A stretch of DNA of 64,000 nt, taken from Candidatus Methylomirabilota bacterium. Lineage in GTDB: Bacteria > Methylomirabilota > Methylomirabilia > Rokubacteriales > CSP1-6. The notes below the pieces were generated by a model that saw nothing but the letters and a program-made list of their open reading frames with translations, was not told the origin of the DNA and did not search any database. The position numbers and the translations under genes were made by a program. The stretch lies in the NCBI GenBank assembly GCA_036001065.1, contig DASYUQ010000033.1, positions 37,283 to 101,282 on the forward strand, given 5' to 3'. This document shows positions 1 to 64,000 of this stretch, in pieces (within the stretch, counting starts at the first letter, position 1; every line of letters starts with the position of its first letter).

Positions 1-519
1 ATCACCGCGGTCCGCTATGCGCGCGAGCGGGGCGTGCCATACTTCGGGATCTGCCTGGGCATGCAGTGCGCGATCATCGAGTTCGCCCGCAACGTCTGCA
101 CCCTGGCCGGCGCGAACTCCTCGGAGTTCGATCCCGGCTCCCCCCATCCGGTCATCGACCTGCTGCCGGAGCAGCGGGCCATCGCCGCCAAGGGCGGGAC
201 CATGCGCCTGGGCCTCTATCCGATCGTGCTCGCCGAGGGGAGTCTGGCGGCGCAGCTCTACGGCCGGTCCATCATCCACGAGCGCCACCGGCACCGGTAC
301 GAAGTGAACAACGAGTATCTACAGCAGCTCGAGAAGAACGGCCTCCGCGTATCGGGCGTCTGGGCCGAGAAGCAGGTCGTGGAGATGATCGAGCTGCCCG
401 AGCACCCTTACTTCGTGGCCGGACAGTTCCACCCCGAGTTCCGCTCGCGCCCGTGGGACCCGCACCCGCTCTTCGCCGGCTTCGTGCACGCGGCCCTGGC
501 GCACGCGGGCCTGGCATGA
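1..519 (+). CDS. pyrG: CTP synthase, C-terminal glutamine amidotransferase domain (5' partial, gene continues upstream of the window)
   Basis: Frame-1 translation from nt 1 ([22 protein letters not shown]...) carries the class-I GATase Cys (GICLGMQ) and the HPEF region. Stop is TGA 517-519. Confidence 0.9.
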
Positions 520-570
520 GCCGTCCTATGTTTATCGAAGAGTGGTATCGCGTCCAGAGCGCGCTCCTTC

Positions 571-700
571 GAGCGCCGGTTTTGCCGGCGCAATCCTTTG
601 GGGAGGTTCGGAGGGGGCCGCGCGGCCCCCTCCGACTTGGGGTCTCGGACGGGGCCGTCGCGCCCTGTGGGCGCGCCTGTGAAGGCGCCCCCTCCGACCT
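571..700 (+). repeat. GC-rich REP-like tandem-hairpin repeat, copy A (long form)
   Basis: CGCCGGTTTTGCCGGCG hairpin plus a GGAGGGGGCC-GCGC-GGCCCCCTCC hairpin plus a third GC hairpin, ending CCCTCCGACCT-ATG(kdsA). Between pyrG and kdsA. Confidence 0.75.
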
Positions 701-1546
701 ATGAGCGCGTCCACCCGGGAGGTGCGGGTCGGCTCGATCCCGATCGGCGGGGGTCATCCGCTGGTCCTCATCGGCGGCCCCTGCGCCATCGAGAACGAAA
801 AGCACGCACTCATGACCGCCGAGCGCCTCGCCACCATCGCCGCCGACCGCCGGGTCCCCTTCATCTACAAGTCCTCCTATGACAAGGCCAATCGCTCGTC
901 GGCGGACGGCTATCGCGGGCCCGGCCTGCAGGAGGGCCTGCGCATCCTTCGCCGCGTCCGGGACGGGGTGGGCGTGCCGGTGCTCTCCGACGTGCACCAG
1001 GTAGAGGAGGTGGCGCCTGCCGCCGAAGTCCTCGACGTGCTCCAGATTCCCGCCTTCCTGTGCCGGCAGACGGACCTGGTCCTGGCCGCGGCCCGTACGG
1101 GGAAGCCGGTCAACGTCAAGAAGGGCCAGTTCCTGGCGCCCCAAGACATGAAGAACATCGTGGACAAGGTGGTGTCGACGGGCAATCAGAGCGTGCTGCT
1201 GACCGAGCGCGGCACGACCTTCGGCTATCACAACCTCGTCGTCGACATGCGCGGGCTCATCCAGATGCGAGAGCTCGGTTTTCCCGTCGTCTTCGACGCC
1301 ACCCACTCCGTGCAGCGGCCCGGTGCCGGGGGCACGCGCTCGGGCGGCGAGCGCCAGTACGTGCCCGCGCTCGCGCGCGCGGCCATCGCCGTGGGCGTGG
1401 ATGCGCTCTTCATGGAGATGCACGAGGACCCCAACCGCACGCTATCAGACGGGCGCCCGCTGTCGGACGGGCCGAACATGCTGCGCATCGACGACCTGCC
1501 TCGGGTGCTCGATGAAGTGTGCGCGATCCGGGCCGCGCTGCGATGA
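701..1546 (+). CDS. kdsA: 2-dehydro-3-deoxyphosphooctonate aldolase (KDO-8-phosphate synthase)
   Basis: 281 aa ORF ([43 protein letters not shown]...) with DAHP/KDO8P-synthase family hallmarks. It sits in a kdsA-kdsD-lptCAB context. The ATG at 701 is the last bases of repeat copy A. Confidence 0.9.
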
Positions 1547-2511
1547 GCAAGCCGCGCCGCCTGGCCGAGCGGGTCTTACGATTGGAGGCCGAGGCAATCC
1601 TCGCCCTCATTCCCCGCCTGGACGAGCGCTTCGACCGGGCGGTCGACCTGCTCTTCCGCTGCACCGGCCGCGTGATCGTCACCGGCATGGGCAAGTCCGG
1701 GCTCATCGGGCGGAAGATCGCCGCCACCCTGGCGTCGACGGGCACCCCCGCGTATTTCCTCCATCCGGCGGAGGGCGTGCACGGCGACCTCGGCATGGTC
1801 GCCCGCGGGGACGTCATGCTCGCGCTGTCGAACTCCGGCGAGACCGACGAGGTCCTGGCGATCCTCCCGCCGCTCAAGCGGCTCGGCGTGCCCATCGTGC
1901 TCCTCACGGGCAACCCGCAGTCCACGCTCGCCCGCCAGTGCGAGGTCATCCTGGACGTCGCCGTGGCCGAGGAGGCGTGCCCCATGAATCTCGCGCCCAC
2001 CTCGAGCACGACGGCGGCCCTCGCCGTGGGCGACGCGATCGCCATGGTGCTGCTGGAGCTGCGCGGCCTGAGACCGGAGGACTTCGCCGCGCTACATCCG
2101 CGGGGCAGCCTGGGCTGGCGCACGCTCTTCCGCATCGCGGATCTCATGCACACCGGCGACGAGGTGCCCGTCGTTCGGGCGGAGGCGCTCATGAAGGACG
2201 TCATCGTCGAGATGACGCACAAGCGCCTGGGCATGACGACGGTGGTGGATACGGACGGTCGTCTGCTCGGCGTGATCACCGACGGCGATTTGCGCCGGAT
2301 GCATCTCCGTCCGGAGCCGGTCGCCAACCTCCGCGCTGGCGAGGTCGCCTCGCGCACGCCCAAGACAATCGCCGCCGAGGATCTGGCCGCCAAGGCGCTG
2401 GAGGTGATGGAGACCTTCGCGATCACCAGTCTCGTCATCGTCGACGAAGAGCGGCGACCGATGGGTGTCATCCACCTCCACGACATCCTCCGCGCCAAGA
2501 TCGACATGTAA
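1543..2511 (+). CDS. kdsD: Arabinose-5-phosphate isomerase, KpsF/GutQ family (SIS domain plus tandem CBS domains)
   Basis: [22 protein letters not shown]... GMGKSG SIS motif and a C-terminal CBS pair. The start overlaps the kdsA stop (ATGA). Confidence 0.85.
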
Positions 2512-2562
2512 TTGCGGCGCCAGGCGCTTTCCCCTTCCACGCTCTCCAGCCATGTGATAGGC

Positions 2563-2578
2563 TGGTATCGAAATTGCA
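2563..2578 (+). promoter_or_regulatory. Candidate sigma-54 (-24/-12) promoter element TGGTAT-N5-TTGCA immediately upstream of lptC
   Basis: The GG (2564-65) and GC (2576-77) dinucleotides are 11 nt apart, as in TGGCAC-N5-TTGCW. The predicted TSS falls at or next to the lptC ATG (2589). Confidence 0.3.
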
Positions 2579-2588
2579 GGGTGCCAAC

Positions 2589-3143
2589 ATGGATCGTCTA
2601 GCGCGCCGCATCCTAGTCGTCGTCGCCCTGTTCGTCCTGATCGTGGCGGGCATCCTCGTCGCCAGGAGCCGGACGGCCAGCATCGAAGCGCTCGGACCCC
2701 GGCCATCGAGCGCGGACATAAGCCTCAAAGAAGTCCAGCTTCAGGAGGAGTCCGCGGGTGGCGGGCGGTGGCAGCTCGTGGCGGATCAGGTCTCGGTGTT
2801 CGACCAGGAGGGGCGGACGGCTTTGCGCAGGGTCACGGTGCATGTCCAGGACCGGGATCGGGCCTGGACGATCGTCGGCGAGGAGGGGGACTTCTTCAAG
2901 GACACGAAGAACCTCGAGCTCCGCCGGAACGTGGTGCTGACGTCCGACGACGGGCTCCGGCTCGAGACGAGCGTGCTCCGCTGGCAGGGCACCGAGCGCC
3001 GGATGTGGACGGACGCACCGGTCAAACTCGTCCGCGAGGGGACGGTCATCGACGGCACTGCGCTCGACGTACGGATGGCCGACGAGGCCACCACGGTCAA
3101 GGGCCCGGTGCGGGCGACGTTCGGGCGCGGGCAGGGGCAGTGA
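2589..3143 (+). CDS. lptC: LPS export system protein LptC
   Basis: MDRLARRILVVVALFVLIVAGILVA... single N-terminal TM helix followed by an LptC/OstA-like beta-jellyroll region. It sits upstream of lptA-lptB. The annotated ORF 1323..3143 is longer only because of an out-of-frame upstream extension. Confidence 0.75.
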   Translation: MDRLARRILVVVALFVLIVAGILVARSRTASIEALGPRPSSADISLKEVQLQEESAGGGRWQLVADQVSVFDQEGRTALRRVTVHVQDRDRAWTIVGEEGDFFKDTKNLELRRNVVLTSDDGLRLETSVLRWQGTERRMWTDAPVKLVREGTVIDGTALDVRMADEATTVKGPVRATFGRGQGQ

Positions 3144-3724
3144 GGAGGCGCGCCCTGATCGGGCTCGGGTTGCTCGCCGCCGCGCTGGGGGCCGCCGCGG
3201 CCGCGCTGGCGCAGACGGGGCCACCTCCGCCGGCGACGCCGCCCCGGTCCGTCGAGGACCGGAATCAACCCGTGACCGTCGACGCCGACAGGATGGAGCG
3301 CTTCGGCAAGGAGAGCCTCGTCATCTTCATCGGAAACGTCGTGGCGCGCCAGAACAACTCCGTGCAGTACGCCGACCGCATGGAGGTCTATCTCGACGAG
3401 AAGGGCGACCGGATCTTGCGCACCGTATCAAGCGGGAACGTGCGCATCGTCACCAAGGACTGCCGGACGGGCACGGCCAAGCGCGCGGAGTACTTCGACC
3501 TCGAGCAGCGCATGGTGTTGATCGGCAACGCCCGCGTCTGGCAAGAGGACAACGTGGTGAGCGGCGACACGATCACCATCTTCCTCTCCCAGGACCGCAG
3601 CATCGTCCAAGGGGGACGCCAGGAGCGGGTCAAGGCGGTCTTCTACCAGAAGGAGCAGGCCAAGCCGGCCGACTCGACCACGACCGCGGCGGCGTCGAAA
3701 CCCCAGCCGGGCTGCCAGAACTGA
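3140..3724 (+). CDS. lptA: LPS transport periplasmic protein LptA (OstA-like)
   Basis: GTG start at 3140 overlaps the lptC stop (GTGA). It has a signal-peptide-like N-terminus (RRRALIGLGLLAAALGAAAAALAQ) and an OstA-like domain. Confidence 0.75.
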   Translation: MRRRALIGLGLLAAALGAAAAALAQTGPPPPATPPRSVEDRNQPVTVDADRMERFGKESLVIFIGNVVARQNNSVQYADRMEVYLDEKGDRILRTVSSGNVRIVTKDCRTGTAKRAEYFDLEQRMVLIGNARVWQEDNVVSGDTITIFLSQDRSIVQGGRQERVKAVFYQKEQAKPADSTTTAAASKPQPGCQN

Positions 3725-3728
3725 GCCG

Positions 3729-4451
3729 ATGGAAGGCCTCGTCGCTCTCGAGCTCACGAAGTGGTTCAAGCACCGCAAGGTCGTCGATCACGTGTCGCTC
3801 GACATCCAGCGGGGCGAGGTGGTCGGCCTGCTCGGCCCCAACGGCGCCGGCAAGACGACGTCCTTCTACATGATGGTCGGGCTCCTGCCGACGGACCGTG
3901 GCCGCATCTTCCTGGAGGGTGAGGAGATCAGCGCGCTGCCCATGTACCGCCGGTGCCGGATGGGGCTCGGCTATCTCCCGCAGGAATCGTCGGTGTTCCG
4001 GAAGCTGACCGTCGAGGAGAACCTCCTGGCGATCCTGGAGACGCTGGATCTCACGGCCGCCGAGCGGCGCGAGCGCTGCCATGAGCTCCTGGCCGAGCTG
4101 GACCTCACCCCGCTGGCGCCCTATCCCGCCGACACGCTCTCGGGCGGCGAGCGGCGCCGGCTCGAGATCACGCGGGCGCTGGTGACCTCGCCGCAGTACC
4201 TGCTCCTGGACGAGCCGTTCACCGGCATCGATCCGATCGCCATCGGTGACATCCAGGAGATCATCGCGCGGCTTCGCGATCGCGGCATCGGGATCCTCAT
4301 CACCGACCACAACGTCCGGGAGACGTTGTCGATCACCGACCGCGCCTACATCCTGTACGGTGGCAAGGTGCTGGTCTCCGGCACCGCCACCGAAATTGCC
4401 AACAACCCGACCGCCCGGGAGATCTACCTGGGCGAGCGGTTCTCTCTCTAG
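3729..4451 (+). CDS. lptB: LPS export ABC transporter ATP-binding protein LptB
   Basis: Walker A GPNGAGKTT, ABC signature LSGGERRR, Walker B LLLDEP. 240 aa. Confidence 0.92.
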   Translation: MEGLVALELTKWFKHRKVVDHVSLDIQRGEVVGLLGPNGAGKTTSFYMMVGLLPTDRGRIFLEGEEISALPMYRRCRMGLGYLPQESSVFRKLTVEENLLAILETLDLTAAERRERCHELLAELDLTPLAPYPADTLSGGERRRLEITRALVTSPQYLLLDEPFTGIDPIAIGDIQEIIARLRDRGIGILITDHNVRETLSITDRAYILYGGKVLVSGTATEIANNPTAREIYLGERFSL

Positions 4452-4468
4452 CCCGGAAGAGCTCCGCC

Positions 4469-5926
4469 ATGGCGATGGAAACCCGACTTTCCCTCCGGCA
4501 GAGCCAGCGGGTGGTCATGACCCCGCTGCTGCAGCAGGCGATCCAGCTCCTGCAGCTCTCCACGCTCGAGCTGCAGGAGGTGGTGCAGAAGGAGCTGCTG
4601 GAGAACCCGCTCCTGGAGGAGGTGCCGACCGAGGCGCCGGAGGCGCCGGAGACGCCGGACAGCCCGCAGGCGCCCGAGCCGCCCCCACCCGCCTCCCAGC
4701 CGGTCGAGCCGTCCCCCGTCGACAAGGAGCGGGCCACCGACGACCTGCCGTTCGACCTGCCCGCGGTGATGTTCGACGACGACCACCAGGAGCGCTCGCT
4801 CGTCGCCCAGGAGGAACGCGACGACCTGCCCTTCGAGAACATGGTGCGCTCCGAGTCGTCGCTCACCGATCACCTGGAGGAGCAGCTCCGCTTCTCCACC
4901 ACGGACCCCGTGATCCGCCGGATCGGCAACGAGATCATCGGCAACCTGGACGACGACGGCTACCTGCGCGCGGAGCCCAGCGAGATCGCCCAGCGCTGCG
5001 ACGTCTCCGTGGAGGAGGCCGAGCGCGTGGTGGCGATGGTGCAGGGCTTCGACCCACCCGGCGTAGCCGCCCGCTCCGTCCAGGAGTGCCTGCTGATCCA
5101 GCTCAAGAGCGACCCCAACCCGGATCCGGTCTCGGTCGAGATCGTGGAGCAGCACTTCGAGGACCTCTCGCGCCGCCGGTACCCCGACATCGCGCGGGCG
5201 CTCAAGCTGCCCCTGGACCGCGTGATGGAGTCGGTGGAAGAGATCATGGGCCTGGAGCCGAAGCCGGGCCGCCGCTTCGGGGGCAACGACTCGCGCTACA
5301 TCGTGCCCGACGTCGTCGTCCACAAGATGGGCAGCGACTACGTCGTCGTCCTCAACGAGGACGGCATTCCGCGCCTGCGGGTCAACTCGCTCTACCGGTC
5401 GCTGCTCCGCACCGCCGGCGACGAAGCGCGCCAGTACGTCGAGCAGAAGCTCCGCTCGGCGGTGTGGCTGATCAAGAGCGTGGATCAGCGGCAGCGGACG
5501 CTGCGGAAGGTGACCCAGTCGATCGTCAAGTTCCAGCGGGAGTTCCTCGACAAAGGACTGCCGTACCTGCGGCCGCTGTCCCTGCGCGACGTCGGCGAAG
5601 ATATCGGCATGCACGAGTCCACCATCAGCCGGGTGACCACGAACAAGTACGTGGAGACGCCTCAAGGGCTCTTCGAGCTGAAGTTCTTCTTCCACAGCGG
5701 CATCGCTTCGGACGGCGGCGACATGGTCTCGTCCGTGTCCGTCAAGAAGATGATCCAGGACCTGCTGGCCAACGAGGATCCCTCCAAGCCGCTCTCCGAC
5801 CAGGAAGTGGCCCAGATCCTGAAGGGCCGGGGGCTCGTGATCGCGCGGCGTACGGTAGCCAAGTACCGGGAGGAGCTGGGGATCCTGCCCTCCCATCAGC
5901 GCCGCCTCGCGCCCAAGCGGCGGTAG
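4469..5926 (+). CDS. rpoN: RNA polymerase sigma-54 factor
   Basis: 485 aa. It has the N-terminal Gln/Leu-rich region I, the acidic region and the C-terminal RpoN box (ARRTVAKYRE). Confidence 0.95.
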   Translation: MAMETRLSLRQSQRVVMTPLLQQAIQLLQLSTLELQEVVQKELLENPLLEEVPTEAPEAPETPDSPQAPEPPPPASQPVEPSPVDKERATDDLPFDLPAVMFDDDHQERSLVAQEERDDLPFENMVRSESSLTDHLEEQLRFSTTDPVIRRIGNEIIGNLDDDGYLRAEPSEIAQRCDVSVEEAERVVAMVQGFDPPGVAARSVQECLLIQLKSDPNPDPVSVEIVEQHFEDLSRRRYPDIARALKLPLDRVMESVEEIMGLEPKPGRRFGGNDSRYIVPDVVVHKMGSDYVVVLNEDGIPRLRVNSLYRSLLRTAGDEARQYVEQKLRSAVWLIKSVDQRQRTLRKVTQSIVKFQREFLDKGLPYLRPLSLRDVGEDIGMHESTISRVTTNKYVETPQGLFELKFFFHSGIASDGGDMVSSVSVKKMIQDLLANEDPSKPLSDQEVAQILKGRGLVIARRTVAKYREELGILPSHQRRLAPKRR

Positions 5927-5940
5927 GTGCGGCGGCCCCG

Positions 5941-6465
5941 ATGCAGGTGATCATCAGCGGCCGCGGCGTCATGCTCACGCCGGGGTTCAAGGCGCTAATC
6001 GAACGCAAGGTGACGAAGGTCGCCCGCGTGCTCCCGAAGATCCTCGACGCCCGGGTCGTGTGCGCGGCCGAGAAGTTCCGCCGGACGGCCCGGTTCACGC
6101 TACGGGCCCGGCGGCGGACCTTCTCGAGCGAGGCGACGGCCGGCGACCTCGTGGCGGCGGTGGACGACGCGCTCGAGGCCCTGGGCCGGCAGGTCCGCGA
6201 GGACAAGGACCGCCGCCAGCACCGGGGACGAGCCGGGCAGGCGCGCCTGCCGAGCCGTCCGCCGACCGGCCCCGACGCGGGAGCGGGGCCGGACCTGGTC
6301 CCGCGCCGCCTGGTCGCCAAGCCCATGTCGGTGGAGGAGGCAGTGATGCAGCTCGGCCTCCGCGACGGCCAGTTCCTCGTCTTCCGCAACGCCGAGACCA
6401 GCGACGTCAACGTGCTGTACCGCCGCCGCAACGGCGGCCTGGGCCTCATCGAGCCAGTGGCGTGA
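5941..6465 (+). CDS. hpf: Ribosome hibernation promoting factor, long form (sigma-54 modulation protein family)
   Basis: MQVIISGRGVMLTPGFKALIERKVTK... 174 aa with a C-terminal dimerisation extension. Its conserved position is directly after rpoN. Confidence 0.85.
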   Translation: MQVIISGRGVMLTPGFKALIERKVTKVARVLPKILDARVVCAAEKFRRTARFTLRARRRTFSSEATAGDLVAAVDDALEALGRQVREDKDRRQHRGRAGQARLPSRPPTGPDAGAGPDLVPRRLVAKPMSVEEAVMQLGLRDGQFLVFRNAETSDVNVLYRRRNGGLGLIEPVA

Positions 6466-7337
6466 CGGCGGCCGAGTCGATCGGGTTCGTCGTCATCACC
6501 GGCATGAGCGGGGCCGGCAAGAGCTTCGCCATCAAGTGCTTCGAGGACATGGGCTACTTCTGTGTCGACAACCTGCCGACCACGCTGATCCCCACCTTCT
6601 CGGACTTGGTGGCCCGCTCGATGCAGAAGATCCGCCGCGTCGCGCTGGGCGTGGACGTGCGGGAAGGGGAGTACCTCTCGCACCTCCTCGACGCGCTCCA
6701 GGCGCTCAAGGCGCGCCGCCACGCGGTGGAGGTCCTCTTCATCGAGGCCGGCGACGAGGCGCTCGTCCGCCGCTACCACGAGACGCGCCGACGCCACCCG
6801 CTGGCCGGCGACGGCCACGTGCTGGACGCGATCCGGGCCGAGCGCAAGGCGCTGGCCCACATGCGCGAGATCGCCGATCGGATCGTCGATACCTCGGCGT
6901 TGACCGTCCACCAGTTCCGGGATCTCCTCGTCGAGCTCTACGGGGCGCCGAAGGCGCGGGCGGGGCTGGCGACGATGCTGATCTCCTTCGGCTTCAAGCA
7001 CGGCATCCCGATCGATGCCGACCTGGTCTTCGACGTCCGCTTCCTGGCCAATCCCCATTTCGTCGACAATCTCCGGGCCCTGGACGGCCGGGACGCGCGC
7101 GTGCGGGAGTTCATCATGCGCCATCCCGAGAGCCGGGAGCTGCTGGCGCGACTTCAAGATCTGCTGCGCTTCCTCCTGCCCGCCTACGAGCGGGAGGGCA
7201 AGGCGTACCTGACGATCGCCGTCGGCTGCACCGGCGGGCGCCACCGCTCGGTCGCCGTCGTGGAGGAACTCAAGCCGTTCCTCGACGAGCTCGGTCTCGC
7301 GCCGAGCGTCGTGCACCGGGATCTGGATCGCGAGTAG
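6462..7337 (+). CDS. rapZ: RNase adapter protein RapZ (P-loop NTPase, YvcJ family)
   Basis: GTG start overlaps the hpf stop. VVITGMSGAGKS Walker A. The rpoN-hpf-rapZ order is the usual one, although ptsN and kdsC are absent here. Confidence 0.85.
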   Translation: MTAAESIGFVVITGMSGAGKSFAIKCFEDMGYFCVDNLPTTLIPTFSDLVARSMQKIRRVALGVDVREGEYLSHLLDALQALKARRHAVEVLFIEAGDEALVRRYHETRRRHPLAGDGHVLDAIRAERKALAHMREIADRIVDTSALTVHQFRDLLVELYGAPKARAGLATMLISFGFKHGIPIDADLVFDVRFLANPHFVDNLRALDGRDARVREFIMRHPESRELLARLQDLLRFLLPAYEREGKAYLTIAVGCTGGRHRSVAVVEELKPFLDELGLAPSVVHRDLDRE

Positions 7338-7342
7338 GGCTC

Positions 7343-9442
7343 GTGAGCGGTGGGCGGCTGGCGCTCGGCTTTGGCGTCCACAATCACCAGCCTGTCGGCC
7401 AGTTCGATCACGTTCTCGAGGAGGCCACGGCCCGGGCGTACCGGCCCTTCCTCGAGCGCCTGCACGCCCACCCCGAAGTCCGCCTGACCGCGCACTGGAC
7501 GGGAAGCCTTCTGGAGTGGCTGCGCGAGCGCTCGCCGGCCACGTTCGATCTGCTCGCCACCCTGGTCGGCCGCGGCCAGGTCGAGCTGCTCACCGGGGGG
7601 TTCTACGAGCCGATCCTGGCGATCCTGCCCGACCAGGACAAGGTCGGCCAGATCGAGCTCCTCACCGACTTCATCAAGTCGCACTTCGGCGTCCGCCCCC
7701 GCGGCATGTGGCTGGCCGAGCGCGTGTGGGAGCCCCAGCTGCCCCGGACCATCCGGGACGCGGGCGTCGAGTACGTGCTCGTCGACGACAGCCACTTCGC
7801 CCTGGCCGGCTTCGATCCCGATACGCTGGGTGGCTACTACCTCACCGAGGACCAGGGCGCCGTGGTCGGCGTCTTTCCCATCAACCAGCGCCTGCGCTAC
7901 CTGATCCCGTTCGCCGAGGTCGAGGCCACGGTCGAGTACCTCGAGAGTCGGCGGTCGCGGGTGGAAACGCTGACGATGGTCGACGACGGCGAGAAGTTCG
8001 GGGTGTGGCCGGGCACCTACGCGCTGGTCTATGAACGGCAGTGGCTCGACCGCTTCTTCGACCGCCTCCTCGCGCTCCCGTGGCTCGAGCTGACCACGTT
8101 CGCCGACGTCGTCGACCGGTTCCGCGCCGCCGGTCGCGTCTACCTGCCCACCGCCTCCTACCGAGAGATGGGCGAATGGGCCCTGCTGCCGGCGGCCGGG
8201 CGCCAGCTGGAGATCGCCAAGCGCGACGTGGGCACGCTCGCCGACGGGGCGCGGCTGCAGACGCTGCTGCGCGGCGGCTTCTGGCGCGCCTTCCTGGTGA
8301 AATATCCCGAGGTCGCGGACGTCTACTGGAAGATGCTCCGGCTGTCGCAGGCGATCCACCACGAAGCGGCTCGGCGCCCGGACGACGCCCGGATCGCCCA
8401 GGCCAGGACCGCGCTCTGGCGCGGCCAGGCCAACGACGCGTACTGGCACGGCGTCTTCGGCGGCTGCTATCTGCCGCATCTCCGGCGAGCCGTCAAGCAG
8501 TCACTGCTCGAGGCCGAGCGCCTGCTGGCCCGTGCGGTGGGCGCGCCCGAGGTGGCGTGGACACGCGCCGATGGCAACGGCGACGGGCGCGAAGAGATCC
8601 ACGTCCGCACGCGCGAGCTCGTGGTGACGCTCAATCCCGAGGCGGGCGGCACCCTCACGGAGCTGAGCCATCTCGGGCGCGCGCTCGATCTGGCGGACGT
8701 GCTGGCACGCCGGCCCGAGACGTACCACGACCAGCTCCGGCAGCAGGGCCGCGCCGCCGCCCCCGCGGCCGCCGAGGTGCGGACGATCCACGAGCCGCCC
8801 GTCGCCAAGGAGGCCGGACTCGGCGAGCTGCTGGCCTACGACGAGTTCCGTCGCGGATCCCTGCTCGACGGCCTCTTCCCCGCCGCCGGTGACCTCGACC
8901 CCGTCGCGCCCTGGAGCGCCGCCCGGGTGGCGCTCGGTCGGGCGCGTTTCGGCCCGCGCGTCGAAGAGACGCCGGACGGCGTCGCCGCGGTGCTCACGCT
9001 CGAGCCCGGGGACGACACGCCGCTCCGGATCGAAAAGCGCGTCCTGATCGGGCCGGCCACGGTCGAAGCCCGCTACCGGCTCCGGCCGACGGCGGCGGCT
9101 CTCCCGGGCCGCTGGGCGGTTCAGTGGAATCTCGCGCTCACCGCGGGCGACGGGCCCGACCGGTACTTGGCGCTGCCCGGCCGGCCGCCGCTCCGAGGCG
9201 CCGGGCGACGAGCCGACGTCTCGAGCGTCACGCTGGTCGACGAATGGATCGGCATCGAGGCGCGTCTCGGCTGGAGCCCGGCGGCCGAGCTCTCGTGGGG
9301 ACCCGTGGAGACGGTGTCGGTGTCGGAAGGAGGCTTCGAACGAATCTACCAGGGCACCGCTTTTCTCATCGTGTGGCCGCTGCCGGCCGTATCCTCTGAG
9401 GGGTGGGAGCTGACGACCAGCTTGAGCGTGAGCGCGCGGTGA
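7343..9442 (+). CDS. Glycoside hydrolase family 57 protein (alpha-amylase / 4-alpha-glucanotransferase / branching-enzyme type)
   Basis: GFGVHNHQPVGQF N-terminal GH57 signature with conserved Glu/Asp regions. About 699 aa, starting at GTG 7343. Confidence 0.8.
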   Translation: MSGGRLALGFGVHNHQPVGQFDHVLEEATARAYRPFLERLHAHPEVRLTAHWTGSLLEWLRERSPATFDLLATLVGRGQVELLTGGFYEPILAILPDQDKVGQIELLTDFIKSHFGVRPRGMWLAERVWEPQLPRTIRDAGVEYVLVDDSHFALAGFDPDTLGGYYLTEDQGAVVGVFPINQRLRYLIPFAEVEATVEYLESRRSRVETLTMVDDGEKFGVWPGTYALVYERQWLDRFFDRLLALPWLELTTFADVVDRFRAAGRVYLPTASYREMGEWALLPAAGRQLEIAKRDVGTLADGARLQTLLRGGFWRAFLVKYPEVADVYWKMLRLSQAIHHEAARRPDDARIAQARTALWRGQANDAYWHGVFGGCYLPHLRRAVKQSLLEAERLLARAVGAPEVAWTRADGNGDGREEIHVRTRELVVTLNPEAGGTLTELSHLGRALDLADVLARRPETYHDQLRQQGRAAAPAAAEVRTIHEPPVAKEAGLGELLAYDEFRRGSLLDGLFPAAGDLDPVAPWSAARVALGRARFGPRVEETPDGVAAVLTLEPGDDTPLRIEKRVLIGPATVEARYRLRPTAAALPGRWAVQWNLALTAGDGPDRYLALPGRPPLRGAGRRADVSSVTLVDEWIGIEARLGWSPAAELSWGPVETVSVSEGGFERIYQGTAFLIVWPLPAVSSEGWELTTSLSVSAR

Positions 9443-10491
9443 CGCTCGACGATCCGGCGGCCATTGCGCGGGGCGACGCCCACCGGACGCGGGAGGTGCT
9501 GGCGGCCTTCCCGGCCCAGTGTCGCGCGGCGGTCGGGTTGCGGCCGGAGCCGGGCGGCGCGTTCGTCCGGCCTCGCACGGTGATCGTCGCCGGCATGGGG
9601 GGCTCCGCCGCGGGCGGCGATATGCTCGCCGCCTGCGCCGCCGAGCGCCTCGACGTACCGGTCCTGGTCCACCGGGGCTACGGCCTTCCGGCGCTCGCCG
9701 GCAAGCGCGATCTCGTCGTCGTGGTGTCGTACTCCGGGGACACGGCCGAGACGGTATCGGCGGCGGAAGCGGCGCTCGATCGCGGCTGCGCGCTTGTCGC
9801 CGTCACCGCGGGCGGCCGCCTGGCCGCGCTGGCGGCGCGGCGGAACCTGCCGCGCGTGGCCCTGCCCACCGGGCTGATGCCGCGGATGGCCCTGGGCTAT
9901 CTCTTCTTCCCGTTGCTCGCGATCCTGAAATCGGCCGACCTGACGGTCGTGGAGGACAGCGAAGTGGACGAGGCCCTCGGCGCCCTGGACGCGCAGGCGG
10001 GGGCGCTCCGGCCCGAATGCCCGGCTGCCGACAACGAGGCCAAACGCCTGGCGCTCGCCCTGGGCGGCCGGCTACCGGTGATCTACGGCGGGCCGGTCAC
10101 CGGCACCGTCGCCTACCGGTGGAAGACCGACCTCGCGGAGAACGCCAAGACGTTTGCCGCGTCCGGCACGCTGCCCGAGATGAACCACAACGAGATCGAG
10201 GCGTGGGGCGGCCCCTTCGCGCGCCAGATGCACCTGGTCCTCCTGCGCGACCACGAGGAGACGCCCGAGATCGCCCGCCGCTTCGCGCTCCTGCGCGAGC
10301 TCATCGGTGCGGCCGCCGGGGGGATCAGCGAAGTGTGGGCGCGGGGCACGGGGGCCGTGGCGCGGCTGCTGTCGCTGATCACGCTCGGCCAGTGGACGAG
10401 CTTCTACCTGGCCATCCTCCGCGGCGTCGATCCCTGGCCGGTACCGACGCTCGACGCGCTCAAGGCCCGCTTGCGCGGCGGCGCGCCCTGA
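9439..10491 (+). CDS. Bifunctional phosphoglucose/phosphomannose isomerase (archaeal-type PGI/PMI, double SIS)
   Basis: VIVAGMGGSAAGGDM and VVVVSYSGDTAE SIS motifs. The GTG at 9439 overlaps the GH57 stop (GTGA). An alternative start is the ATG at 9403. Confidence 0.7.
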   Translation: MTLDDPAAIARGDAHRTREVLAAFPAQCRAAVGLRPEPGGAFVRPRTVIVAGMGGSAAGGDMLAACAAERLDVPVLVHRGYGLPALAGKRDLVVVVSYSGDTAETVSAAEAALDRGCALVAVTAGGRLAALAARRNLPRVALPTGLMPRMALGYLFFPLLAILKSADLTVVEDSEVDEALGALDAQAGALRPECPAADNEAKRLALALGGRLPVIYGGPVTGTVAYRWKTDLAENAKTFAASGTLPEMNHNEIEAWGGPFARQMHLVLLRDHEETPEIARRFALLRELIGAAAGGISEVWARGTGAVARLLSLITLGQWTSFYLAILRGVDPWPVPTLDALKARLRGGAP

Positions 10492-10568
10492 GGGACGCGC
10501 GCGCCTGAAAATGACTCGAAAGTCCGGCGGCTGCGTGCTACACTGACCCGAATTTTTCTGCAGGAGGG

Positions 10569-11729
10569 ATGACGAACATGGCGCGGGACGAGTACCTGTT
10601 CACGTCGGAATCGGTCACGGAAGGTCATCCCGACAAGATCGCCGATCAGATCTCCGACGCGGTCCTCGATGCGATCATCGCGCAGGATCCGATAGGACGG
10701 GTGGCCTGCGAATCACTCCTCACCACCGGCCTGGTGGTGGTGGCAGGCGAGATCACCACCGCGTGCTACGTCGACATCCCGCGTATCGCCCGCGAGACGA
10801 TCCGGCAGGTCGGCTACACCCGCGCCAAGTACGGCTTCGATTCCGACACGTGCGCCGTGATCACGGCCATCGACGAGCAGTCCTCCGACATCGCCATGGG
10901 CGTGGACAGCCTGGGCGCGGGCGATCAGGGGCTGATGTTCGGCTTCGCCTGCACGGAGACGCCCGAGTTCATGCCGCTGCCCATCACGCTGGCCCACAAG
11001 CTGGTGATGAGGCTGGCCCAGTTGAGGAAGTCCGGCGCCATCGACTGGCTGCGACCGGACGGCAAGTCCCAGGTCACCGTGCGCTACGTGGACGGCAAGC
11101 CGCGCGCGGTGGAGACGGTCGTCGTCTCGACCCAGCACGGTCCCGACGTGTCGAGCGAGCGGATCCGCGAGGACGTCATCGAGCAGTGCATCGTGCCGAC
11201 GATCCCCGCCGAGCTGCTGGACCGCAAGCAATGCGTCTTCCACGTCAACCCGACCGGACGGTTCGTGACCGGCGGCCCGATGGGAGACACCGGCCTCACC
11301 GGACGCAAGATCATCGTCGACACCTACGGCGGCTCCTGCCCGCACGGAGGCGGGGCCTTCTCCGGCAAGGATCCCACGAAGGTCGATCGCTCGGCCTGCT
11401 ACATGGCCCGCCATGTGGCCAAGAACATCGTGGCCGCCGGCCTGGCCGAGCGGGCGCTGGTGCAGGTGGCCTACGCCATCGGTGTGGCCGATCCGGTCTC
11501 GATCATGGTGGACACCTTTGGCACCGGGAAGGTGCCGAACGCGAGGCTGCAGGAGATGATCCGGCGCCACTTCGACTTCACGCCCGCCGGAATCATCAAG
11601 TACCTGAACCTGCGGCGCCCCATTTACAAAAAGACGGCGGCGTACGGGCACTTTGGCCGGTCCGAGCCGGAATTCACCTGGGAGCGGACAGATCGGGTGA
11701 AGGACCTGCGCGACGACGTCCGCGTCTAA
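10569..11729 (+). CDS. metK: S-adenosylmethionine synthetase
   Basis: [39 protein letters not shown] and [16 protein letters not shown] motifs. Confidence 0.95.
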
Positions 11730-11848
11730 TCGGATGGGGCGGACGTCACGGCCTCGCGGCCCCGTCCGGATCCATAGTCGGAGGAGGCCTCACGGACCCC
11801 TCCAAGCCACCCCAAAGGATGATTGCGCCGGCTTCGCCGGCGCTCGAG
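11728..11848 (-). repeat. REP-like repeat, copy C (inverted orientation)
   Basis: The reverse complement reads CGAGCGCCGGCGAAGCCGGCGCAATC..CCTTTGGGG..GGAGGGGTCCGTGAGGCCTCCTCCGAC..GGACGGGGCCGCGAGGCC...CGCCCCATCCGATTAG. It starts at the metK stop codon. Confidence 0.7.
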
Positions 11849-11884
11849 GCCGTTGATTCGAACCCGGCCGTGATCTTCGCTTGA

Positions 11885-13174
<1,290 letters not shown>

Positions 13175-13191
13175 CGGCTGGCCGCCCAGCG

Positions 13192-15906
13192 ATGAGACGA
13201 TCCCAAACAGCTGTCCTGCTCGTCCTGGTCCTCCTGGTCCTGGGCCTCGTCGGGCAGATCGTCCCCCTCTACACGGATTGGCTCTGGTTCCAGGAGGTCG
13301 GCTACGTCCAGGTCTTCCTGACGACCCTTTGGTACCGAGGCACGCTCTTCACCGCCGTCGCCCTCGGCGTCCTCGTGTTCCTTTACGCGAACCTGACCTT
13401 CGCCGCCCGCACGGCGCGTCCCGACGTGCTCTGGGAGCTGGAGGACCAGCTCGGCCTGCCCGGCCGAGTGGTGATCGAGCCGCTCCTCCGCCGGTTCCTG
13501 CCCATCGTGCTCGCGTTCATCTCGTTCACCTCGGGCCTGCGGGCCAGCGCCCACTGGGAAACCGTCCTCGGCTACCTCAACGCGGTGCCGTTCAACACCA
13601 CCGACCCGCTCTTCGGCCGGGACCTGGCGTTCTTCGTCTTCACGCTGCCGTTCTGGCGCCTGCTGAGCGGCTGGGCCACCGCGCTCGTCGTGGGCACGCT
13701 CCTGCTCACGGTCCTGGTCTACGTGCTCCAGCGAAGCCTGGTGCTGACGGCGCGCGGCCCGCGGCTGGCGGCCGGCGCCCGGGCGCATCTGCTGGTGCTG
13801 GGGGCGCTGCTGCTGGCGCTCGCCGGCGTCGGGTTCTGGCTGGACCGGTTCGAGCTGGTCTACTCCCCACGCAGCGTCATCTACGGGGCCGCCTACACCG
13901 ACGTCCACGCCTCGCTGCCCGTGCTCCAGGCGCTGGCGGTGCTGGCGGTCCTCTGCGCCCTGGCCTGCCTGCTGCAGCTCACGCGCACAGGCCTCAGGGT
14001 CGTCGGGGCCGGCGTGCTCGTGCTGGTCGCCGTCTGGGTGGTGGGCCTGGGCATCTATCCCGCGCTCCTGCAGCGCTTTCGGGTCGCCCCCAACGAGCTG
14101 GTCGCCGAGCGGCCGTTCATCGTCCACAACATCCGGATGACCCGCCAGGCCTACGGGCTCGATCGCATCGAGGAGCACGAGTTCCCGGCCGACGAGACGC
14201 TGGATGCCCGGGCGCTCGAGCGCAACGTGCTGACGATCAAGAACATCCGGCTCTGGGACCACCGGCCGCTCCTCCGGACGTTCGCGCAGCTCCAGGAGAT
14301 CCGCACCTACTACAAGTTCGTGGACGTCGACAACGACCGCTACACGCTGAACGGCGAGTACCGGCAGCTCATGCTGTCGCCGCGCGAACTGTCCTACCCC
14401 CACCTGCAGGGGGCGCGGAGCTGGATCAACGAGCACCTGACGTTCACCCACGGCTACGGCGTGATCGTGGGGCCGGTGAACCGGATCACGTCCGAGGGGC
14501 TCCCGGAGCTCCTGGTCAAGGACATTCCTCCCAAGAGCGACGGCTTCGCCAAGATCACGCGACCCGAGATCTACTTCGGCGAGATCTCCAACGACTACGT
14601 GCTGCTGCGCACCCGCTCCCAGGAGCTCGATTACCCGGCCGGCGACCAGAACGTGTACACGACCTACCGGGGAACGGGTGGAATCCCGCTCTCGTCGTTC
14701 CTGCGCAAGGCCCTCTTCGCCGCGCGCTTCGGCGAGATCAAGATGCTGCTCTCCCACGACCTGACGGCGGAGAGCCGGGTCCTGATGCACCGGGCGGTCG
14801 CCGAGCGGGTGCGGCTCATCGCGCCGTTCTTCCGCTTCGATCGGGACCCGTACATCGTCGTCACCGACGACGGACGCCTGGTGTGGATGCTCGACGGCTA
14901 CACCACTACCGACCGCTACCCGTACTCGGAGCCGGTCCGCAACGTCGGCAACTACATCCGCAACTCGGTCAAGGTCACGGTGGACGCCTACCACGGCGCC
15001 GTCGGGTTCTACCTGGCCGACTCGACCGACCCCATCGTGCGCGCCTACGCCCGCGCCTTCCCCGGTCTCCTCCGCCCGCTGGAGGAGCTGCCCGCCGACC
15101 TGCGCCGGCATCTCCGCTACCCGGAGGACTTCTTCGCCATCCAGGCGCGGAAGTACGCCGTCTATCACATGCTGGAGCCCCAGGTCTTCTACAACAAGGA
15201 GGACCTCTGGGCCGTCCCGCGGCGGACCGTCGACGGCCGCGACCGCGAGATGGAGCCCTACTACACGATCATGCGGCTGCCCGGCGAGAAGCGGGAAGAG
15301 TTCATTTTACTGACGCTCTTCAACCCCTCCCGCCGGGACAACATGATCGCGTGGCTGGCCGGTCGCTCGGATCCGCCGAACTACGGGCGCCTCGTCGTCT
15401 ACAACTTCCCCAAGCAGAAGCTCGTCTATGGGCCCCGCCAAGTCGACGCGCGCATCGACCAGGACCCCGTCATCTCCCAGCAGCTGTCGCTCTGGAACCA
15501 GCGCGGCTCGACCGTGATCCGCGGCTCGCTGCTGGCCATCCCGATCGACCAGTCGCTGATCTACGTCCAGCCGCTCTACCTGGCGGCGTCCGAGCAGGGT
15601 GCGCTCCCCGAGCTCCGCCGCGTGATCGTCGCCTACGGCAATCAGATCGCGATGGAGCCGACGCTGGAGCAATCGCTGGCCCGCGTCTTCGGCGGGCGGC
15701 TCGCCAGCCCCGCGGCCGCTGTCCCGGCGCTCGGTCCCGGTGGGCAGCGTGAGCCGGCGCCTCCGCTCCGCGCCCTGGGCCACCGCGCCTGGGAGATCTG
15801 GCAGCGGGCGCAGGACGCGCTGCGACGGGGAGACTGGACCCAGTACGGCGCGGAGCAGAAGCGTCTGGAAGAGACGCTGCGCGCCCTCACCGAAGCCAAC
15901 CGCTAG
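13192..15906 (+). CDS. UPF0182 family large membrane protein (about 900 aa, N-terminal multi-TM region)
   Basis: MRRSQTAVLLVLVLLVLGLVGQIVPLYTDWLWFQEVGY... resembles the actinobacterial UPF0182 family. The ORF-track entry 12568..15906 is longer because its frame runs open through the ahcY 3' end. Confidence 0.7.
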   Translation: MRRSQTAVLLVLVLLVLGLVGQIVPLYTDWLWFQEVGYVQVFLTTLWYRGTLFTAVALGVLVFLYANLTFAARTARPDVLWELEDQLGLPGRVVIEPLLRRFLPIVLAFISFTSGLRASAHWETVLGYLNAVPFNTTDPLFGRDLAFFVFTLPFWRLLSGWATALVVGTLLLTVLVYVLQRSLVLTARGPRLAAGARAHLLVLGALLLALAGVGFWLDRFELVYSPRSVIYGAAYTDVHASLPVLQALAVLAVLCALACLLQLTRTGLRVVGAGVLVLVAVWVVGLGIYPALLQRFRVAPNELVAERPFIVHNIRMTRQAYGLDRIEEHEFPADETLDARALERNVLTIKNIRLWDHRPLLRTFAQLQEIRTYYKFVDVDNDRYTLNGEYRQLMLSPRELSYPHLQGARSWINEHLTFTHGYGVIVGPVNRITSEGLPELLVKDIPPKSDGFAKITRPEIYFGEISNDYVLLRTRSQELDYPAGDQNVYTTYRGTGGIPLSSFLRKALFAARFGEIKMLLSHDLTAESRVLMHRAVAERVRLIAPFFRFDRDPYIVVTDDGRLVWMLDGYTTTDRYPYSEPVRNVGNYIRNSVKVTVDAYHGAVGFYLADSTDPIVRAYARAFPGLLRPLEELPADLRRHLRYPEDFFAIQARKYAVYHMLEPQVFYNKEDLWAVPRRTVDGRDREMEPYYTIMRLPGEKREEFILLTLFNPSRRDNMIAWLAGRSDPPNYGRLVVYNFPKQKLVYGPRQVDARIDQDPVISQQLSLWNQRGSTVIRGSLLAIPIDQSLIYVQPLYLAASEQGALPELRRVIVAYGNQIAMEPTLEQSLARVFGGRLASPAAAVPALGPGGQREPAPPLRALGHRAWEIWQRAQDALRRGDWTQYGAEQKRLEETLRALTEANR

Positions 15907-15985
15907 ATTAGTCGGAGGGGGCGGACGTTACGGCCCCCTCCGAGGCCTCCCCCAGGAAGGGATTGCGCCGGCGGAGCCGGCTCTC
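15904..15985 (-). repeat. REP-like repeat, copy D (short, inverted orientation)
   Basis: The reverse complement reads GCCGGCTCCGCCGGCGCAATCCCTTCCTGGGGGAGGCCTCGGAGGGGGCCGTAACGTCCGCCCCCTCCGACTAATCTAG. It begins at the stop of the UPF0182 gene. Confidence 0.7.
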
Positions 15986-16036
15986 AAAAGCCCGCGTCGC
16001 GCGCACCACCCTTCTCGATGCTGAATCCGGAGACCG

Positions 16037-16126
16037 CTAGTGCCGTTCCAACTATTCGCGCCTAGGAAGGCACCGTGTACGTCGTTCGTGGACAGATTTA
16101 GTATCAACAAGTTGGAACGGTACTAG
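16037..16126. repeat. 90-bp MITE/ERIC-like element with 16-bp terminal inverted repeats (copy E1)
   Basis: CTAGTGCCGTTCCAAC...GTTGGAACGGTACTAG. The right TIR supplies the TAG stop of lptFG (minus strand). It lies 33 bp after REP copy D. Confidence 0.7.
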
Positions 16127-18555
16127 GTGCGGGCGCGGAGGAAGAGGGAGGCGCCGAGTCCGAGGAAGATAACGTTGGCCGTCCAGGCCGCGAGCAGGGG
16201 CGGCAGCAGATCGGCGCGCGCGAAGGCCCGGGCGGAGTAGTCGACCACCATGTAGGCCGCCATGATGGCGATCGCCAGGGCGATGGCGTAGACGCGTCCG
16301 CCGCGCGGCGACTGGAGCGCGAAGGGAATGGCGACCAGCACCATGATCAGGTTCTTCAGCGGATCGGACAGCTTGGAGTACAGGTCCACCAGGTACTTCT
16401 TGACCTGAAACCCGGCTGACTCCAGCCGGGCAACGTACTCGCGCAGCTCCCGGTAGCTCATCGCCGACGGGGGCTTCTGGATCTCGGTGAAGTCCGTAAT
16501 GCTCTCCTCCAGCCCGAGCGCGGTCCGGGCGAACGGGATCGTGGTGACCCGGCCGTGCCCGTCGATCTCGCGGATCGCGCCGTTCCTGAACTCCCAGCCG
16601 GTGGGCGTCCAGTGGGCCTGGCGCGCGTCGAGCCGGCTGACAAGACGGAAGTCGGCGTCGATCTCGAGCACCGTCACCCCGTAGAGGTCCTGCGTCGCCG
16701 GGTTCAGCAGTTCCACCCGGTAGAACCGGGTGTCCGAGCTGCGGAGCCAGAGGCGCGTGCGCGACTGCAAGTGGCGGGGGAGCTGGCCCCTGATCTTGAC
16801 GCGATCCACCTCCTCGCCCCGCTCGTTGAGGATGGGGAGCAGGAACTCCTGAAAGAGGCCCGCTGCCACGGCGGCGACGAGCCCGCACAGCAGCACCGGC
16901 GCGCTGGCCCGGTACAGGCTGACGCCGGCGGCCTTCAGCGCCGTCAGCTCGTGCCACCGGGTGAGGGTCAGGAAGAGGAAGATCGTCGCCACCAGCATGA
17001 CGATGGGCAGCCCCTGATGGAGCGCTACCGGCAGCGCGAAGGCAAAGTGCTGGACGATGTAGGTGAACGGCGGCTTCACCCGCAGGTAGCGGTCGAGAGT
17101 CTGCAGCAGATCGACCACCACGAAGAGGGCGCCGGCCACCGCCAGGCCGATGCCGACGAAGGCCAGCAACCGCCGGAGCAGGTAGCGGTCGACGATGTAG
17201 GTCGTCTCGCGCCCGGTCCCGCTGAAGCGTTCCACGCGCCGCCCGCGCCGCCGCGGCAGGTGCTGCCAGGCGAAATCGAAGGCGCGCCAGAGGGCCCTCA
17301 GGCGCGGTGCCCGCCACTCCCGGGCGGTGGCTGTCAGCAGTGCGGCGCCCAGGATCGAGAAGAGGACGTTCGGCGTCCAGATCGCTGCCGCGATGGGCAG
17401 CCGTTCCCGAAGCGCCAGGCCCTCCAGCGTGGTCAGAATCAGATAATAGGTGACCAGGATGGCGAGCGTGCCGACCAGCGCCACGCTCCGCCCTCCCCGA
17501 TGGGACCGCACCGCCAGCGGAAAGCCCAGCACCGAGAAGACCAGCGCCGCCACCGGAAATGCGAAGCGCTTCTGGAACTCGACCTCGTACGGCCGCCGGG
17601 TGTAGGCGTCGTCTGGCAGCGCCTCGATCTTCTGACGCAGCTGGCGGAGCCCCAGATCCTTCTCCGGCTTGTCGAGCCGCACGGCTGCCTTGAGCGGCGA
17701 CTCCAGGGCCAGCGTCATGTCGTAGATGGAAAACGCCGTGTACCGGTAGCGGCGGGAGTCGGCGGCGCCGCCGGGTGGCGGCCCCTCCGTCACGATCTCC
17801 CTGGGCGGATCGACCGGATCCACGTCGGCCTCGTTGAGGCCGCCGTCGAGCAGGCGCAGGGTGATCCGGCGGCTGACCTCGTCGGTGAGCAGACGCCCCT
17901 CCCGAGCGGTGATGATGCGGGTGAGCTTCGGGTCCCGCTCGTCCGAGACGATCACGCCGCGCAGCCCGACCTGGGAGGCGCTGATATCCTCCACGTAGAT
18001 CGTCAGGTCCGCGAAGCTCGTGTTGAAGATCCGTTCTTTGAGCCCGCTGACCGCCCGCGCCTGCAGAATCTTGAACAGTTGCCCCTGGAACTCGCGATTG
18101 GCCAGCGGGTTCAGGACCAGGGTCAGGGCGGCGGTGGTCAGGGTGACGATGAGGGCGGCCAGCAACGCCGGACGGAACAACCGCAGCAGGCTCACGCCGG
18201 CGGCCTTGAAGGCCACGATCTCCAGGTCTCCCGCCATGCGGCCCCCGGCCAGGAGCACGGCGACCAGCAGCGCCATCGGCAGCGTATGGGCCAGGAAGGA
18301 GGGGAGCATGAAGATGAGGAGCTGGATCACCAGATGGAACGGCACGCCCTTGGTGATCACCAGCTCGGTCAGGTGGTAGATGCGATCGATGATGAGGAAG
18401 AACGTGAAGAGGGCGACGCCGAGCGCGAAGGGCGCCAGCAGCTCGCGCAGGAAGTACCGGTCCAGGACCGCCAGCCGCGGCAGCCTCACCGCTCTGTTGT
18501 ACCATAGGCCCGTGAGACGGACCTTGCTGGTGTCGCTGGCGATTCTCGCGCACAT
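16123..18555 (-). CDS. lptFG: LPS export permease, LptF and LptG (YjgP/YjgQ) modules fused in one uninterrupted frame
   Basis: There are two consecutive YjgP/YjgQ-type permease units (LDRYFLRELLAPF... and TYIVDRYLLRRLLAFV...) with no stop codon between them. The start is uncertain: the ATG at 18555 is used here, and GTG alternatives lie at 18654 and 18489. Confidence 0.6.
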   Translation of the reverse strand: MCARIASDTSKVRLTGLWYNRAVRLPRLAVLDRYFLRELLAPFALGVALFTFFLIIDRIYHLTELVITKGVPFHLVIQLLIFMLPSFLAHTLPMALLVAVLLAGGRMAGDLEIVAFKAAGVSLLRLFRPALLAALIVTLTTAALTLVLNPLANREFQGQLFKILQARAVSGLKERIFNTSFADLTIYVEDISASQVGLRGVIVSDERDPKLTRIITAREGRLLTDEVSRRITLRLLDGGLNEADVDPVDPPREIVTEGPPPGGAADSRRYRYTAFSIYDMTLALESPLKAAVRLDKPEKDLGLRQLRQKIEALPDDAYTRRPYEVEFQKRFAFPVAALVFSVLGFPLAVRSHRGGRSVALVGTLAILVTYYLILTTLEGLALRERLPIAAAIWTPNVLFSILGAALLTATAREWRAPRLRALWRAFDFAWQHLPRRRGRRVERFSGTGRETTYIVDRYLLRRLLAFVGIGLAVAGALFVVVDLLQTLDRYLRVKPPFTYIVQHFAFALPVALHQGLPIVMLVATIFLFLTLTRWHELTALKAAGVSLYRASAPVLLCGLVAAVAAGLFQEFLLPILNERGEEVDRVKIRGQLPRHLQSRTRLWLRSSDTRFYRVELLNPATQDLYGVTVLEIDADFRLVSRLDARQAHWTPTGWEFRNGAIREIDGHGRVTTIPFARTALGLEESITDFTEIQKPPSAMSYRELREYVARLESAGFQVKKYLVDLYSKLSDPLKNLIMVLVAIPFALQSPRGGRVYAIALAIAIMAAYMVVDYSARAFARADLLPPLLAAWTANVIFLGLGASLFLRART

Positions 18556-19561
18556 CGTGCTGGTCGCCGCGCCGGGGCGGGCCACCGACGCCTCCGATCG
18601 GCTGGACCGCTTCCGGACGCTGGCGGCGACGCGGCTCACCCTCGCCGAGGTCACCGATCCCGCGCGCGCCGGCGAGGCCTACCGCGAGATCTTCGCGCTC
18701 CTGGACGACGAGGTCGTCGAAAACCTCGCCAGTGGCGACGTCTTCGCCTCGCCGGCGTTCCTTCAGGATCGTCTGGACGCGTTCGCGGAAGCGTGGGGCG
18801 GCGCCTCGCTCCGCATCGCACGCATCGGCCGCCTCACCGTCGGCGCTTTTCAGGTGAGCGAGGGCGCGGGAAGCAGCTCGGTGCGCGTGTACGGCGCCCC
18901 CCGCGGCGAGGCGCAGCTCATCGCCGCGATGCAGCGCGAGGGGCGTCCCGGTCTCTACGAGCTGCCCCCGGCGGCCGCCGGTCCGCAGTTCCTCGTCGTG
19001 TGGGAGGGCCTGCTCACCGGGCGGGGGACACGCGCGCTCCGGTTCGACCTCGTCCGCCAGCGCGGCGACGACATCGCCATCGTCTGGAGCACGGCCGAGC
19101 TCTTTCCCGATGGCCTCATGGCCCGCGAGTACCGCGTGCGCGGGGGCGAGGTCCGGATCCGCTACGAGCTGCACTACCCCGGCTGGATCCCCGGCTGCGA
19201 TCAACAAACGGAGCAGGAGGATGTCTATCGCCTGGCCTCCGACGCCGGCACCTTCGTCCGCGTGGCCCGCCGGCAATACAACGCCTGGCACCTCGCGCTG
19301 CACCGTTCGGTGGCCGGGCTGCTGGAGGCGCTGGCCGCCGGCAATCGCGCCGCGCTGACGACCCTGGTGCCCGACGCCCAGCTCCGTCAGAAGCTGCCCG
19401 CTCGGCTCGAGCGGGAGCTGGCCTGCGACGCGCCCGACGGGGCGAATCCCGCGGCGGTGTCGGTGGCCGCGTCGGCGGGCGATCTCGGGCCGTGGGCGTT
19501 GACGTTCCATCGGAGCGGCGGTCAGTGGCGACTCACCGCCGCCACTCCGGTGCTACAATGA
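18512..19561 (+). CDS. Hypothetical secreted protein (signal peptide, no recognised domain)
   Basis: The GTG start gives VRRTLLVSLAILAHIVLVAAPGRA followed by 330 aa. GC3-rich coding texture. It is divergent from lptFG. Confidence 0.5.
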   Translation: MRRTLLVSLAILAHIVLVAAPGRATDASDRLDRFRTLAATRLTLAEVTDPARAGEAYREIFALLDDEVVENLASGDVFASPAFLQDRLDAFAEAWGGASLRIARIGRLTVGAFQVSEGAGSSSVRVYGAPRGEAQLIAAMQREGRPGLYELPPAAAGPQFLVVWEGLLTGRGTRALRFDLVRQRGDDIAIVWSTAELFPDGLMAREYRVRGGEVRIRYELHYPGWIPGCDQQTEQEDVYRLASDAGTFVRVARRQYNAWHLALHRSVAGLLEALAAGNRAALTTLVPDAQLRQKLPARLERELACDAPDGANPAAVSVAASAGDLGPWALTFHRSGGQWRLTAATPVLQ

Positions 19562-19571
19562 CGGCTCCTTC

Positions 19572-22216
<2,645 letters not shown>

Positions 22217-22220
<4 letters not shown>

Positions 22221-22954
22221 AAGGGGCCCGTCCCCCGGCCGCGTCGGCGCCGGCGATCGTCAGGCTCGGCGCCGTGGAATCGACGCAGGCCGTGGCCTTC
22301 GAGCTGGCCGAGCGAGGCGCGGCCGATCGCACCGTCGTCCTCGCCGATCACCAGACCGCCGGGAGAGGACGACGCGGCCGGGCGTGGAACGACGAGCCGG
22401 GCACGGGCCTTCTCGTCTCGATCGTGCTCCGCCCGCGCCTGGCGCTGCCGCGCCTGCCGCTGCTGTCCTACGCCGCCGCGATCGCCGTGGCCGAGGCACT
22501 GGACGGGGTCGCCGCGCTCCGGCCCACGCTCAAGTGGCCGAACGACGTCCTCGTCCGCGACCGCAAGATCGCCGGTATCCTCCTGGAGTCGCGCATCGGC
22601 GCGGCGGCCGCGACCGTCGTGGTCGGCATCGGCGTGAACCTCACCCAGCGGCGCTTCCCGGCCGAGCTCGAGGGGCGGGCGACATCGATCGCGCTGGAGA
22701 CCGGCCGCACGGTGGAACGGGAGCCGGTCCTGGGCGCACTCCTCGGCGCGTTCGACCTCTGGCGGGGCCGTCTGGAGGCGGACGGCTTCGCGCCCGTGCG
22801 CGAGCGCTGGCTCGCGCTGAGCGAGACCATCGGACGGCGGATCAGCGTCGACGGCCGGGCGGGCCTGGCGGTCGATGTCGATCTGGAGGGCGCGCTCCTG
22901 CTCCAGGACGGCCCGGGCCTCCGGCGCGTGCTCGCCGGCCCCATCGAAGGCTAG
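22217..22954 (+). CDS. birA: Biotin--[acetyl-CoA-carboxylase] ligase (group I, no HTH domain)
   Basis: GRGRRGRAWN biotin-ligase motif. The GTG start overlaps the valS stop. Its stop codon TAG lies inside the CTAG end of repeat E2. Confidence 0.8.
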
Positions 22955-23040
22955 TGCCGTTCCACCGATTCGCGCCGAGGGAGGCACCGTGTACGTCGTT
23001 CCTGGCCAGATGTAGTACCACCACGTTGGAACGGCACTAG
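22951..23040. repeat. 90-bp MITE/ERIC-like TIR element (copy E2), about 85% identical to E1
   Basis: CTAGTGCCGTTCCACC...GTTGGAACGGCACTAG fills the whole birA-coaX gap. The left TIR supplies the birA stop TAG. Confidence 0.7.
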
Positions 23041-23042
23041 CC

Positions 23043-23810
23043 GTGCTCCTGGTCGCCGACGTCGGCAACACCAACACCACGATCGGCGTCTTCGACGGCG
23101 CCCGCCTGCGCGTGTCGTGGCGGCTCACCAGCCGCCGCGAGCAGACTGCGGACGAGTACGGCGTCTTCATCGAGACGCTGCTGCGCACGCGGGGCATCCA
23201 GCCCCAGGACGTCACCGGCATCGCCATCTCGAACGTCGTGCCCCCGGTGCAGCAGATACTCGAGTGGATGTGTGAGAAGTACTTCGGGCGCGCCGCATTC
23301 TTCGTGGAGCCTGGCGTCAACACGGGCCTGGTGCTGGCGGTGGAGAATCCCCGCGAGGTCGGTCCGGACCGGATCCTCGGCGCCGTGGCGGGCGAGGCGC
23401 TCTACGGGGTGCCGCTGATCGTCGTCGATTTCGGGACGGCGACCACCTTCAACTGCGTCAACGCCCGCCGCGAATTCATCGGCGGCGCCATCGCGCCGGG
23501 GCTGGGGGTCTCGGTGGAGGCGCTGATCAGCCGCGCGGCGCGGCTCTTTCGTGTCGAGCTGGTGCAGCCGCCCCAGGCGATCGGCCGCGACACGATTACC
23601 AACATCCAGTCGGGGGTCGTCTACGGCTGGGCGGGCCTCGTGGACGGGATCGTCGAGCGGATGAAGCACGAGATGGGCGGCGCCCCCGCGGTGGTGGCCA
23701 CCGGAGGTCTGGTCTCGCTGATCGCCGGCGTGACGCGCTCGATCCAGCACGTCAACCCCGACCTGAAGCTGGAGGGGCTCCGGCTCCTGTACGAGCGGGC
23801 CGGCCGCTGA
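23043..23810 (+). CDS. coaX: Type III pantothenate kinase
   Basis: LLVADVGNTNTTIGVF N-terminal and DFGTATTF motifs. GTG start 3 nt after repeat E2. Confidence 0.88.
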   Translation: MLLVADVGNTNTTIGVFDGARLRVSWRLTSRREQTADEYGVFIETLLRTRGIQPQDVTGIAISNVVPPVQQILEWMCEKYFGRAAFFVEPGVNTGLVLAVENPREVGPDRILGAVAGEALYGVPLIVVDFGTATTFNCVNARREFIGGAIAPGLGVSVEALISRAARLFRVELVQPPQAIGRDTITNIQSGVVYGWAGLVDGIVERMKHEMGGAPAVVATGGLVSLIAGVTRSIQHVNPDLKLEGLRLLYERAGR

Positions 23811-23822
23811 GGGGCGCGCGCG

Positions 23823-23868
23823 TTGACACACCGGGGCGGGGCGGCTATACTACACTAAATCTAGTGTA
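23823..23868 (+). promoter_or_regulatory. Near-consensus sigma-70 promoter (TTGACA-17-TATACT) with an overlapping 18-bp palindrome TACACTAAATCTAGTGTA (putative operator)
   Basis: -35 element at 23823-28, -10 element at 23846-51, palindrome at 23851-68. A GGAGAAGGGG RBS precedes the ATG at 23939. Confidence 0.55.
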
Positions 23869-23938
23869 GGGATGAGCGGCGATCCCTATATACAGGGGCG
23901 CTGCGACGACTTCTAACCCGCGGAGAAGGGGGGCTCTG

Positions 23939-25099
23939 ATGGGGATGTGGGTCGGCCGAGGCCGTAAGGCGAGGGTGGCGTACGGGTTCGATGATATCGC
24001 GCTCGTCCCCGGGACCGTCACCGTCAATCCGAACGAGGTCGACATCTCCTGGGAGCTCTGTGGGCGCCGGTTCGACCTGCCCATCATCGCGGCAGCCATG
24101 GATGGCGTGGTGGGACCGCGCCTGGCGGTCGAGATGGGCCGCCTGGGCGGTCTGGCCGTGCTCAACCTGGAGGGCATCTTCGCCCGCTACGAGAATCCCG
24201 ACGAAGTGCTGGAACGGATCGTCTCGGCCAGCCAGGAGGAAGCCACCAAGATCATTCAGTCGATCTATGGCGAGCCGATCAAGGAGGAGCTGATCCACCG
24301 GCGGATCCAGGAGATCAAAAAGGGTGGTGGACCCGCGGTCGTCTCCTCCATTCCCCAGCGCGCGGAGCGCTTCGCGCAGATCGCGCAAGAGGCGGGGGCC
24401 GACGTCTTCGTGGTGCAGTCCACCGTGACCACGGCGCGCCACATCGCCACCGAGTACGCGCCGGTCGATTTCCGTCGTCTCAAGAAGCAGCTCGCCATTC
24501 CCCTGATCATCGGCAACGTCGTCACGTACGAAGCGTGTCTCGAGCTGATGGACTGCGGCGCCGACGCGCTGTTGATCGGCGTGGGGCCGGGCGCGGCCTG
24601 CACCAGCCGTGAGGTGCTGGGGCTGGGGGTGCCCCAGGTGACGGCCACAGCCGACTCGGCGGCCGCCCGCGACTTCTACTACAAGCAGACGGGGCGCTAT
24701 GTGCCCATCGTCACCGACGGCGGTATGACGACGGGCGGCGACGTCTGCAAGGCCCTGGCCTCGGGCGCCGACGCCGTCATGATCGGCTCGGCCTTCGCCC
24801 GCGCCATCGAGGCCCCGGGGCGTGGCTACCACTGGGGCATGGCCACGCCGCACCAGAACCTGCCGCGCGGCACGCGCATCCGCGTCGGCATCGCCGGGCC
24901 GCTGGAGCAGATTCTCTTCGGCCCGGCGTTCACAGAGGACGGCACGCTGAACCTCGTCGGCGCCATCCGCACGTGCATGGGCTCGGTGGGGGCGCGCAAC
25001 ATCCGCGAACTCCAGCTGACGGAGCTGATCATCGCCCCGGCGATCAAGACCGAGGGCAAGGTCTTCCAGCAGGCTCAGAAGCTCGGGCGCCCCCGGTAG
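23939..25099 (+). CDS. IMP dehydrogenase family protein lacking the CBS pair (GuaB3-like)
   Basis: Contiguous TIM-barrel IMPDH/GMPR-fold blocks ([54 protein letters not shown]) with no CBS insertion. 386 aa. Located immediately upstream of guaA. Confidence 0.75.
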
Positions 25100-25118
25100 C
25101 CCGGCCGCGGATCGGTCT

Positions 25119-26669
25119 GTGGACGCGGCCGACAAGATCGCAGTCCTCGATTTCGGAGGGCAGTACACCCAGCTCATCGCCCGCCGGATCCGGGAAATGT
25201 CCGTCTATTCCGAGATCTTCCCCTGCACCCATCCTCTCGACGCGCTGCTCGCCGACGCCTACCGGGGGATCATCCTCTCCGGTGGGCCCTCGAGCGTGTA
25301 CGAGGAGGGCGCACCCCTGCCGCCGAAGGCGCTCTTCGAGACGGGGGTGCCGATCCTCGGCATCTGCTACGGCATGCAGGCGATGGGCTACCTCCTGGGC
25401 GGCCACGTCGCACCCGCCCAGCGGCGCGAGTACGGGGCTGCCGAAGTGACGCTCCACGGCTCCAGCCGGCTGTTCGAGGGGATCGAGCCCGAGCACGAGG
25501 GACGGCTCAGCGTCTGGATGAGCCACGGAGACACCGTACTGCGACCTCCCAAGGGATTCGAGATGCTCGGCTCGACGCCGAACTGCCCCGTCGCCGCCAT
25601 GGCCGATGAGCATCGCCGGCTCTACGCAGTGCAGTTCCATCCGGAGGTGGCCCACACCCCCCAGGGGCGGAAGGTCCTTGAGAACTTTCTCGAGGTGTGC
25701 AAGGTCAAGCGCTCGTGGTCCATGGCTTCCTTCATCGACACGACGGTCCGGTCGATCCACGACCAGGTGGGGCGCGACCGCGTGCTGTGCGCCCTGTCCG
25801 GGGGCGTGGACTCCGCCGTCGCCGCGGTCCTGGTCCATCGCGCCGTCGGCGATCAGCTCACGTGCATGTTCGTGGACAACGGCCTGCTCCGGAAAGGGGA
25901 GCCGGAGTCCGTCGTCCACACCTTCCGTGACGCCTTCAAGATGAACCTCGTTCACGTCGACGCCTCCCGGCGCTTCCTCGACGCGCTGCGCGGCGTCACG
26001 GATCCCGAGCTGAAACGTAAGCGCATCGGGGCGGAGTTCATCGGGGTCTTCGAGGACGAGGCCCGGCGGCTCGGGGAGATCCCCTGGCTGGCCCAGGGCA
26101 CGCTTTATCCCGACGTGATCGAGTCGGTGTCCTTCAAGGGGCCGTCGGCCACGATCAAGACGCACCATAATGTAGGCGGGCTGCCGACGAAGATGACCTT
26201 CAAGCTGCTCGAACCTCTTCGAGAGCTGTTCAAAGACGAAGTTCGACGGGTCGGTGAGCTTCTGGGTCTTCCATCCGAGATCGTCTGGCGCCAGCCGTTC
26301 CCCGGTCCGGGCCTCGCCATCCGGGTGCTCGGCGAGGTGACGCCCGAGCGCCTCGACCGGCTGCGCGAGGCGGACGCCATCGTCCAGGACGAGGTGCGCG
26401 CGGCCGGGCTCGAACGCGAGCTGTGGCAGGCCTTCGCGGTCCTGCTGCCGGTGCGCACGGTGGGCGTCATGGGAGACTTCCGCACCTACGCGCAGGTGAT
26501 CGCGCTGCGGGCGGTGATGAGCCAGGACGCGATGACGGCCGACTGGGCGCGGCTGCCCTATGATCTCCTGGGCCGGATCTCCAGCCGGATCAGCAATGAG
26601 GTGAAGGGCATCAACCGGGTCGTCTTCGACGTCTCCTCCAAGCCGCCGAGCACGATCGAGTGGGAGTGA
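25119..26669 (+). CDS. guaA: GMP synthase (glutamine-hydrolysing)
   Basis: GATase Cys (GICYGMQ), the ATP-PPase SGGVDS motif and a C-terminal dimerisation domain. 516 aa. Confidence 0.95.
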
Positions 26670-26680
26670 CCCGATCTGAC

Positions 26681-29600
26681 ATGCAGCACAGCGAGTTCGT
26701 CCACCTCCACGTCCACTCCGAGTACAGTCTCCTCGACGGGGCGGCCCAGCTCGAAAGGCTCGTCCTCAGGGCGAAGGAGCTGCGCTTCCCGGCGCTCGCG
26801 CTCACCGACCACGGCAACCTCTTCGGCGCCATCGACTTCTACCTGGCCGCCCAGAAGGCTGGCATCAAGCCCATTATCGGCTGCGAGCTGTACGTGGCGC
26901 CCGGCAGCCGCAAGGAGCGCGGATCGCAGGACGGAGGCTACGAGGGCGCCAACCACCTGACCGTCCTCGTCCGGAACCTCACGGGCTACAAGAACCTCAT
27001 CAAGCTCGTGTCCCGGGCGTACCTGGAGGGCTTCTACTACAAGCCGCGCGTCGACCGGGAGCTGCTGGCCGCCCACGCCGATGGCCTGCTCGTCCTCTCC
27101 GGCTGCCTCAACTCCGAGGTATCGCGGCTCATCTCGGCGGGGGAGGCCGAGCGCGCCCAGGAGGCGGCGGGCTGGCACCGGGAGGTCTTCGGCAAGGATC
27201 ACTACTTCATGGAGGTCCAGGCTCACGGCCTGGACGAGCAGGCGAAGGTCACGGGAGAGACCCTCCGCATCGCCCGGGCCCTCGCCGCGCCCATCGTGGG
27301 CACCAACGACTCCCACTACCTCGAGGCCGGCCACGCCAAGGCCCATGAGGCGCTGCTCTGCATCCAGACCGGGACGACCCTGCTCGACGCCAAGCGCTGG
27401 CGGTTCGCGACCAACGAGTTCTATCTGAAGTCCGCCGAGGAGATGGCCGGCGTCTTCGCGGAGCTGCCCGAGGCCTGCCGGAACACCCTGGCCGTGGCCG
27501 AGCGCTGCAATCTGACGCTCGAGTTCGGAAGCTTCCACCTGCCGCGCTACGTCGTCCGCGACGGCCACACGCTCGAGAGCTACCTCGAGCACCTGGCCCG
27601 CGAGGGACTCCGCCGGCGCTACGGGTCGACGCCGGGCGACGGGGTCGAGGCCCGGCTGGGCCATGAGCTCAGCATCATCGAGAAGATGGGTTTCGCGGGG
27701 TACTTCCTGGTCGTCTGGGACTTCATCCGCTACGCGCGCGAGCAGGGGATCACCGTCGGCCCCGGGCGCGGCTCGTCGGCCGGCTCGCTCGTCGCCTACT
27801 GCCTCGGCATCACGAACATCGACCCCATTCGGTATGGCCTGCTGTTCGAGCGGTTCTTGAATCCGGAACGGATCTCGATGCCGGACATGGACATCGACTT
27901 CGCCGACGACCGCCGGGACGAAGTCATCCGCTACGTGGCGGACCGCTACGGGCGTGACCGGGTTGCCCACATCATCACGTTCGGCACGCTGGGGGCGAAG
28001 GCGGCCATCCGCGACGTGGGCCGCGTGCTGGGGATGACGTATGCGGACGTCGACCGGATCGCCAAGCTGGTGCCGGCCTTCCCCTCGAACATCACGCTGG
28101 AGGAGGCGTACCAGAAATCGCCGCCCCTGGCCGAGATGGTGCGGACCCAGGGGAACGTGCGCGAGCTGTGGGAGGTCGCCCGCACGCTCGAGGGGTGCAC
28201 GCGGCACGCCTCGGTCCACGCCTCGGCGGTGGTCATCGCCGACGACCCGCTCGACGAGTACATCCCGCTCTACAAGGACCCCAAGCGGCCCGAGCTGATC
28301 ACGGGCTACGCGATGGGGCCGATCGAGAAGCTCGGCCTCCTCAAGATGGACTTCCTGGGGTTGCGGACGCTCACCGTGCTCGCCAACACGGTGACGCTCA
28401 TCCGACAGTCGCGGGGGATCGAGATCGACCTCGACGCGCTACCGCTCGACGACCCCCGGAGCTACGCCATCCTGGGCGACGCCAAGACGTTCGGCGTCTT
28501 CCAGCTGGAGTCGGCGGGCATGCGGGACGCCCTCCGCGGCCTCCGCCCCGAGCGCTTCGAGGACATCATCGCCATCGTCTCGCTCTACCGGCCGGGGCCG
28601 ATGGATCTGATCCCCGACTTCATCAATCGCCGGCACGGCCGGGCCAAGATCACCTACGAGCACCGGGCGATGGAGACGGTCACCCGCGAGACGTACGGCA
28701 TCATGGTGTACCAGGAGCAGATCATGCAGATCGCCTCCGAGATGGCGGGCTTCACCATGGGCGAGGCGGACGCGCTCCGGCGCGCCATGGGCAAGAAGGA
28801 CCGTGATCTCATGGCCAAGCAGCGGGAGAAGTTCATCGCCGGCTGCCGCGAGCGCGGGACCGGGCAGGCCAAGGCCGAGCACGTGTGGGAGCTGATGGAG
28901 AAGTTCGCGGGGTATGGTTTCAACAAGTCGCATGCGGCGGCCTACGCGCTGGTCGCCTACCAGACGGCCTACTTCAAGGCGAACTATCCCGTGGAGTTCA
29001 TGGCGGCGCTGCTGACGTCGGAAATGGGCGACACCGACAAGATCGTGAAGTACATCGAAGAGTGCCGGGCGATGGGCATCCGGGTCGATCCGCCCGACGT
29101 CAGCGTGTCGACTGTGAGGTTCAGCGTCCGGGGCGAGGCCATCCGCTTCGGGCTGGCCGCGATCAAGAACGTGGGCGAAGCGGCGATGGAATCGATTCTG
29201 GCCACCCGCGACGAGGCCGGCCCCTTCAAGAGCCTCGAGGACTTCTGCGCGCGGGTCGATCTCCGGCTGGTGAACCGCCGTGTGCTGGACAGCCTCATCA
29301 AGGCCGGCGCCTTCGACTCCCTGGGGCTGCCGCGCGCCCACCTGATGGCCAACGCCGACACCGCGCTCGAGGCCGGCCAGCGACAGCAACGCGAGCGCGC
29401 CGAGGGCCAGGCCTCCTTCTTCGACCTGCTGCCCCCGGCGCCGGCCCAGCGGACCGCCGAGGCCGTGGCGCCCGTCCCCGAATGGGACACCGACCAGCGA
29501 TTGGCGTTCGAGAAGGAGGTGCTGGGCTTCTACGTCTCCGGGCACCCGCTGGCCCGCTACCAGCCGCTGGTGGAATCGCTCGGCATCACGCGCTCGCGAG

Positions 29601-30154
29601 AGCTGGTCGCCAAGAGCCCCGGCAGCCGCGTGCTCCTCTTCGGCCAGGTGGTCGGCCTCAAGGAGACGTCGACCAAGAGCGGCAATCGCATGGCGTTTCT
29701 CACGCTGGAGGACATTGACGGCACGGTCGAGGTGACCATCTTCCCCGAACCGTTCAAGGCCGCGGCGGAGTCGCTCCACGCCGGCGAGCCGCTGCTCATC
29801 CGGGGACGGATCGACGACAGTGACAAGGGACGCGTGGTGCTCGCCGACGACGTCCGGCCGCTCGAGCGGGCGCTGGCCAACGGACCTGCGCTGGCCGCCA
29901 CCGGAGAGCCGACCACGCTCCGGGTCCGCATCGGCGCGGTGGACGATCACAAAGCCCTGCTGGCCGCCGTCAAGCAGCTCTGCGCCGAGCACCCGGGACG
30001 TGTCCCCGTTTTCGTCCACCTCCTGTTGCCGTCCCAGGAGGTCGTCGTGAGGTCGCGCGGCCTCGCGGTTGATCCCCACCCCGAGCTGCTCGCCAAGCTG
30101 GGCGCGCTGCTCGGGCCCACCGCCGCCACCGTCGAGCATGCCGGAAGCGCTTGA
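26681..30154 (+). CDS. dnaE: DNA polymerase III alpha subunit
   Basis: PHP domain ([14 protein letters not shown]), polymerase core and OB fold. About 1157 aa. An alternative start lies at 26660. Confidence 0.93.
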
Positions 30155-31097
30155 GTTCGAGCAGCCGCTGCTGGAGCTGGAGGCCCGCATCGCGGAGCTC
30201 CAGGCTCAGGACGATCCCGCCCAGCGCGAGGAGATCGCCAAGCTCGAGGAGCGGCTCCAGCGCCTCCGGCAGAAGACCTTCGCCAGCCTCACGGCCTGGC
30301 AGACGACGCAGCTGGCGCGCTACCCGCGGCGCCCCCACACCCGCGACTTCTGCCGACTGCTCCTCGAGGACTTCATCGAGCTCCATGGCGACCGGCTCTA
30401 TGGCGACGACCCGGCGATCGTCGGAGGGCTCGCGCGCTTCGACGGCTACGGGGTCGTGGTGATCGGTCACCAGAAGGGGCGGGAGACGCGGGAGAAGATC
30501 GCGCGCAATTTCGGGATGCCCCACCCGGAAGGCTACCGCAAGGCGCGCCGACTCATGCAGCTCGCCGAAAAGTTCGGCAAGCCGGTCATCAGCTTCATCG
30601 ATACGCCCGGCGCCTACCCCGGCATTGGCGCCGAGGAGCGCGGCCAGGCCGAGGCGATTGCCCGGAATCTCCGCGAGATGGCCGCGCTCCGCACCCCCAT
30701 CGTCGCCGTCGTCACCGGCGAGGGGGGCAGTGGCGGCGCGCTGGCCATCAGCATGGGCAATCGCGTGCTCATGCTCGAGCACGCGGTCTACTCCGTCATC
30801 TCACCGGAGGGCTGCGCGGCCATCCTCTGGGGCGACGCGGCCAAGGCGTCGGAGGCCGCGGAGATCATGAAGATCACCGCGCGCGACCTCTTCCGGCTCG
30901 GCGTGATCGATGCCATCGTGCCCGAGCCGCCGGGGGGCGCCCATCGGGACTGGGAGGGGGCGGCGGCCAATCTACGGGCCGTGCTGACGGAGCACCTCCG
31001 GGAGCTGCGGGCCAAGAGCCCCGAGACGCTGGTCAGCGAGCGGTACGAGAAGTTCCGGCGCATCGGGACCTTCGAGGAGGAATCCCTCCCGCGCTAA
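30138..31097 (+). CDS. accA: Acetyl-CoA carboxylase carboxyltransferase alpha subunit
   Basis: The start overlaps the dnaE stop. [26 protein letters not shown] motif. Confidence 0.92.
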
Positions 31098-31252
31098 GCG
31101 GGCCGGCGGCGCGCCGGGCAGGGTCCGCCGACCCGTTCGCGCCGCCTAGGACTTCGCGCCAGACGGTGTATGGGAACGGCACAGCGGGGTGCCTGGCGCC
31201 AGAGCTCGTGGTCGCCGGATCCTGCCCGGCGCGCCGTCGGCCCGCTTAGCGC
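31091..31252. repeat. 32-bp inverted repeat (31/32 match) flanking a 98-bp spacer
   Basis: Left arm GCGCTAAGCGGGCCGGCGGCGCGCCGGGCAGG (31091-31122). The right arm (31221-31252) is its reverse complement with one mismatch. The arms embed the TAA stops of accA and sorC. Confidence 0.7.
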
Positions 31253-32236
31253 TTGAGGACCGCTTGGGCGACATCCTCGTCGGTCACCAAGACGTTCATG
31301 AACCGGCCCCGCAGCGCGCCGCGCACCGCCTCGATCTTCGACTTGCCGCCGGCCACGGCGATGACATAGCGGTCGTCACGGCGCGACAGCTCCTGCAGGC
31401 GCTCGCCCCCCACCGACAGGACCCGCCGCATCAGCGCCCGCAGTTCGGGCTCGTCGACGATCCGGCCCTCGGCGTCGAAGGGCTGGTAGTTGATCTCGCC
31501 CACGATCCCGAACTCCCGCAGCCGCTTGACGCTCACGCCGTAGGACTCGGCCAGGGAGCAGAAGCCCGGCGTCTGCTCGCCGATCTGGCCGACGCCGACC
31601 AGCGCGATGTCCACCGCCTGGGCCGCCTCGTAGATCTGCCGGACCTCGGGGTCGCGCAAGAGCCGTCGCCGCTCGCGCTCGATCTGCCGGAGGGAGACCA
31701 GGTGCTGCACCGGCAGGGCGTAGGCCGTCACGGGGGGACGGTACTTGGCCGCCATCATGCCCACCAGCGTGTTGGGCGACAGGTCCACCAGCTTCAGCGT
31801 GCTTTCTCCGGAGAGGGGATAGAGCGCCAGGTCGCGGACCCGGCGCTCCCGCAGGGCCCGGATGGTGTGATAGAGCGTGAAACCACAGGAGAGGCCCACC
31901 CGCATGCCGTTGGCGGCGACCTTCTCGAAGTAGGCCGCGGCGGCCACCCCCAGCTCTTCCTTCACGTCGCTGCGGCCGCCGGCGGCGATGACCACCACGT
32001 CGCGCAGGCCGAAGCGCTCGGTCAGGGCCGTCTCCAGCTCCTGGGTGCGGGGGAGATCCAGCTCCACGCGGACCAGGCCCTCGTCGAAGGCGCGCTTGAG
32101 CAGCCGGGAGACGGTGGCCGCCGACACGCCCAGGGCGCTGGCGATGTCCTTCTGGCTGCGCCCCTGGCGGTAGTAGAGCTCCAGGCACTGCACCATCTGC
32201 TTCAGCTCGCCGGGGCGGTGAGAAATTAATTTCATG
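31246..32236 (-). CDS. SorC/DeoR (CggR-like) family transcriptional regulator with a sugar-phosphate-binding domain
   Basis: N-terminal HTH (DIASALGVSAATVSRLL) plus a SorC sugar-binding domain. Divergent from the FBP aldolase/phosphatase gene. Confidence 0.8.
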
Positions 32237-32340
32237 GTCGTAAAGATCTTGCTTGACGGGGCCCAGTGTACCCCGCTATCCTCCGAACCGTCACGAGTTT
32301 GTTCAGCCCCCACACGCCCGACAGCAGAAGGAGGACTCGC

Positions 32341-33855
32341 ATGGCGGCCAAGCGATACGGCCCGGCCGACGGCAAGCTGCAACCCAAGATGGCCGACTAC
32401 CACCAGTCCAAGGACGAGCTGGCTGGCCTTCCCCAGACCGTGGCCGAAAAGATCCCCGTCACCAACTCGCCGAACATCTTCTCGTACAAGGCCTACGTCT
32501 TCGCCAAGAACCCGGCGCTCGTCCAGCGCTACATCAAGGCGACCAAGGCCGACGTGGGGGGCGTCGGTGGTCACGTCGTGGCCGCCGAGGAAGTGAAGTC
32601 GATCGTGGCCAAGTTCGTCCTCGACAACAACGCCTACCGGGGGCAGCCGATCTTCACGTCGCTGATCGTCACGCACACCGGCGACGACGTCGCCGTCACC
32701 GGGATCATGGCGGAGACGGTGGACATGAGCGTGGTCGACGAGCTGATGTGGGACGCCCTCCAGGAGGGCGCCCACAAGGCGGCCGAGCTGGGGCTCTACG
32801 GGCCGGGCCAGGACCTGGTCGCCGATGCGTTCACGGGAAATCTGCGCGGCGCGGGCCCGGCGACGGTGGCGTTGCCGATGCCGGTGCGCAAGGACAACGC
32901 CTCGCAGACGGTGCTCGTCTCCTTCGCCGACAAGACGGAGCCGATGGCATTCAACTACTACGCCACCGGCGCCTACCTGCTGCCCCGTTTCAACACCGGC
33001 CTCGTCATCGCCTCGTCGAAGATGAAGCGCGGCTATATCCTGGACATCGTCGACCTCGACACCAAGGCCCAAGCCATCGAGGCGGGCGCGCATCCGCGCG
33101 ACCAGCGCGCGCTGGACGGCAAGATGGAGGAGCTGGCCAAGGGACTTCAAGAGAAAGTAGTGAGGCTGCGCGCGCCCGAGGACCTCTACGACATCGAAGG
33201 CCTCTGCCGGTCGTCGCGCTTCGTGGTGGCGCGGATCTGGAGCCGCAACGACAAGGGCGAGGCGGACCAGCTCGGCTACATTTGCTCGGCCGAGCGGCTG
33301 CACAACATCAAGACCAAGAAGGGCTTCACCTACGGCGGCAAGGACGATCCGGTGCTGCTGGCCTTCGCCCAGGGTGACTGGCCGGCGCCCGGCGAGATCA
33401 CCTCCCCGTGGGCTGCCTGCCCGATGGTGGCCGGGGACTGCCGGGGCAGCCACTACCTGCACATCCTGCCGATGCCGATCAACTCCCAGACGTCTTTCTG
33501 GTCGGGGCCCATCATCTCGGCGGTCACGCTGTCCTGCAACATCCACACCGGCCGCATCGGCGCCATCTCCGACCAGTTCGCCCTGGGGACGCCCTGGGAC
33601 GAGGTGCGGCGGCGCGCCTCCGAGCTGGCGATCCAATTCCGCCTGGCGCACGGGATCAAGCAGCCGGCCACGCTGCCCGAGGACGAGCTGGAGTACCAGG
33701 AGGGCTGGAAGGAGCGGCGGGCCCGCCTGGAGCGGCAGTTCGAAGTGAAACCGCCTCTCACGTTCGGCACCAACGGCAACGGAGCCGCGGGCGGTGAGGG
33801 GGCGGGCGCGCGTGGCGCCGTCGGCCGCCGGGGCCGTCCCCAGGAGATCGATTAG
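32341..33855 (+). CDS. fbp: Fructose-1,6-bisphosphate aldolase/phosphatase (class V FBPase, archaeal type) with N-terminal extension and Gly/Ala-rich C-terminal tail
   Basis: Blocks recalled from memory for this family are present (THTGDD, GLYGPGQDL..FTGNLRGAGP, FADKTEP, GKDDPVLL, RGSHYLHILPMP). AGGAGG RBS 7 nt upstream of the ATG at 32341. Confidence 0.7.
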   Translation: MAAKRYGPADGKLQPKMADYHQSKDELAGLPQTVAEKIPVTNSPNIFSYKAYVFAKNPALVQRYIKATKADVGGVGGHVVAAEEVKSIVAKFVLDNNAYRGQPIFTSLIVTHTGDDVAVTGIMAETVDMSVVDELMWDALQEGAHKAAELGLYGPGQDLVADAFTGNLRGAGPATVALPMPVRKDNASQTVLVSFADKTEPMAFNYYATGAYLLPRFNTGLVIASSKMKRGYILDIVDLDTKAQAIEAGAHPRDQRALDGKMEELAKGLQEKVVRLRAPEDLYDIEGLCRSSRFVVARIWSRNDKGEADQLGYICSAERLHNIKTKKGFTYGGKDDPVLLAFAQGDWPAPGEITSPWAACPMVAGDCRGSHYLHILPMPINSQTSFWSGPIISAVTLSCNIHTGRIGAISDQFALGTPWDEVRRRASELAIQFRLAHGIKQPATLPEDELEYQEGWKERRARLERQFEVKPPLTFGTNGNGAAGGEGAGARGAVGRRGRPQEID

Positions 33856-33974
33856 CCGCTGACTGTTCGCCACCCGCCGCGGGCCGGGCGCCGTCGCGCG
33901 CTCGGCCCGCGGTCCGTTGACTTCACCCAGAGCGGGTGCTACGGTCAATTCGACGTCCAGATCTTCGGACTGCC

Positions 33975-35318
33975 ATGGCCAAGCTCCACCTGATCACGTA
34001 TGGCTGTCAGATGAACGAGTACGACTCGGAGCGCGTCGCCGGGCTGCTCAAGGCACACGCCTACGAGCTGACCGACAGCGAGACGGAGGCCGACCTCATC
34101 CTCGTCAACACCTGCGCGATCCGCGAGAAGGCCGAGGAGAAGGTCTTCTCGAAGCTGGGGCAGCTCCGCGCCCTCAAAGCCCGGCGGCCCGAGCTGATCG
34201 TCGGCGTCATGGGATGCATGGCCCAGCTCCACCAGGGGGAGATCCAGCGGCGCGCGCCGGGCGTCGACCTGGTCTTCGGCTCGCCCGCCATCGCCAGGGT
34301 CGGCGAACTGGTGGAGCGGGTGAAACGGGAAGGCCGCCCCGTGCTGGAGACCGGCGAGGCTCCGCTGGTGAAGATCACGGCGACGCCCGAGGGCACCTCG
34401 CGCCTGAAGTCCTACGTCACGGTCATGGAGGGATGCGAGAAGCACTGCACCTTCTGCGTCGTGCCCGTGACCCGCGGGCGCCAGCGGAGCCACTCGCCCG
34501 AGTCCATCCTGGCCGAGGTCGGCGGACTGGCCGCCGAAGGCTGCCGGGAGGTGACGCTCCTCGGCCAGACGGTGGAGATGTACGGCCGCGACCTCACGCC
34601 GCCCACCGATCTCGCCGCGCTGATGGAGCGCGTCGACGCGATCGAAGGCCTCGAGCGCATCCGCTTCACGACCTCGAATCCCTTCAACTTCACGACCCGG
34701 CTGATCCACGCGATCCGCGACATTCCCAAGGTGTGCGAGTACGTCCACCTGCCCCTGCAGTCGGCCGCCAATCGCGTGCTCGAGCGCATGAACCGCGGGT
34801 ACACCCGCCAGCGTTACCTCGAGCTGATCGCGGAGCTCCGCGAGGCGGTGCCCGAGGTGGCCCTCTCGACCGACCTCATCGTCGGCTTCCCCGGCGAGAC
34901 GGAGGATGACTTCGAGGCGACCCTCGACGTGGTCGAGCGCGTCGGCTACGACAACGCCTTCGTCTTCCGCTACTCCCCCCGGCCGGGCACGCCCGCCGCG
35001 ACGATGCCTGATCAGATTCCGCTCGAGGTGAAGGCCCAGCGCAACAGCCGTCTGCTGGAGGTCGCCGCGCGCGCGGCCGCCGAGCGCAGCCGCCGGCTCC
35101 AGGACCGGATCGTCGAAGTGTTCGTGGACGGCCGCTCCCGGAAGAACGCCCACGAGCTCCAGGGCCGCACGCGCTGCAACCGGGTCGTCAACTTCGAGGC
35201 GGATGGCCGCGCGGCGGTCGGCGACATCGTGGCGATTCAGATCACCGATGTGCTGCCCCACAGCCTGCGGGGGGCGCTCGCTTCGCTACCGGAGGAGACC
35301 GTATGTTTGTCGAGATGA
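33975..35318 (+). CDS. miaB: tRNA-2-methylthio-N6-dimethylallyladenosine synthase
   Basis: MTTase N-terminal domain (HLITYGCQMNEYDSE), radical-SAM CxxxCxxC (CEKHCTFCVVP), TRAM domain. Confidence 0.93.
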   Translation: MAKLHLITYGCQMNEYDSERVAGLLKAHAYELTDSETEADLILVNTCAIREKAEEKVFSKLGQLRALKARRPELIVGVMGCMAQLHQGEIQRRAPGVDLVFGSPAIARVGELVERVKREGRPVLETGEAPLVKITATPEGTSRLKSYVTVMEGCEKHCTFCVVPVTRGRQRSHSPESILAEVGGLAAEGCREVTLLGQTVEMYGRDLTPPTDLAALMERVDAIEGLERIRFTTSNPFNFTTRLIHAIRDIPKVCEYVHLPLQSAANRVLERMNRGYTRQRYLELIAELREAVPEVALSTDLIVGFPGETEDDFEATLDVVERVGYDNAFVFRYSPRPGTPAATMPDQIPLEVKAQRNSRLLEVAARAAAERSRRLQDRIVEVFVDGRSRKNAHELQGRTRCNRVVNFEADGRAAVGDIVAIQITDVLPHSLRGALASLPEETVCLSR

Positions 35319-35809
35319 AGGTGCGCGGGCTGGCGCTCGACCCACTGTCCAACATGCCGATCATCATTCTGCGCGATGAGGAGGACAAGCGCTCGCTCCC
35401 CATCTGGGTGGGCATCTTCGAGGCCAACGCCATCGCGCTCGAGCTCGAAAAGATCTCGACCCCCCGGCCCATGACCCACGACCTGATCAAGAACATCCTG
35501 GAGACGATCGACGCCCGCGTGCTCAAGGTCGTCGTCACCGATCTCAAGGAGAACACCTTCTTCGCGGTGCTCCACATCCAGGTCGGCGACACCGAATACA
35601 CGGTCGACTCGCGGCCCTCGGACGCCATCGCGCTGGCCCTCCGGGTGGCCGCGCCCATCTACGTGGACGAAGAGGTCGTCCGCAAGGCCAAGAGCCTCGA
35701 GGTCACGACGAAGGAAGCCGAGCCCGTGAAGGCCGATGATCCGGAACGGATCCGCGAGTGGCTCGGCAAGATCAAGCCGGAGGATTTCGAGAAGTTCAAC
35801 AAAACCTAG
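35303..35809 (+). CDS. Bifunctional nuclease (BFN/DUF151) family protein
   Basis: 168 aa. Family-typical N-terminal half (LSNMPIIILRDEEDKRSLPIWVGIFEANAIA). Overlaps the miaB 3' end. Confidence 0.7.
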   Translation: MFVEMKVRGLALDPLSNMPIIILRDEEDKRSLPIWVGIFEANAIALELEKISTPRPMTHDLIKNILETIDARVLKVVVTDLKENTFFAVLHIQVGDTEYTVDSRPSDAIALALRVAAPIYVDEEVVRKAKSLEVTTKEAEPVKADDPERIREWLGKIKPEDFEKFNKT

Positions 35810-35821
35810 CGGGTCGTCTCG

Positions 35822-36982
35822 GTGCGTGTCGCGCTCTTCACCAACAACTACTTGCCGTTCTGCGGGGGCGTCACGACGTCGGTCGAGACGCTCCGCCGGG
35901 GACTCGAGGTCCGGGGCCACGACGTCTGGGTCTTCGCCCCCCGCTTTCCCGGGGCCGCCGCCGGTGAGCCGCGCGTCGTCCGGTATCCGTCGATCCCCGC
36001 CGCCACCTATCCCGAGTTCTCGCTGGCGGTCCCGTTCTGGCCGGGGATGGCCGAGCGGATCCGACGGCTCGACGTCGACGTCTTCCACGCTCACCACCCC
36101 TTCCTGCTGGGGCCCGCCGCCCGCCGGCTCGCGCGCCGGCACCACCGCCCGCTCGTCTTCACCTATCACACGCGGTACGAGAAGTACGCTCATTACGTGC
36201 CGCTCCGCCGCAGCCTCGTGGAGGCGGCCGCGGTCCGGTTCAGCACGCGGTTCGCCGCGCGCGCCCACGCCGTCCTCGCGCCGTCCACGGTCATCCGAGA
36301 CGAGCTGCGCGCGCGCGGCGTGCCGACGCCGATCACGGTCGTGCCGACGGGGATCGATCTGGAGCGCTTCAGCCCGGGCGATCAGGCCGCCGCCCGGCGC
36401 ACGCTGGGCCTCGACCCCCGCGCCCTCGTGCTCCTCTACGTGGGGCGCCTCGACCGCGAAAAGAGCGTCGATCGTATCGTGCGGGCGTTCGAGCGGGTCG
36501 CGGGCACCATGGCCCGCGCGCGGCTGGTGCTGGTGGGGCAGGGGACCCGGGCCGACCACCTCCGCCGGCTCGCGGATTCGCTGGCGCTGCGAGACCGCGT
36601 CCACTTCCTCGGGGTCCGGCCCCACGACACCCTCCCCGCCTGCTATCGGGCCGCCGACCTCTTCCTGTTCGCCTCCGAGACCGAGACCCAGGGGCTCGTG
36701 CTGGCCGAGGCCGCGGCCTGCGGCGTGCCCGCCGTCGCGGTCGACGCGCCGGGATGCGACGAGGTGGTGCGTGACGGCGAGACGGGCCTGCTCACGAAGG
36801 CGGACCCCGCGGCGCTGGCCGAGGCCGCCATCGGGCTGCTGCTGGACACCGAGCGGCGAGGCGCGATGGGCCGCCGGGCCCGGGAGATCGCCCTACGCGA
36901 GTTCGACGCGCGCCTGCAGATCGACCGCACGCTCGAGGTCTACGCGGAGGCCGGTGACCACCTCGGGGGGAGTGTCCGCTGA
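35822..36982 (+). CDS. Glycosyltransferase family 4 (GT-B fold)
   Basis: N-terminal MRVALFTNNYLPFCGGVTT and a C-terminal EX7E-like region (FASETETQGLVLAEAAACGVP). Confidence 0.85.
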   Translation: MRVALFTNNYLPFCGGVTTSVETLRRGLEVRGHDVWVFAPRFPGAAAGEPRVVRYPSIPAATYPEFSLAVPFWPGMAERIRRLDVDVFHAHHPFLLGPAARRLARRHHRPLVFTYHTRYEKYAHYVPLRRSLVEAAAVRFSTRFAARAHAVLAPSTVIRDELRARGVPTPITVVPTGIDLERFSPGDQAAARRTLGLDPRALVLLYVGRLDREKSVDRIVRAFERVAGTMARARLVLVGQGTRADHLRRLADSLALRDRVHFLGVRPHDTLPACYRAADLFLFASETETQGLVLAEAAACGVPAVAVDAPGCDEVVRDGETGLLTKADPAALAEAAIGLLLDTERRGAMGRRAREIALREFDARLQIDRTLEVYAEAGDHLGGSVR

Positions 36983-37038
36983 TGCCGGAGCGCCGGTGAG
37001 CGCTCCTGTGTCAACCCAAAAGTCGCGCGCGCTTCCTC

Positions 37039-37144
37039 GCGCGCCGGCTTCGCCGGCGCAACCCTCCGGGGTGGTTGGGAGGGGGCCGCGAGGCCCCTTC
37101 CGACCAGGGATCTCGGAGGGGGCCTTCGAGGCCCCCTCCGATCT
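37039..37144 (+). repeat. REP-like repeat, copy B
   Basis: CGCCGGCTTCGCCGGCGCAACCCTCCGGGGTGGTTGGGAGGGGGCCGCGAGGCCCCTTCCGAC..GGAGGGGGCCTTCGAGGCCCCCTCCGATCT-ATG. Between the GT4 gene and the hypothetical 37145 ORF. Confidence 0.75.
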
Positions 37145-37513
37145 ATGAGCGCCCGCGGGGAGGGGCTGCGGCGTATCGAGAAGGACATCGTCGCCGAGAA
37201 GGCGGCGACCCTCGGCCGCGCCGGCGAGCGCCTGGAGCAGGCCCTGGCCGAGGTGACCGAGCTCGGCGCCCGGCTCGCTGCGGCCACCGATCCCCAGGAG
37301 CGTGCCCGCCTCGGTCCCGAGTACGAGCGCGCGCGCGCGCGCGCCGCCAGCGCGCGGCTCGGGCTCCTGATTCAGCGTGAGGCGATCGGCCTGCGCCATC
37401 ACCGGATCGTGGACCAGCAGTTTCCCGAACCGCCACCGCTCGAGGCGGGGCCTTGCAGCCGGGGGACGGCAGTCGCAGGGAGCGCATCGACCGCGCCGAC
37501 CCCGCTGCCATGA
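37145..37513 (+). CDS. Hypothetical 122-aa coiled-coil protein, translationally coupled (ATGA) to the PaaK-like ligase gene
   Basis: GC3-rich coding texture. Its ATG (37145) is supplied by the end of repeat copy B, the same CTATGAGCGC junction as kdsA. Confidence 0.45.
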   Translation: MSARGEGLRRIEKDIVAEKAATLGRAGERLEQALAEVTELGARLAAATDPQERARLGPEYERARARAASARLGLLIQREAIGLRHHRIVDQQFPEPPPLEAGPCSRGTAVAGSASTAPTPLP

Positions 37514-38817
37514 TCTGGAACACGGCGGCCGAGACGCAGCCGCGAGCCGAGCGCGAAGCGCTCCAGCTGGCCCGCCTGCGAGACACCGTAGCCTGGGCCG
37601 CCGAGCGCGTGCCGTTCTACCGGGAGCGCCTGTCGGGCGCCTCCCTACGTAGCCTCGACGACCTGGCGCGCCTGCCGTGCACGCGCAAGGACGAGCTCCG
37701 CGCCCAGTACCCCTTCGGGCTCTTCGCCGTCCCCCAGTCGGAGCTCGCGCGCCTCCACGCCTCCTCGGGCACGAAAGGCAAGCCCACGGTGGTCGGTTAC
37801 ACCGCGGCGGACCTCGACGTCTGGCGCGAGGTCATGGCCCGCGTGATGGTGGCCGCCGGAGCACGGGCGGGTGATCTGCTGCACGTCGCGTTCGGCTACG
37901 GCCTCTTCACGGGCGGCCTCGGATTCCACCAGGGCGCCGAGCGCATCGGCCTGACCGTGGTGCCGGCTTCCTCGGGCAACACGGCGCGCCAGTGTCTGCT
38001 GCTCCGTGACCTCCGGCCCTCCGGCATCGCCGCGACGCCCTCCTTCGCCCTCCATATCGCCGAGACGCTGGCCGAGCAGGGGAGCAAGCCGGGGGAGACC
38101 GGGCTCCGCTACGGGATGTTCGGCGCCGAGCCCTGGAGCGAGGGCCTGCGCCACGCGATCGAGGCCGGGCTCGGCTGCCGCGCCTGCGACATCTACGGCC
38201 TCTCGGAGATCATCGGCCCCGGGGTGTCGGGAGAGTGCGAGGCGCGCGAAGGGCTCCACATCTGTGACGACCACTTCCTGCCCGAGGTCGTCGATCCCGC
38301 GTCCGGGGCCCCGCTGCCGCCGGGACGTCAGGGAGAGCTCGTCCTCACGACGCTCACCAAGCGCGCCATGCCCCTGATCCGCTACCGCACCGGCGACATC
38401 ACCGCGCTGACACTCGAGCCCTGCCGCTGCGGGCGGAGCTCCGCGCGAATGGCGCGACTCATCGGCCGGGCCGACGATATGCTTATCATCAAGGGAGTCA
38501 ACGTCTATCCCTCGGAGGTCGAGCAGGCGTTGCTGGACCTGGAGGACTTGGTGCCGCAGTACCGGCTGGTGGTCGACCGGACCGGGACCCTGGCGCGGGT
38601 CGAGGTGCAGGTCGAGCCGGCGCGGGCGTTCCTGGAGCGGTGCGGCAATCTGGAATCCGGCGGCCCGGCGGTGGCGGCGCTGCGCGAGCGGGTGGCCGGC
38701 CGCCTGCGCGCGGCCCTCGGGCTGAGCGTGGACGTAACGCTCCTGCCGGCCCGGACGCTTCCGCGCTCGGAGGGCAAGGCGGTTCGGGTCGTCGAACGAA
38801 CGGAGGGCAAGCGATGA
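37510..38817 (+). CDS. paaK: Phenylacetate-CoA ligase family (PaaK-like adenylate-forming enzyme)
   Basis: SSGTKGKPTVVGYT AMP-binding motif. YGLSE.. and C-terminal blocks of the PaaK/CapK/F390-synthetase family. 435 aa. Confidence 0.8.
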   Translation: MIWNTAAETQPRAEREALQLARLRDTVAWAAERVPFYRERLSGASLRSLDDLARLPCTRKDELRAQYPFGLFAVPQSELARLHASSGTKGKPTVVGYTAADLDVWREVMARVMVAAGARAGDLLHVAFGYGLFTGGLGFHQGAERIGLTVVPASSGNTARQCLLLRDLRPSGIAATPSFALHIAETLAEQGSKPGETGLRYGMFGAEPWSEGLRHAIEAGLGCRACDIYGLSEIIGPGVSGECEAREGLHICDDHFLPEVVDPASGAPLPPGRQGELVLTTLTKRAMPLIRYRTGDITALTLEPCRCGRSSARMARLIGRADDMLIIKGVNVYPSEVEQALLDLEDLVPQYRLVVDRTGTLARVEVQVEPARAFLERCGNLESGGPAVAALRERVAGRLRAALGLSVDVTLLPARTLPRSEGKAVRVVERTEGKR

Positions 38818-39635
38818 GCGACCTCGAGAAGGACATGATGGCGAAGATCGGGAGCGGCATCCGGCTGGAGTCGCCCGACGAAATGACGCCGGAGTATCGC
38901 GAGCACCTCGTGCACCTCATGACGATGCAGGCGGACTCGGAGCTGGCGGGCGGCTACGGCTACGTGCCGTGGATCACCAAGGCCCCGATCGTCGAGGAAA
39001 AGCACGTCGTGGCCCAGATCGTGAAGGACGAGCTCCGCCACGCCACGGTGCTGTACGGGCTGCTGGCCGATCTGGGTGTCGACGTCGAGCACCACGTGAG
39101 CGCCCACGACGAGATCTTCACGATGCGCATCGACCGCGATGCCGACCTCGGCACTAAGCGAATCACGAGTGACAAACGCGTGAACATTTTCTATTACCCA
39201 ATAGAGACATGGGCGGATTTCATATTCTTCAACTTCTGCATGGACCGCGGCGCCGGCCACCAGCTGGAGGACGTGCGCCACTGTTCCTACGGCCCCTGGG
39301 TCCGGGCCATCGAGGGCATCTTCAAGGAAGAGAAGTTCCACATCCGCCACGGCGAGTTCTGGGTGAAGAAGCTCGCGGACGACCCGGCGACGCACGACGA
39401 GGCCCAGGCTACCTTCAACAAGTGGTACATCCGGACGATGAATATCTTCGGGCGGCCGGGCTCGCCGAAGAACCGGCGCTACCGCGAGCTCCGGCTCAAG
39501 GCGCGCGACAACGACCAGGTCCGCCAGGCGTTCGCCACCGAGGTGAAGGCGCTCGGCGAGAAGTTCGGTCTGCAGGTGCCGGAGTGGAAGCCCAGGTGGG
39601 CGGACCTGCCGGAAGAAGCCCACATTCCCGGGTGA
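38814..39635 (+). CDS. PaaA/PaaC-family ferritin-like di-iron oxygenase subunit
   Basis: Two ExxH di-iron motifs (VKDELRH, QLEDVRH). PaaA-like blocks (WITKAP, YYP..TWADFIFF, SYGPW). The start overlaps the paaK stop. Confidence 0.7.
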   Translation: MSDLEKDMMAKIGSGIRLESPDEMTPEYREHLVHLMTMQADSELAGGYGYVPWITKAPIVEEKHVVAQIVKDELRHATVLYGLLADLGVDVEHHVSAHDEIFTMRIDRDADLGTKRITSDKRVNIFYYPIETWADFIFFNFCMDRGAGHQLEDVRHCSYGPWVRAIEGIFKEEKFHIRHGEFWVKKLADDPATHDEAQATFNKWYIRTMNIFGRPGSPKNRRYRELRLKARDNDQVRQAFATEVKALGEKFGLQVPEWKPRWADLPEEAHIPG

Positions 39636-39638
39636 CCC

Positions 39639-40121
39639 ATGACACCTCGTTACGGCGCGCCCGCTCCCGACTTCGCGCTCCCCTCCAGCCAGGGCGGGGA
39701 GGTCACCCTCGGAAGCTTCCGCGGCCAGGCCGACGTCGTGCTGGCCTTTTACTGCTACGACTGGGGCGGGATCTGAACTCCCGAGCTCACCGGCCTGGGC
39801 CAGGCCGCCGACCGCCTGCGTGAACGGGGGGCCGTCCTGCTGGCCATCAGCGGCGACAGTCCCTTCTGCCACACCGCCTTCGCCCAGGCCCGCAAGTTTC
39901 CGTTTCCGCTCCTGAGCGACGTGCACCGGACCGCGATCCGGGCCTACGGAGTGCTCGACGAGGACCGTAACGTGGCCTATCGCTCGACGTTCATCGTGGA
40001 CCGCGACGGGATCCTTCGCTGGGGGCAGGCCGGCGAGCGCCAGATGGTCCGGGAGGGGACCGAGATCCTCCGGGTCCTCGACCTCGTCGCCTCGCTGCGC
40101 CAGTCGGGGTCCAACGCATAG
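39639..40121 (+). CDS. Bcp/PrxQ-type peroxiredoxin with an in-frame UGA (39774-39776) at the peroxidatic-Cys position: candidate selenocysteine-containing peroxiredoxin
   Basis: Read-through translation is MTPRYGAPAPDFALPSSQGGEVTLGSFRGQADVVLAFYCYDWGGI-U-TPELTGLGQAADRLRERGAVLLAISGDSPFCHTAFAQARKFPFPLLSD... It aligns to E. coli Bcp ([33 protein letters not shown]...FTLLSD), so the U falls on Cp. Callers report only the 66-aa tail ORF (39921..40121). Confidence 0.7.
39791..39807 (+). promoter_or_regulatory. SECIS-like hairpin (CGGCCUG-GGC-CAGGCCG) 14 nt downstream of the Prx UGA
   Basis: A perfect 7-bp GC stem with a G-rich 3-nt loop. Spacing and loop G residues are compatible with bacterial SECIS elements. 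Confidence 0.45.
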
Positions 40122-40149
40122 TTGACATAATACCTCTTATCGGAAGTAC

Positions 40150-40171
40150 GCCCGCCGCGCTACGGGCGGGC
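40150..40171. terminator. GC hairpin (GCCCGCC-N8-GGCGGGC) between the convergent prx and TPR genes; possible bidirectional terminator
   Basis: 7-bp perfect stem. The TPR gene's stop lies in the loop. An AT-rich stretch (TTGACATAATACC) sits just upstream. Confidence 0.4.
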
Positions 40172-40783
40172 GCCGAGGCTGGCCAGCCGGCTGCGGACGT
40201 CATCGGCGCGCAGGCTGCCCGGCACGTCCCTGAGCACCCGCCGGTAGGTCGCGATGGCCGCCGCCGGGTTGCCGCTTAGCTCCTGGATGCGGGCCACGTC
40301 CACGAGCAGCTCCTCGTAACAGAACTCCCCGGGACGAAGCTCGGCCAGGCCCGCCTGGAATGCCTCGAGGGCCTTCGGGAAATTGCGCTCGGCCTCCCAC
40401 GTATAGCCGATCCCCGCGCGGGCGAGCGTCCGCAGCGTACGCGGAGCTCCCCGCGCGATGGCGACCTCATACACGCCCCGGGCGCCAGCGTAATTGCGGT
40501 CGGCGTAGCGGAGGTTGCCCAGCTCGTAGGCGGCCTGGGGAGCGAGGGCGGCGGACGGATGCCGGACGAGCGCGGCCTCGAGGTCCCGCACCGCAGCGGC
40601 CCGGACGTCGGGCGAGGGTTGCGGCCCGCGGCTCGACCCCAGGCGCGCCAGGGCGTCGGCGTAGGCCTCGGTCGCCTGGCGGTGCTGCGCCTCCGACCAC
40701 AGCCACGCGCCGCCCGCGACCCCGGCCAGCAAGACGACGGCGACCCCGACCCCCGCCGCCAGACGCCACGACGGCCACGTCAT
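40160..40783 (-). CDS. Membrane-anchored tetratricopeptide-repeat protein
   Basis: MTWPSWRLAAGVGVAVVLLAGVAGGAWLW TM anchor followed by TPR-like helices. Confidence 0.6.
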   Translation of the reverse strand: MTWPSWRLAAGVGVAVVLLAGVAGGAWLWSEAQHRQATEAYADALARLGSSRGPQPSPDVRAAAVRDLEAALVRHPSAALAPQAAYELGNLRYADRNYAGARGVYEVAIARGAPRTLRTLARAGIGYTWEAERNFPKALEAFQAGLAELRPGEFCYEELLVDVARIQELSGNPAAAIATYRRVLRDVPGSLRADDVRSRLASLGARP

Positions 40784-40977
40784 CGCACCCGCAGCCCTTT
40801 CCGGTACTGGCGCCCGCACGAGGTACACCGCAACCAGCCCTGGGACATGGCGCGGCGCACGATGTGGCCGCAGTGCGGGCAGCGCTGATATCTCTGCAGC
40901 CCGTAGAAGAAACCGAGGCCGACGACGATCACCGCGATGGCCATGACGATCTGCGACGGAGAGAAGACCGCCTCCAC
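40780..40977 (-). CDS. Small (65 aa) membrane protein with a C-terminal zinc-ribbon (CPHCG...CTSCG)
   Basis: One TM helix plus a CxxC-N12-CxxC motif. Its stop overlaps the start of the TPR gene. Confidence 0.5.
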   Translation of the reverse strand: MEAVFSPSQIVMAIAVIVVGLGFFYGLQRYQRCPHCGHIVRRAMSQGWLRCTSCGRQYRKGLRVR

Positions 40978-41165
40978 GGCTTCTTCATGCTAGCAGCGGG
41001 TCCCGCGGCTCGCGAGAAATCTTTTCTCACCAGTTCGGTGAAGAATTTCTCCTCGGCCGGCCGGCGGGTGTGGTAAAAGCAACGACCGTAACGGGCGTCC
41101 TCGCGCGGGAGCTCCCCGGCACGGCGCTTGCCGGCTTCTTCGCGGTTTCAAAAGGAGGCCTAGCG

Positions 41166-41366
41166 ATGCGGAGCGACCTGAACACACGCCTCACCGTCGA
41201 GGTTCGGCTGCTGCCCGACCCCTGCCTCTGGTGTTGGGAGATCCGGGACGCCGAGCGCGGCGACCTCGTCGAGAGTAGCTGGACCGGGGAGTGGACGGCC
41301 TACGACTCCGCCGATGAGGCGTATAGCGCCGGCCGCCGACGTCTGACCCGGCTGGCCGGTCGCTGA
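41166..41366 (+). CDS. Hypothetical small protein (66 aa)
   Basis: Strong RBS AAAGGAGG 8 nt upstream of the ATG. MRSDLNTRLTVEVRLLPDPCLWCWEIRDAERGDL... Confidence 0.45.
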   Translation: MRSDLNTRLTVEVRLLPDPCLWCWEIRDAERGDLVESSWTGEWTAYDSADEAYSAGRRRLTRLAGR

Positions 41367-41417
41367 GGCGGCGGGCCGGGCCACCCCGCGCGGGGCTGCC
41401 CGGCACGCCCACGGACC

Positions 41418-41676
41418 TACATCTTCACGCCCAGCATCTCCCGAGCGTCCTTGGCGACCTTCTCGGATTCCGCGTGCTTGCCGTCTGCGTGGAGCTTCTG
41501 GGCCTCGGCGGCCCTCATTTTCGCGCTGTAGCTCGCGTTGTCGAACCGCTTCCCGGCTTCGTTGTTGATCGCCGCGATCAGCTTCGGGCACTGGAACGCC
41601 AGCGCCGGCCCCGCGACGAGCAGCGCGCGGCCACGGCGACAACGGCGGACGTGAGGACGAGTCGATCCGTACGCAT
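41418..41676 (-). CDS. Small secreted protein gene interrupted by an apparent 1-nt frameshift inside its signal peptide (not in ORF track)
   Basis: ATG at 41676 gives MRTDRLVLTSAVVAVAAR, then the frame shifts within a (GC)n run. The -1 frame continues ALLVAGPALA/FQCPKLIAAINNEAGKRFDNASYSAKMRAAEAQKLHADGKHAESEKVAKDAREMLGVKM to TAG 41418-20. Confidence 0.4.
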
Positions 41677-41758
41677 GTGAGTCACCGCCCTTGGGCTGGC
41701 ATGAGAGCGTATAAGCGCAGTCGACAGAGGCGCGGTCGCGTCGGCTCAGCGGGTCGCC

Positions 41759-42073
41759 TCACTGCGGAATCTCGACGAAGACCACGCCGTTCTCCACGAT
41801 GACCGGGAAGCACGCGACCTTGAGACCGGGATTGTTGGCGTTGGCCCCGGTGGCCACGTCCCAGCGCCAGCCGTGCCACGGGCACGCGACGATGCGGCCT
41901 TCCAGATCGCCCTCACCCAGCGGGCCACCGCGGTGCGCGCACGTGTTGTCGAGGGCGTAGAACCGGCCTTCGATGTTGAACAACGCCAGGGTGTGGCCGC
42001 CCGCCTGGACGACCCGGCCCTCGCCGACGGGCACCTCGCTGACCGCGGCTACTTTCACCCGTGATTGTCCCAC
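41759..42073 (-). CDS. Rieske [2Fe-2S] domain protein (NirD-like small Rieske ferredoxin)
   Basis: CAHRGGPL...CPWHGW Rieske ligands. GTG start with a GGGAGGAGG RBS. Confidence 0.85.
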   Translation of the reverse strand: MGQSRVKVAAVSEVPVGEGRVVQAGGHTLALFNIEGRFYALDNTCAHRGGPLGEGDLEGRIVACPWHGWRWDVATGANANNPGLKVACFPVIVENGVVFVEIPQ

Positions 42074-42129
42074 CGCGTTGCCTCCTCCCTGCCCGGAATG
42101 CCCCTATAATAAGCGCGGAGGGCCCCTCG

Positions 42130-43500
42130 ATGATCTTCCACCAGCTGCAGAACGAGGAGTCGGGGTGCCTGTCGTATCTGATCGGCTGCGGCCAGGCGGG
42201 CGAGGCGGTCGTGGTGGATCCCGGGCGTGATCGGGTGGACGAGTACATCCGGCTGGCGCGGAAGAAGGGGCTGAAGATCACCCGGATCATCGAGACCCAC
42301 ACCCACGCCGATCACATCTCGGGCAACCGCGACCTGGCCGCGCTCACCCAGGCGCCCATCCTCCTCCATCACGCCAGCAAGGCCATCTTCGACCACCTCA
42401 CGGTGAGGGACGGCGACGAGGTCCGGATCGGCACCGTCTCGCTCAAGGTCCTGCACACGCCCGGGCACACGCCCGACAGCCTGTGCCTGCTGGTGACCGA
42501 CCGCGGCCGGGGCAGCGACCCCTGGTTCGTCCTCACCGGCGACACGCTCTTCATCGGCGACGTCGGGCGCCCCGACCTGGGTGGCGAGCAGGCGGCGGCC
42601 GACCTCTACGAGAGCCTGCACACGGCGCTCTGGCCCCTCCGCGACAGCGTCGAGGTGTATCCGGCGCACGGCGCGGGCTCGCTCTGCGGACGCGCGATGT
42701 CCTCCAAGTCGGCCTCGACCATCGGCTTCGAGCGGCGCTTCAACCCGGCGCTGGCGGCCCCGAACAAGGACGAGTTCGTGCAGCTCGTGATGAGCGGCCT
42801 GCCGGCGAAGCCGCCCTCCTTCGAGACCATCGTCGGCAAGAATCAGGGGACCATCCCGCTGGCCAGCGCGAAGCCCCGCCCCTACACCGCGCGCGAGGCG
42901 TGGGAGGCGGTGCAGCACGGCGCCTGCGTCGTCGACCTGCGCGAGCCCTCCACGTACGGCGAGGGCCACGTGCCTGGGGCGATCAACGTCTGGATCGAGA
43001 GCCCGCAGTTCGCCGACCGCGTGAGCTGGTTCGTGCCGGCGGGGGCGCCGCTGATCCTCGTGGCCTCGGGCCCCTCCGACCTCGACCGCGCGCTCGGCGG
43101 ACTGACGCGGGTGGGCGTCGACCAGGTCGCGGGGTTCCTCCAGCGCGGCATGATCGAGTGGCGCAGCGACGAGCTCCCGGTGGAAACCGTCCCCCAGATG
43201 ACGGTGTACGACCTGGCCGAGTGGCTGGAGGAACGGCGCGATGTCGTGGTCGTCGACGTGCGGGAGCCGTTCGAATGGCGCGAGGGCCACATCGACGGCG
43301 CTCTGCACTTGCCCATGCTGGAGGCCGCCCGCCGGCTGGACGAGGTCCCGCCCGACCGTCCCAAAGCCGTCCTCTGCGCGGGGGGCTTGCGCTCCAGCAC
43401 GGTGATCAGCGCGCTGAAGCGTCGGGGAATCGGGAACTGGTATAACGTCGCGGGCGGGATGACGGCGTGGCTGAAGGCGGGCCATCCGGTCAGGCGTTAG
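42130..43500 (+). CDS. MBL-fold persulfide dioxygenase fused to two rhodanese domains (CstB/ETHE1-rhodanese type)
   Basis: HTHADH metal motif. Two rhodanese modules, the second with an active-site CAGGLRS. Perfect TATAAT at 42105-10. Confidence 0.8.
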   Translation: MIFHQLQNEESGCLSYLIGCGQAGEAVVVDPGRDRVDEYIRLARKKGLKITRIIETHTHADHISGNRDLAALTQAPILLHHASKAIFDHLTVRDGDEVRIGTVSLKVLHTPGHTPDSLCLLVTDRGRGSDPWFVLTGDTLFIGDVGRPDLGGEQAAADLYESLHTALWPLRDSVEVYPAHGAGSLCGRAMSSKSASTIGFERRFNPALAAPNKDEFVQLVMSGLPAKPPSFETIVGKNQGTIPLASAKPRPYTAREAWEAVQHGACVVDLREPSTYGEGHVPGAINVWIESPQFADRVSWFVPAGAPLILVASGPSDLDRALGGLTRVGVDQVAGFLQRGMIEWRSDELPVETVPQMTVYDLAEWLEERRDVVVVDVREPFEWREGHIDGALHLPMLEAARRLDEVPPDRPKAVLCAGGLRSSTVISALKRRGIGNWYNVAGGMTAWLKAGHPVRR

Positions 43501-43524
43501 CCGGAGCCCGCCGGCCGCGACCGC

Positions 43525-45417
43525 TTACTCGGAGGTGACCCTCAGGACCTCCTCGACGGTGGTGACGCCCTCGATCACCTTCCTGAGCGCGGCCTCGCGG
43601 AGGGTCTTCATGCCCTGGTCGCGCGCCACCTTGCAGATCTCGGTCGTCGGCGCGTTGTGCATGACGAGGTCGCGGATCTCCCGGGTCACCGGCATCACCT
43701 CGTAGACGGCGATGCGGCCCCTCGTCCCCGTGAAGCTGCAGGCCTGACAGCCCCGCCCCTTGTAGAACGTGCACTTGCGGAGGCCCTGGGGCGTGTGGCC
43801 GTAGGGCACCAGGCTCTCCTCCTCGCTCTCGTAGGGCTCCTTGCACTCGCTGCACACCTTGCGGACGAGGCGCTGGCCCGCCACCAGGCGGAGCGATGAG
43901 GACAGCAGGAAGGGCGGGACGCCCATGTCGAGGAGGCGCGCGATCGTCGAGGCGCAATCGTTCGTGTGGATGGTGCTCAGGACCAGGTGGCCCGTCAGCG
44001 AGGCCCGGATCGCGATCTGGGACGTTTCGATGTCGCGCATCTCACCGACCAGGATGATGTCGGGATCGTGGCGCAGGAAGGAGCGGAGCCCCGCCGCAAA
44101 GCTGAGCCCGATCTCCTCGTTGACCTGGATCTGGGTGACCCGGGCCAGGTTGTACTCCACCGGATCTTCGAGCGTGAGGATGTGGATGTCCGGCGTGTTG
44201 ACGGTCTGCAGCGCCGAGTAGAGCGTCGTGGTCTTGCCCGACCCGGTGGGGCCCGTGATCAGGATCATCCCGTACGGGCTCCGGATGGCCTTCTGGAAGT
44301 GCTCGAGGCTCCAGGGATCGAATCCCAGCTGGGTCAGATCGAGCTTGAGCGCGCCCTTATCGAGGAGTCGGAGCACGATGCTTTCGCCGAAGATCGTGGG
44401 CAGCACCGACACGCGGAAATCGATCTCCCGGGCATCATCGCGGAACTTGATCCGGCCGTCCTGGGGCAGCCGCCGCTCGGCGATGTCCAGGCTCGCCATG
44501 ATCTTGAGGCGGGAGACGAGGGCCGGCTCGAGCCCGCGGGGCGGCGCCATCACGTCATGCAGGATCCCGTCGATCCGGAACCTGACGTGGAAGCCGCGCT
44601 CGTCGGGCTCCAGATGGATGTCGGAGGCTCCCTTCTGGATCGCGTCGAGGAGGATCAGGTTCACGAGCCGGACGACGGGGACCTGGTCGGCCGACGTCCG
44701 CAGCTCCACGGCGCTCAGGGCGCCAGCGCGTTCGCGGGTTTCCGTGGCCGCGATCCGCGCGGCCAGCGCCTCCGCCTCGCCCATGACGTTGGCCAGCGTC
44801 GAGCTCTCCGGCTCGTAGGACTCCTCGATGGCCTTACGGATCCCCGACGCTGGCGCGATCACGGGAACGACCCTGAGCCCGGTTCGGAACGCCACGTCGT
44901 CCAGCGCCGAGAGGTTCGACGGGTCCGACATGGCCAGGACGAGCGAAGTCGGCGTGCGTCGGGCGACCGGGATCACCTCGTACTTGCGGGCCACGCTGGC
45001 CGGCACGAGCTTGAGAAGCTCCGGCGCGATCTTTCCTTCGGGGAGGGTGACCACGGACACCCGGTACTGACGTGACAGCAGGTGGACGAGATCGTCTTCC
45101 GCGATGAAGCCGAGCCGAACGAGGACCGTCCCGAGCTTTTCGTTGGTTCGCTTCTGCTCGGCGACGGCCTGGACCAGCTGCTCGTTGGTCACCAGCCCAT
45201 CGGCCACGACGACGTCGCTGAGGCGGCGGCCCACGGGCGTGGAATCCTCGGCTTTCGGTCGCAACTCCACGGTCCTCGATCGACCGCGCTCGCGCGCTGC
45301 GGCTGGCGCGTCCGACTCGAGAAAGCGGTCCCGGAGCGGTTGAGCCAAGTCGTTCTCCTCGTCTTCGGCAGTCCGCCGTCTGGGCAAAGGAATGCAAGCG
45401 CAGAACCAAGGCCGCAT
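43525..45417 (-). CDS. Type II/IV secretion system ATPase (GspE/PilB family) with N-terminal GSPII_E_N domain
   Basis: Walker A GPTGSGKTT, Asp box, His box and a C-terminal tetracysteine (CSECK...CQAC). Start uncertain: ATG at 45417 abuts a TATATA element, and an alternative GTG lies at 45270. Confidence 0.8.
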   Translation of the reverse strand: MRPWFCACIPLPRRRTAEDEENDLAQPLRDRFLESDAPAAARERGRSRTVELRPKAEDSTPVGRRLSDVVVADGLVTNEQLVQAVAEQKRTNEKLGTVLVRLGFIAEDDLVHLLSRQYRVSVVTLPEGKIAPELLKLVPASVARKYEVIPVARRTPTSLVLAMSDPSNLSALDDVAFRTGLRVVPVIAPASGIRKAIEESYEPESSTLANVMGEAEALAARIAATETRERAGALSAVELRTSADQVPVVRLVNLILLDAIQKGASDIHLEPDERGFHVRFRIDGILHDVMAPPRGLEPALVSRLKIMASLDIAERRLPQDGRIKFRDDAREIDFRVSVLPTIFGESIVLRLLDKGALKLDLTQLGFDPWSLEHFQKAIRSPYGMILITGPTGSGKTTTLYSALQTVNTPDIHILTLEDPVEYNLARVTQIQVNEEIGLSFAAGLRSFLRHDPDIILVGEMRDIETSQIAIRASLTGHLVLSTIHTNDCASTIARLLDMGVPPFLLSSSLRLVAGQRLVRKVCSECKEPYESEEESLVPYGHTPQGLRKCTFYKGRGCQACSFTGTRGRIAVYEVMPVTREIRDLVMHNAPTTEICKVARDQGMKTLREAALRKVIEGVTTVEEVLRVTSE

Positions 45418-45600
45418 GATATATAAATAGCTGAAAAGACTAGTTGTTTTCTGGCAAAGGGGCGGACGGTCTTCGCCCGACGGATGAACTCCAGGGAGAA
45501 TGTCACGGGGCGTGGGAGGAACTGGCTAGCCGGGCCCCGCGCTGGTGGGCCCCCTTTCCCCACGTGCTACCATCGGAGCGGACGCACCCAGGAGGACGCC

Positions 45601-46497
45601 ATGCCGACCCGCGTCGAGAGCGAGTTCACGCGTCGCGCCCGCTACTTCTCCTCCGCCGAGGGGTTCAACCTCAAGCGTCCGCGTGTGCCCGCGCAGGTCT
45701 TCGCGGCCGAACGCGAGACCGCGCTCGATCCCTCCACGCCCACGGGCCTCATCCCGCTCGATCTGAGTGGCCAGCTCGAGATCGACTTCCCGGCGACGAC
45801 CCCGCTGATCCTGGCGCGCTACGCGAAGCTCCGCGCCGGCGAGAAGCTCGAGACCCACTTCGCGGCCAGCGGCGAGATCTACTACGTCATCACCGGCGGC
45901 GGCGAGAGCGCCTGGGGCGCCGAAGCGCTCGCGTGGGAGGCCGGCGACATCTTCTGCCTGGGCGGCAGCCAGGCCGTCACCCATCGGGCCCGCGAGCGCG
46001 ACTGCCTGCTGTGGATCGTCACCAACGAGCCAGAGCTGGCCTTCGAGCGCGCCCGGCCCCCGGCGCCCGGCGACGCCCCGATCCAGCCTGTTCACTACCC
46101 CGCCGCCGAGATCTGCCGCCAGCTGGAGCTGGTCCATCGCCTGCCGCCGGACAGGACGATGACCGGCAAGGCCGTCACCTTCAGCAGCCTCGCGCTCGAA
46201 CGGCAGCGCACGTGCCTGCCCACCCTGGCGCTGGCCATGAACTCGCTCCTGCCGGGCGAGTCTCAGCGCCCGCACCGCCACAACGCCGTGGCGGTGACGC
46301 TGGTGGTGGCGGGCACGAAGTGCCACTCGCTGGTCGGCGACAGGCGCATCGACTGGCAGCCACACGCCGTCATAATCACGCCGCCGGCCGACGTGCATTC
46401 GCACCACAACGAGGGCGATCGTCTGGCGCTGTTCCTCATCGTCCAGGACGGCGGGCTCCACTATCACTGCCGCACGATGGGGTTCAGCTACGCGTAG
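45601..46497 (+). CDS. Bicupin-domain protein (gentisate/1-hydroxy-2-naphthoate dioxygenase-like)
   Basis: Two cupin modules with His-containing motifs (HFAASGEIYYVITGGG; HRHNAVAVTLVVAG...HSHHNEG). AGGAGG RBS. Confidence 0.65.
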   Translation: MPTRVESEFTRRARYFSSAEGFNLKRPRVPAQVFAAERETALDPSTPTGLIPLDLSGQLEIDFPATTPLILARYAKLRAGEKLETHFAASGEIYYVITGGGESAWGAEALAWEAGDIFCLGGSQAVTHRARERDCLLWIVTNEPELAFERARPPAPGDAPIQPVHYPAAEICRQLELVHRLPPDRTMTGKAVTFSSLALERQRTCLPTLALAMNSLLPGESQRPHRHNAVAVTLVVAGTKCHSLVGDRRIDWQPHAVIITPPADVHSHHNEGDRLALFLIVQDGGLHYHCRTMGFSYA

Positions 46498-46501
46498 GCC
46501 G

Positions 46502-47056
46502 CTGATCGCGGTCCTCGTCGCGTCGCTCCTCGGCGGATGCGCCACGCCCTCCCTCCAGGGCGCCGCCGCGTATCGCCAGGGCCGCTACGACGAGGCGGCG
46601 ACCCGTTTCGAGGCCGCGCTCGGCGACGATCCGCAACGGCTCGACGCCCTCGTCGGCCTCGGGCTGTCGCGCTACAAGCTCGGCGACTACGACGCCGCCA
46701 TCGACGCCCTGGAACGGGCGGTGGCGCCAGCCCCGCGGCACGCGGCGGCGCGGCTCTTCCTCGGGCTCGCCTACCTCCAGCGCGGCGAGGACGGTCGTGC
46801 CGGCGAGCACCTCACCGCCCTCCGCGACCTGCGCCCAGACCCCCGCGCGGTCGCCCTGGTGGATCGGGTCCTCGAGCTCCTGCGGGGCGATCCGCTGACC
46901 ACCGAGCTGCGCGGCTTCATCGGGGCCAGCCTGGAGACCGCCACGGAATGGCAACGCGAGGTCCGCGCGACGCGCCAGGCGCTTCAGGACGAGGAGCTGC
47001 GGCGCCTGTCACGCGAGCGCGCCATCTTCGTCATCCCGCGCGGCTGCCGCTGCTGA
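46502..47056 (+). CDS. TPR-like lipoprotein (lipobox SLLGGC) with no canonical start codon in frame
   Basis: ...RRPLIAVLVASLLGGCATPSLQGAAAYRQGRYDEAATRFEAALGDDPQRLDALVGLGLSRYKLGDYDAAIDALERAV... The frame is open from the cupin stop, and CTG 46502 is the first plausible initiator. Confidence 0.4.
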   Translation: MIAVLVASLLGGCATPSLQGAAAYRQGRYDEAATRFEAALGDDPQRLDALVGLGLSRYKLGDYDAAIDALERAVAPAPRHAAARLFLGLAYLQRGEDGRAGEHLTALRDLRPDPRAVALVDRVLELLRGDPLTTELRGFIGASLETATEWQREVRATRQALQDEELRRLSRERAIFVIPRGCRC

Positions 47057-47183
47057 TCCGGCGCGCTCCGGGCGACCGGCCCGGGGCGAGTGACCTCTAT
47101 CTGAATCTCAGTGCTTGGATCTTAACCGATCATCAACATGAGGAAGTCAGCGCATTGCCTGCGGGCAGGCTGCGTACCACCGC

Positions 47184-47897
47184 ATGAGGCTCGAGGATGC
47201 GGGGCCCACCGCAGACGTCGTGCCGTTCGTGCTCGAGCCGACCGGCGGCCCAGCGGTTCGTGGGTCCCTCCACCGCCCGGCCCTATTCTCCGGCGATGCG
47301 CTCGTGCTCACTCACGGGGCAGGCTCGAACTGCCGGGCCCCTGTCCTGGTGGTGGTGGCGACTGCGTTGGCCGCGAAGGGCGTCGCCGTGCTGCGCTGCG
47401 ATCTTCCGTTTCGTCAGGCGCGGCCGACGGGACCGCCGCGCAGGGCGGACGCCGAACGCGACCGCGCCGGACTCAGGCAAGCGGTCCTGGCGCTCCGGCA
47501 GGCGGTGGGGGGCCGGGTGTTCCTCGGCGGGCATTCCTATGGAGGCCGCCAGGCCAGCGTGCTGTCCGCGGACGAGCCCGGGCTTGCCGAGGGACTCCTG
47601 CTCCTCTCCTACCCGCTTCACCCTCCACGACGGCCCTCAGGGCTCCGGACCGCTCACTTCCCCAGGCTGCATACCAGGGCGCTGTTCGTCCACGGCGCCC
47701 GCGATCCTTTCGGATCGATCGAGGAGATGCGGCGGGCACTGGCGGTGATTCCGGGCCCGAGGGAGCTGATCGAGATCGCGGGCGCTGGCCATGACCTGTC
47801 CGGTCGCCCGCAGACGGTGACTGGCCAACCCTCCGTCGCCGAGACCGTGGCGCGGGCGTTTGCCGCCTTCTGCGGACGAGCATCGCGGTGCTCTTGA
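47184..47897 (+). CDS. Alpha/beta-hydrolase fold protein (dienelactone-hydrolase-like)
   Basis: GHSYGG nucleophile elbow with downstream Asp and His candidates (ARDPFG, GAGHDL). Confidence 0.65.
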   Translation: MRLEDAGPTADVVPFVLEPTGGPAVRGSLHRPALFSGDALVLTHGAGSNCRAPVLVVVATALAAKGVAVLRCDLPFRQARPTGPPRRADAERDRAGLRQAVLALRQAVGGRVFLGGHSYGGRQASVLSADEPGLAEGLLLLSYPLHPPRRPSGLRTAHFPRLHTRALFVHGARDPFGSIEEMRRALAVIPGPRELIEIAGAGHDLSGRPQTVTGQPSVAETVARAFAAFCGRASRCS

Positions 47898-47961
47898 CGC
47901 GTCCCGCACTCCCGGCATACGTTCACGACGCGCCAGCCGTCACAGCGAAGTGGGGGAGGAG

Positions 47962-48237
47962 ATGTCGGGCGACAGAATGAAGCTCGGCGAAAATCTCGAG
48001 ATGGCCGGCGCCCGGATCGTGTTCATCGTCTCCCGGACGGAGCCCTACCTCTACGGGTATGTCAGATCGGCGTTTGCCGAGGTCCAGGCGGTCGACGTCA
48101 TCCTGGATCGGCGTCAAGGCGAGCGTCGCCACGGCGATGCTCCGCCCCGAGTGAACCGCCGGCGCAGCGAGCGTCGCACCCAGGACGTCAGCACGGCGCT
48201 GCAGCGGCTCGGTTGGGCGGTGATCGTGAGGCGCTAG
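47962..48237 (+). CDS. Hypothetical small basic protein
   Basis: ORF with moderate GC3 bias (MSGDRMKLGENLEMAGARIVFIVSRTEPYLYGYVRSAFAEVQAVDVILDRRQ...). No recognised domain. Confidence 0.3.
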   Translation: MSGDRMKLGENLEMAGARIVFIVSRTEPYLYGYVRSAFAEVQAVDVILDRRQGERRHGDAPPRVNRRRSERRTQDVSTALQRLGWAVIVRR

Positions 48238-48262
48238 AGCTTCGGCGCCCCCCAGGCGTTCT

Positions 48263-48823
48263 TCACCGCGAGGGCCCGGGAGGAGGTGGGGGCGGAGTGC
48301 CAGCCGGCGGAGCGGGAACTCCCGCCGGAATGTTGGTGGCAGGTGGCGCAGCCCCAGGCTGCGAAGAGTACGCCGGCTGAGAGCCCCGGGTGACAGGGAT
48401 CTGATTGCCCTTGGCATACATGCACTGCATGTAGGTCATGTCGTAGCGCCGCTGCACCGACCTCTCGGCGCCCTGGGCACTGCTCGCCCCGATCGCCGTT
48501 CCACCGAGCAGGCCGCCGCCCGCGCCCACCGCCGCTCCCGTCCCCGGGCTGCCGGCGGCCGCGCCGACCGCAGCGCCGACGGCCGCGCCGACGGCGGTCC
48601 CGATGGCCGCGCCGCTCACCGCGCTCTCCGTCGACGCTCGCTTCCCCGTCGTTCCAGTCCGCTGCGCCGCCCACTCGCGGCAGACCACGTCATCGACCTG
48701 AAACTGCTCGAAGCTCTTTCCCGACCCGGGCAGGACCATCACGCTCGGTCCGGTGGGTACCGTCGCGCAAGCCGTCAGGAGCACGGCAGTCGCGATGACG
48801 AGAGTGCCGGATCTCCTCCCCAT
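48263..48823 (-). CDS. Lipoprotein with glycine-zipper (Gly-zipper 2TM/SlyB-like) segment
   Basis: Signal peptide plus LTAC lipobox. AIGTAVGAAVGAAVGAAAG...LLGGTAIGA glycine zipper. Pro-rich C-terminus. Confidence 0.6.
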   Translation of the reverse strand: MGRRSGTLVIATAVLLTACATVPTGPSVMVLPGSGKSFEQFQVDDVVCREWAAQRTGTTGKRASTESAVSGAAIGTAVGAAVGAAVGAAAGSPGTGAAVGAGGGLLGGTAIGASSAQGAERSVQRRYDMTYMQCMYAKGNQIPVTRGSQPAYSSQPGAAPPATNIPAGVPAPPAGTPPPPPPGPSR

Positions 48824-48839
48824 GGTTCTCCCTCGACTT

Positions 48840-49199
48840 CTACTCGGTCCGCTGCGGCACCCTGATCCAGGCCTCGGGGCACGTCGGGACCGCAGGGTAA
48901 TAGGCTTTGGCGCTCGAACAGTAGTACCAGAACGACGAGGGTGCGGAAGCCGGCGGCTGCTGGATATACACCGGCGGTTCTTCTACGACGACCGGTGGCG
49001 GGGAGTAGACGTAATAGGGCGGCGGGTAATACCAGTACGGATACGGGGGGCCCCACCAGAACGACGGCCCAAAGCCGACGAACACGCGGGTCCGGACGCC
49101 GGGATGCCGGTGCCGGCCCGCATGCCAGGCGTCACTCGGTACAACCGCGACGAGAAGGAGCGTGACCGCCAGGAGCGAAACCGCCGCCGCCTTTCTCAC
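48840..49199 (-). CDS. Secreted Pro/Tyr/Trp-rich small protein
   Basis: GTG start with a GGGAGGAG RBS. Signal peptide VRKAAAVSLLAVTLLLVAVVPSDA, then GPPYPYWYYPPPYYVYSPPP and two Cys. Confidence 0.5.
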   Translation of the reverse strand: MRKAAAVSLLAVTLLLVAVVPSDAWHAGRHRHPGVRTRVFVGFGPSFWWGPPYPYWYYPPPYYVYSPPPVVVEEPPVYIQQPPASAPSSFWYYCSSAKAYYPAVPTCPEAWIRVPQRTE

Positions 49200-49304
49200 G
49201 GGTCTCCTCCCGTTCGTTTGGATGCGCTCGGCCTCATGGGTATTCAGCATAGCGCGCTCGCCGGGTGGACGTCGAGGCGTCCTCGGCCCGCTCGGCGCCG
49301 CTCG

Positions 49305-49775
49305 CTACTGACTGCCCCCGCGGAGGCCCCTCATCTCCTTGCTGAGCTCGATCAGCCGCTGCCGCGTCTGGGCGGCCTTCGCCAGTTGCTCGGGCGTCAG
49401 GACGCCGCGGATTTCCAGGGCCACCTGCAGTCTCTGCTGGGTCAGTTGGCCTTGCAGCCGGGCGATCTGCTCGGCGAGGGGGACAAGGTCCGTCGGACCG
49501 ACAGGGTTGGACGCGTAGAGCTTGGCGCTCAGCGCCTCGCGCGCCGACCGGATCTCCCCGGCGAGCCGGTGAAACTCCGGACGATGGTTCGCCATGATTT
49601 GCCGCACTTGCGCCTGCTGGTCCTCGGTCAGGCCCAGCCCGCGCAGAGGAAACGGGAAGTCCCCCGTACCGCCGTAGCCGCCGCCCTCGAACCCGCGATA
49701 CCCGTGGGCGTACGCCGGAGCCGTGACAGCCAGCGCCATGATCGCGACCGCTCCAAGTCTCGATAGCCACTTCAT
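49305..49775 (-). CDS. Periplasmic stress chaperone/adaptor of the Spy/CpxP family
   Basis: Signal peptide and two LTxxQ motifs (LTEDQQAQ, LTPEQLAK). AAGGAGGG RBS. Confidence 0.7.
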   Translation of the reverse strand: MKWLSRLGAVAIMALAVTAPAYAHGYRGFEGGGYGGTGDFPFPLRGLGLTEDQQAQVRQIMANHRPEFHRLAGEIRSAREALSAKLYASNPVGPTDLVPLAEQIARLQGQLTQQRLQVALEIRGVLTPEQLAKAAQTRQRLIELSKEMRGLRGGSQ

Positions 49776-49951
49776 CTTCCTGGCCCTCCTTCAGCCGAGT
49801 CTATTGAATCCTCGGCCCCTACCCACATAGACGGAGCAGGCCGTGCTTCAGTTGACATACCCCGACGACCTGCCCGCGCCAAACTGGGACTCCCTTCGAC
49901 GGGGCCCCCGGGCCGTCCATCTTTTACAGCCCCGGTCGCGGGGGCGAAGGG

Positions 49952-52900
49952 TCACCGAGGGCCGACGGCGGACACGGGGCGGGTCGGTCGACGGCGGACA
50001 CCGAACAGGCGACTGAGGCGAGGCCTGGCCGAGCCGAGCGCGCCCTGGAGCGACTCCATGTAGATGTAGACGACCGGCGTGATGTAGAGCGTCAGGAGCT
50101 GCGAGAGGAGGAGACCGCCCACCACCGCCAGCCCGAGCGGACGGCGGGCATCGGCGCCCGCCCCCCACCCCAGAGCGATGGGAAGGGTTCCCAGGAGCGC
50201 CGCCATCGTGGTCATCATGATCGGACGGAAGCGCAGGAGGCACCCCTGGTAGATCGCGTCCGCCGGCCGGGCCCCTCCCCGCTCCGCCTCCAGCGCGAAG
50301 TCGATCATCATGATGGCGTTCTTCTTCACGATCCCTACCAGCATGATGATCCCGACGAAGCCGTACACGTTGAGCTCGGCGCCGAAAAGCATCAACGTCA
50401 AGAGCGCCCCCACGCCCGCCGACGGCAGGCCGGAGAGGATGGTCAGCGGGTGGACGAAGCTCTCATAGAGCACGCCCAGCACGATGTAGATGACGAGCAG
50501 CGTGACGAGGAGCAGGAGGCCCTGCCCCTTCAGGGAGGCCTGAAAGGCCTGGGCCGTGCCCTGGAAGCTCATGTTCAGCGTTGCCGGCGGCCGCAGCTCC
50601 TGCCGCAGGCGGTCGACCTGGGCCACCGCCTCGCCCAGGGACACGCCGGGCTTCACGTTGAAGGAGATCGTGACCGACGGCAGTTGCCCCAGGTGCGTGA
50701 CGGTGAGGGGCCCGACGCCCAACCGGAGGGCCGCCACCGCGTCGAGTGGAACCAGCGCGCCGCTGGCGGAGCGGATGTAGAGGCGCGACAGCGCCGTCGG
50801 ATCCCGCTGGTACTGCGGGTGGAGCTCGAGAATCACCCAGTACTGGTTGGACGGCGTGTAGATCGTCGAGACCTGCCGGGAGCCGTAGGCATTGTAGAGC
50901 GCGCTCTCCACCTGGTCGGCGGTCACGCCGAGCGCGGAGGCCTTGTTCCGGTCGATGTCGACGATCACTTGAGGACTCGTGATCTGCAGATCGGTGTTGA
51001 CGTCTTGGAGACTGGGCAGTCCGCGGATCTTCTCGAACAGGATCGGCGCCCAGCGGTAGAGCTCCTGGAGATCCGTGTCTTGCAGCGTGTATTGGTACGG
51101 CGCCTTCGTGAGCTGCCCGCCGATGCGGATGGTCGGCAGGTTCTGGGGATACACGTTGATCCCGGGCACGCCGGCGAGCTGCGACCGTAAGTCTTGGATG
51201 ACCTGCTCCACGGGCGGCCGCTGGGTGCGGGGTTTCAGCCTGATGAACATCCGGCCGGTGTTGGGGACGATGTTCGAGCCGCCGGCGCCGATCGACGACA
51301 TGAACTGGTCGACGTAGGGCTGCCGGCGGACGATCTCGGCGACCGCCTGCTGGCGCTCCCGCATGGCCTCGAAGGAGATGTCCTGGGCGGCCTCGGTGAA
51401 GGCGAAAATCTGTCCCGTATCCTCGTTGGGAATGAAGCCCTTGGGGATGACCACGAAGAGGTAGGCCGTGAGGAGAAGCGTTCCCAAGAGCACGGCCATC
51501 GTGGTGCGCGGATGCCGGAGCACCCACTTGAGGCTGCCGTCATAGGTCTTCAGCATCCCCTGGAAAAAACGCTCCGACAGTCTGTAGAGCCGGCCGTGCG
51601 ACTCTCCGGGCGATCTCAAGAATCGGCTGCACAGCATCGGCGTCAGCGTCAGCGACACCACCCCGGAGACGAGCACGGCGACGCCGATCGTCACCGCGAA
51701 CTCGTGGAGGAGGCGGCCCACCACCCCGCCCATGAAGAGGACGGGGATGAAGACGGCAGCCAGGGAGAGCGTCATCGACAGGATGGTGAAGCCGATCTCC
51801 CGCGCGCCCTTGAGAGCCGCCTCCATCCGGCCCTCACCGGCCTCCATGTGCCGCACGATGTTCTCGAGCATGACGACGGCGTCGTCCACGACGAAGCCCA
51901 CGCACAGGGTGAGCGCCATCAGCGAGAGGATGTCGATCGTGTAGCCGAGCAGGTACATTGCGCCGAAGGTGGTGATGATCGAGAGCGGCACCGCCAGGCT
52001 GGGGATGACGGTGGCCGACAGGTTCCGAAGGAAGACGAAGATGACCAGGACGACCAGCGCGATGCTCAGGAGCAGCGTGAACTCGACGTCGTGGACCGAC
52101 TCGCGGATGCCCACCGAACGGTCGTAGAGCACCGACAGGCGCACCGAGGCCGGGAGCTGGAGGCGGAAGCTGGGCAGGAGGGCCTTGATGGCGTCCACCA
52201 CCTCCACCGTGTTCGTTCCCGGCTGGCGCTGGATGGCGAGGATGACGGCCCGCTCGTCGTTGTACCAGCTCGCCACCTTGTCGGTCTGCACCCCGTCGAT
52301 CACCCGGCCCAGCTCCTCCAGTCGCACCGGAGAGCCGTTGCGGTAGGCGACGATGAGCCGGCGGTAGGCGGCGGCATCCATGAGCTGCCCGGTGGCCTGA
52401 ACGCTGTAGGCCTGGCGGGCGCCGTAGAGCGTGCCCGTGGGGCGGTTCACGTTGCCCTGCGCGATGGCCTGCTCCACCTCGTCGATGCCGATGCCGCGGC
52501 CGGCCAGCGCGCGCGGGTCCACCTGCACCCGGACCGCGTATTTCTGGGACCCGAACACTTGCACCTGGGCCACCCCGCTGATGGTGGAGATGCGCTGGGC
52601 GAGGTACGTCTGGGCGTACTCGTCGACGGTGTAGAGGGGAAGCGTCGGCGAGCTGAGTGAGAGGTAGAGCACCGGCTGATCCGCAGGGTTGACCTTCTGA
52701 TACGTCGGAGGCGTCGGCATCCCCGGTGGCAGGAGCGGCAGGGTCTTCGTGATCGCGGCCTGGACGTCCTGCCCCGCCGCGTCGATGCTCCGATCGAGCG
52801 TGAACTGGATGGTGATCTGCGTGAGGCCCTGGGCGCTGGTCGACGTCATCGAGTCGATGCCCGCGATCGTCGTGAACTGGCGCTCGAGCGGCGTCGCCAC

Positions 52901-53083
52901 CGCGGAGGCCATGGTCTCCGGGCTGGCGCCCGGCAGCGAGGCGGACACCTGGATCGTCGGGAAGTCGACGTTGGGCAGATCGCTGACCGGCAGCAGCCGG
53001 TACCCCAGGGCGCCGGCCAGCAGCAGCGCCGCCATGAAGAGCGTGGTGAGGACGGGCCGGCGGATGAAGAGATCGGTGCTCAC
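49952..53083 (-). CDS. RND efflux transporter permease (HAE1/AcrB-type)
   Basis: 1043 aa with 12 TM helices and two large periplasmic loops. AcrB N-terminal motif MSTDLFIRRPVLTTL. Confidence 0.93.
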   Translation of the reverse strand: MSTDLFIRRPVLTTLFMAALLLAGALGYRLLPVSDLPNVDFPTIQVSASLPGASPETMASAVATPLERQFTTIAGIDSMTSTSAQGLTQITIQFTLDRSIDAAGQDVQAAITKTLPLLPPGMPTPPTYQKVNPADQPVLYLSLSSPTLPLYTVDEYAQTYLAQRISTISGVAQVQVFGSQKYAVRVQVDPRALAGRGIGIDEVEQAIAQGNVNRPTGTLYGARQAYSVQATGQLMDAAAYRRLIVAYRNGSPVRLEELGRVIDGVQTDKVASWYNDERAVILAIQRQPGTNTVEVVDAIKALLPSFRLQLPASVRLSVLYDRSVGIRESVHDVEFTLLLSIALVVLVIFVFLRNLSATVIPSLAVPLSIITTFGAMYLLGYTIDILSLMALTLCVGFVVDDAVVMLENIVRHMEAGEGRMEAALKGAREIGFTILSMTLSLAAVFIPVLFMGGVVGRLLHEFAVTIGVAVLVSGVVSLTLTPMLCSRFLRSPGESHGRLYRLSERFFQGMLKTYDGSLKWVLRHPRTTMAVLLGTLLLTAYLFVVIPKGFIPNEDTGQIFAFTEAAQDISFEAMRERQQAVAEIVRRQPYVDQFMSSIGAGGSNIVPNTGRMFIRLKPRTQRPPVEQVIQDLRSQLAGVPGINVYPQNLPTIRIGGQLTKAPYQYTLQDTDLQELYRWAPILFEKIRGLPSLQDVNTDLQITSPQVIVDIDRNKASALGVTADQVESALYNAYGSRQVSTIYTPSNQYWVILELHPQYQRDPTALSRLYIRSASGALVPLDAVAALRLGVGPLTVTHLGQLPSVTISFNVKPGVSLGEAVAQVDRLRQELRPPATLNMSFQGTAQAFQASLKGQGLLLLVTLLVIYIVLGVLYESFVHPLTILSGLPSAGVGALLTLMLFGAELNVYGFVGIIMLVGIVKKNAIMMIDFALEAERGGARPADAIYQGCLLRFRPIMMTTMAALLGTLPIALGWGAGADARRPLGLAVVGGLLLSQLLTLYITPVVYIYMESLQGALGSARPRLSRLFGVRRRPTRPVSAVGPR

Positions 53084-54366
53084 GACGCCTGGGCTTTGAT
53101 GTCGACCTTCGTCCCCGGGGCCAGCCGCAGCTGCCCCTCGGTGACGACCTGCTCACCGGCCGCCAGCCCCTTCTCGACCACCGTCTCGCGCTCCAGTCGC
53201 CGGCCCACCTCCACCGGGCGCGACTCCACCGTGAGATCCGGCTTCACCACGAAGACGAAGCTTCCCTGCTGCCCGGGCTGGATCGCCTGCGAGGGCACGA
53301 CGATCGCGTTCCGCCGCGTGGTCAGCGTGAGCACGGCGTCCAGGAACTGCCCCGGCCAGAGCGCGTTGTCGGCGTTGGGGAAGGTGGCCTTCAGCTGGAT
53401 GGTGCCGGTGGACGGGTCGACGGTGTTGTTGACGAAGGTCAGCTCGCCCCGGGCGGGAGGCCGGGCCCGGTCGGGATACGCCTCCACCCGGAGGGGGCCG
53501 GCGGCGGCGAACCGCTTGATGTCGCCGAGGTACTGCTCTGGCACCGCGAACGAGACATAGATCGGGTGCACCTGGGTGATGGTAACGAGAGCGCCGTCAT
53601 CGTTCCCCTTCACCACGTTGCCAGGCTGGACGAGGATGTTGCCCGTCCGCCCGTTCATGGGCGCCCGGATGGTCGTGTAGCCGAGCTGTAGACGCGCGTT
53701 GTCCACCATCGCCTCGTCGGCGGCGATCACGGCCCGGGCGTTGTCCACGGTGGCCTGGGCCGCCTGCGCCGACGCCTTGGCGTTGTCCACCGCCGCCCGG
53801 TCGGCCTGGATCGTCGCCTCCAGGGCGGCGGCGTTGGTCCGGAACTGGTCGTACTGCTCGCGGGCCACCAGCTCTTTCTCGACGAGCGTCCGGTACCGCT
53901 GCTCCTGCACGCGGGCGTTCTCCAGCTGCGCCATGTCGCGGGCGAGGTTCGCCTCGGCCTGCTGGACCTCGGCTCGCCGCTGCCCGTGGGCCGCCTCCGC
54001 CTGGCGGAGCTGGGCGATATCACGCGCGACGTTGGCCTGGGCCTGGCGCAGGGCTGCTTCGAGGGGCCGCGGATCGATCGTGAACAGCAGCTGCCCCTTC
54101 TCCACCTCTTGCCCCTCGCGGAAGTGGACCTGAAGGACCTGTCCCGCGACCTGCGACTTCACCGCCACCGTCGTGTAGGCCTGCACGTTGCCCACGGCGA
54201 TCACCTGGATTGGCACGTCCTTCTCGACCGCTTCGCCGACCGTCACCGGGACCGCCGGGGCCGCCCCCTGGCGTGCCGGCGTCCCCCCGGCCCGGTCGGA
54301 GCAGCCCGCCAGCGCCAGCGCGGCCAGCGCCAAGACGACGAGCGGCGCTCCGATGTTCGTTCTCAT
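53080..54366 (-). CDS. RND efflux periplasmic adaptor (membrane fusion protein, HlyD/AcrA family)
   Basis: Lipoprotein-type signal (LALAGCS), a long coiled-coil hairpin and beta-barrel domains. Overlaps the RND permease start. Confidence 0.9.
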   Translation of the reverse strand: MRTNIGAPLVVLALAALALAGCSDRAGGTPARQGAAPAVPVTVGEAVEKDVPIQVIAVGNVQAYTTVAVKSQVAGQVLQVHFREGQEVEKGQLLFTIDPRPLEAALRQAQANVARDIAQLRQAEAAHGQRRAEVQQAEANLARDMAQLENARVQEQRYRTLVEKELVAREQYDQFRTNAAALEATIQADRAAVDNAKASAQAAQATVDNARAVIAADEAMVDNARLQLGYTTIRAPMNGRTGNILVQPGNVVKGNDDGALVTITQVHPIYVSFAVPEQYLGDIKRFAAAGPLRVEAYPDRARPPARGELTFVNNTVDPSTGTIQLKATFPNADNALWPGQFLDAVLTLTTRRNAIVVPSQAIQPGQQGSFVFVVKPDLTVESRPVEVGRRLERETVVEKGLAAGEQVVTEGQLRLAPGTKVDIKAQAS

Positions 54367-54845
54367 GACTTCATCCTCCGAGGCTTCGCCAGCGCCGCAC
54401 CCACGAGCGCCTCGAGTCCCTTGATGACCTGCTGGCGATCGTCGGCGGACATTCGCGCCACCACCCGCTCCAGCCCACGCATCCGGATGGCCTGGAGCTC
54501 ACCAGCAACGTGCGTGCCCTTGCGTGTGAGCTCCAGGACGTAGACGCGACGGTCGGCCGGGTCGTCGGCGCGCAGGAGGAACCCCTTTTGCTCGAGGCGG
54601 TCCACGATATGGGTCACCGCCGGCAGCGTCACGGCGAAGGCCTTGGCCACATCGCCCATGTGGCAGCCCGGATGCGCCCCGACGTAGAACAGCACCTGCG
54701 ACTGGGCATAGGTCAGCTCGAGCTGCGACGACTTCTGCCACAGGAGCTGCCGGAAGGTGGTGCTTCCCAGCGCGTTGAGCAGGTCGAGGAGGCGTTCGGT
54801 GTCCCGGGTGACCCCCGCGGAGACGTGGGCGCGGCGCGTGCTCAT
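54363..54845 (-). CDS. MarR family transcriptional regulator, first gene of the RND operon
   Basis: 160 aa winged HTH (LTYAQSQVLFYVGAHPGCHMGDVAKAFAVTLPAVTHIVDRLEQKGFL). The long ORF 54363..55844 is an out-of-frame extension. Confidence 0.85.
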   Translation of the reverse strand: MSTRRAHVSAGVTRDTERLLDLLNALGSTTFRQLLWQKSSQLELTYAQSQVLFYVGAHPGCHMGDVAKAFAVTLPAVTHIVDRLEQKGFLLRADDPADRRVYVLELTRKGTHVAGELQAIRMRGLERVVARMSADDRQQVIKGLEALVGAALAKPRRMKS

Positions 54846-54876
54846 GCGGCCAAGGTACAGCCACTTAATAGTTAAG

Positions 54877-55185
54877 TCAATAAAGTGTCTCGGCGGGTGC
54901 CCGCCGGGCGATGTCGGCGGGACGGCTGCCATCCCGCCGGGCTTCGGCCTCGCTGGCGTAGCAGCGCTCGGGACTCGCCTCTTCGTAGAACCGACTCCCG
55001 GGCACGTAATACACGCGTCCCGACTCCTCGGTGACGTAGCCCTTGATGGGATGGGTCGGCGGGCACGCCCAGGGAGTCTCGGCAGCCACGCCGGGTCGCT
55101 CGACCGCGCGCGTCGATGACGGGACCACGGCAGCGTCTGCCGTCCAGACGAGCAGGCGTCGGAGCCGTGCCCGATTGAGGGGCAA
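54877..55185 (-). CDS. Hypothetical small protein with a KGYVTEESGRVYYVPGSRFYEEASPERCYASEAEARRDG module
   Basis: 102 aa ORF. The conserved-looking C-terminal module resembles small secreted-domain repeats. Start uncertain. Confidence 0.3.
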   Translation of the reverse strand: MPLNRARLRRLLVWTADAAVVPSSTRAVERPGVAAETPWACPPTHPIKGYVTEESGRVYYVPGSRFYEEASPERCYASEAEARRDGSRPADIARRAPAETLY

Positions 55186-55246
55186 ACTCGTTGCCCGCAG
55201 TGGGTCTCGACGGCGTTCGAGGGCGATCGGATCGTCGCCCGCGCAG

Positions 55247-55663
55247 TCAGGTCCCCGCCACCACCTCGATCTTCACCTCGGTCGCGCCCGCGACCGTGCG
55301 GTAGAGGGGTCAACGCGCGCGATACGTCTCGACCAGCGCCTCCGCCTGAGGCTGGCTCACCCCGGCGATCTCGAACCGCATGGTGATGCGGGAGAATCGC
55401 GCGGGCTCGGCGGCGGTGCGGACGCCCTCGATCGTCACCGCCATGCGCGTCACCGGAATGCCGGCCTGCTGAGCGTGCATCTCGATCAGCGTGACGCCGC
55501 ACGACGAGATGCCGGCCAGGAACGCCTCGCTGTTCGTCAGGGCATCGGGCTGGGGACGCGATGACGAGTCCAGGACGAGGCGCTGGCCGCGGACCACGCT
55601 GTGCGCGCGGCCGAGGACGCCGCCGCTCGACGACCGGATCGTCTCGATCTTCGCGTCGCTCAC
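55247..55663 (-). CDS. OsmC/Ohr-family peroxidase with an in-frame UGA (plus 55310-55312) at the C-terminal resolving-Cys position: candidate selenoprotein
   Basis: GTG 55663 (RBS GGGAGG) gives VSDAKIETIRSSSGG...FLAGISSCGVTLIE...QAEALVETYRAR-U-PLYRTVAGATEVKIEVVAGT, ending at TGA 55247-49. The tail matches the OsmC C-terminus (E. coli ...AKAGCPVSQVLKAEITLDY). The ORF track stops at the internal UGA. Confidence 0.65.
55279..55296 (-). promoter_or_regulatory. SECIS-like hairpin (CGGUCGC-GGGC-GCGACCG) 13 nt downstream of the OsmC UGA
   Basis: Perfect 7-8 bp GC stem with a GG-containing loop. Same spacing and architecture as the hairpin after the Prx UGA. Confidence 0.45.
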
Positions 55664-55680
55664 GACGGCCTCCCGCGCGG

Positions 55681-56286
55681 CTACTTCTTGGCCGCCAGAC
55701 CCAGCCGCTGCTCCAGCACCAGGCGCACCTCGCTGGCGGCGGCGCGCCAGAGGGGGCCACCGGGAACGTCGTACTCGGCCTGGACCTGCTTCCGGTACTC
55801 GGCCATCGCGGCGTCCTGCTTGTCCTTCGCCGGTGGAGCCGCATCGACCGTGCGCGCGCGGATCCCGGTGGCCTTGGCCGTCGCCGCGTGGGCCCGCTCG
55901 ATCCAGCGCCCGATCTCGTTCCAGTCTTTGTCGAAGAAGACCACGACCGGGATGGACTGGTAGCCGTTGTTCAGGAAGGTGTCTCGCAGGTCGGGGTTCT
56001 GGTCGCGCAAGAACACGCGCAGGTCGCAGTTCGGCATCGCTTCGCAGATGTGGGCGATCAGCGGCGAGTTGCGGTGGACGTCGCCGCACCAGTTCTCGGC
56101 GAGCATCAGCGCGTTCCGCACCTGGCTGATCCCGCTGAAGAATTCCCGCTCTTCCTCGGTCAGGCCCGACTTCTGGTAGTTGTGCTCGGTCCGGGCCTGG
56201 GTGTCGCCCATCTGGGCGAGATAGTCCTTCCAGGTCAGGCCTTTGGCGAAGCGCTGCGCGTCCAGGGGAATCCTCAGCTGGGCCAT
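55681..56286 (-). CDS. Thioredoxin-fold protein with monothiol WCGDVH motif, 17 nt upstream of and co-oriented with the OsmC(Sec) gene
   Basis: AENWCGDVHRNSP replaces the canonical WCGPC, and the thioredoxin-like beta-alpha-beta core continues (IPVVVFFDKDWNEIGRWI). 201 aa. Confidence 0.6.
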   Translation of the reverse strand: MAQLRIPLDAQRFAKGLTWKDYLAQMGDTQARTEHNYQKSGLTEEEREFFSGISQVRNALMLAENWCGDVHRNSPLIAHICEAMPNCDLRVFLRDQNPDLRDTFLNNGYQSIPVVVFFDKDWNEIGRWIERAHAATAKATGIRARTVDAAPPAKDKQDAAMAEYRKQVQAEYDVPGGPLWRAAASEVRLVLEQRLGLAAKK

Positions 56287-56386
56287 GGGTCCTCTCCTCC
56301 TGTGGGGGCTCGACGTCGCCGTCCGTCCTTTGTACACGAAGCGGGGCCGAACGCCAAGGCGCCCCTCATACGCTACAATCCGGCCA

Positions 56387-57555
56387 TGGACGAGCGGAGG
56401 GAGCGGGACCAGATCCTCACGCGGCGGCAGTTCCTATCGACGGCGGCCGCGGCGACGGCGGCCCTGGCGGGGAGCGGGCCGGCGCTGGCCCAGGCGCCGT
56501 CGCAACCCACCCGTGTCCACGCCAAGCCGGCGCCGGCCGAGATCTTCATCGACCACGGCATCAACCAGGAGACCCGGCTGGAAACACTCCGCGGCTACCT
56601 GACCCCCGGCAGCCACTTCTTCATTCGCAACCATGCGACCACCCCCGCTCTCGACCTCCGCACGTGGCGACTGCGCGTCGAGGGAAACGCGGTCGAGCAG
56701 CCGCTCGAGCTGACCTTCGAGGACCTGCTGCGTCTGCCCTCGCGCTCGGTCATCTGCTTCGTGGAGTGCGCCGGCAACGGCCGGGGCTTCTTCAAGGAGT
56801 TCATGGGGCGCGTCGCCTCGGGGACCCAGTGGCGCCTGGGCGCCATCGGTGTCGCCGAGTGGAGCGGCGTTCCGCTGGCCGCGGTGCTCGACCTGGCCAG
56901 GGTGAAGCGCGACACGCCGCGCGACGTGCTCAACGTGCTCATCGAAGGCCTCGACTCGGTCAAGGTGAACCGGCCGATCAGCCTCGAAAAGGCCCGGGAG
57001 GATGGGACCCTGCTGGCGTACGCGATGAACGGGCAGCCCTTGTTGCCGGACCACGGCTTTCCGGTACGGGCCGTCGTCCCCGGCTGGGTCGGGATCAACA
57101 ACATCAAGTGGGTGGGGCGGATCGAGGTGCGCGACGGCAGCATCGACGTGCCGACCACCACGACGACGTACGTGCTGGAGGGGCCCGATCACCCGACGAA
57201 GGTGCCCCTCCGGCTCCAGACGCTCAAGAGTGCCGTCGCGCTGCCGTGGGGGGCGACGTTTCCGGCCGGTCGGCACACGGTGAGCGGCTTCGCCTGGTCG
57301 CCGGTCGGCCGCATCAGCCGCGTCGACTACAGCCTGGACCGCGGGGCCACCTGGCGGCCGGCCAACCTGCGCGAGCCGAACCTCCCCAGGGCCTGGGCGC
57401 GCTGGGACTTCGAGTGGGACGCCCGACCCGGCGAGCACGTGATCCTGACGAGGGCCACCGACGGCCAGGGGAACACCCAGCCGACGAGCATCCCGTGGAA
57501 CCGCCAGGGCTACGGCTACAACGTGCCGGTGCCCCACCCGGTGAAGATTACCTAA
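56387..57555 (+). CDS. Sulfite-oxidase-family molybdopterin oxidoreductase with Tat signal
   Basis: RRQFLSTAAAATAALAGSGPALA twin-arginine signal. Moco-binding Cys motif ICFVECAGNGR. A C-terminal Ig-like dimerisation domain. TACAAT lies 9 nt before the ATG. Confidence 0.85.
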
Positions 57556-58253
57556 ATCGTCAACCCGCCCGTCAGGCCCCCCAGCACACCGAGGAGTTGG
57601 TTAAGCAGACCGACCACGTTCTCCACCGCCCCGGTGAGGGTGCCGAGGATCCGGCAGACGAGGGTGCCGAGCAAGTTTGTCCCGCCCGTCTCACCGGAGA
57701 TATCGAGCGAGATGGGGCCTGTCGTGAAGTTGACGATGGCCCCCAACACGTCGAGCACGAGCGGAATCGGACCGAGCTCGAGATTCAGCACTCCGCACGT
57801 CTCTTGGGCGAGTATGACGTCGTCCGGAGGCGCCAGTGGTTCGGCCTCGCCAACCGGTCTGGCCGCCTGCCCCGACGGGGCCAGGCCAGTGGACACGCGC
57901 TGGCTGACCGTGACCGGTATCTCGACGGGGCCCTTGAGGAATGAACTGAGGGGGGTCCCGTTCGCGTCCACCACGGTCCCGGTGATCATCGCCACTGCGA
58001 CGGCCTGGGGGGATCCGTCAGCATTGGTTCTCGAGGCGAAGCGCTGCACGCTCAGCGTGCCGCGAAATGTTTGTCCCGAAGTGGCATCCGCCTTCCCCAC
58101 CACGGGAAGGACGAGGGCGGCCGGCGCCCCGCGGCGCGGCTCGGGGCCCGGCGTCTGCGAGGGGGGGCCCTGCACTTGGGCGGCGGCCTGGCTCGCCACG
58201 AAGACGGCGGCCATGACAAACGCGAACAACCGTGCGCCAACGTGAACTTTCAT
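57552..58253 (-). CDS. Hypothetical secreted protein with Gly/Leu-rich C-terminus
   Basis: Signal peptide MKVHVGARLFAFVMAAVFVASQAAAQ, then 233 aa. No recognised domain. Convergent with the sulfite-oxidase gene. Confidence 0.45.
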   Translation of the reverse strand: MKVHVGARLFAFVMAAVFVASQAAAQVQGPPSQTPGPEPRRGAPAALVLPVVGKADATSGQTFRGTLSVQRFASRTNADGSPQAVAVAMITGTVVDANGTPLSSFLKGPVEIPVTVSQRVSTGLAPSGQAARPVGEAEPLAPPDDVILAQETCGVLNLELGPIPLVLDVLGAIVNFTTGPISLDISGETGGTNLLGTLVCRILGTLTGAVENVVGLLNQLLGVLGGLTGGLTI

Positions 58254-58430
58254 ACTCCTGCGCTCCTTTCCTCCGCTGCTCGGGCGCTGCCGAGCGCGGC
58301 ACCGGTCGGACGGTGCGCTTTACGCGCCGAAGCCGCGGAGCCATCGCGGTCTCGTCGGAGCGAAAGAGGTCAGCAAGAGGCATACCGTCGGCCCGACGGC
58401 AGCTCGGGTAAGATTTGCAACCAGAGCGAC

Positions 58431-58571
58431 GTCAGAACCAGGCGCTGGCCCGTATGGTCACCAACGGGCCGTCCGCGACGTCGAGACGATTGTCGCGGCG
58501 GTCGTCGTAGAGCCCGTTCGGCTGGAGCGACAACGTCGTGTTGATGCGCGTCGACCCCGAGGCGATGTACG
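58431..58571 (-). pseudogene. Remnant of an outer-membrane beta-barrel gene (C-terminal 46 codons only)
   Basis: ...YIASGSTRINTTLSLQPNGLYDDRRDNRLDVADGPLVTIRASAWF* has the alternating pattern and terminal Phe typical of OMP last strands. It is preceded by a stop and has no upstream body. Confidence 0.35.
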
Positions 58572-58658
58572 CCTACGCGCCCCAGGCGGAGCGGTTCCCG
58601 GAGGGCACCATGCTGCCGTCCGCGCGCGCGTGAATCCGGACACGCTGGGGCGGCCGAC

Positions 58659-59909
58659 ATGGCGGGTGACCGGGGTCGGGTGCACTGCTGCATCGCGGGT
58701 GGCGGGCCAGCCGGGATGATGCTCGGACTGTTGCTGGCGCGCGCCGGGGTCAGCGTCCTCGTTCTCGAGAAGCACGCGGACTTCCTGCGGGATTTCCGCG
58801 GCGACACGATCCACCCGTCGACGCTCGAGGTCATGCACGAGCTCGGATTGCTGGACAGCCTCTTGCGGCTGCCGCACCAGGAAGTTCGCGAGCTGACGGC
58901 GCAGATCGGCGACGTGGCGGTGCCGATCGCCGACTTCACTCACCTGCCGACGCGTTGCCGGTTCCTCGCCTTCATGCCGCAATGGGACTTCCTCGACTTC
59001 CTGGCCCGTCAGGCCGCCCGCTACCCCACGTTCCGATTGCAAATGCAGGCCGAGGTGACCGGGCTCCTCGAGGAGTCGGGGCGCGTGGCCGGAGTGCAGG
59101 CGGTGAGCAGGAACGGCCCGATCGCGATCCGCGCCGATCTCGTCGTCGCCGCCGACGGCCGGCACTCCGCGGTCCGCGAAAAGGCGGGCCTGCCGGTGAC
59201 GGAGCTGGGTGCCCCCATGGACGTCCTCTGGTTCCGCCTCCCCCGCGCGCCGGACGACACCGGCCAGACCATGGGCCGTTTCGAGCTCGGGCAGATCTTC
59301 ATCATGATCAATCGCGGCGAGTACTGGCAGTGTGGCTACGTGATCCCCAAGGGCCAGTTCGACGAGATTCGCGCGGCGGGGTTGGAATCCTTCCGCCAGA
59401 GGGTGGCGCGATTGGCGCCGTTTGCGAAGGGCCAGGCGGGCGAGCTCCGGGCCTGGGACGATGTGAAGCTGCTCACGGTGCAGGTGGACCGGGTCTCCCG
59501 CTGGTATCGTCCGGGCCTGCTCTGCATCGGCGATGCCGCTCACGCGATGTCCCCGATCGGCGGGGTCGGCATCAACCTGGCGATCCAGGACGCGGTCGCC
59601 GCCGCCAATGTCCTGGCGGCGTCATTGTGCGAGCGCCGGGTGACGGTCCACCACTTACACCAGGTGCAAAGGCGCCGCCAGCTGCCTACGCGACTGACGC
59701 AGCGGATCCAGGTGGTGATTCAGAACCGGGTCATCAAGTCAGTGCTGGGCAGCACGAGGCCGTTGAAGCCGCCGCTGGCACTCCGTCTCATCGGAATCAT
59801 CCCGCTGCTGCGACGGATCCCGGCTTGGCTCGTCGGGATCGGCATCCGCCCCGAGCATGTGAAGTCACCTGTGGCTCCGGTGGCGACCGTCGACCGATGC
59901 CGGTCCTGA
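58659..59909 (+). CDS. FAD-dependent monooxygenase (UbiH/COQ6/PheA-type flavoprotein hydroxylase)
   Basis: VHCCIAGGGPAGMMLGLLLARAG dinucleotide-binding motif. DG (ADGRHSAVR) and GD (CIGDAAHAMSPIGGVGINLAIQDA) motifs. Confidence 0.85.
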   Translation: MAGDRGRVHCCIAGGGPAGMMLGLLLARAGVSVLVLEKHADFLRDFRGDTIHPSTLEVMHELGLLDSLLRLPHQEVRELTAQIGDVAVPIADFTHLPTRCRFLAFMPQWDFLDFLARQAARYPTFRLQMQAEVTGLLEESGRVAGVQAVSRNGPIAIRADLVVAADGRHSAVREKAGLPVTELGAPMDVLWFRLPRAPDDTGQTMGRFELGQIFIMINRGEYWQCGYVIPKGQFDEIRAAGLESFRQRVARLAPFAKGQAGELRAWDDVKLLTVQVDRVSRWYRPGLLCIGDAAHAMSPIGGVGINLAIQDAVAAANVLAASLCERRVTVHHLHQVQRRRQLPTRLTQRIQVVIQNRVIKSVLGSTRPLKPPLALRLIGIIPLLRRIPAWLVGIGIRPEHVKSPVAPVATVDRCRS

Positions 59910-60023
59910 GCTGAGGCCCTCGGACGGAAGCGGCGCGCCGTCCCGCAGGCTCCCGCGGAAGGATGCTTCACGCCGGTGAGTGTGTTAATCGTTGACGGGC
60001 AGCGGCTCGGGGGAGGCGGACCG

Positions 60024-60491
60024 ATGGGCGAGCGAGATCCCGAAATCATCGTTCCCGGTCAAGGGCGGCGGGAGTCAGGGGAGTTCGTCTCCCAGCCGGC
60101 GAAACTGCTCCGGATCGCGTCGATGATCCGAGAGCTGTTGCAAGAGGTCCGGCAGTCTTCTCTGGACGAGGCCGGTCGGAAACGCCTGCGCGAGATATAC
60201 GACCGGGCGCTGGCGGAGCTGAAGGAGGGCCTGTCGGAGGATCTGCAGCAGGAGCTCGGCACGCTCGCGATCCCCCTTCAAGGGACGCCCAGCGAGTCGG
60301 AAATCCGCATCGCCCAGGCCCAGCTGGTGGGGTGGCTGGAAGGGCTGTTCCACGGAATTCAGGCCGCCCTGTGGGCGCAGCACATGCAGGCCCGGGCCCA
60401 GTTCGAGGAGATGCGTCGCCGAGGATTGCCCCCGGGCTCCCCGGGGGCGCCGGGCGAAGCCGAGGCATCCGGGCCCGGCCAGTATCTGTAG
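60024..60491 (+). CDS. bpa: Bacterial proteasome activator (Bpa/PafE)-like protein ending in GQYL
   Basis: Helical about 155 aa protein whose last four residues are GQYL, the 20S-proteasome docking motif of Bpa. GGGGGAGG RBS before the ATG at 60024. An alternative GTG lies at 59976. Confidence 0.55.
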   Translation: MGERDPEIIVPGQGRRESGEFVSQPAKLLRIASMIRELLQEVRQSSLDEAGRKRLREIYDRALAELKEGLSEDLQQELGTLAIPLQGTPSESEIRIAQAQLVGWLEGLFHGIQAALWAQHMQARAQFEEMRRRGLPPGSPGAPGEAEASGPGQYL

Positions 60492-60496
60492 GGTAG

Positions 60497-61780
60497 TCAA
60501 AACTTGATCAGGCTGGGCAGCCAGAGCGAGAGGGCGGGGAGGTATGTGACCAGCAACAACGCGAACAGCATGGCAGCGTAGAACGGCCAGAGCTCGCGCG
60601 ACACCTCCTCGATCGTCACCCGGCCCAACGCGCAGCCCACGAAGAGGGTGGGCCCCACCGGCGGCGTGATCAGCCCGATACCGCCGTTGACCAGCAAGAT
60701 CATGCCGAAGTGCACCGGATCGACCCCCAGCTTGACCACCACCGGGAGCAGGATCGGCGTGCAGATCAGAATCATGGGGGCCAGGTCTAGGAATGTGCCC
60801 AGGCCCAGCAGGAGAACGTTGACGAGAAAAAGCATCGCGTACTTGTTCGTGGTCAGCGTCAGGAAAAATTCGGTCGCCCGCGTCGGGATTTGCATGATCG
60901 CCATCATGTACCCGAACGCCGCCGAGAAGCCGATCAGCATCATGACCATTGCCACCGTCTTCACCGTGCGGTGAATCAGCCGGGGCAGGTCGTGCCACTT
61001 GTAGTCGCGATAGATGAAGATGGTGACGAAGAAGGCGTACACGCAAGCCACCGCGGCCGACTCGGTGGCCGTGAACACGCCCCCGAGGATCCCGCCCAGG
61101 ATGATGACCATGGTGATGAGGCCCCAGACGGCGTCGAGGGCGATCTTGAACGCCTGTCGCAGCGGGACGGGCTCCGACTTCGGCAGGCCGCGCCGGTAGG
61201 CCGTCATCAAGATCAGCCCGATCAGGCAGAAGCCGAACAGCAGCCCCGGGAAGACGCCGGCCAGGAAGAGGTGGGCGATCGAGATCGTGCCGCCGGCCGC
61301 CAGCGAGTAGATGACCGCGTTGTGGGAGGGGGGGATGAGCACCGCCTGCACCGAGCCGCATATAGTGACGTTGGTGGCGAACACGCGGGAATAGCCGGCC
61401 TTCACCATCTGCGGGATCATGACGGTGCCGATCGAGGCGGTGTCGGCCACCGACGAGCCGGAGACGCCCGCGAAGAACGTGGAGGCCAGCACGTTCACCA
61501 CCGCCAACCCGCCCCGGATGAAGCCGACCAGGACCTTCGCGAGGTTGACCAGCCGGGTGGCCATGCCGCCCTCGGCCATGATGGCACCGGCCAGCACGAA
61601 GAACGGGATGGCCAGCAGCGCGAAATCGTCGGTGCCATCCGAGATCTTGAGCATCACCGCTTCCAGCGGGATGTCGACCCAGAGCGCGGCGATCAGGCAG
61701 GACAGGCCCAGGGTGTAGGCGACCGGCATGCCCATCGCGCAGAGAGCCGAGAACGAGCCGAGGAGGACGAGCGCATCCAC
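60497..61780 (-). CDS. dctM: TRAP transporter large permease subunit
   Basis: 427 aa, 12-13 TM helices, DctM family N-terminus MDALVLLGSFSALCAMGMPVAYTLG. Confidence 0.9.
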   Translation of the reverse strand: MDALVLLGSFSALCAMGMPVAYTLGLSCLIAALWVDIPLEAVMLKISDGTDDFALLAIPFFVLAGAIMAEGGMATRLVNLAKVLVGFIRGGLAVVNVLASTFFAGVSGSSVADTASIGTVMIPQMVKAGYSRVFATNVTICGSVQAVLIPPSHNAVIYSLAAGGTISIAHLFLAGVFPGLLFGFCLIGLILMTAYRRGLPKSEPVPLRQAFKIALDAVWGLITMVIILGGILGGVFTATESAAVACVYAFFVTIFIYRDYKWHDLPRLIHRTVKTVAMVMMLIGFSAAFGYMMAIMQIPTRATEFFLTLTTNKYAMLFLVNVLLLGLGTFLDLAPMILICTPILLPVVVKLGVDPVHFGMILLVNGGIGLITPPVGPTLFVGCALGRVTIEEVSRELWPFYAAMLFALLLVTYLPALSLWLPSLIKF

Positions 61781-61790
61781 CGCCCCCCTC

Positions 61791-62315
61791 CTACTCCAGC
61801 GCCTCGGCCTGGTCGCGGTACATCACGGAGGTCGGCGGCGGGTCGCCGATCCACACACGCTCGACGATGAAGAGCAGCGTCACCATACCGCCGAGCGGCA
61901 GCGGAGCGTAGGTGACGCCGACCGACAACAGCGGGAACTCCGCGATCACCTGGTGCCAGGTCGCGCGCACGAGCTGGACGCCCCACACGACCATGAAGAG
62001 ACAGGTCACCGTCATGGCGGCGTCCACCAGCCACGACAACCCCCGGCGGATGCGCGCGTCCACCGAGTCCACGATCGCCCGCACCGCCATGTGGATGTTG
62101 GCGCGGTACACTGCCGCGCCGCCCAGGAACGAGAACACGATCATCAGAAGGACGGCGGCCGGCTCGGGCCAGGAGGCGGCGGCGTTCAGCACGTAGCGCA
62201 TGAAGACGCCGTAGGGAATGATCAGCGTGATGACGACCAGGCTCACGCCGGAGATGACGACGCAGGCCACGTACAGCCCTTCCATGGCCGCGGCATAGTG
62301 AGCCTTGACACCCAC
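61791..62315 (-). CDS. dctQ: TRAP transporter small permease subunit
   Basis: 174 aa with 4 TM helices, between dctP and dctM. Confidence 0.85.
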   Translation of the reverse strand: MGVKAHYAAAMEGLYVACVVISGVSLVVITLIIPYGVFMRYVLNAAASWPEPAAVLLMIVFSFLGGAAVYRANIHMAVRAIVDSVDARIRRGLSWLVDAAMTVTCLFMVVWGVQLVRATWHQVIAEFPLLSVGVTYAPLPLGGMVTLLFIVERVWIGDPPPTSVMYRDQAEALE

Positions 62316-62316
62316 G

Positions 62317-63315
62317 TCACCGGGTCTCCTCGATGCGCTTGACCAGCGCCGTCCACTTCGACCCGTACTTGTCGCGCACCGGCCGGGTGGCCTCGTAGAA
62401 CGCCTTCTTGTCGACCTCCACGAACTGCACGCCGGAAGCTTTCAGCTTCTGTACCGACTGGGTGACCATCTTGTCCCACAGCTCGCGCTGCTCCGACTGG
62501 GCTTCGCGGGAGACCTTCTTGACGAGCGCCTGATCCTCCCTGGACAGCGTGTCCCACGTCCGGCGCGAGAACACGAAGATCTCCGGGATGATGAGGTGGC
62601 CGGTGAGGCTGTAGTACTTGCTGACCTGGTAGTGGTTGTGGGTGAGCAGCGTGGGAGGGTTGTTCTCGGCGCCGTCCACCACGCCCGTTTGCAGCGCGCT
62701 GTACAGCTCGTTGAACCCCATCGAGATGCCGTTGCCACCCATGGCGTTCATGGTCTCGACGAAGATCGGGTTGCCCATCATGCGGATCTTCTGGCCCTTC
62801 AGGTCCGCGGGGGCCTTGAAGGGCTTCTTCGCGTAGACGCTGCGGGTGCCGGCGTCCATCCAGCCGAGGCCCACCAGGCGCGAGTTGGGCGCGTTGGTGA
62901 TCTTCTCGATGAGCTCCTCCCCGATGGGGCCGTCGATCACCTTCCGCATGTGCGCCTCGTCGCGGAAGACGAACGGCAGGTTGAACACATTGAGCTCGTC
63001 GACGATCGTGCCGACCGGGCCGACGCTCACCCGGCAGATCTGGAGCGCCCCCACCTGGGTCTGCTCGAGCATCTCCTTCTCGCCGCCCAGCTGCATGGCC
63101 GGGAACATCTGGACGGAGAGGCGGCCGTTGGTGGCGCCCTCGAGCTTCTTGCCCATGCGGACGACGGCTTCCACCGTCGGGTAGCCGAGCGGGTGCACGT
63201 CGGAGGCCTTGAAGACCATCTTCTGCTGGGCGCTGGCCGACCCGGACACGCCAAAGACGGCGGCGCCGGCCAGCAGGGACCCGGACTGGCGGAGGAAGTC
63301 ACGTCGCTCGTTCAT
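62317..63315 (-). CDS. dctP: TRAP transporter solute-binding protein (DctP family) with Tat-like signal
   Basis: MNERRDFLRQSGSLLAGAAVFGVSGSASA signal, then a DctP fold. A spurious N-terminal extension in the ORF track was ignored. Confidence 0.88.
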   Translation of the reverse strand: MNERRDFLRQSGSLLAGAAVFGVSGSASAQQKMVFKASDVHPLGYPTVEAVVRMGKKLEGATNGRLSVQMFPAMQLGGEKEMLEQTQVGALQICRVSVGPVGTIVDELNVFNLPFVFRDEAHMRKVIDGPIGEELIEKITNAPNSRLVGLGWMDAGTRSVYAKKPFKAPADLKGQKIRMMGNPIFVETMNAMGGNGISMGFNELYSALQTGVVDGAENNPPTLLTHNHYQVSKYYSLTGHLIIPEIFVFSRRTWDTLSREDQALVKKVSREAQSEQRELWDKMVTQSVQKLKASGVQFVEVDKKAFYEATRPVRDKYGSKWTALVKRIEETR

Positions 63316-63397
63316 GTCTGTCCACCTCTCCCGGCCGATTCTCGAAGGAGTGCGACATCGTAACGAATTCCCCGCGTCTTCTGCAAACGCCATCCTC

Positions 63398-64000
63398 TTA
63401 TTTTCCGGAGAGCGGCTCCGGAACGGCCCCCCTGCCGCCGAGGTGGCGGGCGAGGAACCGCTCGACGGCTTCGAAGAGCTTGACGTTGTTGCGCCAGTCG
63501 AAGCTGCCATGCCCCTCGTCGGCGAACACGATGTACTCGACCTCCTTGCCCACCCGGCGGAGCGCCTCCACCATCTGATCCGACTCCTGCAGCTTGACGT
63601 TCGGATCGTTGGCCCCGTGCACGATCAGGAGCGGACGCTGTACGCGTTCGGCGCCGAAGAGCGGTGACTTGGCCTCCAGGCGCCGGCGGTCCTCGGCTCG
63701 GGCGGGATCGCCGGCGTACTTGTGCCAGTACGAGCGGAGCGCGTGCCACGTCCAGTAGGTATGTCGCGTCTCCAGCATCGAGACCAGATTCGAGGGCCCG
63801 ACGATGTCGACGCCGCAGGCGAACACGTCAGGCGTGAAGGTCAGGCCCACCAGCGTCGCGTAGCCACCGTAGCTCCAGCCCATGATGCCCACCCGGCGCG
63901 CCTCCGCGACGCCGCGTCGCACGGCCCAGTCGACCGCGTCGAGGAGATCGGCGTGCATCTTGCCGGCGAACTCCCCGACTGCCGCCTCCCGGAAGCGGCG
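63398..64000 (-). CDS. S9 family serine peptidase (prolyl oligopeptidase / acylaminoacyl-peptidase type), C-terminal catalytic domain; N-terminus lies beyond the window end
   Basis: GWSYGGY nucleophile elbow with downstream Asp/His ([13 protein letters not shown]). The frame is open to position 64000. Confidence 0.8.

Follow-up and report, generated by a model that had tools for sequence, protein, structure and literature searches.

The window, i.e. the whole 64-kb stretch of DNA analysed here, contains exactly four composite repeats when read directly, copies A and B on the forward strand and copies C and D on the reverse strand. The neighbouring genes were assigned by Pfam as pyrG, kdsA, metK, ahcY, a UPF0182 gene, a fused LptF/G gene, a GT4 glycosyltransferase gene and a DUF6665 gene, in agreement with the identities (pyrG, metK, UPF0182 and GT4) proposed in an earlier note on this DNA. 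The module order is common to all four copies: hairpin 1 (GCGCCGGC-loop-GCCGGCGC), CAAYC, a variable spacer, GGGGGAGG and one to three GGAGGGGGCC/GGCCCCCTCC hairpins. At all four sites hairpin 1 is a perfect palindrome of 7-8 bp, GCGCCGG(C)-loop-(G)CCGGCGC, and the short variable spacer after CAAYC ends in GGGG(A/T)GG; each terminal hairpin, of which there are one to three, is built as TCGGAGGGGGCC-loop-GGCCCCCTCCGA. Within the 64 kb, exact matches to the 12-mer GCCGGCGCAAYC are confined to these four sites, and an nhmmer profile built from 121 relatives finds the same four copies in the window and nothing else apart from the extra (second) hairpin unit of copy B. The four places and the module order reported earlier are thereby confirmed, and the predicted folds of the copies give the hairpins that had been described. 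The features are as follows.

516-521, forward strand: left ATGAGC of copy A, including the pyrG stop TGA at 517-519
522-700, forward strand: copy A, full extent (179 nt), bounded by ATGAGC repeats
Parts of copy A, forward strand: head 522-572; hairpin 1 573-591; GGGGAGG 600-606; hairpin 2a 608-635; hairpin 2b 645-697
701-706, forward strand: right ATGAGC of copy A, supplying the kdsA start codon at 701-703
11730-11848, reverse strand: copy C, old and degenerate; hairpin 1 11825-11843; hairpin 2a 11778-11805; hairpin 2b 11730-11770
15899-15906, forward strand: left ACCGCTAG of copy D, covering the end of the UPF0182 gene (last codons and TAG stop)
15907-16032, reverse strand: copy D, full extent, bounded by ACCGCTAG repeats
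Parts of copy D, reverse strand: hairpin 2 15912-15943; CCTCCCCC motif 15945-15955; hairpin 1 15965-15983; head 15984-16032
16033-16040, forward strand: right ACCGCTAG of copy D
36997-37003, forward strand: left TGAGCGC of copy B
37004-37145, forward strand: copy B, full extent, bounded by TGAGCGC repeats
Parts of copy B, forward strand: head 37004-37040 (TCCTGTGTCAACCC...); hairpin 1 37041-37059; GGGGTGG 37068-37074; hairpin 2a 37076-37103; hairpin 2b 37113-37141
37146-37152, forward strand: right TGAGCGC of copy B

Hairpin 2b of copy A has a GCGCCC/GGGCGC hairpin nested inside it, and the final base of copy B (37145) is the A of the DUF6665 gene ATG. Flanking direct repeats of 6-8 bp thus accompany three of the four copies (A, B and D), and the 8-mer ACCGCTAG occurs only twice in the 64-kb window, both times flanking copy D. 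The head boundary of copy C is uncertain and falls between 11848 and ~11885; a homology between its head and the long one found in A, B and D was considered and dropped, the CCAGGACG stretch being native ahcY leader that is also found in element-free relatives.

The tail base of copy C (11730) directly adjoins the metK stop TAA at 11727-11729 (0 nt), and the metK-ahcY transcript carries this copy reverse-complemented. Likewise, the hairpin-2 end of copy D lies 5 nt from the UPF0182 stop TAG at 15904-15906, with the element reverse-complemented on the mRNA of that gene. Copies A and B are reversed relative to C and D, so that the hairpin-2 end is followed after 3-4 nt by an ATG (kdsA at 701, the DUF6665 gene at 37145), and their hairpin-1 core begins ~50 nt past the pyrG and GT4 stops. 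The earlier placement of all four copies at or within a few nucleotides of stop codons, exactly at gene 3' ends, is therefore correct for C and D when measured from the hairpin-2 end, whereas A and B can be said to sit at gene 3' ends only insofar as they occupy the spacer from stop to start in full.

The earlier note had also remarked that no copy has a U-tract, and direct reading of the four window copies agrees, neither strand having a T-run 3' of a hairpin. Scanning 1-20 kb of the window with a terminator consensus gave 3 matches against 5.0 +/- 2.1 expected, all of them away from the copies. A second, unrelated MITE with perfect 16-nt inverted ends starting CTAG is also present in the window, and in both of its copies the terminal CTAG is the stop codon of the neighbouring gene.

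Hosts, consensus and hairpin pairing

Rokubacteria are an uncultured, soil-abundant lineage known from metagenome-assembled genomes (MAGs) only. Further copies, which the earlier note had proposed to look for, are plentiful: an exact-pattern scan of one genome per prokaryotic species found at least 120 contig stretches carrying the element, nearly all of them in Candidatus Rokubacteria/Rokuibacteriota/Methylomirabilota MAGs of many species, from soil, groundwater and lake samples among the matches listed. Matches in Streptomyces and Thermoflexus are missing hairpin 1 and were rejected as chance. The window itself is similar to JGI soil metagenome contigs, and the MAG 'Rokubacteria bacterium 13_1_40CM_69_27' (locus L056) is 92-98% identical to it in the compared flanks.

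The ascertained loci (0.94 Mb) yielded 139 near-full copies with nhmmer. The window holds 4 copies in 64 kb, loci picked without regard to the element hold 16 in 0.91 Mb, and loci picked for one copy hold ~35 extra ones in 0.87 Mb, which as a rough estimate suggests about a hundred or more copies per genome. The element is non-coding, ~90-180 bp long and ~75% G+C. A weakly conserved head of 10-45 nt is followed by the core, TTCGAGCGCCGGC-loop-GCCGGCGC-CAAYC-(3-12 nt)-GGGGGAGG-TCGGAGGGGGCC-GTCGA-GGCCCCCTCCGA, and then by 4-5 terminal nt; the consensus core reads TTCGAGCGCCGGCTTYGCCGGCGCAAYC-N3-12-TGGGGGAGGC-N1-3-TCGGAGGGGGCCGTCGAGGCCCCCTCCGA. The last hairpin unit is sometimes repeated or carries a nested palindrome. 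Core conservation is high even between species that have only 57-75% protein identity. Rfam 15 gave 0 matches in the window at the gathering threshold, and with permissive thresholds over copy A the best score was 19 bits against a threshold of 42, i.e. at chance level. A blastn search of a plasmid collection with the consensus returned no match, and a literature search on the motifs and on Rokubacteria repeats found no relevant publication.

In 120 distinct copies, 97.5% of the cells of the two proposed helices are in standard pairs. Changes on both sides of a pair occur in 14 cells, at four pairs, versus 1.7 +/- 1.2 in shuffles (0/500). Further compensatory variants were seen outside the alignment, in hairpin 1 as GCGCGGGC/GCCCGCGC and GCGGCGGC/GCCGCCGC and in hairpin 2 as GGGGGGC/GCCCCCC, GGGAGCC/GGCTCCC and GGGGGAC/GTCCCCC. 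These compensatory changes in both hairpins indicate that the dyad symmetry is under selection. On the forward strand there are 57 G-U pairs versus 20 A-C pairs (A-C being G-U on the other strand), of which 31 G-U pairs belong to one inherited variant (TTCGA); once this variant is removed the numbers are 26 and 20, and there is thus no sign of one selected RNA strand. Hairpin 2 was found 113 times inside composites and only 5 times solo, so that the composite rather than the palindrome is the propagating unit, and hairpin 2 as an independent REP unit was rejected. The motifs TTCGAG, CAAYC and GGGGGAGG and the hairpin-2 loop GTCGA are unpaired yet conserved, which suggests sequence-specific recognition.

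The 5' boundary, as set by the flanking duplications, is ragged (10-45 nt upstream of TTCGAGCGCC) and the 3' end is constant (CCGA plus 4-5 nt). The heads fall into few subfamilies. TCGGAG near the 5' end mirrors CTCCGA of the tail, as part of an extended motif GTCGGAGTAAC in 22 of 133 heads (~17%); the ends of duplication-delimited copies are otherwise unrelated, and no convincing terminal inverted repeat was found among them.

Occupancy of orthologous sites and placement at gene ends

Using the GH57 protein of the window, we retrieved 80 syntenic loci with 56-94% protein identity, in all of which the gene order is pyrG-kdsA-kdsD-...-rpoN-...-GH57-pgi-metK-ahcY-UPF0182, with lptFG convergent. 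Occupancy of the spacers is variable:

pyrG-kdsA: 1 of 31 loci, plus the window
downstream of kdsD: 1 of 37 loci
metK-ahcY: 9 of 40 loci
UPF0182-lptFG: 3 of 16 loci, with one element lying at the lptFG stop and oriented the other way
four other spacers: 0 of 28-51 loci

Where the pyrG-kdsA site is empty, as in most lineages, the two genes overlap at their stop and start codons (ATGA/GTGA). Copy A splits this junction, the left ATGAGC supplying the pyrG stop and the right one the kdsA start. The closest relative (L126) has here a shorter element of ~100 nt flanked by ATGAGCC; close relatives such as these differ in the number of hairpin-2 units. The ortholog in L056 has the same insertion as copy D, and in relatives without it the two convergent stops overlap or are a few nt apart. 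For copy B, L016 was considered as an ortholog and dropped, as it sits between ABC-transporter genes; the CTATGAGCGC flank common to both reflects a common target preference or chance.

Flanking repeats were assessed in 113 non-redundant isolated copies against permuted head/tail pairs. Repeats of at least 6 nt were observed in 23 of the 113 copies, with 12.1 +/- 3.3 expected (23 or more in 0/500 permutations); those of at least 7 nt were observed in 10 (3.3 expected) and those of at least 8 nt in 5 (1.1 expected). Clear cases are GGCTCAGAAC (L071), TAAGCGCC (L096), TCATCGG (L088), CTAGAAT (L094) and GCCGATG (L107). Flanking repeats are recognisable in only ~10-20% of copies and are 6-10 nt long, with one of 13-20 nt. 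Copies within a MAG are more alike than copies from different MAGs (identity 0.813 vs. 0.777; 0/1000 permutations). Variable occupancy, flanking repeats, within-MAG likeness and variation in the number of hairpin units together show insertion, local amplification and decay, and are not what an inherited regulatory site would give.

Genes in the related loci were called with our own codon-usage gene finder, trained on the loci, which reproduces the database calls for the window. Element-bearing spacers comprise 76 co-directional, 37 convergent and 3 divergent ones, compared with 518, 53 and 86 among element-free spacers (chi-square 59.8, p = 1e-13), a strong bias to gene 3' ends. Divergent spacers make up 31% of all intergenic bases, yet they are almost never occupied. 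The median lengths of element-free spacers are 17 nt (co-directional), 20 nt (convergent) and 152 nt (divergent). Of the 119 copies for which a neighbouring gene was called, 87 have the tail facing a stop codon, at a distance of at most 15 nt in 67; in roughly half of all copies, 0-7 nt separate the end of the last hairpin from a stop codon. The distance between the stop and TCGGAGG was measured in 61 cases and is 0-7 nt in 58, most often 4-5 nt. Within co-directional spacers the tail points toward the upstream stop in 45 cases and toward the downstream start in 26 (binomial p = 0.03). Paired copies are arranged in tandem, or head-to-head between convergent genes with a tail at each stop (L056, L071). 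Forward copies with a start codon 3-11 nt past the tail and no Shine-Dalgarno sequence of its own include A, B and about ten others.

The stops adjacent to tails are TAG in 29, TAA in 15 and TGA in 17 cases, versus 213, 74 and 383 across all genes; TAG or TAA thus accounts for 44 of the 61 tail-adjacent stops, compared with 43% of all genes. A YTAR/CTAG-type motif is found exactly 4 nt past CCGA in 30 of 152 copies. The frequency of CTAG is 20% next to tails and 0.2% in random 12-mers of these genomes (~100 times rarer), and at 70% G+C such TA motifs occur almost only at ORF ends. That the element supplies the stop codon itself was rejected: the kind of stop differs between copies, as does the 0-7 nt spacer, and the length of metK is no different where its locus is filled or empty.

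Read-through of the element occurs in four ORFs, with a stop 9-57 nt past it. Two of 139 copies lie in frame with a gene, one inside purH (L101) and the other between the two TPP-enzyme domains of a gene in L038, the family being overwhelmingly intergenic. These in-frame copies and the read-through ORFs indicate that insertion is not confined to post-stop sites.

Probable small mobile elements and alternative explanations

The best explanation, to which we assign a probability of roughly 0.6, is that the window copies are members of a family of non-autonomous mobile DNA elements, small and non-coding, which is specific to Candidatus Rokubacteria (Methylomirabilota). We infer that an enzyme acting in trans would insert the element by a staggered cut, with duplication of ~6-10 bp of target, and that it would prefer TA-containing, stop-codon-like sites (YTAR/CTAG, and TGAG for the subfamily of A and B). 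Native gene-end spacers are just ~17-20 nt, so the insertions that survive would be those whose duplication rebuilds the end or the start of the neighbouring ORFs. If the duplicated ~8 bp span the stop together with the codons just before it, neither neighbour would lose its end, as in D and A. Such re-creation of ORF ends and starts would account for a hairpin-2 end lying a few nt from a stop in C and D and from a start in A and B, and the position of tails beside stops probably reflects the tiny native spacers, ORF-end duplication and a TA-rich target preference in combination. Most likely, the element requires its dyad symmetry in order to be mobilised in single-stranded or cruciform form.

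No gene that might mobilise the element was encountered in the DNA searched. Pfam detects no transposase or RAYT in the 64-kb window, and tblastn of E. coli RayT against 1.85 Mb of related Rokubacteria DNA gave a best E of 1.9, which is not significant. Clustering of 830 proteins encoded near copies yielded ABC-transporter, dehydrogenase and similar families and no transposase; genes bracketed by copies are ordinary enzymes, with no transposase, RAYT or reverse transcriptase among them, and no autonomous copy (head and tail around a gene) was seen in the sampled loci. A RAYT may be located elsewhere in the genome, outside the searched DNA. The points counted against the mobile-element view are that no transposase, RAYT, autonomous copy or clear terminal inverted repeat is present, that few flanking repeats are recognisable and these vary in length, that the 5' boundary is ragged, that a hairpin beside the metK stop persists at metK-ahcY and that the gene calls in the related loci are our own; the core, unusually well conserved across distant species, is a further point against a purely selfish element.

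In architecture and distribution the family is like REP/BIME sequences, and in its flanking duplications and presence/absence pattern it is like MITEs. The REP/BIME sequences of enterobacteria are likewise GC-rich extragenic palindromes with conserved linkers, occur in modular clusters at hundreds per genome, are found at gene 3' ends and between convergent genes rather than in promoter spacers, and vary in unit number between close relatives. In contrast, the Rokubacteria element unites two different palindromes and conserved single-stranded motifs in one ~85-nt unit that is propagated whole, has flanking target-like duplications and lacks a GTAG-type 5' tetranucleotide, and no RAYT accompanies it in the searched DNA. 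IS200/IS605-type transposition is not expected to leave flanking duplications, whereas here flanking repeats are in excess and copy D lies between a unique pair of 8-mers. A REP/BIME or REPIN-type system, in which REP units would be moved and kept by a single-copy, vertically inherited RAYT (Y1 HUH transposase) elsewhere in the genome, might still be proposed in view of the GC-rich extragenic palindromes, the modular clusters with a variable number of hairpin units, the tandem and head-to-head pairs, and a closeness to stop codons that E. coli REPs are said to have too. Conservation of one sequence throughout a lineage is also described for REPIN-RAYT systems in PMC3337134 and in the RAREFAN preprint, and the long-lived, non-autonomous, lineage-wide family with genome-specific variant populations resembles them in this respect (PMC3116915, PMC3337134). 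A REPIN, however, consists of two inverted copies of one REP that fold into a single long hairpin, and is found next to a RAYT gene (PMC3337134; PMC3116915), whereas hairpin 1 (GCGCCGGC) is unlike hairpin 2 (GGAGGGGGCC), each pairs with itself, and the unit joins the two by conserved single-stranded motifs instead of being an inverted REP pair (PMC3337134). Since hairpin 2 is in addition almost never solo, the E. coli RayT search reached no better than E = 1.9 in 1.85 Mb and the copy-flanked genes are ordinary enzymes, we consider such a system improbable. The earlier note's assignment to selfish repeats therefore stands in the broad sense, for a multi-copy, intergenic repeat that is variable at orthologous sites and flanked by target-duplication-like repeats, and its narrower REP/REPIN-RAYT label does not, given two unlike hairpins, flanking duplications and searches of the window and of 1.85 Mb of related DNA that turned up no RAYT.

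Comparable to MITEs such as the Correia element, which are <500 bp long, have terminal inverted repeats and are typically AT-rich (PMC10969869), the element is <500 bp, non-coding, dispersed, multi-copy and intergenic, and flanking direct repeats are present in its younger copies; direct repeats that fade with age, stem-loop transcripts and copies that cluster or nest with other repeats are further common traits (PMC10969869). Unlike MITEs, it has a G+C content of ~75%, shows no more than a subterminal inverted motif of 6 nt, in one subfamily, and has no known parent insertion sequence; it corresponds to the MITE definition (PMC10969869) only in part, as clear terminal inverted repeats and a known parent element are missing. 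SPRITEs, a functional analogue in their terminator-like shape, are also small dispersed repeats with such a hairpin at gene ends, but they have the canonical terminator shape, whereas the Rokubacteria element has no U-tract, is used in both orientations and shows no sequence relationship to them. Rickettsia palindromic elements, a functional analogue as regards in-frame insertion, and intragenic ERIC (cited in PMC10969869) are similarly palindromic, stop-free in some frames and able to sit in frame in genes; in-frame copies are rare here (2/139). An integron attC site was rejected, as copies are dispersed among housekeeping genes in both orientations and the consensus has no RYYYAAC/GTTRRRY core sites, and a CRISPR-type reading was rejected on anatomy.

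The strong gene-3'-end bias with avoidance of divergent spacers, and the tail 0-7 nt from the stop in 58 of the 61 measured cases, could also be explained by a host-selected RNA element, i.e. terminators without a U-tract or 3'-exonuclease barriers placed after stops in a lineage without canonical terminators, the same structure being needed at many gene ends. Canonical hairpin-plus-U terminators are indeed not enriched in the scanned part of the window (3 vs. 5.0 +/- 2.1). Support also comes from the metK-ahcY site, where in one clade hairpin 2 beside the stop is kept by compensatory changes (GGGAGCC/GGCTCCC, GGGGGAC/GTCCCCC) while hairpin 1 decays, and where some element-free relatives have an unrelated hairpin. 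Nevertheless, this explanation appears unlikely, because both orientations occur in co-directional spacers (45 vs. 26), A and B directly precede start codons within apparent operons, and the element is missing from most orthologous gene ends; the flanking duplications and genome-specific variants point to transposition, G-U and A-C pairs (26 vs. 20) give no strand bias outside one inherited variant, and a simple terminator would not need the unpaired TTCGAG, CAAYC and GGGGGAGG or the loop GTCGA. The conserved unpaired motifs and loop, suggestive of sequence-specific recognition, might instead mark sites at which a host protein such as gyrase, a nucleoid protein or a regulator binds duplex DNA, the palindromes being operator-like symmetric sites, and E. 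coli BIMEs do bind gyrase and IHF. Compensatory double changes, however, preserve pairing and not sequence, orthologous presence/absence and flanking duplications would require mobility anyway, and a promoter link is lacking (3 of 116 in divergent spacers), so that binding sites of this type are very improbable. Even less credible is a SINE-like retroposed element that would spread through an RNA intermediate by target-primed reverse transcription, with the 3' hairpin recognised: a constant 3' end, variable 5' boundaries, variable duplications of 6-20 nt and the lack of terminal inverted repeats would suit it, but most copies end sharply at TTCGAGCGCC (a common boundary at TTCGAG) rather than at random truncation points, tail-only copies are rare (5 vs. 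113), heads fall into few subfamilies and no reverse transcriptase was seen among the genes near copies.

A mobile DNA element of this kind does not preclude effects on RNA. When transcribed, the hairpins would inevitably form stable 3'-UTR or inter-cistronic structures that may stabilise or attenuate transcripts, and a role of the element as an RNA 3' hairpin is plausible. It may even act as a dedicated terminator or RNA stabiliser, although it differs from an intrinsic (rho-independent) terminator in having no T-run on either strand and in being used in both orientations. A strong hairpin 0-7 nt past a stop codon is inside the footprint of the terminating ribosome. REPs in E. coli reportedly lie near stop codons and, when within 15 nt of the stop, are said to lower expression of the upstream gene, and REPs are also reported to stabilise upstream mRNA. 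Some old copies may have been co-opted for an RNA-level role, and the observations at metK-ahcY are hints of host selection or co-option of some copies there.

It is conceivable, but doubtful, that the element is a mobile 'gene-junction cassette' fitted to compact operons, which in one orientation would supply a strong hairpin to the gene upstream, at a position covered by the terminating ribosome, and in the other would offer the unpaired GGGGGAGG as a Shine-Dalgarno sequence. Folding of hairpin 2 would bring GGGGGAGG to ~5-13 nt from a start codon located 3-11 nt past the hairpin. The idea of a hairpin-bridged Shine-Dalgarno sequence follows the analogy with phage T4 gene 38, and its application to A, B and similar copies is speculation. 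If true, overlapping stop/start codons, as in the ancestral pyrG-kdsA ATGA, could be split without silencing an essential downstream gene, and this would account for the retention and conservation of the element across the lineage.

Significance for Rokubacteria

The element is a new, undescribed family of small mobile repeats in an uncultured lineage, of a kind of repeat already known in bacteria; it opens no new category of system, and its interest lies mainly in genome annotation, binning and hairpins at ORF boundaries. At about a hundred or more copies per genome, a gene-end repeat affects assembly breaks, gene calling (as in the read-through ORFs) and operon prediction. It is also usable as a lineage marker for binning, and bona fide copies are found on several contigs binned as Acidobacteria, Chloroflexi, Verrucomicrobia or Actinomycetes. 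Strong hairpins 0-7 nt past a stop or directly before a start codon provide natural test cases. For the organisms themselves, the family is another case of hairpin repeats colonising the sole safe sites of a compact high-GC genome, namely the stop-codon-like TA motifs at ORF ends.

Hairpin-element copies in the window and in related loci

All four window copies of the hairpin element lie in positions 1-37200, a conserved housekeeping-operon block, and none was found in the 27 kb of window 37200-64000, which carries efflux, redox and TRAP-transporter genes. The metK-ahcY spacer of three of the related loci fetched for comparison (L154, L157 and L202) holds an old copy in which hairpin 1 is gone and the hairpin adjoining the metK stop is retained via a compensatory G-C to A-T change (GGGAGGGAGCC/GGCTCCCTCC). 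In two of these loci the copy scores too low to pass the nhmmer threshold, so hairpin-element occupancy counts are lower bounds. The pyrG-kdsA spacer of other lineages contains a tandem array, two or three units long, of a motif that is not the hairpin element (GTGCGAGGTGAGGCC plus about 40 nt; L129 3396-3497, L144 3377-3514 and L185), which indicates that this junction expanded independently more than once.

Full, bona fide copies also occur on contigs in Acidobacteria, Chloroflexi, Deferrimicrobiaceae, Verrucomicrobiia or Actinomycetes MAGs.

Hairpin-element copies on contigs binned outside Rokubacteria
L012, L033, L059, L065, L077: Acidoferrum MAG
L052, L074, L078: Limnocylindria MAG
L004, L108; L043; L085; L014: other MAGs

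These contigs are more likely to be mis-binned Rokubacteria DNA than the result of horizontal spread, and the hairpin element could therefore be used as a binning marker.

Other repeats and motifs in the window

Further elements of the window
16037-16126: 90-nt repeat, copy 1 (88% identical to copy 2)
22951-23040: 90-nt repeat, copy 2
31085-31133 and 31210-31258: inverted arms, 49 nt each, 90% complementary, gap 76 nt
2563-2578: TGGTATCGAAATTGCA, fitting the sigma-54 -24/-12 promoter pattern (TGG-N9-TTGCA)

The 90-nt repeat is unrelated to the hairpin element and is bounded by 16-nt inverted repeats that match perfectly, CTAGTGCCGTTCCAAC...GTTGGAACGG(T/C)ACTAG. Its terminal CTAG also provides the stop of lptFG in copy 1 (16123-16125) and that of a lipoate/biotin ligase-family gene in copy 2 (22952-22954), and the right-hand ACCGCTAG duplicate flanking hairpin-element copy D is the site of copy 1. 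Beyond the two window copies, none was found in the related loci (1.85 Mb).

The inverted arms fill the spacer between the convergent genes for an accA-like protein and a sugar-binding regulator, and an arm related to them (84%, 55 nt) is present in the UPF0182-lptFG spacer of L127; they may represent a foldback (REPIN-like) repeat family of their own. The sigma-54-like motif lies 10 nt 5' of the lptC ATG (2589), heading lptC-lptA-lptB-rpoN, and is kept in L126, L127 and L154, where the spacer around it is variable.

The hairpin element in coding sequences

Hairpin elements in frame within coding sequences
L101, 509-585: purH
L038, 5455-5533: decarboxylase-like ORF

The element lengthens the purH product by about 27 residues (SEGGSAPLPNLPPLDCAGKAGARTE...), close to where the AICARFT domain begins. 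In the decarboxylase-like ORF it separates the N- and C-terminal TPP-binding domains, possibly having fused two genes. In four other loci (L117, L029, L024 and L049) there is no in-frame stop ahead of the element, and the upstream ORF continues through it to a stop that lies 9-57 nt past the element, so that its product is predicted to be about 30 residues longer at the C-terminus. Gene ends read through in this way will be mis-annotated by gene callers.

What the first reader, a model, noticed from the sequence alone, without database searches (positions are those of the whole stretch)
16037..16126. A 90-bp element with 16-bp terminal inverted repeats (two copies, about 85% identical), MITE/ERIC-like or structured RNA
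Copies at 16037-16126 and 22951-23040 share the ends CTAGTGCCGTTCCAMC … GTTGGAACGGYACTAG and the internal blocks TTCGCGCC, AGGCACCGTGTACGTCGTTC and AGTA. E2 fills the entire birA-coaX gap, and its CTAG provides the birA stop codon. E1 provides the lptFG stop and lies next to REP copy D. Spurious 60-aa ORFs (15928..16110 and 22842..23024, both containing NDVHGA.LGAN.WNGTS) are just translations of the element. The long perfect stem suggests a transcribed hairpin (terminator, insulator or sRNA) or a non-autonomous transposable element.
Basis: seen in the sequence. Interest (0 to 1): 0.6.

Follow-up and report, generated by a model that had tools for sequence, protein, structure and literature searches.

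The report
Tiny mobile hairpin element, GIY-YIG family
The two 90-bp inverted-repeat elements are non-coding copies of a very widespread soil-bacterial mobile element whose coding relatives are only about 322 bp long and carry a 93-residue GIY-YIG nuclease, which points to how such nuclease-linked repeats may spread.

Summary
E1 (16037-16126) and E2 (22951-23040) are 88% identical and bounded by 16-17-nt inverted repeats that begin with CTAG.

They are mobile DNA, not a conserved RNA. A strain 99.3-99.6% identical to the window lacks E2 exactly and has a single CTAG at the birA stop, so E2 is an 86-bp insertion flanked by a repeated CTAG.

These come from many phyla and all are MAGs. The usual length is 108-109 bp and the interiors are unrelated to one another.

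A 322-326-bp size class with the same termini encodes a 93-aa GIY-YIG nuclease. Its last residues (KLERH) and its stop codon lie inside the right repeat.

No DDE transposase with these ends was found. There is no Rfam hit, no arm covariation and no terminator.

Closest known system: the Ssn ssDNA nucleases with flanking hairpin repeats (Chenal 2025), but the published repeat consensus does not match here.

Best reading: E1 and E2 are MITE-like non-autonomous elements mobilised in trans by an Ssn-like nuclease. That enzyme assignment and the mechanism are inferred, not shown. No nuclease gene lies in the window.

The parts
16037..16126 (+). E1: a 90-bp ORF-less element. In the + orientation the right end (..ATCAACAAGTTGGAACGGTACTAG) is the end that encodes ..NKLERH* in the coding relatives.
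   Evidence: end typing; ssDNA and RNA folds dominated by the 17-bp terminal stem.
16037..16053 (+). E1 left terminal inverted repeat, CTAGTGCCGTTCCAACT. It matches the family 17-mer exactly.
16110..16126 (-). E1 right terminal inverted repeat (AGTTGGAACGGTACTAG on the + strand), with one mismatch to the left arm. Its CTAG (16123-16126) holds the lptF/G stop codon on the minus strand.
22951..23040 (+). E2: a 90-bp ORF-less element. It is an 86-bp insertion plus a second CTAG relative to the empty allele.
22951..22954 (+). Left CTAG of E2. It contains the birA stop TAG (22952-22954) and corresponds to the single CTAG of the empty allele.
   Evidence: L001 ...GAAGGCTAGCCGTG...; the blastn pieces break at 22954 and 23037 and overlap by CTAG.
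23037..23040 (+). Right CTAG of E2, the second copy of the target tetranucleotide. It lies 2 nt before the coaX start codon GTG at 23043.
22217..22954 (+). birA (biotin-protein ligase). Its stop codon overlaps the insertion target. The start is taken from the gene called in L001.
23043..23810 (+). coaX (type III pantothenate kinase), immediately downstream of E2.
16123..18489 (-). Fused lptF/lptG permease gene. Its TAG stop lies in E1's right CTAG. The start at GTG 18489 is inferred.
   Evidence: In relatives the spacer to UPF0182 is only 6-8 bp and carries no element.

Best explanation
E1 and E2 are two diverged copies of a small non-autonomous mobile DNA element (MITE-like).

The family is defined by termini of about 17-29 nt, CTAGTGCCGTTCCAACT..GCCAAA, present in inverted orientation. 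Copies sit at the rare tetranucleotide CTAG, which then flanks the element on both sides. In G+C-rich genomes CTAG often overlaps a TAG stop codon, so copies end up directly behind genes without damaging them. That is the situation at birA (E2) and lptF/G (E1).

The coding members of the family are 322-326-bp cassettes. In them the same termini enclose one 93-residue single-domain GIY-YIG nuclease. The last residues (KLERH) and the stop codon of that protein are encoded by the right terminus itself.

Inferred, not shown:
- This nuclease is a relative of the Ssn site-specific ssDNA nucleases and acts in trans on the ORF-less copies.
- It recognises the termini, possibly as a hairpin formed when the DNA is single-stranded, and cuts at or next to CTAG. 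Host replication or ligation completes insertion at another CTAG.

In the window the elements are probably passengers with no host function. No nuclease gene lies within the 64 kb.
For: Mobility:
- L001 is 99.3-99.6% identical to the window over 3.5 kb. It lacks E2 exactly and has one CTAG.
- L002 and L003 carry E2.
- In relatives the lptF/G-UPF0182 spacer is 6-8 bp.

Family:
- The paired-termini pattern hits more than 120 metagenome contigs, and the 17-mer hits more than 120 GTDB genome stretches. Hits span Acidobacteriota, Methylomirabilota, Gemmatimonadota, Nitrospirota, Proteobacteria, Binatia, Tectomicrobia and others.
- Among 239 non-redundant elements, C precedes TAG in 236 and G follows CTA in 226.
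- In 153 of 239 elements, an end coincides with the stop of an open frame of at least 100 codons. That is 37% of ends against 9-17% in control frames.
- CTAG is 10-fold under-represented in the window.

Coding partner:
- The 322-326-bp class encodes a Pfam GIY-YIG domain protein (E about 1e-13).
- There are 344 protein clusters. Of the 120 listed, 98 are exactly 93 aa and about 100 end in KLERH.
- Y5, Y16, R26 and H30 are invariant and E50 is nearly invariant.
- dN/dS is 0.07-0.35 with saturated dS.
- The predicted fold (pLDDT 85) is closest to UPF0213, Slx1 and I-TevI.
- One such cassette is in another Methylomirabilota MAG.
- One MAG holds a cassette plus at least 4 ORF-less copies.
- Some short elements retain the 3' coding remnant.
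- A different GIY-YIG subfamily has its own termini, again with the stop codon inside them.

No DDE partner: no such element was seen among the 120 unbiased single-terminus stretches.

Literature: Ssn nucleases are 94-aa GIY-YIG ssDNA nucleases whose genes are flanked by cognate hairpin repeats (PMC11893778).
Against: - No GIY-YIG gene lies in the window, and whether the source MAG has one is unknown.
- The similarity of the E1/E2 interior to the Methylomirabilota cassette L244 is not above shuffles. E1/E2 being a direct deletion derivative is therefore unproven.
- Each exact nuclease sequence examined sits at one locus only, so recent movement of the coding cassette itself is not shown.
- GIY-YIG enzymes are hydrolytic nucleases with no known strand-transfer activity (background knowledge). 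A second activity must be assumed.
- The published Ssn repeat consensus does not match these termini, and CDD family membership could not be tested.
- All hosts are MAGs, so part of the cross-phylum spread could be mis-binning.
- The empty allele could reflect hairpin-mediated precise deletion rather than enzyme action.
Confidence: 0.7

Rival explanations
1. This is an ordinary MITE mobilised by a DDE transposase that duplicates TA or CTAG (IS630/Tc1-mariner-like or IS5-like). The GIY-YIG ORF is only a passenger or an invading homing endonuclease sitting between MITE ends.
For: The inverted termini, the small size and the repeated CTAG (which is equally a TA duplication) are classical MITE features. 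IS630-family elements duplicate TA and IS5 targets CTAG (background knowledge). GIY-YIG enzymes are not known to transpose DNA.
Against: - The length-unbiased 17-mer scan returned 120 stretches. They contained ORF-less elements, five GIY-YIG cassettes and solo ends, but no element of 0.7-3.5 kb with these ends. No transposase ORF lay inside any solo end.
- The GIY-YIG ORF is integrated with the terminus. It has a fixed length of 93 aa, a KLERH tail and a stop codon inside the repeat in about 100 of 120 diverged clusters.
- A second GIY-YIG subfamily shows the same design with different termini.
Confidence: 0.12
2. The element is a domesticated host system rather than a selfish element. As proposed for Neisseria NTS/SsnA, the repeats would be recognition sites at which an Ssn-type nuclease cuts incoming or replicating ssDNA to modulate recombination or transformation.
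For: Ssn/NTS modulates transformation in N. meningitidis, and its authors suggest domestication. Each nuclease sequence examined is at one conserved locus across samples, as with single-copy RAYTs. The nuclease is under purifying selection.
Against: - Copies still had to spread, and an insertion/absence polymorphism separates strains about 99.4% identical.
- Placement is explained by CTAG availability rather than by gene function.
- No function can be tested here.
- This rival is compatible with the main explanation for how copies arise.
Confidence: 0.1
3. The element is a structured RNA, such as a 3'-UTR stabiliser, terminator/insulator or sRNA, selected for its long stem.
For: A 14-17-bp stem gives strongly negative folding energies (E1 RNA z = -5.6, DNA z = -5.4). 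Both copies lie at gene 3' ends.
Against: - There is no Rfam hit at the gathering threshold or at a permissive threshold.
- There is no T-tract terminator.
- Arm changes are almost never compensated (8 compensated against 157 unilateral).
- Interiors fall into 156 unrelated clusters with no fold excess.
- Either end can face the gene.
- One allele of the same operon does without it.
Confidence: 0.05
4. The two copies are a chance or segmental duplication limited to this genome.
For: Only two copies are in the window. The 20-nt internal block has no exact match in 185,579 species genomes.
Against: Flank similarity ends exactly at CTAG. The termini recur in hundreds of unrelated loci. An empty site exists.
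Confidence: 0.01

Closest known systems
Ssn nucleases with NTS/SRM repeats (Chenal et al., Nat Commun 2025, PMC11893778)
   Same: - The protein is a single-domain GIY-YIG of about 93-94 aa.
- Its gene is flanked on both sides by a cognate repeat.
- That repeat is also scattered in many ORF-less copies, mostly outside genes.
- The repeats can form hairpins in single-stranded DNA.
- The authors noted the IS-like architecture.
   Different: - Here each end is half of a long-range inverted repeat, with arms 50-280 nt apart. In Ssn systems each repeat is a self-contained 20-50-nt hairpin.
- The published SRM consensus matches 0 of 239 elements.
- The stop codon and the last five residues are encoded by the terminus.
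- Both sides carry CTAG, and an exact empty site documents insertion or excision. The Ssn paper's main text has no mention of MITEs or duplications in a term search, and in its discussion mobility is raised only as a hypothesis.
- Assignment to CDD cd10448 could not be checked.
REPIN-RAYT systems (REP sequences with a single-copy HUH tyrosine transposase)
   Same: There is one protein gene flanked by the repeats and many non-autonomous inverted-repeat doublets that fold as hairpins. Persistence is long, with lineage-specific subfamilies.
   Different: The enzyme fold is entirely different (GIY-YIG, not HUH/Y1). There is no GTAG head. The termini are nearly identical across phyla, whereas REPs are lineage-specific.
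Bacterial MITEs with TA or CTAG targets (Correia/NEMIS, RUP; IS630 and IS5 families)
   Same: Size is about 100 bp. They have terminal inverted repeats, a short palindromic target repeated at both ends, intergenic or 3'-end locations, and co-transcribed hairpins.
   Different: No DDE transposase with these termini was found. The only coding relative is a 93-aa nuclease. The comparison with these families rests on background knowledge, not on sequence similarity.
[quoted passage not shown]
   Same: This is a possible mechanistic analogy. The enzyme recognises DNA hairpins in ssDNA, and insertion occurs next to a fixed tetranucleotide that then appears to flank the element.
   Different: IS200/IS605 use a covalent HUH tyrosine intermediate and have no terminal inverted repeats. 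Nothing here shows ssDNA intermediates.

Membership tests
MITE (non-autonomous terminal-inverted-repeat element) | Short (under about 300 bp), no ORF, terminal inverted repeats | tested here: met
   Each copy is 90 bp with 16-17-nt arms. No frame-specific ORF signal exists in the family.
MITE (non-autonomous terminal-inverted-repeat element) | Insertion with a short target repeat, shown by an empty site | tested here: met
   E2 compared with L001 shows an 86-bp insertion with CTAG on both sides and once in the empty allele. A 2-bp TA duplication and a 4-bp CTAG duplication cannot be told apart. No exact empty site was found for E1.
MITE (non-autonomous terminal-inverted-repeat element) | Many copies sharing the termini | tested here: met
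Only 2 copies are in the window.
MITE (non-autonomous terminal-inverted-repeat element) | A cognate autonomous element with the same termini that encodes a transposase | tested here: inconclusive
   Coding relatives with the same termini exist, but they encode a GIY-YIG nuclease, not a known transposase. No DDE element was found.
Ssn / SRM system (cd10448 GIY-YIG ssDNA nucleases) | Single-domain GIY-YIG protein of about 94 aa | tested here: met
   The partner protein is 93 aa, matches PF01541 and has the GIY-YIG fold. It is encoded in related loci, not in the window.
Ssn / SRM system (cd10448 GIY-YIG ssDNA nucleases) | Assignment to CDD family cd10448 | not testable with these tools
   CDD is not available. 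NCBIfam gives no informative hit. The nearest solved structures are UPF0213 proteins and Slx1.
Ssn / SRM system (cd10448 GIY-YIG ssDNA nucleases) | Gene flanked on both sides by the repeat that is also dispersed in the genome | tested here: met
   Examples are L140, L156, L161, L200, L236 and L244. The same MAG as L156 has ORF-less copies.
Ssn / SRM system (cd10448 GIY-YIG ssDNA nucleases) | Repeat fits the published SRM consensus HGTCWY..., a compact self-contained hairpin | tested here: not met
   The regex hits 0 of 239 elements and 0 of 6 cassettes with 150-bp flanks. The arms are 50-280 nt apart.
Ssn / SRM system (cd10448 GIY-YIG ssDNA nucleases) | Sequence-specific cleavage of ssDNA only | not testable with these tools
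   This needs biochemistry.
REP/REPIN-RAYT | Associated HUH Y1 transposase and a GTAG-headed REP | tested here: not met
   The associated protein is GIY-YIG, and the termini start with CTAG.
IS630- or IS5-derived MITE | A DDE transposase gene bounded by the same termini | tested here: not met
   None was seen among 120 single-terminus stretches and 1.6 Mb of flanks.
Rfam structured RNA / intrinsic terminator | Match to a curated covariance model, compensatory changes in the stem, or a T-tract after the stem | tested here: not met
Free-standing GIY-YIG homing endonuclease gene | Nuclease plus a separate DNA-binding domain, spreading by homing into one cognate allele without inverted termini | tested here: not met
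   The protein is a single 93-aa domain. Inverted termini are present, and ORF-less copies lie at many unrelated CTAG sites.

The most novel reading that the evidence does not exclude
The 322-326-bp cassette would be a complete autonomous transposon, the smallest known, whose only protein is a 93-residue GIY-YIG nuclease. On this reading it moves itself and its 90-109-bp derivatives between CTAG sites by a mechanism not used by any described transposon class: hairpin- or terminus-directed hydrolytic cuts, with joining done by host enzymes. E1 and E2 would then be footprints of a new mechanistic class of DNA transposition that has spread across at least eight bacterial phyla. This would also explain how Ssn-associated and 'CGTC-type' orphan repeats multiply.
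Probability: 0.35. Interest if true: 0.85.

Novelty: new variant of a known kind. Interest (0 to 1): 0.64.

Why it matters
Small GIY-YIG (Ssn-type) nucleases were linked to dispersed hairpin repeats only in 2025, and how those repeats multiply is still open. An earlier survey found a large class of REP-like repeats with no dedicated transposase (PMC3733652).

This family offers a clean test case. It has sharply defined termini and a defined 4-nt target. It shows a natural presence/absence polymorphism between near-identical strains. Its one-gene coding form of about 322 bp could be synthesised and tested directly.

If the nuclease is sufficient for mobility, it would define a new transposition chemistry and a very compact DNA-insertion module.

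For genome annotation the family also has practical consequences. It explains spurious ORFs (VPFQL.. / ..WNGT.. / ..KLERH peptides). It explains false N-terminal extensions of 'GIY-YIG family protein' calls. It explains insertions directly behind TAG stop codons in many soil MAGs.

Tried and rejected
- Rfam at the gathering threshold on the window and at a permissive threshold on E1: nothing relevant.
- Exact 20-nt internal block against GTDB genomes: 0 hits. The E1/E2 subfamily is therefore lineage-restricted.
- Literature search by sequence word: only unrelated primers.
- Search for a classical IS with these ends: candidate long pairs and solo ends in L015, L098, L119 and eight others turned out to be degraded or truncated elements next to ordinary genes. 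One was an unrelated IS21 fragment.
- GIY-YIG gene in the window: only weak chance or UvrC-like hits, and 37501-37584 lies inside a phenylacetate-CoA-ligase-like ORF.
- E1/E2 interior as a recognisable deletion derivative of cassette L244: local alignment is no better than shuffles. The resemblance I saw by eye (RBS, GTG, YV) is not claimed.
- Exact empty site for E1: two guesses for the lptF/G start are not on record, and the closest homologues are only 75-84% identical. Only more distant orthologous spacers were obtained.
- Peptide-coding hypothesis for the 108-bp class (the frame VPFQL...NKLERH is in phase): stop codons are not depleted in that frame.
- Whole-element palindrome or structured interior: rejected.
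- SRM consensus of the Ssn paper: no hits.
- Viral contigs and plasmids: no copies and no homologue.
- Multi-locus copies of an identical nuclease: each was found at a single locus.
- Further empty sites among the fetched loci: none besides L001.
- Possible third relic at 31122-31192: the alignment is unconvincing.

Full report
**1. The observation**

E1 (16037-16126) and E2 (22951-23040) are both 90 bp and 88% identical. Similarity to each other begins and ends at a CTAG on both sides.

Each copy has 16-17-nt terminal inverted repeats: CTAGTGCCGTTCCAAC(T) and its complement, with one arm mismatch per copy. These four arms are the only close matches to the repeat in the window.

The window comes from a Methylomirabilota (Rokubacteria) MAG. 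Gene context is as follows:
- UPF0182, + strand, ends at 15906.
- Fused lptF/G, minus strand, with its stop in E1's right CTAG.
- valS.
- birA, with its stop in E2's left CTAG.
- coaX, starting 2 nt after E2.

**2. E2 is an insertion**

Looking up the exact CoaX protein gave three short public contigs. L002 and L003 carry E2. L001 does not.

L001 reads ...ATCGAAGG CTAG CCGTGCTC..., with birA and coaX 2 nt apart. It is 99.3-99.6% identical to the window over 3.5 kb. The two blastn pieces break exactly at 22954 and 23037 and overlap by the CTAG.

So E2 is 86 bp of extra DNA, with CTAG present once in the empty allele and twice in the filled one. Because CTAG is a palindrome, three descriptions cannot be told apart: a 4-bp duplication, a 2-bp TA duplication, or 'insertion next to CTAG by an element that itself ends in CTAG'.

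The birA stop codon pre-exists the element and is regenerated by the repeat.

No exact empty site for E1 was recovered. In relatives with 75-84% identical LptF/G, however, the convergent lptF/G-UPF0182 spacer is 6-8 bp and has no element. In the window that spacer is 216 bp.

E1 and E2 differ by 12% while the filled and empty strains differ by about 0.6%. Two readings fit this: E2 came from an unseen master copy, or it was precisely lost in the L001 lineage.

**3. The family**

All hits are MAGs from soil, peat and groundwater. The taxa named in the records are:
- Acidobacteriota (Terriglobia, Acidiferrales, Vicinamibacteria, Thermoanaerobaculia)
- Methylomirabilota
- Gemmatimonadota
- Nitrospirota
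- Binatia
- Tectomicrobia
- Limnocylindrales
- Gamma-, Beta- and 'delta'-proteobacteria
- two Actinomycetota MAGs

Several hits lie on contigs of 0.5-5 Mb, so the breadth is not only a binning artefact. Some hits, for example a 1.8-kb 'Thermoplasmata' contig, may be mis-binned.

I extracted 239 non-redundant elements. Their features are:
- Flanks. C precedes TAG in 236 elements and G follows CTA in 226. No preference extends further out.
- Stop-codon association. In 153 of 239 elements, at least one end coincides with the stop of an open frame of at least 100 codons. That is 37% of ends against 9-17% in the two control frames. Either end can face the gene, with a 34:45 split.
- Target rarity. 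CTAG is ten-fold under-represented in the window: 19 sites against 182 expected, and 5 of the 19 lie inside E1/E2. The 'behind a TAG stop' position of E1 and E2 is therefore the family norm. It follows from target choice plus survival of harmless insertions.
- Length. In the length-unbiased genome scan, 62 of 108 elements are 107-109 bp. The metagenome pattern capped length at 108, so only the genome scan is used for this point. The 90-bp size of E1/E2 is a minor class. The E1/E2 interior is seen only in this population.
- Sequence conservation. Conservation covers nt 1-21, a sub-terminal GCCAAA at about nt 24-29, and the mirror positions at the other end.
- End asymmetry. The two ends differ consistently at nt 18-19, ACT-AT against ACT-TG. 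The counts are 87 AT/TG, 0 AT/AT and 9 TG/TG.
- Interiors. They fall into 156 unrelated clusters among 228 elements, the largest with 28 members. They are not palindromic, do not fold better than shuffles, and show no frame-specific ORF signal.
- Arm covariation. In the 17 terminal pairs there are 8 compensated changes against 49 G-T and 108 mismatches. This is what protein-recognised termini predict, not a stem kept by pairing. The caveat is that elements were collected with at most 2 mismatches per arm.

**4. Coding relatives**

Five of the 108 elements from the genome scan are 322-325 bp long. They carry one ORF that starts about 41-45 nt inside the left terminus. The ORF ends ...(N/D)KLERH*. 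Codons K-L-E-R-H are the right terminus (AAGTTGGAACGGCAC), and the stop is the TAG of the terminal CTAG.

The evidence on the protein is:
- Pfam assigns the GIY-YIG domain, with E from 2.5e-11 to 3.4e-13.
- A database search found 344 clusters. Of the 120 listed, 98 are exactly 93 aa and about 100 end in KLERH or a one-residue variant. Some gene calls start with MPFQL or VPFQL, which is the translated left terminus.
- Y5, Y16, G18, R26 and H30 are invariant and E50 is nearly so. By spacing these correspond to the catalytic Tyr, Tyr, Arg, His and Glu of I-TevI. That mapping is my background knowledge, not a test.
- dN/dS between cassettes from different phyla is 0.07-0.35 with dS saturated. The non-coding left terminus stays nearly identical, so it is under its own constraint.
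- The AlphaFold model has pLDDT 85 and a beta-beta-alpha-beta-alpha-alpha topology. Its nearest solved folds are UPF0213 BH0048, Slx1 and I-TevI. The terminus-encoded tail, residues 89-93, is predicted disordered.
- In a library clustered at 50% identity the KLERH clade collapses to a few representatives. These sit within a much larger family of small GIY-YIG proteins: 2,645 clusters at E<=1e-10.
- A second subfamily, ending ..YLTG*, has different 15-nt termini, TTAACCCTGTTAAAT. Its stop codon again lies inside the right terminus. The design is therefore general.

Links between cassettes and short elements:
- The termini and the CTAG flanks are identical.
- A cassette occurs in another Methylomirabilota MAG (L244).
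- One Gammaproteobacteria MAG has a cassette (L156) and at least four ORF-less copies (L168, L188, L221, L238).
- Intermediates retain the last 22-32 codons (L080, L121, L144) or other gene fragments (L119, L120, L157).

Two things are not shown:
- The E1/E2 interior does not resemble cassette L244 beyond chance.
- Each exact nuclease sequence examined is at one locus in all samples. The coding copy therefore looks single-copy, as RAYTs are.

**5. What was not found**

- No element of 0.7-3.5 kb with these ends was found, and no transposase inside solo ends, in 1.6 Mb of flanking sequence. If even 5% of terminus-bearing elements were such an IS, about six would be expected among the 120 unbiased stretches.
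- There are no copies in IMG/VR viral contigs and no homologue in PLSDB plasmids.
- No GIY-YIG gene lies in the window.
- There is no Rfam family, terminator or promoter.

**6. Mechanism**

Shown:
- Insertion or excision occurs at CTAG.
- The termini are conserved and asymmetric.
- A conserved nuclease ORF, under purifying selection, is built into the same termini.

Established by others (PMC11893778):
- 94-aa single-domain GIY-YIG proteins of the Ssn family bind a cognate hairpin repeat in ssDNA and cut a few nucleotides upstream. They do not cut dsDNA or RNA.
- Their genes are typically flanked by the repeat.
- The authors note the IS-like layout and propose domestication.

An earlier survey found 'CGTC-tagged' REPs, including Neisseria dRS3 and Rickettsia RPEs, to lack any dedicated transposase (PMC3733652).

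Inferred for this family:
- The 93-aa nuclease acts in trans on ORF-less copies.
- It recognises the termini, plausibly paired as a 17-bp stem with a fixed 2-nt mismatch when the DNA is single-stranded.
- It cuts at or beside CTAG.
- Host replication, repair or ligation completes insertion at another CTAG.

GIY-YIG enzymes have no known strand-transfer chemistry, so this last step is the weakest. A dsDNA 'cut at CTAG and religate' scheme fits the sequence data equally well.

My rough confidences:
- Mobile, non-autonomous element: about 0.9.
- The GIY-YIG protein is the mobilising enzyme: about 0.6.
- ssDNA-hairpin route: about 0.3.

In the window itself the elements are most likely neutral passengers. 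E2 displaces the original GAAGG upstream of coaX by 86 nt and places a hairpin inside the birA-coaX transcript. Three of the four sampled alleles nevertheless carry it.

**7. Comparison and novelty**

As a MITE the finding is ordinary. As a member of the Ssn/SRM world it is a distinct variant for these reasons:
- The arms are split rather than forming compact hairpins.
- It does not match the published SRM consensus.
- The coding sequence runs into the terminus.
- It has a defined CTAG target.
- The ORF-less form has a sharply preferred length of 108-109 bp.
- Its termini are nearly identical across many phyla.
- It provides direct presence/absence evidence for mobility. In the Ssn paper a term search of the main text found no mention of MITEs or duplications, and its discussion raises mobility only as a hypothesis.

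Six literature searches found no description of a GIY-YIG cassette bounded by inverted termini or of this repeat. The held library is incomplete, so prior description elsewhere cannot be excluded.

**8. Unexplained**

- Why the length is held at 108-109 bp when the interiors are unrelated.
- What the nt 18-19 end asymmetry means.
- Whether the source genome has a nuclease gene.
- Whether CTAG depletion is connected with the element.

Noticed in passing
window 593-644, 11727-11753, 11769-11820, 15909-15947, 55044-55070: A REP-like family of G+C-rich hairpins with the head (T/A)AGTCGGAGGGGGC...GCCCCCTCCGA (D19/I2). The xGTC head plus hairpin resembles the 'CGTC-tagged' REP/NTS class now linked to Ssn nucleases. 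The published SRM regex does not hit them.
   Followed up: partly
window 559-665 and 37027-37133; related piece at 15957-15996: A 107-nt direct repeat at 82% identity (D1). A 40-nt piece complementary to it lies in the UPF0182-lptF/G spacer (I6). That 216-bp spacer is therefore a pile-up of three repeat types, whereas relatives have a 6-8-bp spacer.
   Followed up: partly
window 31085-31133 / 31210-31258: A palindrome with 49-nt arms, 90% complementary and 76 nt apart (I1). Between the arms it has a CTAG at 31146 and the word GGGAACGGCAC. The alignment to E1/E2 is unconvincing. It may be another small palindromic element.
   Followed up: partly
L247 870-1159: A different small GIY-YIG subfamily (87 aa, ending ..SYLTG*) in a low-G+C contig is bounded by its own 15-nt inverted repeat, TTAACCCTGTTAAAT / ATTTAACAGGGTAAA. 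Its stop codon lies inside the right arm. Many representatives of the wider family end in ..YLTG.
   Followed up: partly
protein P0265 (131 aa) and P0262: Some gene calls start with MPFQL, the translated left terminus. P0265 contains an internal ..FKLERH, which looks like a short element nested inside a nuclease gene and read in frame.
   Followed up: no
window, whole: CTAG occurs 19 times in 64 kb against about 182 expected from base composition. Five of the 19 sites are inside E1/E2.
   Followed up: no
L035 5542-5739 and 5891-6088: Two tandem, distantly related (about 35% identity) small GIY-YIG ORFs lie next to a 108-bp element.
   Followed up: no
L025 8990-9173, L050 3627-3835, L082 2159-2369, L104 7653-7862, L119 414-680: Extra termini lie within or beside elements, indicating nested or adjacent insertions and duplicated ends.
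   Followed up: no

What the first reader, a model, noticed from the sequence alone, without database searches (positions are those of the whole stretch)
39639..40121. Candidate selenocysteine-containing Bcp/PrxQ peroxiredoxin missed by ORF calling
A 45-codon ATG-initiated frame (MTPRYGAPAPDFALPSSQGGEVTLGSFRGQADVVLAFYCYDWGGI) runs into TGA at 39774-76 and continues in the same frame for 114 more codons. The continuation begins TPELTGLGQAADRLRERGAVLLAISGDSPFCHTAFAQARKFPFPLLSD. The joined product aligns along its length to Bcp-type peroxiredoxins. The UGA sits exactly where the peroxidatic Cys of the T-P-x-C motif belongs. A perfect 7-bp GC hairpin with a G-rich loop starts 14 nt after the UGA (39791-39807), which is where bacterial SECIS elements lie. 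UGA is used as an ordinary stop by many neighbouring genes, so genome-wide reassignment is excluded. Automated calling yields only the 66-aa tail (39921..40121). It also misses the N-terminal half, which has no stop-delimited ORF of 60 aa or more.
Basis: partly seen in the sequence, partly recalled or inferred. Interest (0 to 1): 0.8.

Follow-up and report, generated by a model that had tools for sequence, protein, structure and literature searches.

The report
Selenocysteine peroxiredoxin with unusual active site
This is one real 160-codon gene for a peroxiredoxin-fold enzyme whose catalytic residue is selenocysteine, encoded by an in-frame UGA that gene callers read as a stop; Sec-peroxiredoxins are known, but this Rokubacteria clade has also lost two active-site residues normally conserved in these enzymes, one of which (Thr) is considered essential.

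Summary
ATG 39639 to TGA 39774-76 to TAG 40119-21 is one reading frame. The joined product matches Pfam AhpC/TSA end to end (2e-35).

Fifty-six species-level genomes, almost all Rokubacteria/Methylomirabilota, carry orthologs. Including the window that makes 57 sequences, and all 57 have TGA at this codon, never TAA, TAG or Cys. Both flanks evolve as coding sequence.

The 17-nt hairpin at 39791-39807 meets every published bacterial SECIS criterion. It is maintained by compensatory changes, by frozen synonymous sites and by G·U wobbles, which place the structure in the sense RNA.

The UGA aligns with the peroxidatic Cys45 of M. tuberculosis AhpE and sits at the start of helix α2 in a confident model.

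The protein is AhpE/Prx1-like, not Bcp/PrxQ. The canonical PxxxTxxC motif is CxxxGxxU here: Pro→Cys39 and Thr→Gly43 in 57/57, while the nearest Cys-type relatives (≤46% identity) keep Pro and Thr/Ser.

Sec machinery could not be checked because the window matches only metagenome contigs. Support is limited to literature reports of Sec use in Methylomirabilota.

Verdict: a real selenoprotein gene and a new variant of a known kind. No curated NCBIfam model claims it.

The parts
39639..40121 (+). Complete selenoprotein CDS: 160 residues including Sec46, plus the TAG stop. AhpE/Prx1-like peroxiredoxin fold.
   Evidence: The translation is continuous apart from the UGA. Pfam AhpC-TSA scores 2.1e-35 and covers profile positions 2-123 of 124. 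The best PDB hit is M. tuberculosis AhpE at 2e-21. An AF2 model of clade member P0002 has pLDDT 94 and a Prx fold. Fifty-six orthologs match across the UGA.
39774..39776 (+). In-frame UGA, inferred selenocysteine codon (residue 46, the peroxidatic position).
   Evidence: The codon is TGA in 57/57 orthologous sequences, against a mixed set of true terminators. It aligns with Cys45 of AhpE and with the C_P Cys of all nearest Cys-type relatives. It is the first residue of helix α2 in the model.
39791..39807 (+). Bacterial SECIS element: 7-bp stem with a 3-nt GGC apical loop, 21 nt between the UGA and the loop.
   Evidence: RNAalifold returns it as the only consensus structure. Cells are 98.2% paired, and 0 of 500 shuffles reach the observed covariation. 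Pair 20-32 is GC 25, AU 22, GU 10, AC 0, with at least 13 independent changes. Stem synonymous sites are frozen while the loop and the next codon vary freely. The window hairpin folds at -11.2 kcal/mol, 55/57 elements reach -7.5 or lower, and loop position 1 is G in 57/57.
39753..39755 (+). Cys39 codon (TGC), at the position of the canonical Pro of PxxxTxxC. Candidate resolving residue (C-x6-U).
   Evidence: Cys in 57/57 orthologous sequences. The nearest Cys-type relatives have Pro, or rarely Val or Leu, here. In AhpE the equivalent Pro38 lies close to the reactive centre (PMC7231847). The resolving role is inferred.
39765..39767 (+). Gly43 codon, at the position of the canonical catalytic Thr/Ser.
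   Evidence: Gly in 57/57. It aligns with Thr42 of AhpE and with Ser/Thr in all the nearest Cys-type relatives examined.
39981..39983 (+). Arg115 codon, the conserved active-site Arg of peroxiredoxins.
   Evidence: Arg in 57/57. It aligns with Arg116 of AhpE (AYRSTF against ANRGTF).
39867..39869 (+). Cys77 codon (SPFCH). A second, less conserved Cys and an alternative resolving candidate.
   Evidence: Cys 53, Ser 3, Val 1 across the 57 sequences.

Best explanation
Positions 39639-40121 are a single gene for a 160-residue peroxiredoxin-fold selenoprotein.

Recoding. During translation, the 17-nt hairpin at 39791-39807 in the mRNA recruits SelB·GTP·Sec-tRNA(Sec). The UGA at 39774-76, 21 nt upstream of the apical loop, is then decoded as selenocysteine instead of terminating.

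Active site. Sec46 occupies the peroxidatic position at the N-terminus of helix α2, next to the conserved Arg115 and Glu49.

Proposed chemistry. Sec46 attacks a hydroperoxide to give a selenenic acid. The invariant Cys39, which sits where other peroxiredoxins have the active-site Pro, most probably captures this as an intramolecular selenenylsulfide. Cys77 is a less likely alternative. An external thiol reductase then reduces the bond.

Role of the lost Thr. A selenol is ionised and highly nucleophilic on its own, so the clade could lose the otherwise essential Thr (Gly43 here).

Shown: one coding frame, the conserved UGA, SECIS structure with covariation, the Prx fold and the alignment of U with C_P.

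Inferred: actual Sec insertion, peroxidase activity, the Cys39 resolving role and the reason for the Thr loss.
For: Family and fold:
- The joined ORF matches Pfam AhpC/TSA full length at 2.1e-35.
- U aligns with AhpE Cys45 and with the C_P of the Cys-type relatives.
- The model has pLDDT 94, helix α2 starts at residue 46, and the top fold hits are Prx1 and AhpE.

The UGA and both flanks:
- 56 orthologous loci were retrieved, one per species-level genome. With the window that makes 57 sequences, and all 57 have TGA at this column. Terminal stops in the same genes are TGA 31, TAA 17, TAG 8.
- Variation by codon position upstream of the UGA is 0.03, 0.08, 0.24. No locus has a stop within 38 codons upstream.

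SECIS:
- RNAalifold returns this hairpin as the only consensus helix. It is 98.2% paired, against 10-44% for slid controls.
- The key pair is GC 25, AU 22, GU 10, AC 0, with at least 13 independent changes.
- In the stem, Val is always GTC (32/32, background 0.46), Arg is always CGG (10/10, background 0.26) and Leu is CTG in 51/57 (background 0.40). The loop third position and the next codon vary freely.
- All published bSECIS criteria are met (PMC13188914). Control 17-mers in the same genes reach -7.5 kcal/mol in only 1.1% of cases.

Genetic code and sequence quality:
- TGA is a normal terminator in the window, ending 20 of 36 genes.
- The C-terminal 66 codons are identical, and the same 45-aa ORF ending at the UGA is called, in independent assemblies.

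Phylum:
- Methylomirabilota are reported to be Sec users. One MAG was predicted to hold 63 selenoprotein genes (Deng et al. 2026, cited in PMC13188914). Sec-type hydrogenases are also reported (PMC13582414).
Against: - No selA, selB, selD or tRNA-Sec was found in the window or in the 1.02 Mb of related sequence held. The only records found to match the window are metagenome contigs, so the machinery cannot be checked for this organism.
- No Rfam hit.
- The single-sequence fold is not better than shuffles.
- The stem changes that covary are partly non-synonymous (Gly/Asp with Ala/Val), so protein-level coevolution contributes an alternative reading for that one pair.
- The clade lacks the Pro and Thr of the Prx catalytic motif. 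The Thr has been reported as replaceable only by Ser (PMC7231847). Peroxidase activity is therefore less certain than Sec insertion.
- There is no experimental evidence: no proteomics and no 75Se labelling.
Confidence: 0.82

Rival explanations
1. The recoding is the same, Sec at UGA46 through the SECIS, but the chemistry differs. Having lost the catalytic Thr and Pro, the protein is not a peroxidase. It would be a selenol/thiol oxidoreductase that uses a C39-x6-U46 redox pair on a Prx scaffold, for example a reductase or isomerase for a specific substrate.
For: Gly43 and Cys39 replace Thr and Pro in 57/57 sequences. All the nearest Cys-type relatives examined keep Thr/Ser, and most keep Pro. 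In studied Prxs the Thr can be replaced only by Ser (PMC7231847). No curated Prx equivalog model reaches its cut-off. Known 'Prx-like' selenoproteins on this fold are thiol:disulfide oxidoreductases (PMC13188914).
Against: Arg115 and Glu49, the other conserved AhpE active-site residues, are invariant. U sits exactly at C_P, and the fold is closest to bona fide peroxidases. A hydroxyl residue (Thr or Ser) is invariant directly after U and could substitute for the lost Thr. Sec may make the Thr dispensable.
Confidence: 0.2
2. The UGA is recoded, but to cysteine or another standard amino acid rather than Sec. One route would be a SECIS-dependent tRNA-ReC (SelC*)-type tRNA. Another would be near-cognate read-through.
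For: tRNA-ReC decodes UGA as Cys in the presence of a downstream SECIS, and such tRNAs occur in several MAG lineages (PMC13582414). No tRNA-Sec could be examined for this organism.
Against: If Cys were the product, TGC or TGT would be expected at least occasionally. The count is 0 of 57 across lineages up to 31% divergent. No full-length Cys-type member exists within the clade at 50% identity or above. In that study tRNA-ReC was linked mainly to UXXU motifs and was not reported for Methylomirabilota.
Confidence: 0.05
3. The UGA is a true stop. Options are a pseudogene, a sequencing error, or two separate small genes, with the hairpin acting as an ordinary terminator or attenuator or arising by chance in GC-rich DNA.
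For: Gene callers annotate it this way. The single-sequence fold is not significant.
Against: All 57 sequences, from 56 species-level genomes plus the window, keep the same TGA. Purifying selection acts on both sides in the same frame. The segment after the UGA has no conserved start codon: called fragments begin at many different positions and run 88-109 aa. Neither fragment is a complete Prx domain. The hairpin has no T-tract, and its G·U pairs and frozen synonymous sites indicate a functional sense-strand RNA. The same 45-aa ORF ending at the UGA is called in independent assemblies.
Confidence: 0.02
4. UGA is reassigned genome-wide to a sense codon (Trp or Gly, translation tables 4 or 25), as the 'W' in database translations suggests.
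For: Nine 'full-length' database entries carry W at this column.
Against: Those entries also read through the genuine terminal TGA into unconserved tails. The underlying DNA has a stop there under table 11. TGA ends 20 of 36 well-supported genes in the window and 31 of 56 orthologs. The scan found only one other internal in-frame TGA candidate in the window (10927, minus strand), and it was not followed up.
Confidence: 0.01

Closest known systems
Selenocysteine-containing peroxiredoxin PrxU (Eubacterium acidaminophilum, Söhling et al. 2001) and the 'Prx' selenoprotein family with the PxxxTxxU motif (PF00578; NCBIfam NF040737)
   Same: Both have the AhpC/TSA fold. Both have Sec encoded by UGA at the peroxidatic position, with a bacterial SECIS immediately downstream.
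   Different: The window protein scores 66 bits against the PrxU equivalog, whose cut-off is 270. It is about 70 residues shorter than that model (160 residues against 233 model positions). The defining PxxxTxxU motif is CxxxGxxU here, in 57/57 sequences.
Mycobacterium tuberculosis AhpE (Rv2238c; PDB 1XXU, 4X0X), 1-Cys peroxiredoxin of the AhpE subfamily
   Same: It is the best solved-structure match by sequence (2e-21, about 35% identity, full length) and gives the best mutual structural coverage (TMt 0.89). Both are about 155-160 residues. Glu48 and Arg116 have conserved equivalents. C_P aligns with U.
   Different: AhpE has Cys, Pro38 and Thr42. This clade has Sec, Cys39 and Gly43. AhpE is reduced by mycoredoxin and mycothiol; the reductant here is unknown. 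The clade also carries the extra Cys39 and Cys77.
'Prx-like' selenoproteins (Prx-like 1, 2, 3 and UGC-containing; UxxC or UxxU motifs) from the Sargasso Sea and GOS surveys
   Same: They are Sec proteins on a PF00578 or PF08534 thioredoxin-like scaffold, and they were found only by reading through UGA.
   Different: Those proteins carry a Trx-type UxxC redox motif and are thiol:disulfide oxidoreductases. Here the residues after U are T-P-E, with no UxxC, and the partner Cys lies 7 residues upstream.
Bacterial SECIS consensus (bSECISearch model of Zhang and Gladyshev; prototype E. coli fdhF)
   Same: The apical loop is 3 nt, the stem is 7 bp, loop position 1 is G and is usually followed by G, the UGA-to-loop spacing is 21 nt, and the MFE is -11.2 kcal/mol. 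All values fall within the published ranges.
   Different: The element is minimal. It has no lower stem, bulge or internal loop conserved across the clade, and its loop is at the smallest allowed size.

Membership tests
Peroxiredoxin superfamily (Pfam AhpC/TSA PF00578) | Profile match above the curated gathering score over the whole domain | tested here: met
   121.8 bits against a cut-off of 26, covering profile positions 2-123 of 124.
Peroxiredoxin superfamily (Pfam AhpC/TSA PF00578) | Thioredoxin-like Prx fold with the peroxidatic residue in the first turn of helix α2 | tested here: met
   The AF2 model has pLDDT 94 and pTM 0.90, with a helix spanning residues 46-62. Foldseek gives TM 0.87-0.91 to Prx2, Prx1 and AhpE.
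Peroxiredoxin superfamily (Pfam AhpC/TSA PF00578) | Peroxidatic Cys (or Sec) at the C_P column | tested here: met
   The UGA codon aligns with AhpE Cys45 and with the C_P of all Cys-type relatives.
Peroxiredoxin superfamily (Pfam AhpC/TSA PF00578) | Conserved active-site Arg | tested here: met
   Arg115 is present in 57/57 and aligns with AhpE Arg116.
Peroxiredoxin superfamily (Pfam AhpC/TSA PF00578) | Conserved Thr/Ser of PxxxTxxC | tested here: not met
   Gly43 in 57/57. Relatives have Ser or Thr at this column.
Peroxiredoxin superfamily (Pfam AhpC/TSA PF00578) | Conserved Pro of PxxxTxxC | tested here: not met
   Cys39 in 57/57. Most relatives have Pro.
Peroxiredoxin superfamily (Pfam AhpC/TSA PF00578) | Hydroperoxide reductase activity | not testable with these tools
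   Needs enzymology.
Sec-peroxiredoxin PrxU / 'Prx' selenoprotein family (TxxU) | NCBIfam equivalog NF040737 above its cut-off | tested here: not met
   66.1 bits against a cut-off of 270.
Sec-peroxiredoxin PrxU / 'Prx' selenoprotein family (TxxU) | PxxxTxxU motif | tested here: not met
   The motif here is CYDWGGIU. The family motif is taken from PMC13188914.
AhpE subfamily | Closest sequence and structure relative; short single-domain Prx without a C-terminal C_R arm | tested here: inconclusive
   AhpE is the top PDB sequence hit at 79.7 bits, but Prx2 reaches 71 bits. The fold search ranks Prx1-type and AhpE equally. No active-site-profile classifier such as PREX was available.
   NCBIfam PrxQ scores 51.9 bits and Bcp 45.6 bits, both below PrxU and AhpC and far below their cut-offs. 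PDB Bcp chains score 60-64 bits, below AhpE and Prx1. No Bcp or PrxQ chain appears in the Foldseek top 50.
Bacterial SECIS element (bSECIS consensus model) | Apical loop of 3-9 nt and upper stem of 4-16 bp | tested here: met
   The loop is 3 nt, or 5 nt in 4 loci. The stem is 7 bp, or 6 bp in 8 loci. Criteria are from PMC13188914.
Bacterial SECIS element (bSECIS consensus model) | G in one of the first two apical-loop positions, usually followed by G or U | tested here: met
   Loop position 1 is G in 57/57. The first two positions are GG 47, GU 3, GC 4, GA 3.
Bacterial SECIS element (bSECIS consensus model) | 16-37 nt between the UGA and the apical loop | tested here: met
   21 nt in all 57 sequences, with a gap-free register.
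Bacterial SECIS element (bSECIS consensus model) | MFE of -7.5 kcal/mol or lower | tested here: met
   The window element folds at -11.2 kcal/mol. 55 of 57 elements reach -7.5 or lower, and the median is -9.1.
Bacterial SECIS element (bSECIS consensus model) | Binds SelB and directs Sec insertion | not testable with these tools
   Needs a reporter or binding assay.
Bacterial selenoprotein gene | In-frame UGA conserved among orthologs, with coding conservation on both sides and Cys at the same column in homologs | tested here: met
Bacterial selenoprotein gene | selA, selB, selC and selD present in the same genome | not testable with these tools
   The only records found to match the window are metagenome contigs. 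None of these genes is in the window or in the 1.02 Mb of related flanks. Only phylum-level literature support exists.

The most novel reading that the evidence does not exclude
This clade would be a distinct catalytic class of peroxiredoxin in which selenocysteine has made the universally conserved Thr and Pro of the Prx active site dispensable. The Pro position has been recruited as a built-in resolving Cys that forms a C39-Se46 selenenylsulfide inside the folded active site. That would make it an obligate-Sec enzyme: no member with Cys, or any other sense codon, at this column was confirmed within the clade. It would also be a natural experiment on what Sec does that Cys cannot.
Probability: 0.3. 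Interest if true: 0.65.

Novelty: new variant of a known kind. Interest (0 to 1): 0.5.

Why it matters
Annotation. Hundreds of database entries for this clade are truncated 88-109-aa 'redoxin/AhpC' fragments or code-4 mistranslations with Trp at the active site. Among those inspected, the only apparent sense-codon exceptions were two unverified entries showing Leu at this column. No curated NCBIfam model recognises the family. A dedicated HMM with a Sec column would correct annotation across Rokubacteria/Methylomirabilota. It would also add a marker for the large selenoproteome recently predicted for this phylum.

Mechanism. The active-site Thr is considered essential in peroxiredoxins. A clade that replaced it with Gly while switching Cys to Sec and placing a Cys at the Pro position offers a direct test. 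The question is whether the intrinsic reactivity of Sec substitutes for the activating network of the Prx active site.

Limits. Sec at the peroxidatic position of a Prx has been known since 2001, so the general phenomenon is not new.

Tried and rejected
- Rfam gathering scan of the window: no hit. Bacterial SECIS elements are too short and too variable for it.
- Single-sequence folding of 39774-39840: not better than shuffles. It was replaced by comparative analysis.
- ARAGORN on the window and on 56 loci: no tRNA-Sec.
- Pfam and NCBIfam annotation of about 45 ORFs across the window: no selA, selB or selD.
- Scan for other in-frame-TGA genes in the window and in related flanks. The window gave one other candidate (10927, minus strand), which was not followed up. 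The flank hits all looked like ordinary gene boundaries.
- Loci L058-L060 from the genome scan are unrelated TlpA-like CxxC proteins pulled in by a peptide pattern. They were discarded.
- Look-ups of P0003 (Leu at the Sec column) and of the T2SSE neighbour: not on record.
- A functional link to the upstream PaaK and PaaA-like genes was rejected, because synteny holds only in the six closest genomes.
- Literature searches for an AhpE-type or Thr-less Sec-Prx found no prior description. Deng et al. 2026 and Haft & Tolstoy 2025 are not held in the library and could not be checked.
Full report
OBSERVATION. The sequence is as described. An ATG at 39639 opens a frame that meets TGA at 39774-76 after 45 sense codons. 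The frame continues for 114 more codons to TAG at 40119-21. Mechanical ORF listing gives only a 45-aa ORF (39639..39776) and a 66-aa ORF (39921..40121). Gene callers on three independent public assemblies carrying the identical C-terminal sequence produced exactly these two fragments. The hairpin CGGCCUG-GGC-CAGGCCG occupies 39791-39807, 14 nt after the UGA. The window is 69% G+C. TGA terminates 20 of 36 Pfam-supported genes in the window. One of them is the PaaA-like gene, whose TGA lies 3 nt before this ATG.

IS IT ONE GENE? With Cys substituted for the stop, the joined 160-residue product matches Pfam AhpC/TSA at 2.1e-35 over profile positions 2-123 of 124. A search of 5.8 billion proteins gave 962 hits with a telling pattern. 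A few were 'full-length' entries. Hundreds were 88-109-aa entries covering only the C-terminal 55-67% of the query. Nine of the eleven full-length entries carry W at the UGA column and run on past the normal C-terminus. The DNA of one of them, P0002, has a stop at that column under table 11. They are therefore code-4 mistranslations of short contigs.

A scan of one genome per GTDB species returned 56 orthologous loci at 68-90% identity. Nearly all are labelled Rokubacteria or Methylomirabilota. Counting the window there are 57 sequences, and all 57 have TGA at the aligned codon. The same genes' true terminators are TGA 31, TAA 17, TAG 8. The 14 codons before the UGA vary at codon positions 1, 2 and 3 by 0.03, 0.08 and 0.24. 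Synonymous differences outnumber non-synonymous ones there. No locus has a stop within 38 codons upstream. Both halves are thus translated in one frame. This excludes a pseudogene, a sequencing error, two separate genes and a genome-wide reassignment of UGA.

THE RNA ELEMENT. Folding the window sequence alone is not significant in this GC-rich background, and Rfam is silent. Across the 57 sequences, aligned without gaps, RNAalifold returns this 7-bp hairpin as the only consensus structure.
- Pairing: 98.2% of cells pair, against 10-44% when partners are slid. No shuffle out of 500 reaches the observed covariation.
- Key pair: pair 20-32 is G-C 25, A-U 22, G-U 10, A-C 0. On a tree built from the rest of the gene this needs at least 13 independent changes.
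- Closing pair: it flips G-C to C-G in three genomes.
- Synonymous sites in the stem are frozen. Val is always GTC (32/32, background 0.46). Arg is always CGG (10/10, background 0.26). Leu is CTG in 51/57 (background 0.40). Gly is always GGC (35/35).
- The loop's third position and the codon after the stem vary freely.
- The 20 G·U cells would be A·C mismatches on the other strand, so the constraint acts on the sense RNA.

The element was tested against the published bacterial SECIS model (PMC13188914). The model asks for a 3-9 nt loop, a 4-16 bp stem, G in the first two loop positions, 16-37 nt spacing and MFE of -7.5 kcal/mol or lower. The element has a 3-nt loop, a 7-bp stem, G at loop position 1 in 57/57 (GG in 47), 21-nt spacing and -11.2 kcal/mol. 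In all, 55/57 elements reach -7.5 or lower, against 1.1% of control 17-mers from the same genes.

WHAT KIND OF PEROXIREDOXIN? The best solved relative by sequence is M. tuberculosis AhpE (Rv2238c) at 2e-21. The UGA aligns with its peroxidatic Cys45: WGGI-U-TPEL against FTGI-C-QGEL. An AlphaFold model of clade member P0002 is confident (pLDDT 94, pTM 0.90). Its helix α2 starts at residue 46. Foldseek places it with Prx1-type enzymes and AhpE at TM 0.87-0.91, and no Bcp/PrxQ chain appears in the top 50. NCBIfam PrxQ and Bcp models score below PrxU and AhpC. No model approaches its cut-off; the best is PrxU at 66 bits against 270. The protein is therefore a short AhpE/Prx1-like Prx, not Bcp/PrxQ, and not an ortholog of the classical Sec-peroxiredoxin PrxU.

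THE UNUSUAL PART. Peroxiredoxins, including the known Sec forms, are defined by PxxxTxxC/U plus a distal Arg (PMC13188914). Here the motif is C-Y-D-W-G-G-I-U.
- Cys39 replaces the Pro and Gly43 replaces the Thr, each in 57/57 sequences.
- Arg115 and Glu49 are invariant. Residue 47, directly after U, is Thr or Ser in all 57 sequences.
- An exhaustive search of 1.84 billion cluster representatives found only fragments at 60% identity or above. The nearest full-length proteins are 46% identical or less.
- All of those examined keep Ser or Thr, and most keep Pro, for example FYPLDFSGTCTKEL.

No member with Cys at the catalytic column was seen in the clade, and the Pro→Cys and Thr→Gly changes are specific to it. 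For MtAhpE, Pro38 lies close to the reactive centre. The Thr is reported to be exchangeable only for Ser, not for residues without a hydroxyl (PMC7231847).

MECHANISM. Shown: the single frame, the conserved UGA, the SECIS with covariation, the Prx fold and U at the C_P position.

Inferred from established knowledge of bacterial Sec insertion: SelB·GTP·Sec-tRNA(Sec) binds the hairpin and delivers Sec to the UGA 21 nt upstream of the loop.

Inferred from Prx chemistry: the Sec46 selenolate attacks a hydroperoxide, and the resulting selenenic acid is captured by a nearby Cys. The preferred candidate is the invariant Cys39 at the Pro position, seven residues away. Cys77 is conserved in only 53/57. 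A thiol reductase then regenerates the enzyme. The low pKa and high nucleophilicity of Sec offer a plausible reason why the activating Thr could be lost. A competing reading, with probability about 0.2, is that the scaffold now performs a different selenol/thiol redox reaction.

CONTEXT. The gene follows a PaaK-like ligase and a PaaA/PaaC-like di-iron protein. It is convergent with a TPR protein. A Rieske ferredoxin and an MBL-rhodanese fusion lie beyond. This arrangement holds only in the six closest genomes, so no family-wide functional link is implied. The rest of the window is housekeeping: DnaE, ValS, GuaA, an IMPDH/GMP-reductase-family gene, MetK, AhcY and RpoN.

WHAT COULD NOT BE SHOWN. 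No selA, selB, selD or tRNA-Sec lies in the window or in the 1.02 Mb of related sequence held. The only records found to match the window are metagenome contigs: JGI Ga0376049_0000226 matches its first part, and short Logan contigs match the Prx region.

Indirect support comes from the literature. A Methylomirabilota MAG was predicted to encode 63 selenoproteins (Deng et al. 2026, cited in PMC13188914). Sec-type [NiFeSe] hydrogenases occur in the phylum, and selABCD was found, allowing one missing gene, in about 90% of Sec-type genomes overall (PMC13582414). UGA→Cys recoding by tRNA-ReC cannot be formally excluded. It is disfavoured because TGC or TGT never appears at this codon.

NOVELTY AND SCORE. 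Sec-peroxiredoxins and bacterial SECIS elements are well known, and Sec use in this phylum has been reported. The new points are as follows.
- The clade is widespread, consistently mis-annotated and obligately Sec.
- It lacks both the Pro and the Thr of the Prx signature and has an invariant Cys at the Pro position.
- No curated model recognises it, and I found no description of it in the accessible literature.

I classify it as a new variant of a known kind, with interest 0.5.

Noticed in passing
window 40122-40145 (+); L002:10014-10037; L001:~10490-10513: An AT-rich 24-mer, TTGACATAATACCTCTTATCGGAA, sits directly after the Prx stop codon in a 69% GC contig. It is unique in the window. It is conserved downstream of the orthologs in the closest genomes, and in L001 the Prx TGA stop lies inside it. 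A 7-bp GC hairpin (40150-40170) follows and overlaps the 3' end of the convergent TPR gene. Function unknown; it could be a protein-binding site, a promoter-like element or part of a terminator.
   Followed up: partly
database proteins P0001, P0002, P0004-P0010; L063:260-733: Public 'full-length' entries of this clade are JGI translations in which TGA was read as Trp. They carry W at the Sec position and read through the genuine terminal TGA into spurious tails. They could mislead alignments and structure predictions.
   Followed up: yes
database proteins P0003 and P0135: Two entries show Leu at the Sec column (…GGILTPEL…). P0003 is not on record in the contig index, so the codon could not be inspected. 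P0135 looks frameshifted downstream. Unexplained; possibly sequencing or translation artefacts.
   Followed up: partly
loci L006, L016, L023, L024, L026, L030, L035, L044, L054: Orthologs at 69-75% identity sit on contigs of MAGs from a single catalogue (isolate names SMAG_U…) labelled Nitrosocosmicus (an archaeon), Dormiibacterota, Limnocylindria, Verrucomicrobiia, Acidoferrum, Deferrimicrobiaceae, Binatia and Myxococcales. Given the near-exclusive Rokubacteria distribution otherwise, these look like mis-binned contigs rather than horizontal transfer.
   Followed up: no
window 39633-39641: The TGA stop of the upstream PaaA/PaaC-like gene is in the same frame as the Prx ATG and only 3 nt before it (…IPG-TGA-CCC-ATG…). 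This suggests translational coupling. A naive 'read through every TGA' approach would wrongly fuse the two genes.
   Followed up: partly
window 42043-43500 (+) and 41759-42103 (-): A metallo-β-lactamase-fold protein fused to rhodanese domains, resembling a persulfide dioxygenase/sulfurtransferase, lies divergent from a Rieske [2Fe-2S] ferredoxin. This sulfur-redox neighbourhood is conserved only in the closest relatives.
   Followed up: partly
window 59910-60491 (+): A bacterial proteasome activator (Bpa, PF10759, 7e-54) is encoded here. This implies a proteasome system in this organism.
   Followed up: no
window ~13192-15906 (+): JGI calls a 904-aa UPF0182 protein here on a contig encoding the identical MetK protein. 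My own Pfam query used the overlapping wrong-frame ORF 13278-15752 and found nothing. Long spurious ORFs on alternative frames are common in this high-GC window.
   Followed up: partly
window 37453-38817 and 38640-39635 (+): The listed ORFs of the PaaK-like ligase and the PaaA-like protein overlap by about 180 nt. The Pfam match to PaaA starts at residue 76 of the latter. Its true start is therefore probably near or after 38817, not the GTG at 38640.
   Followed up: no
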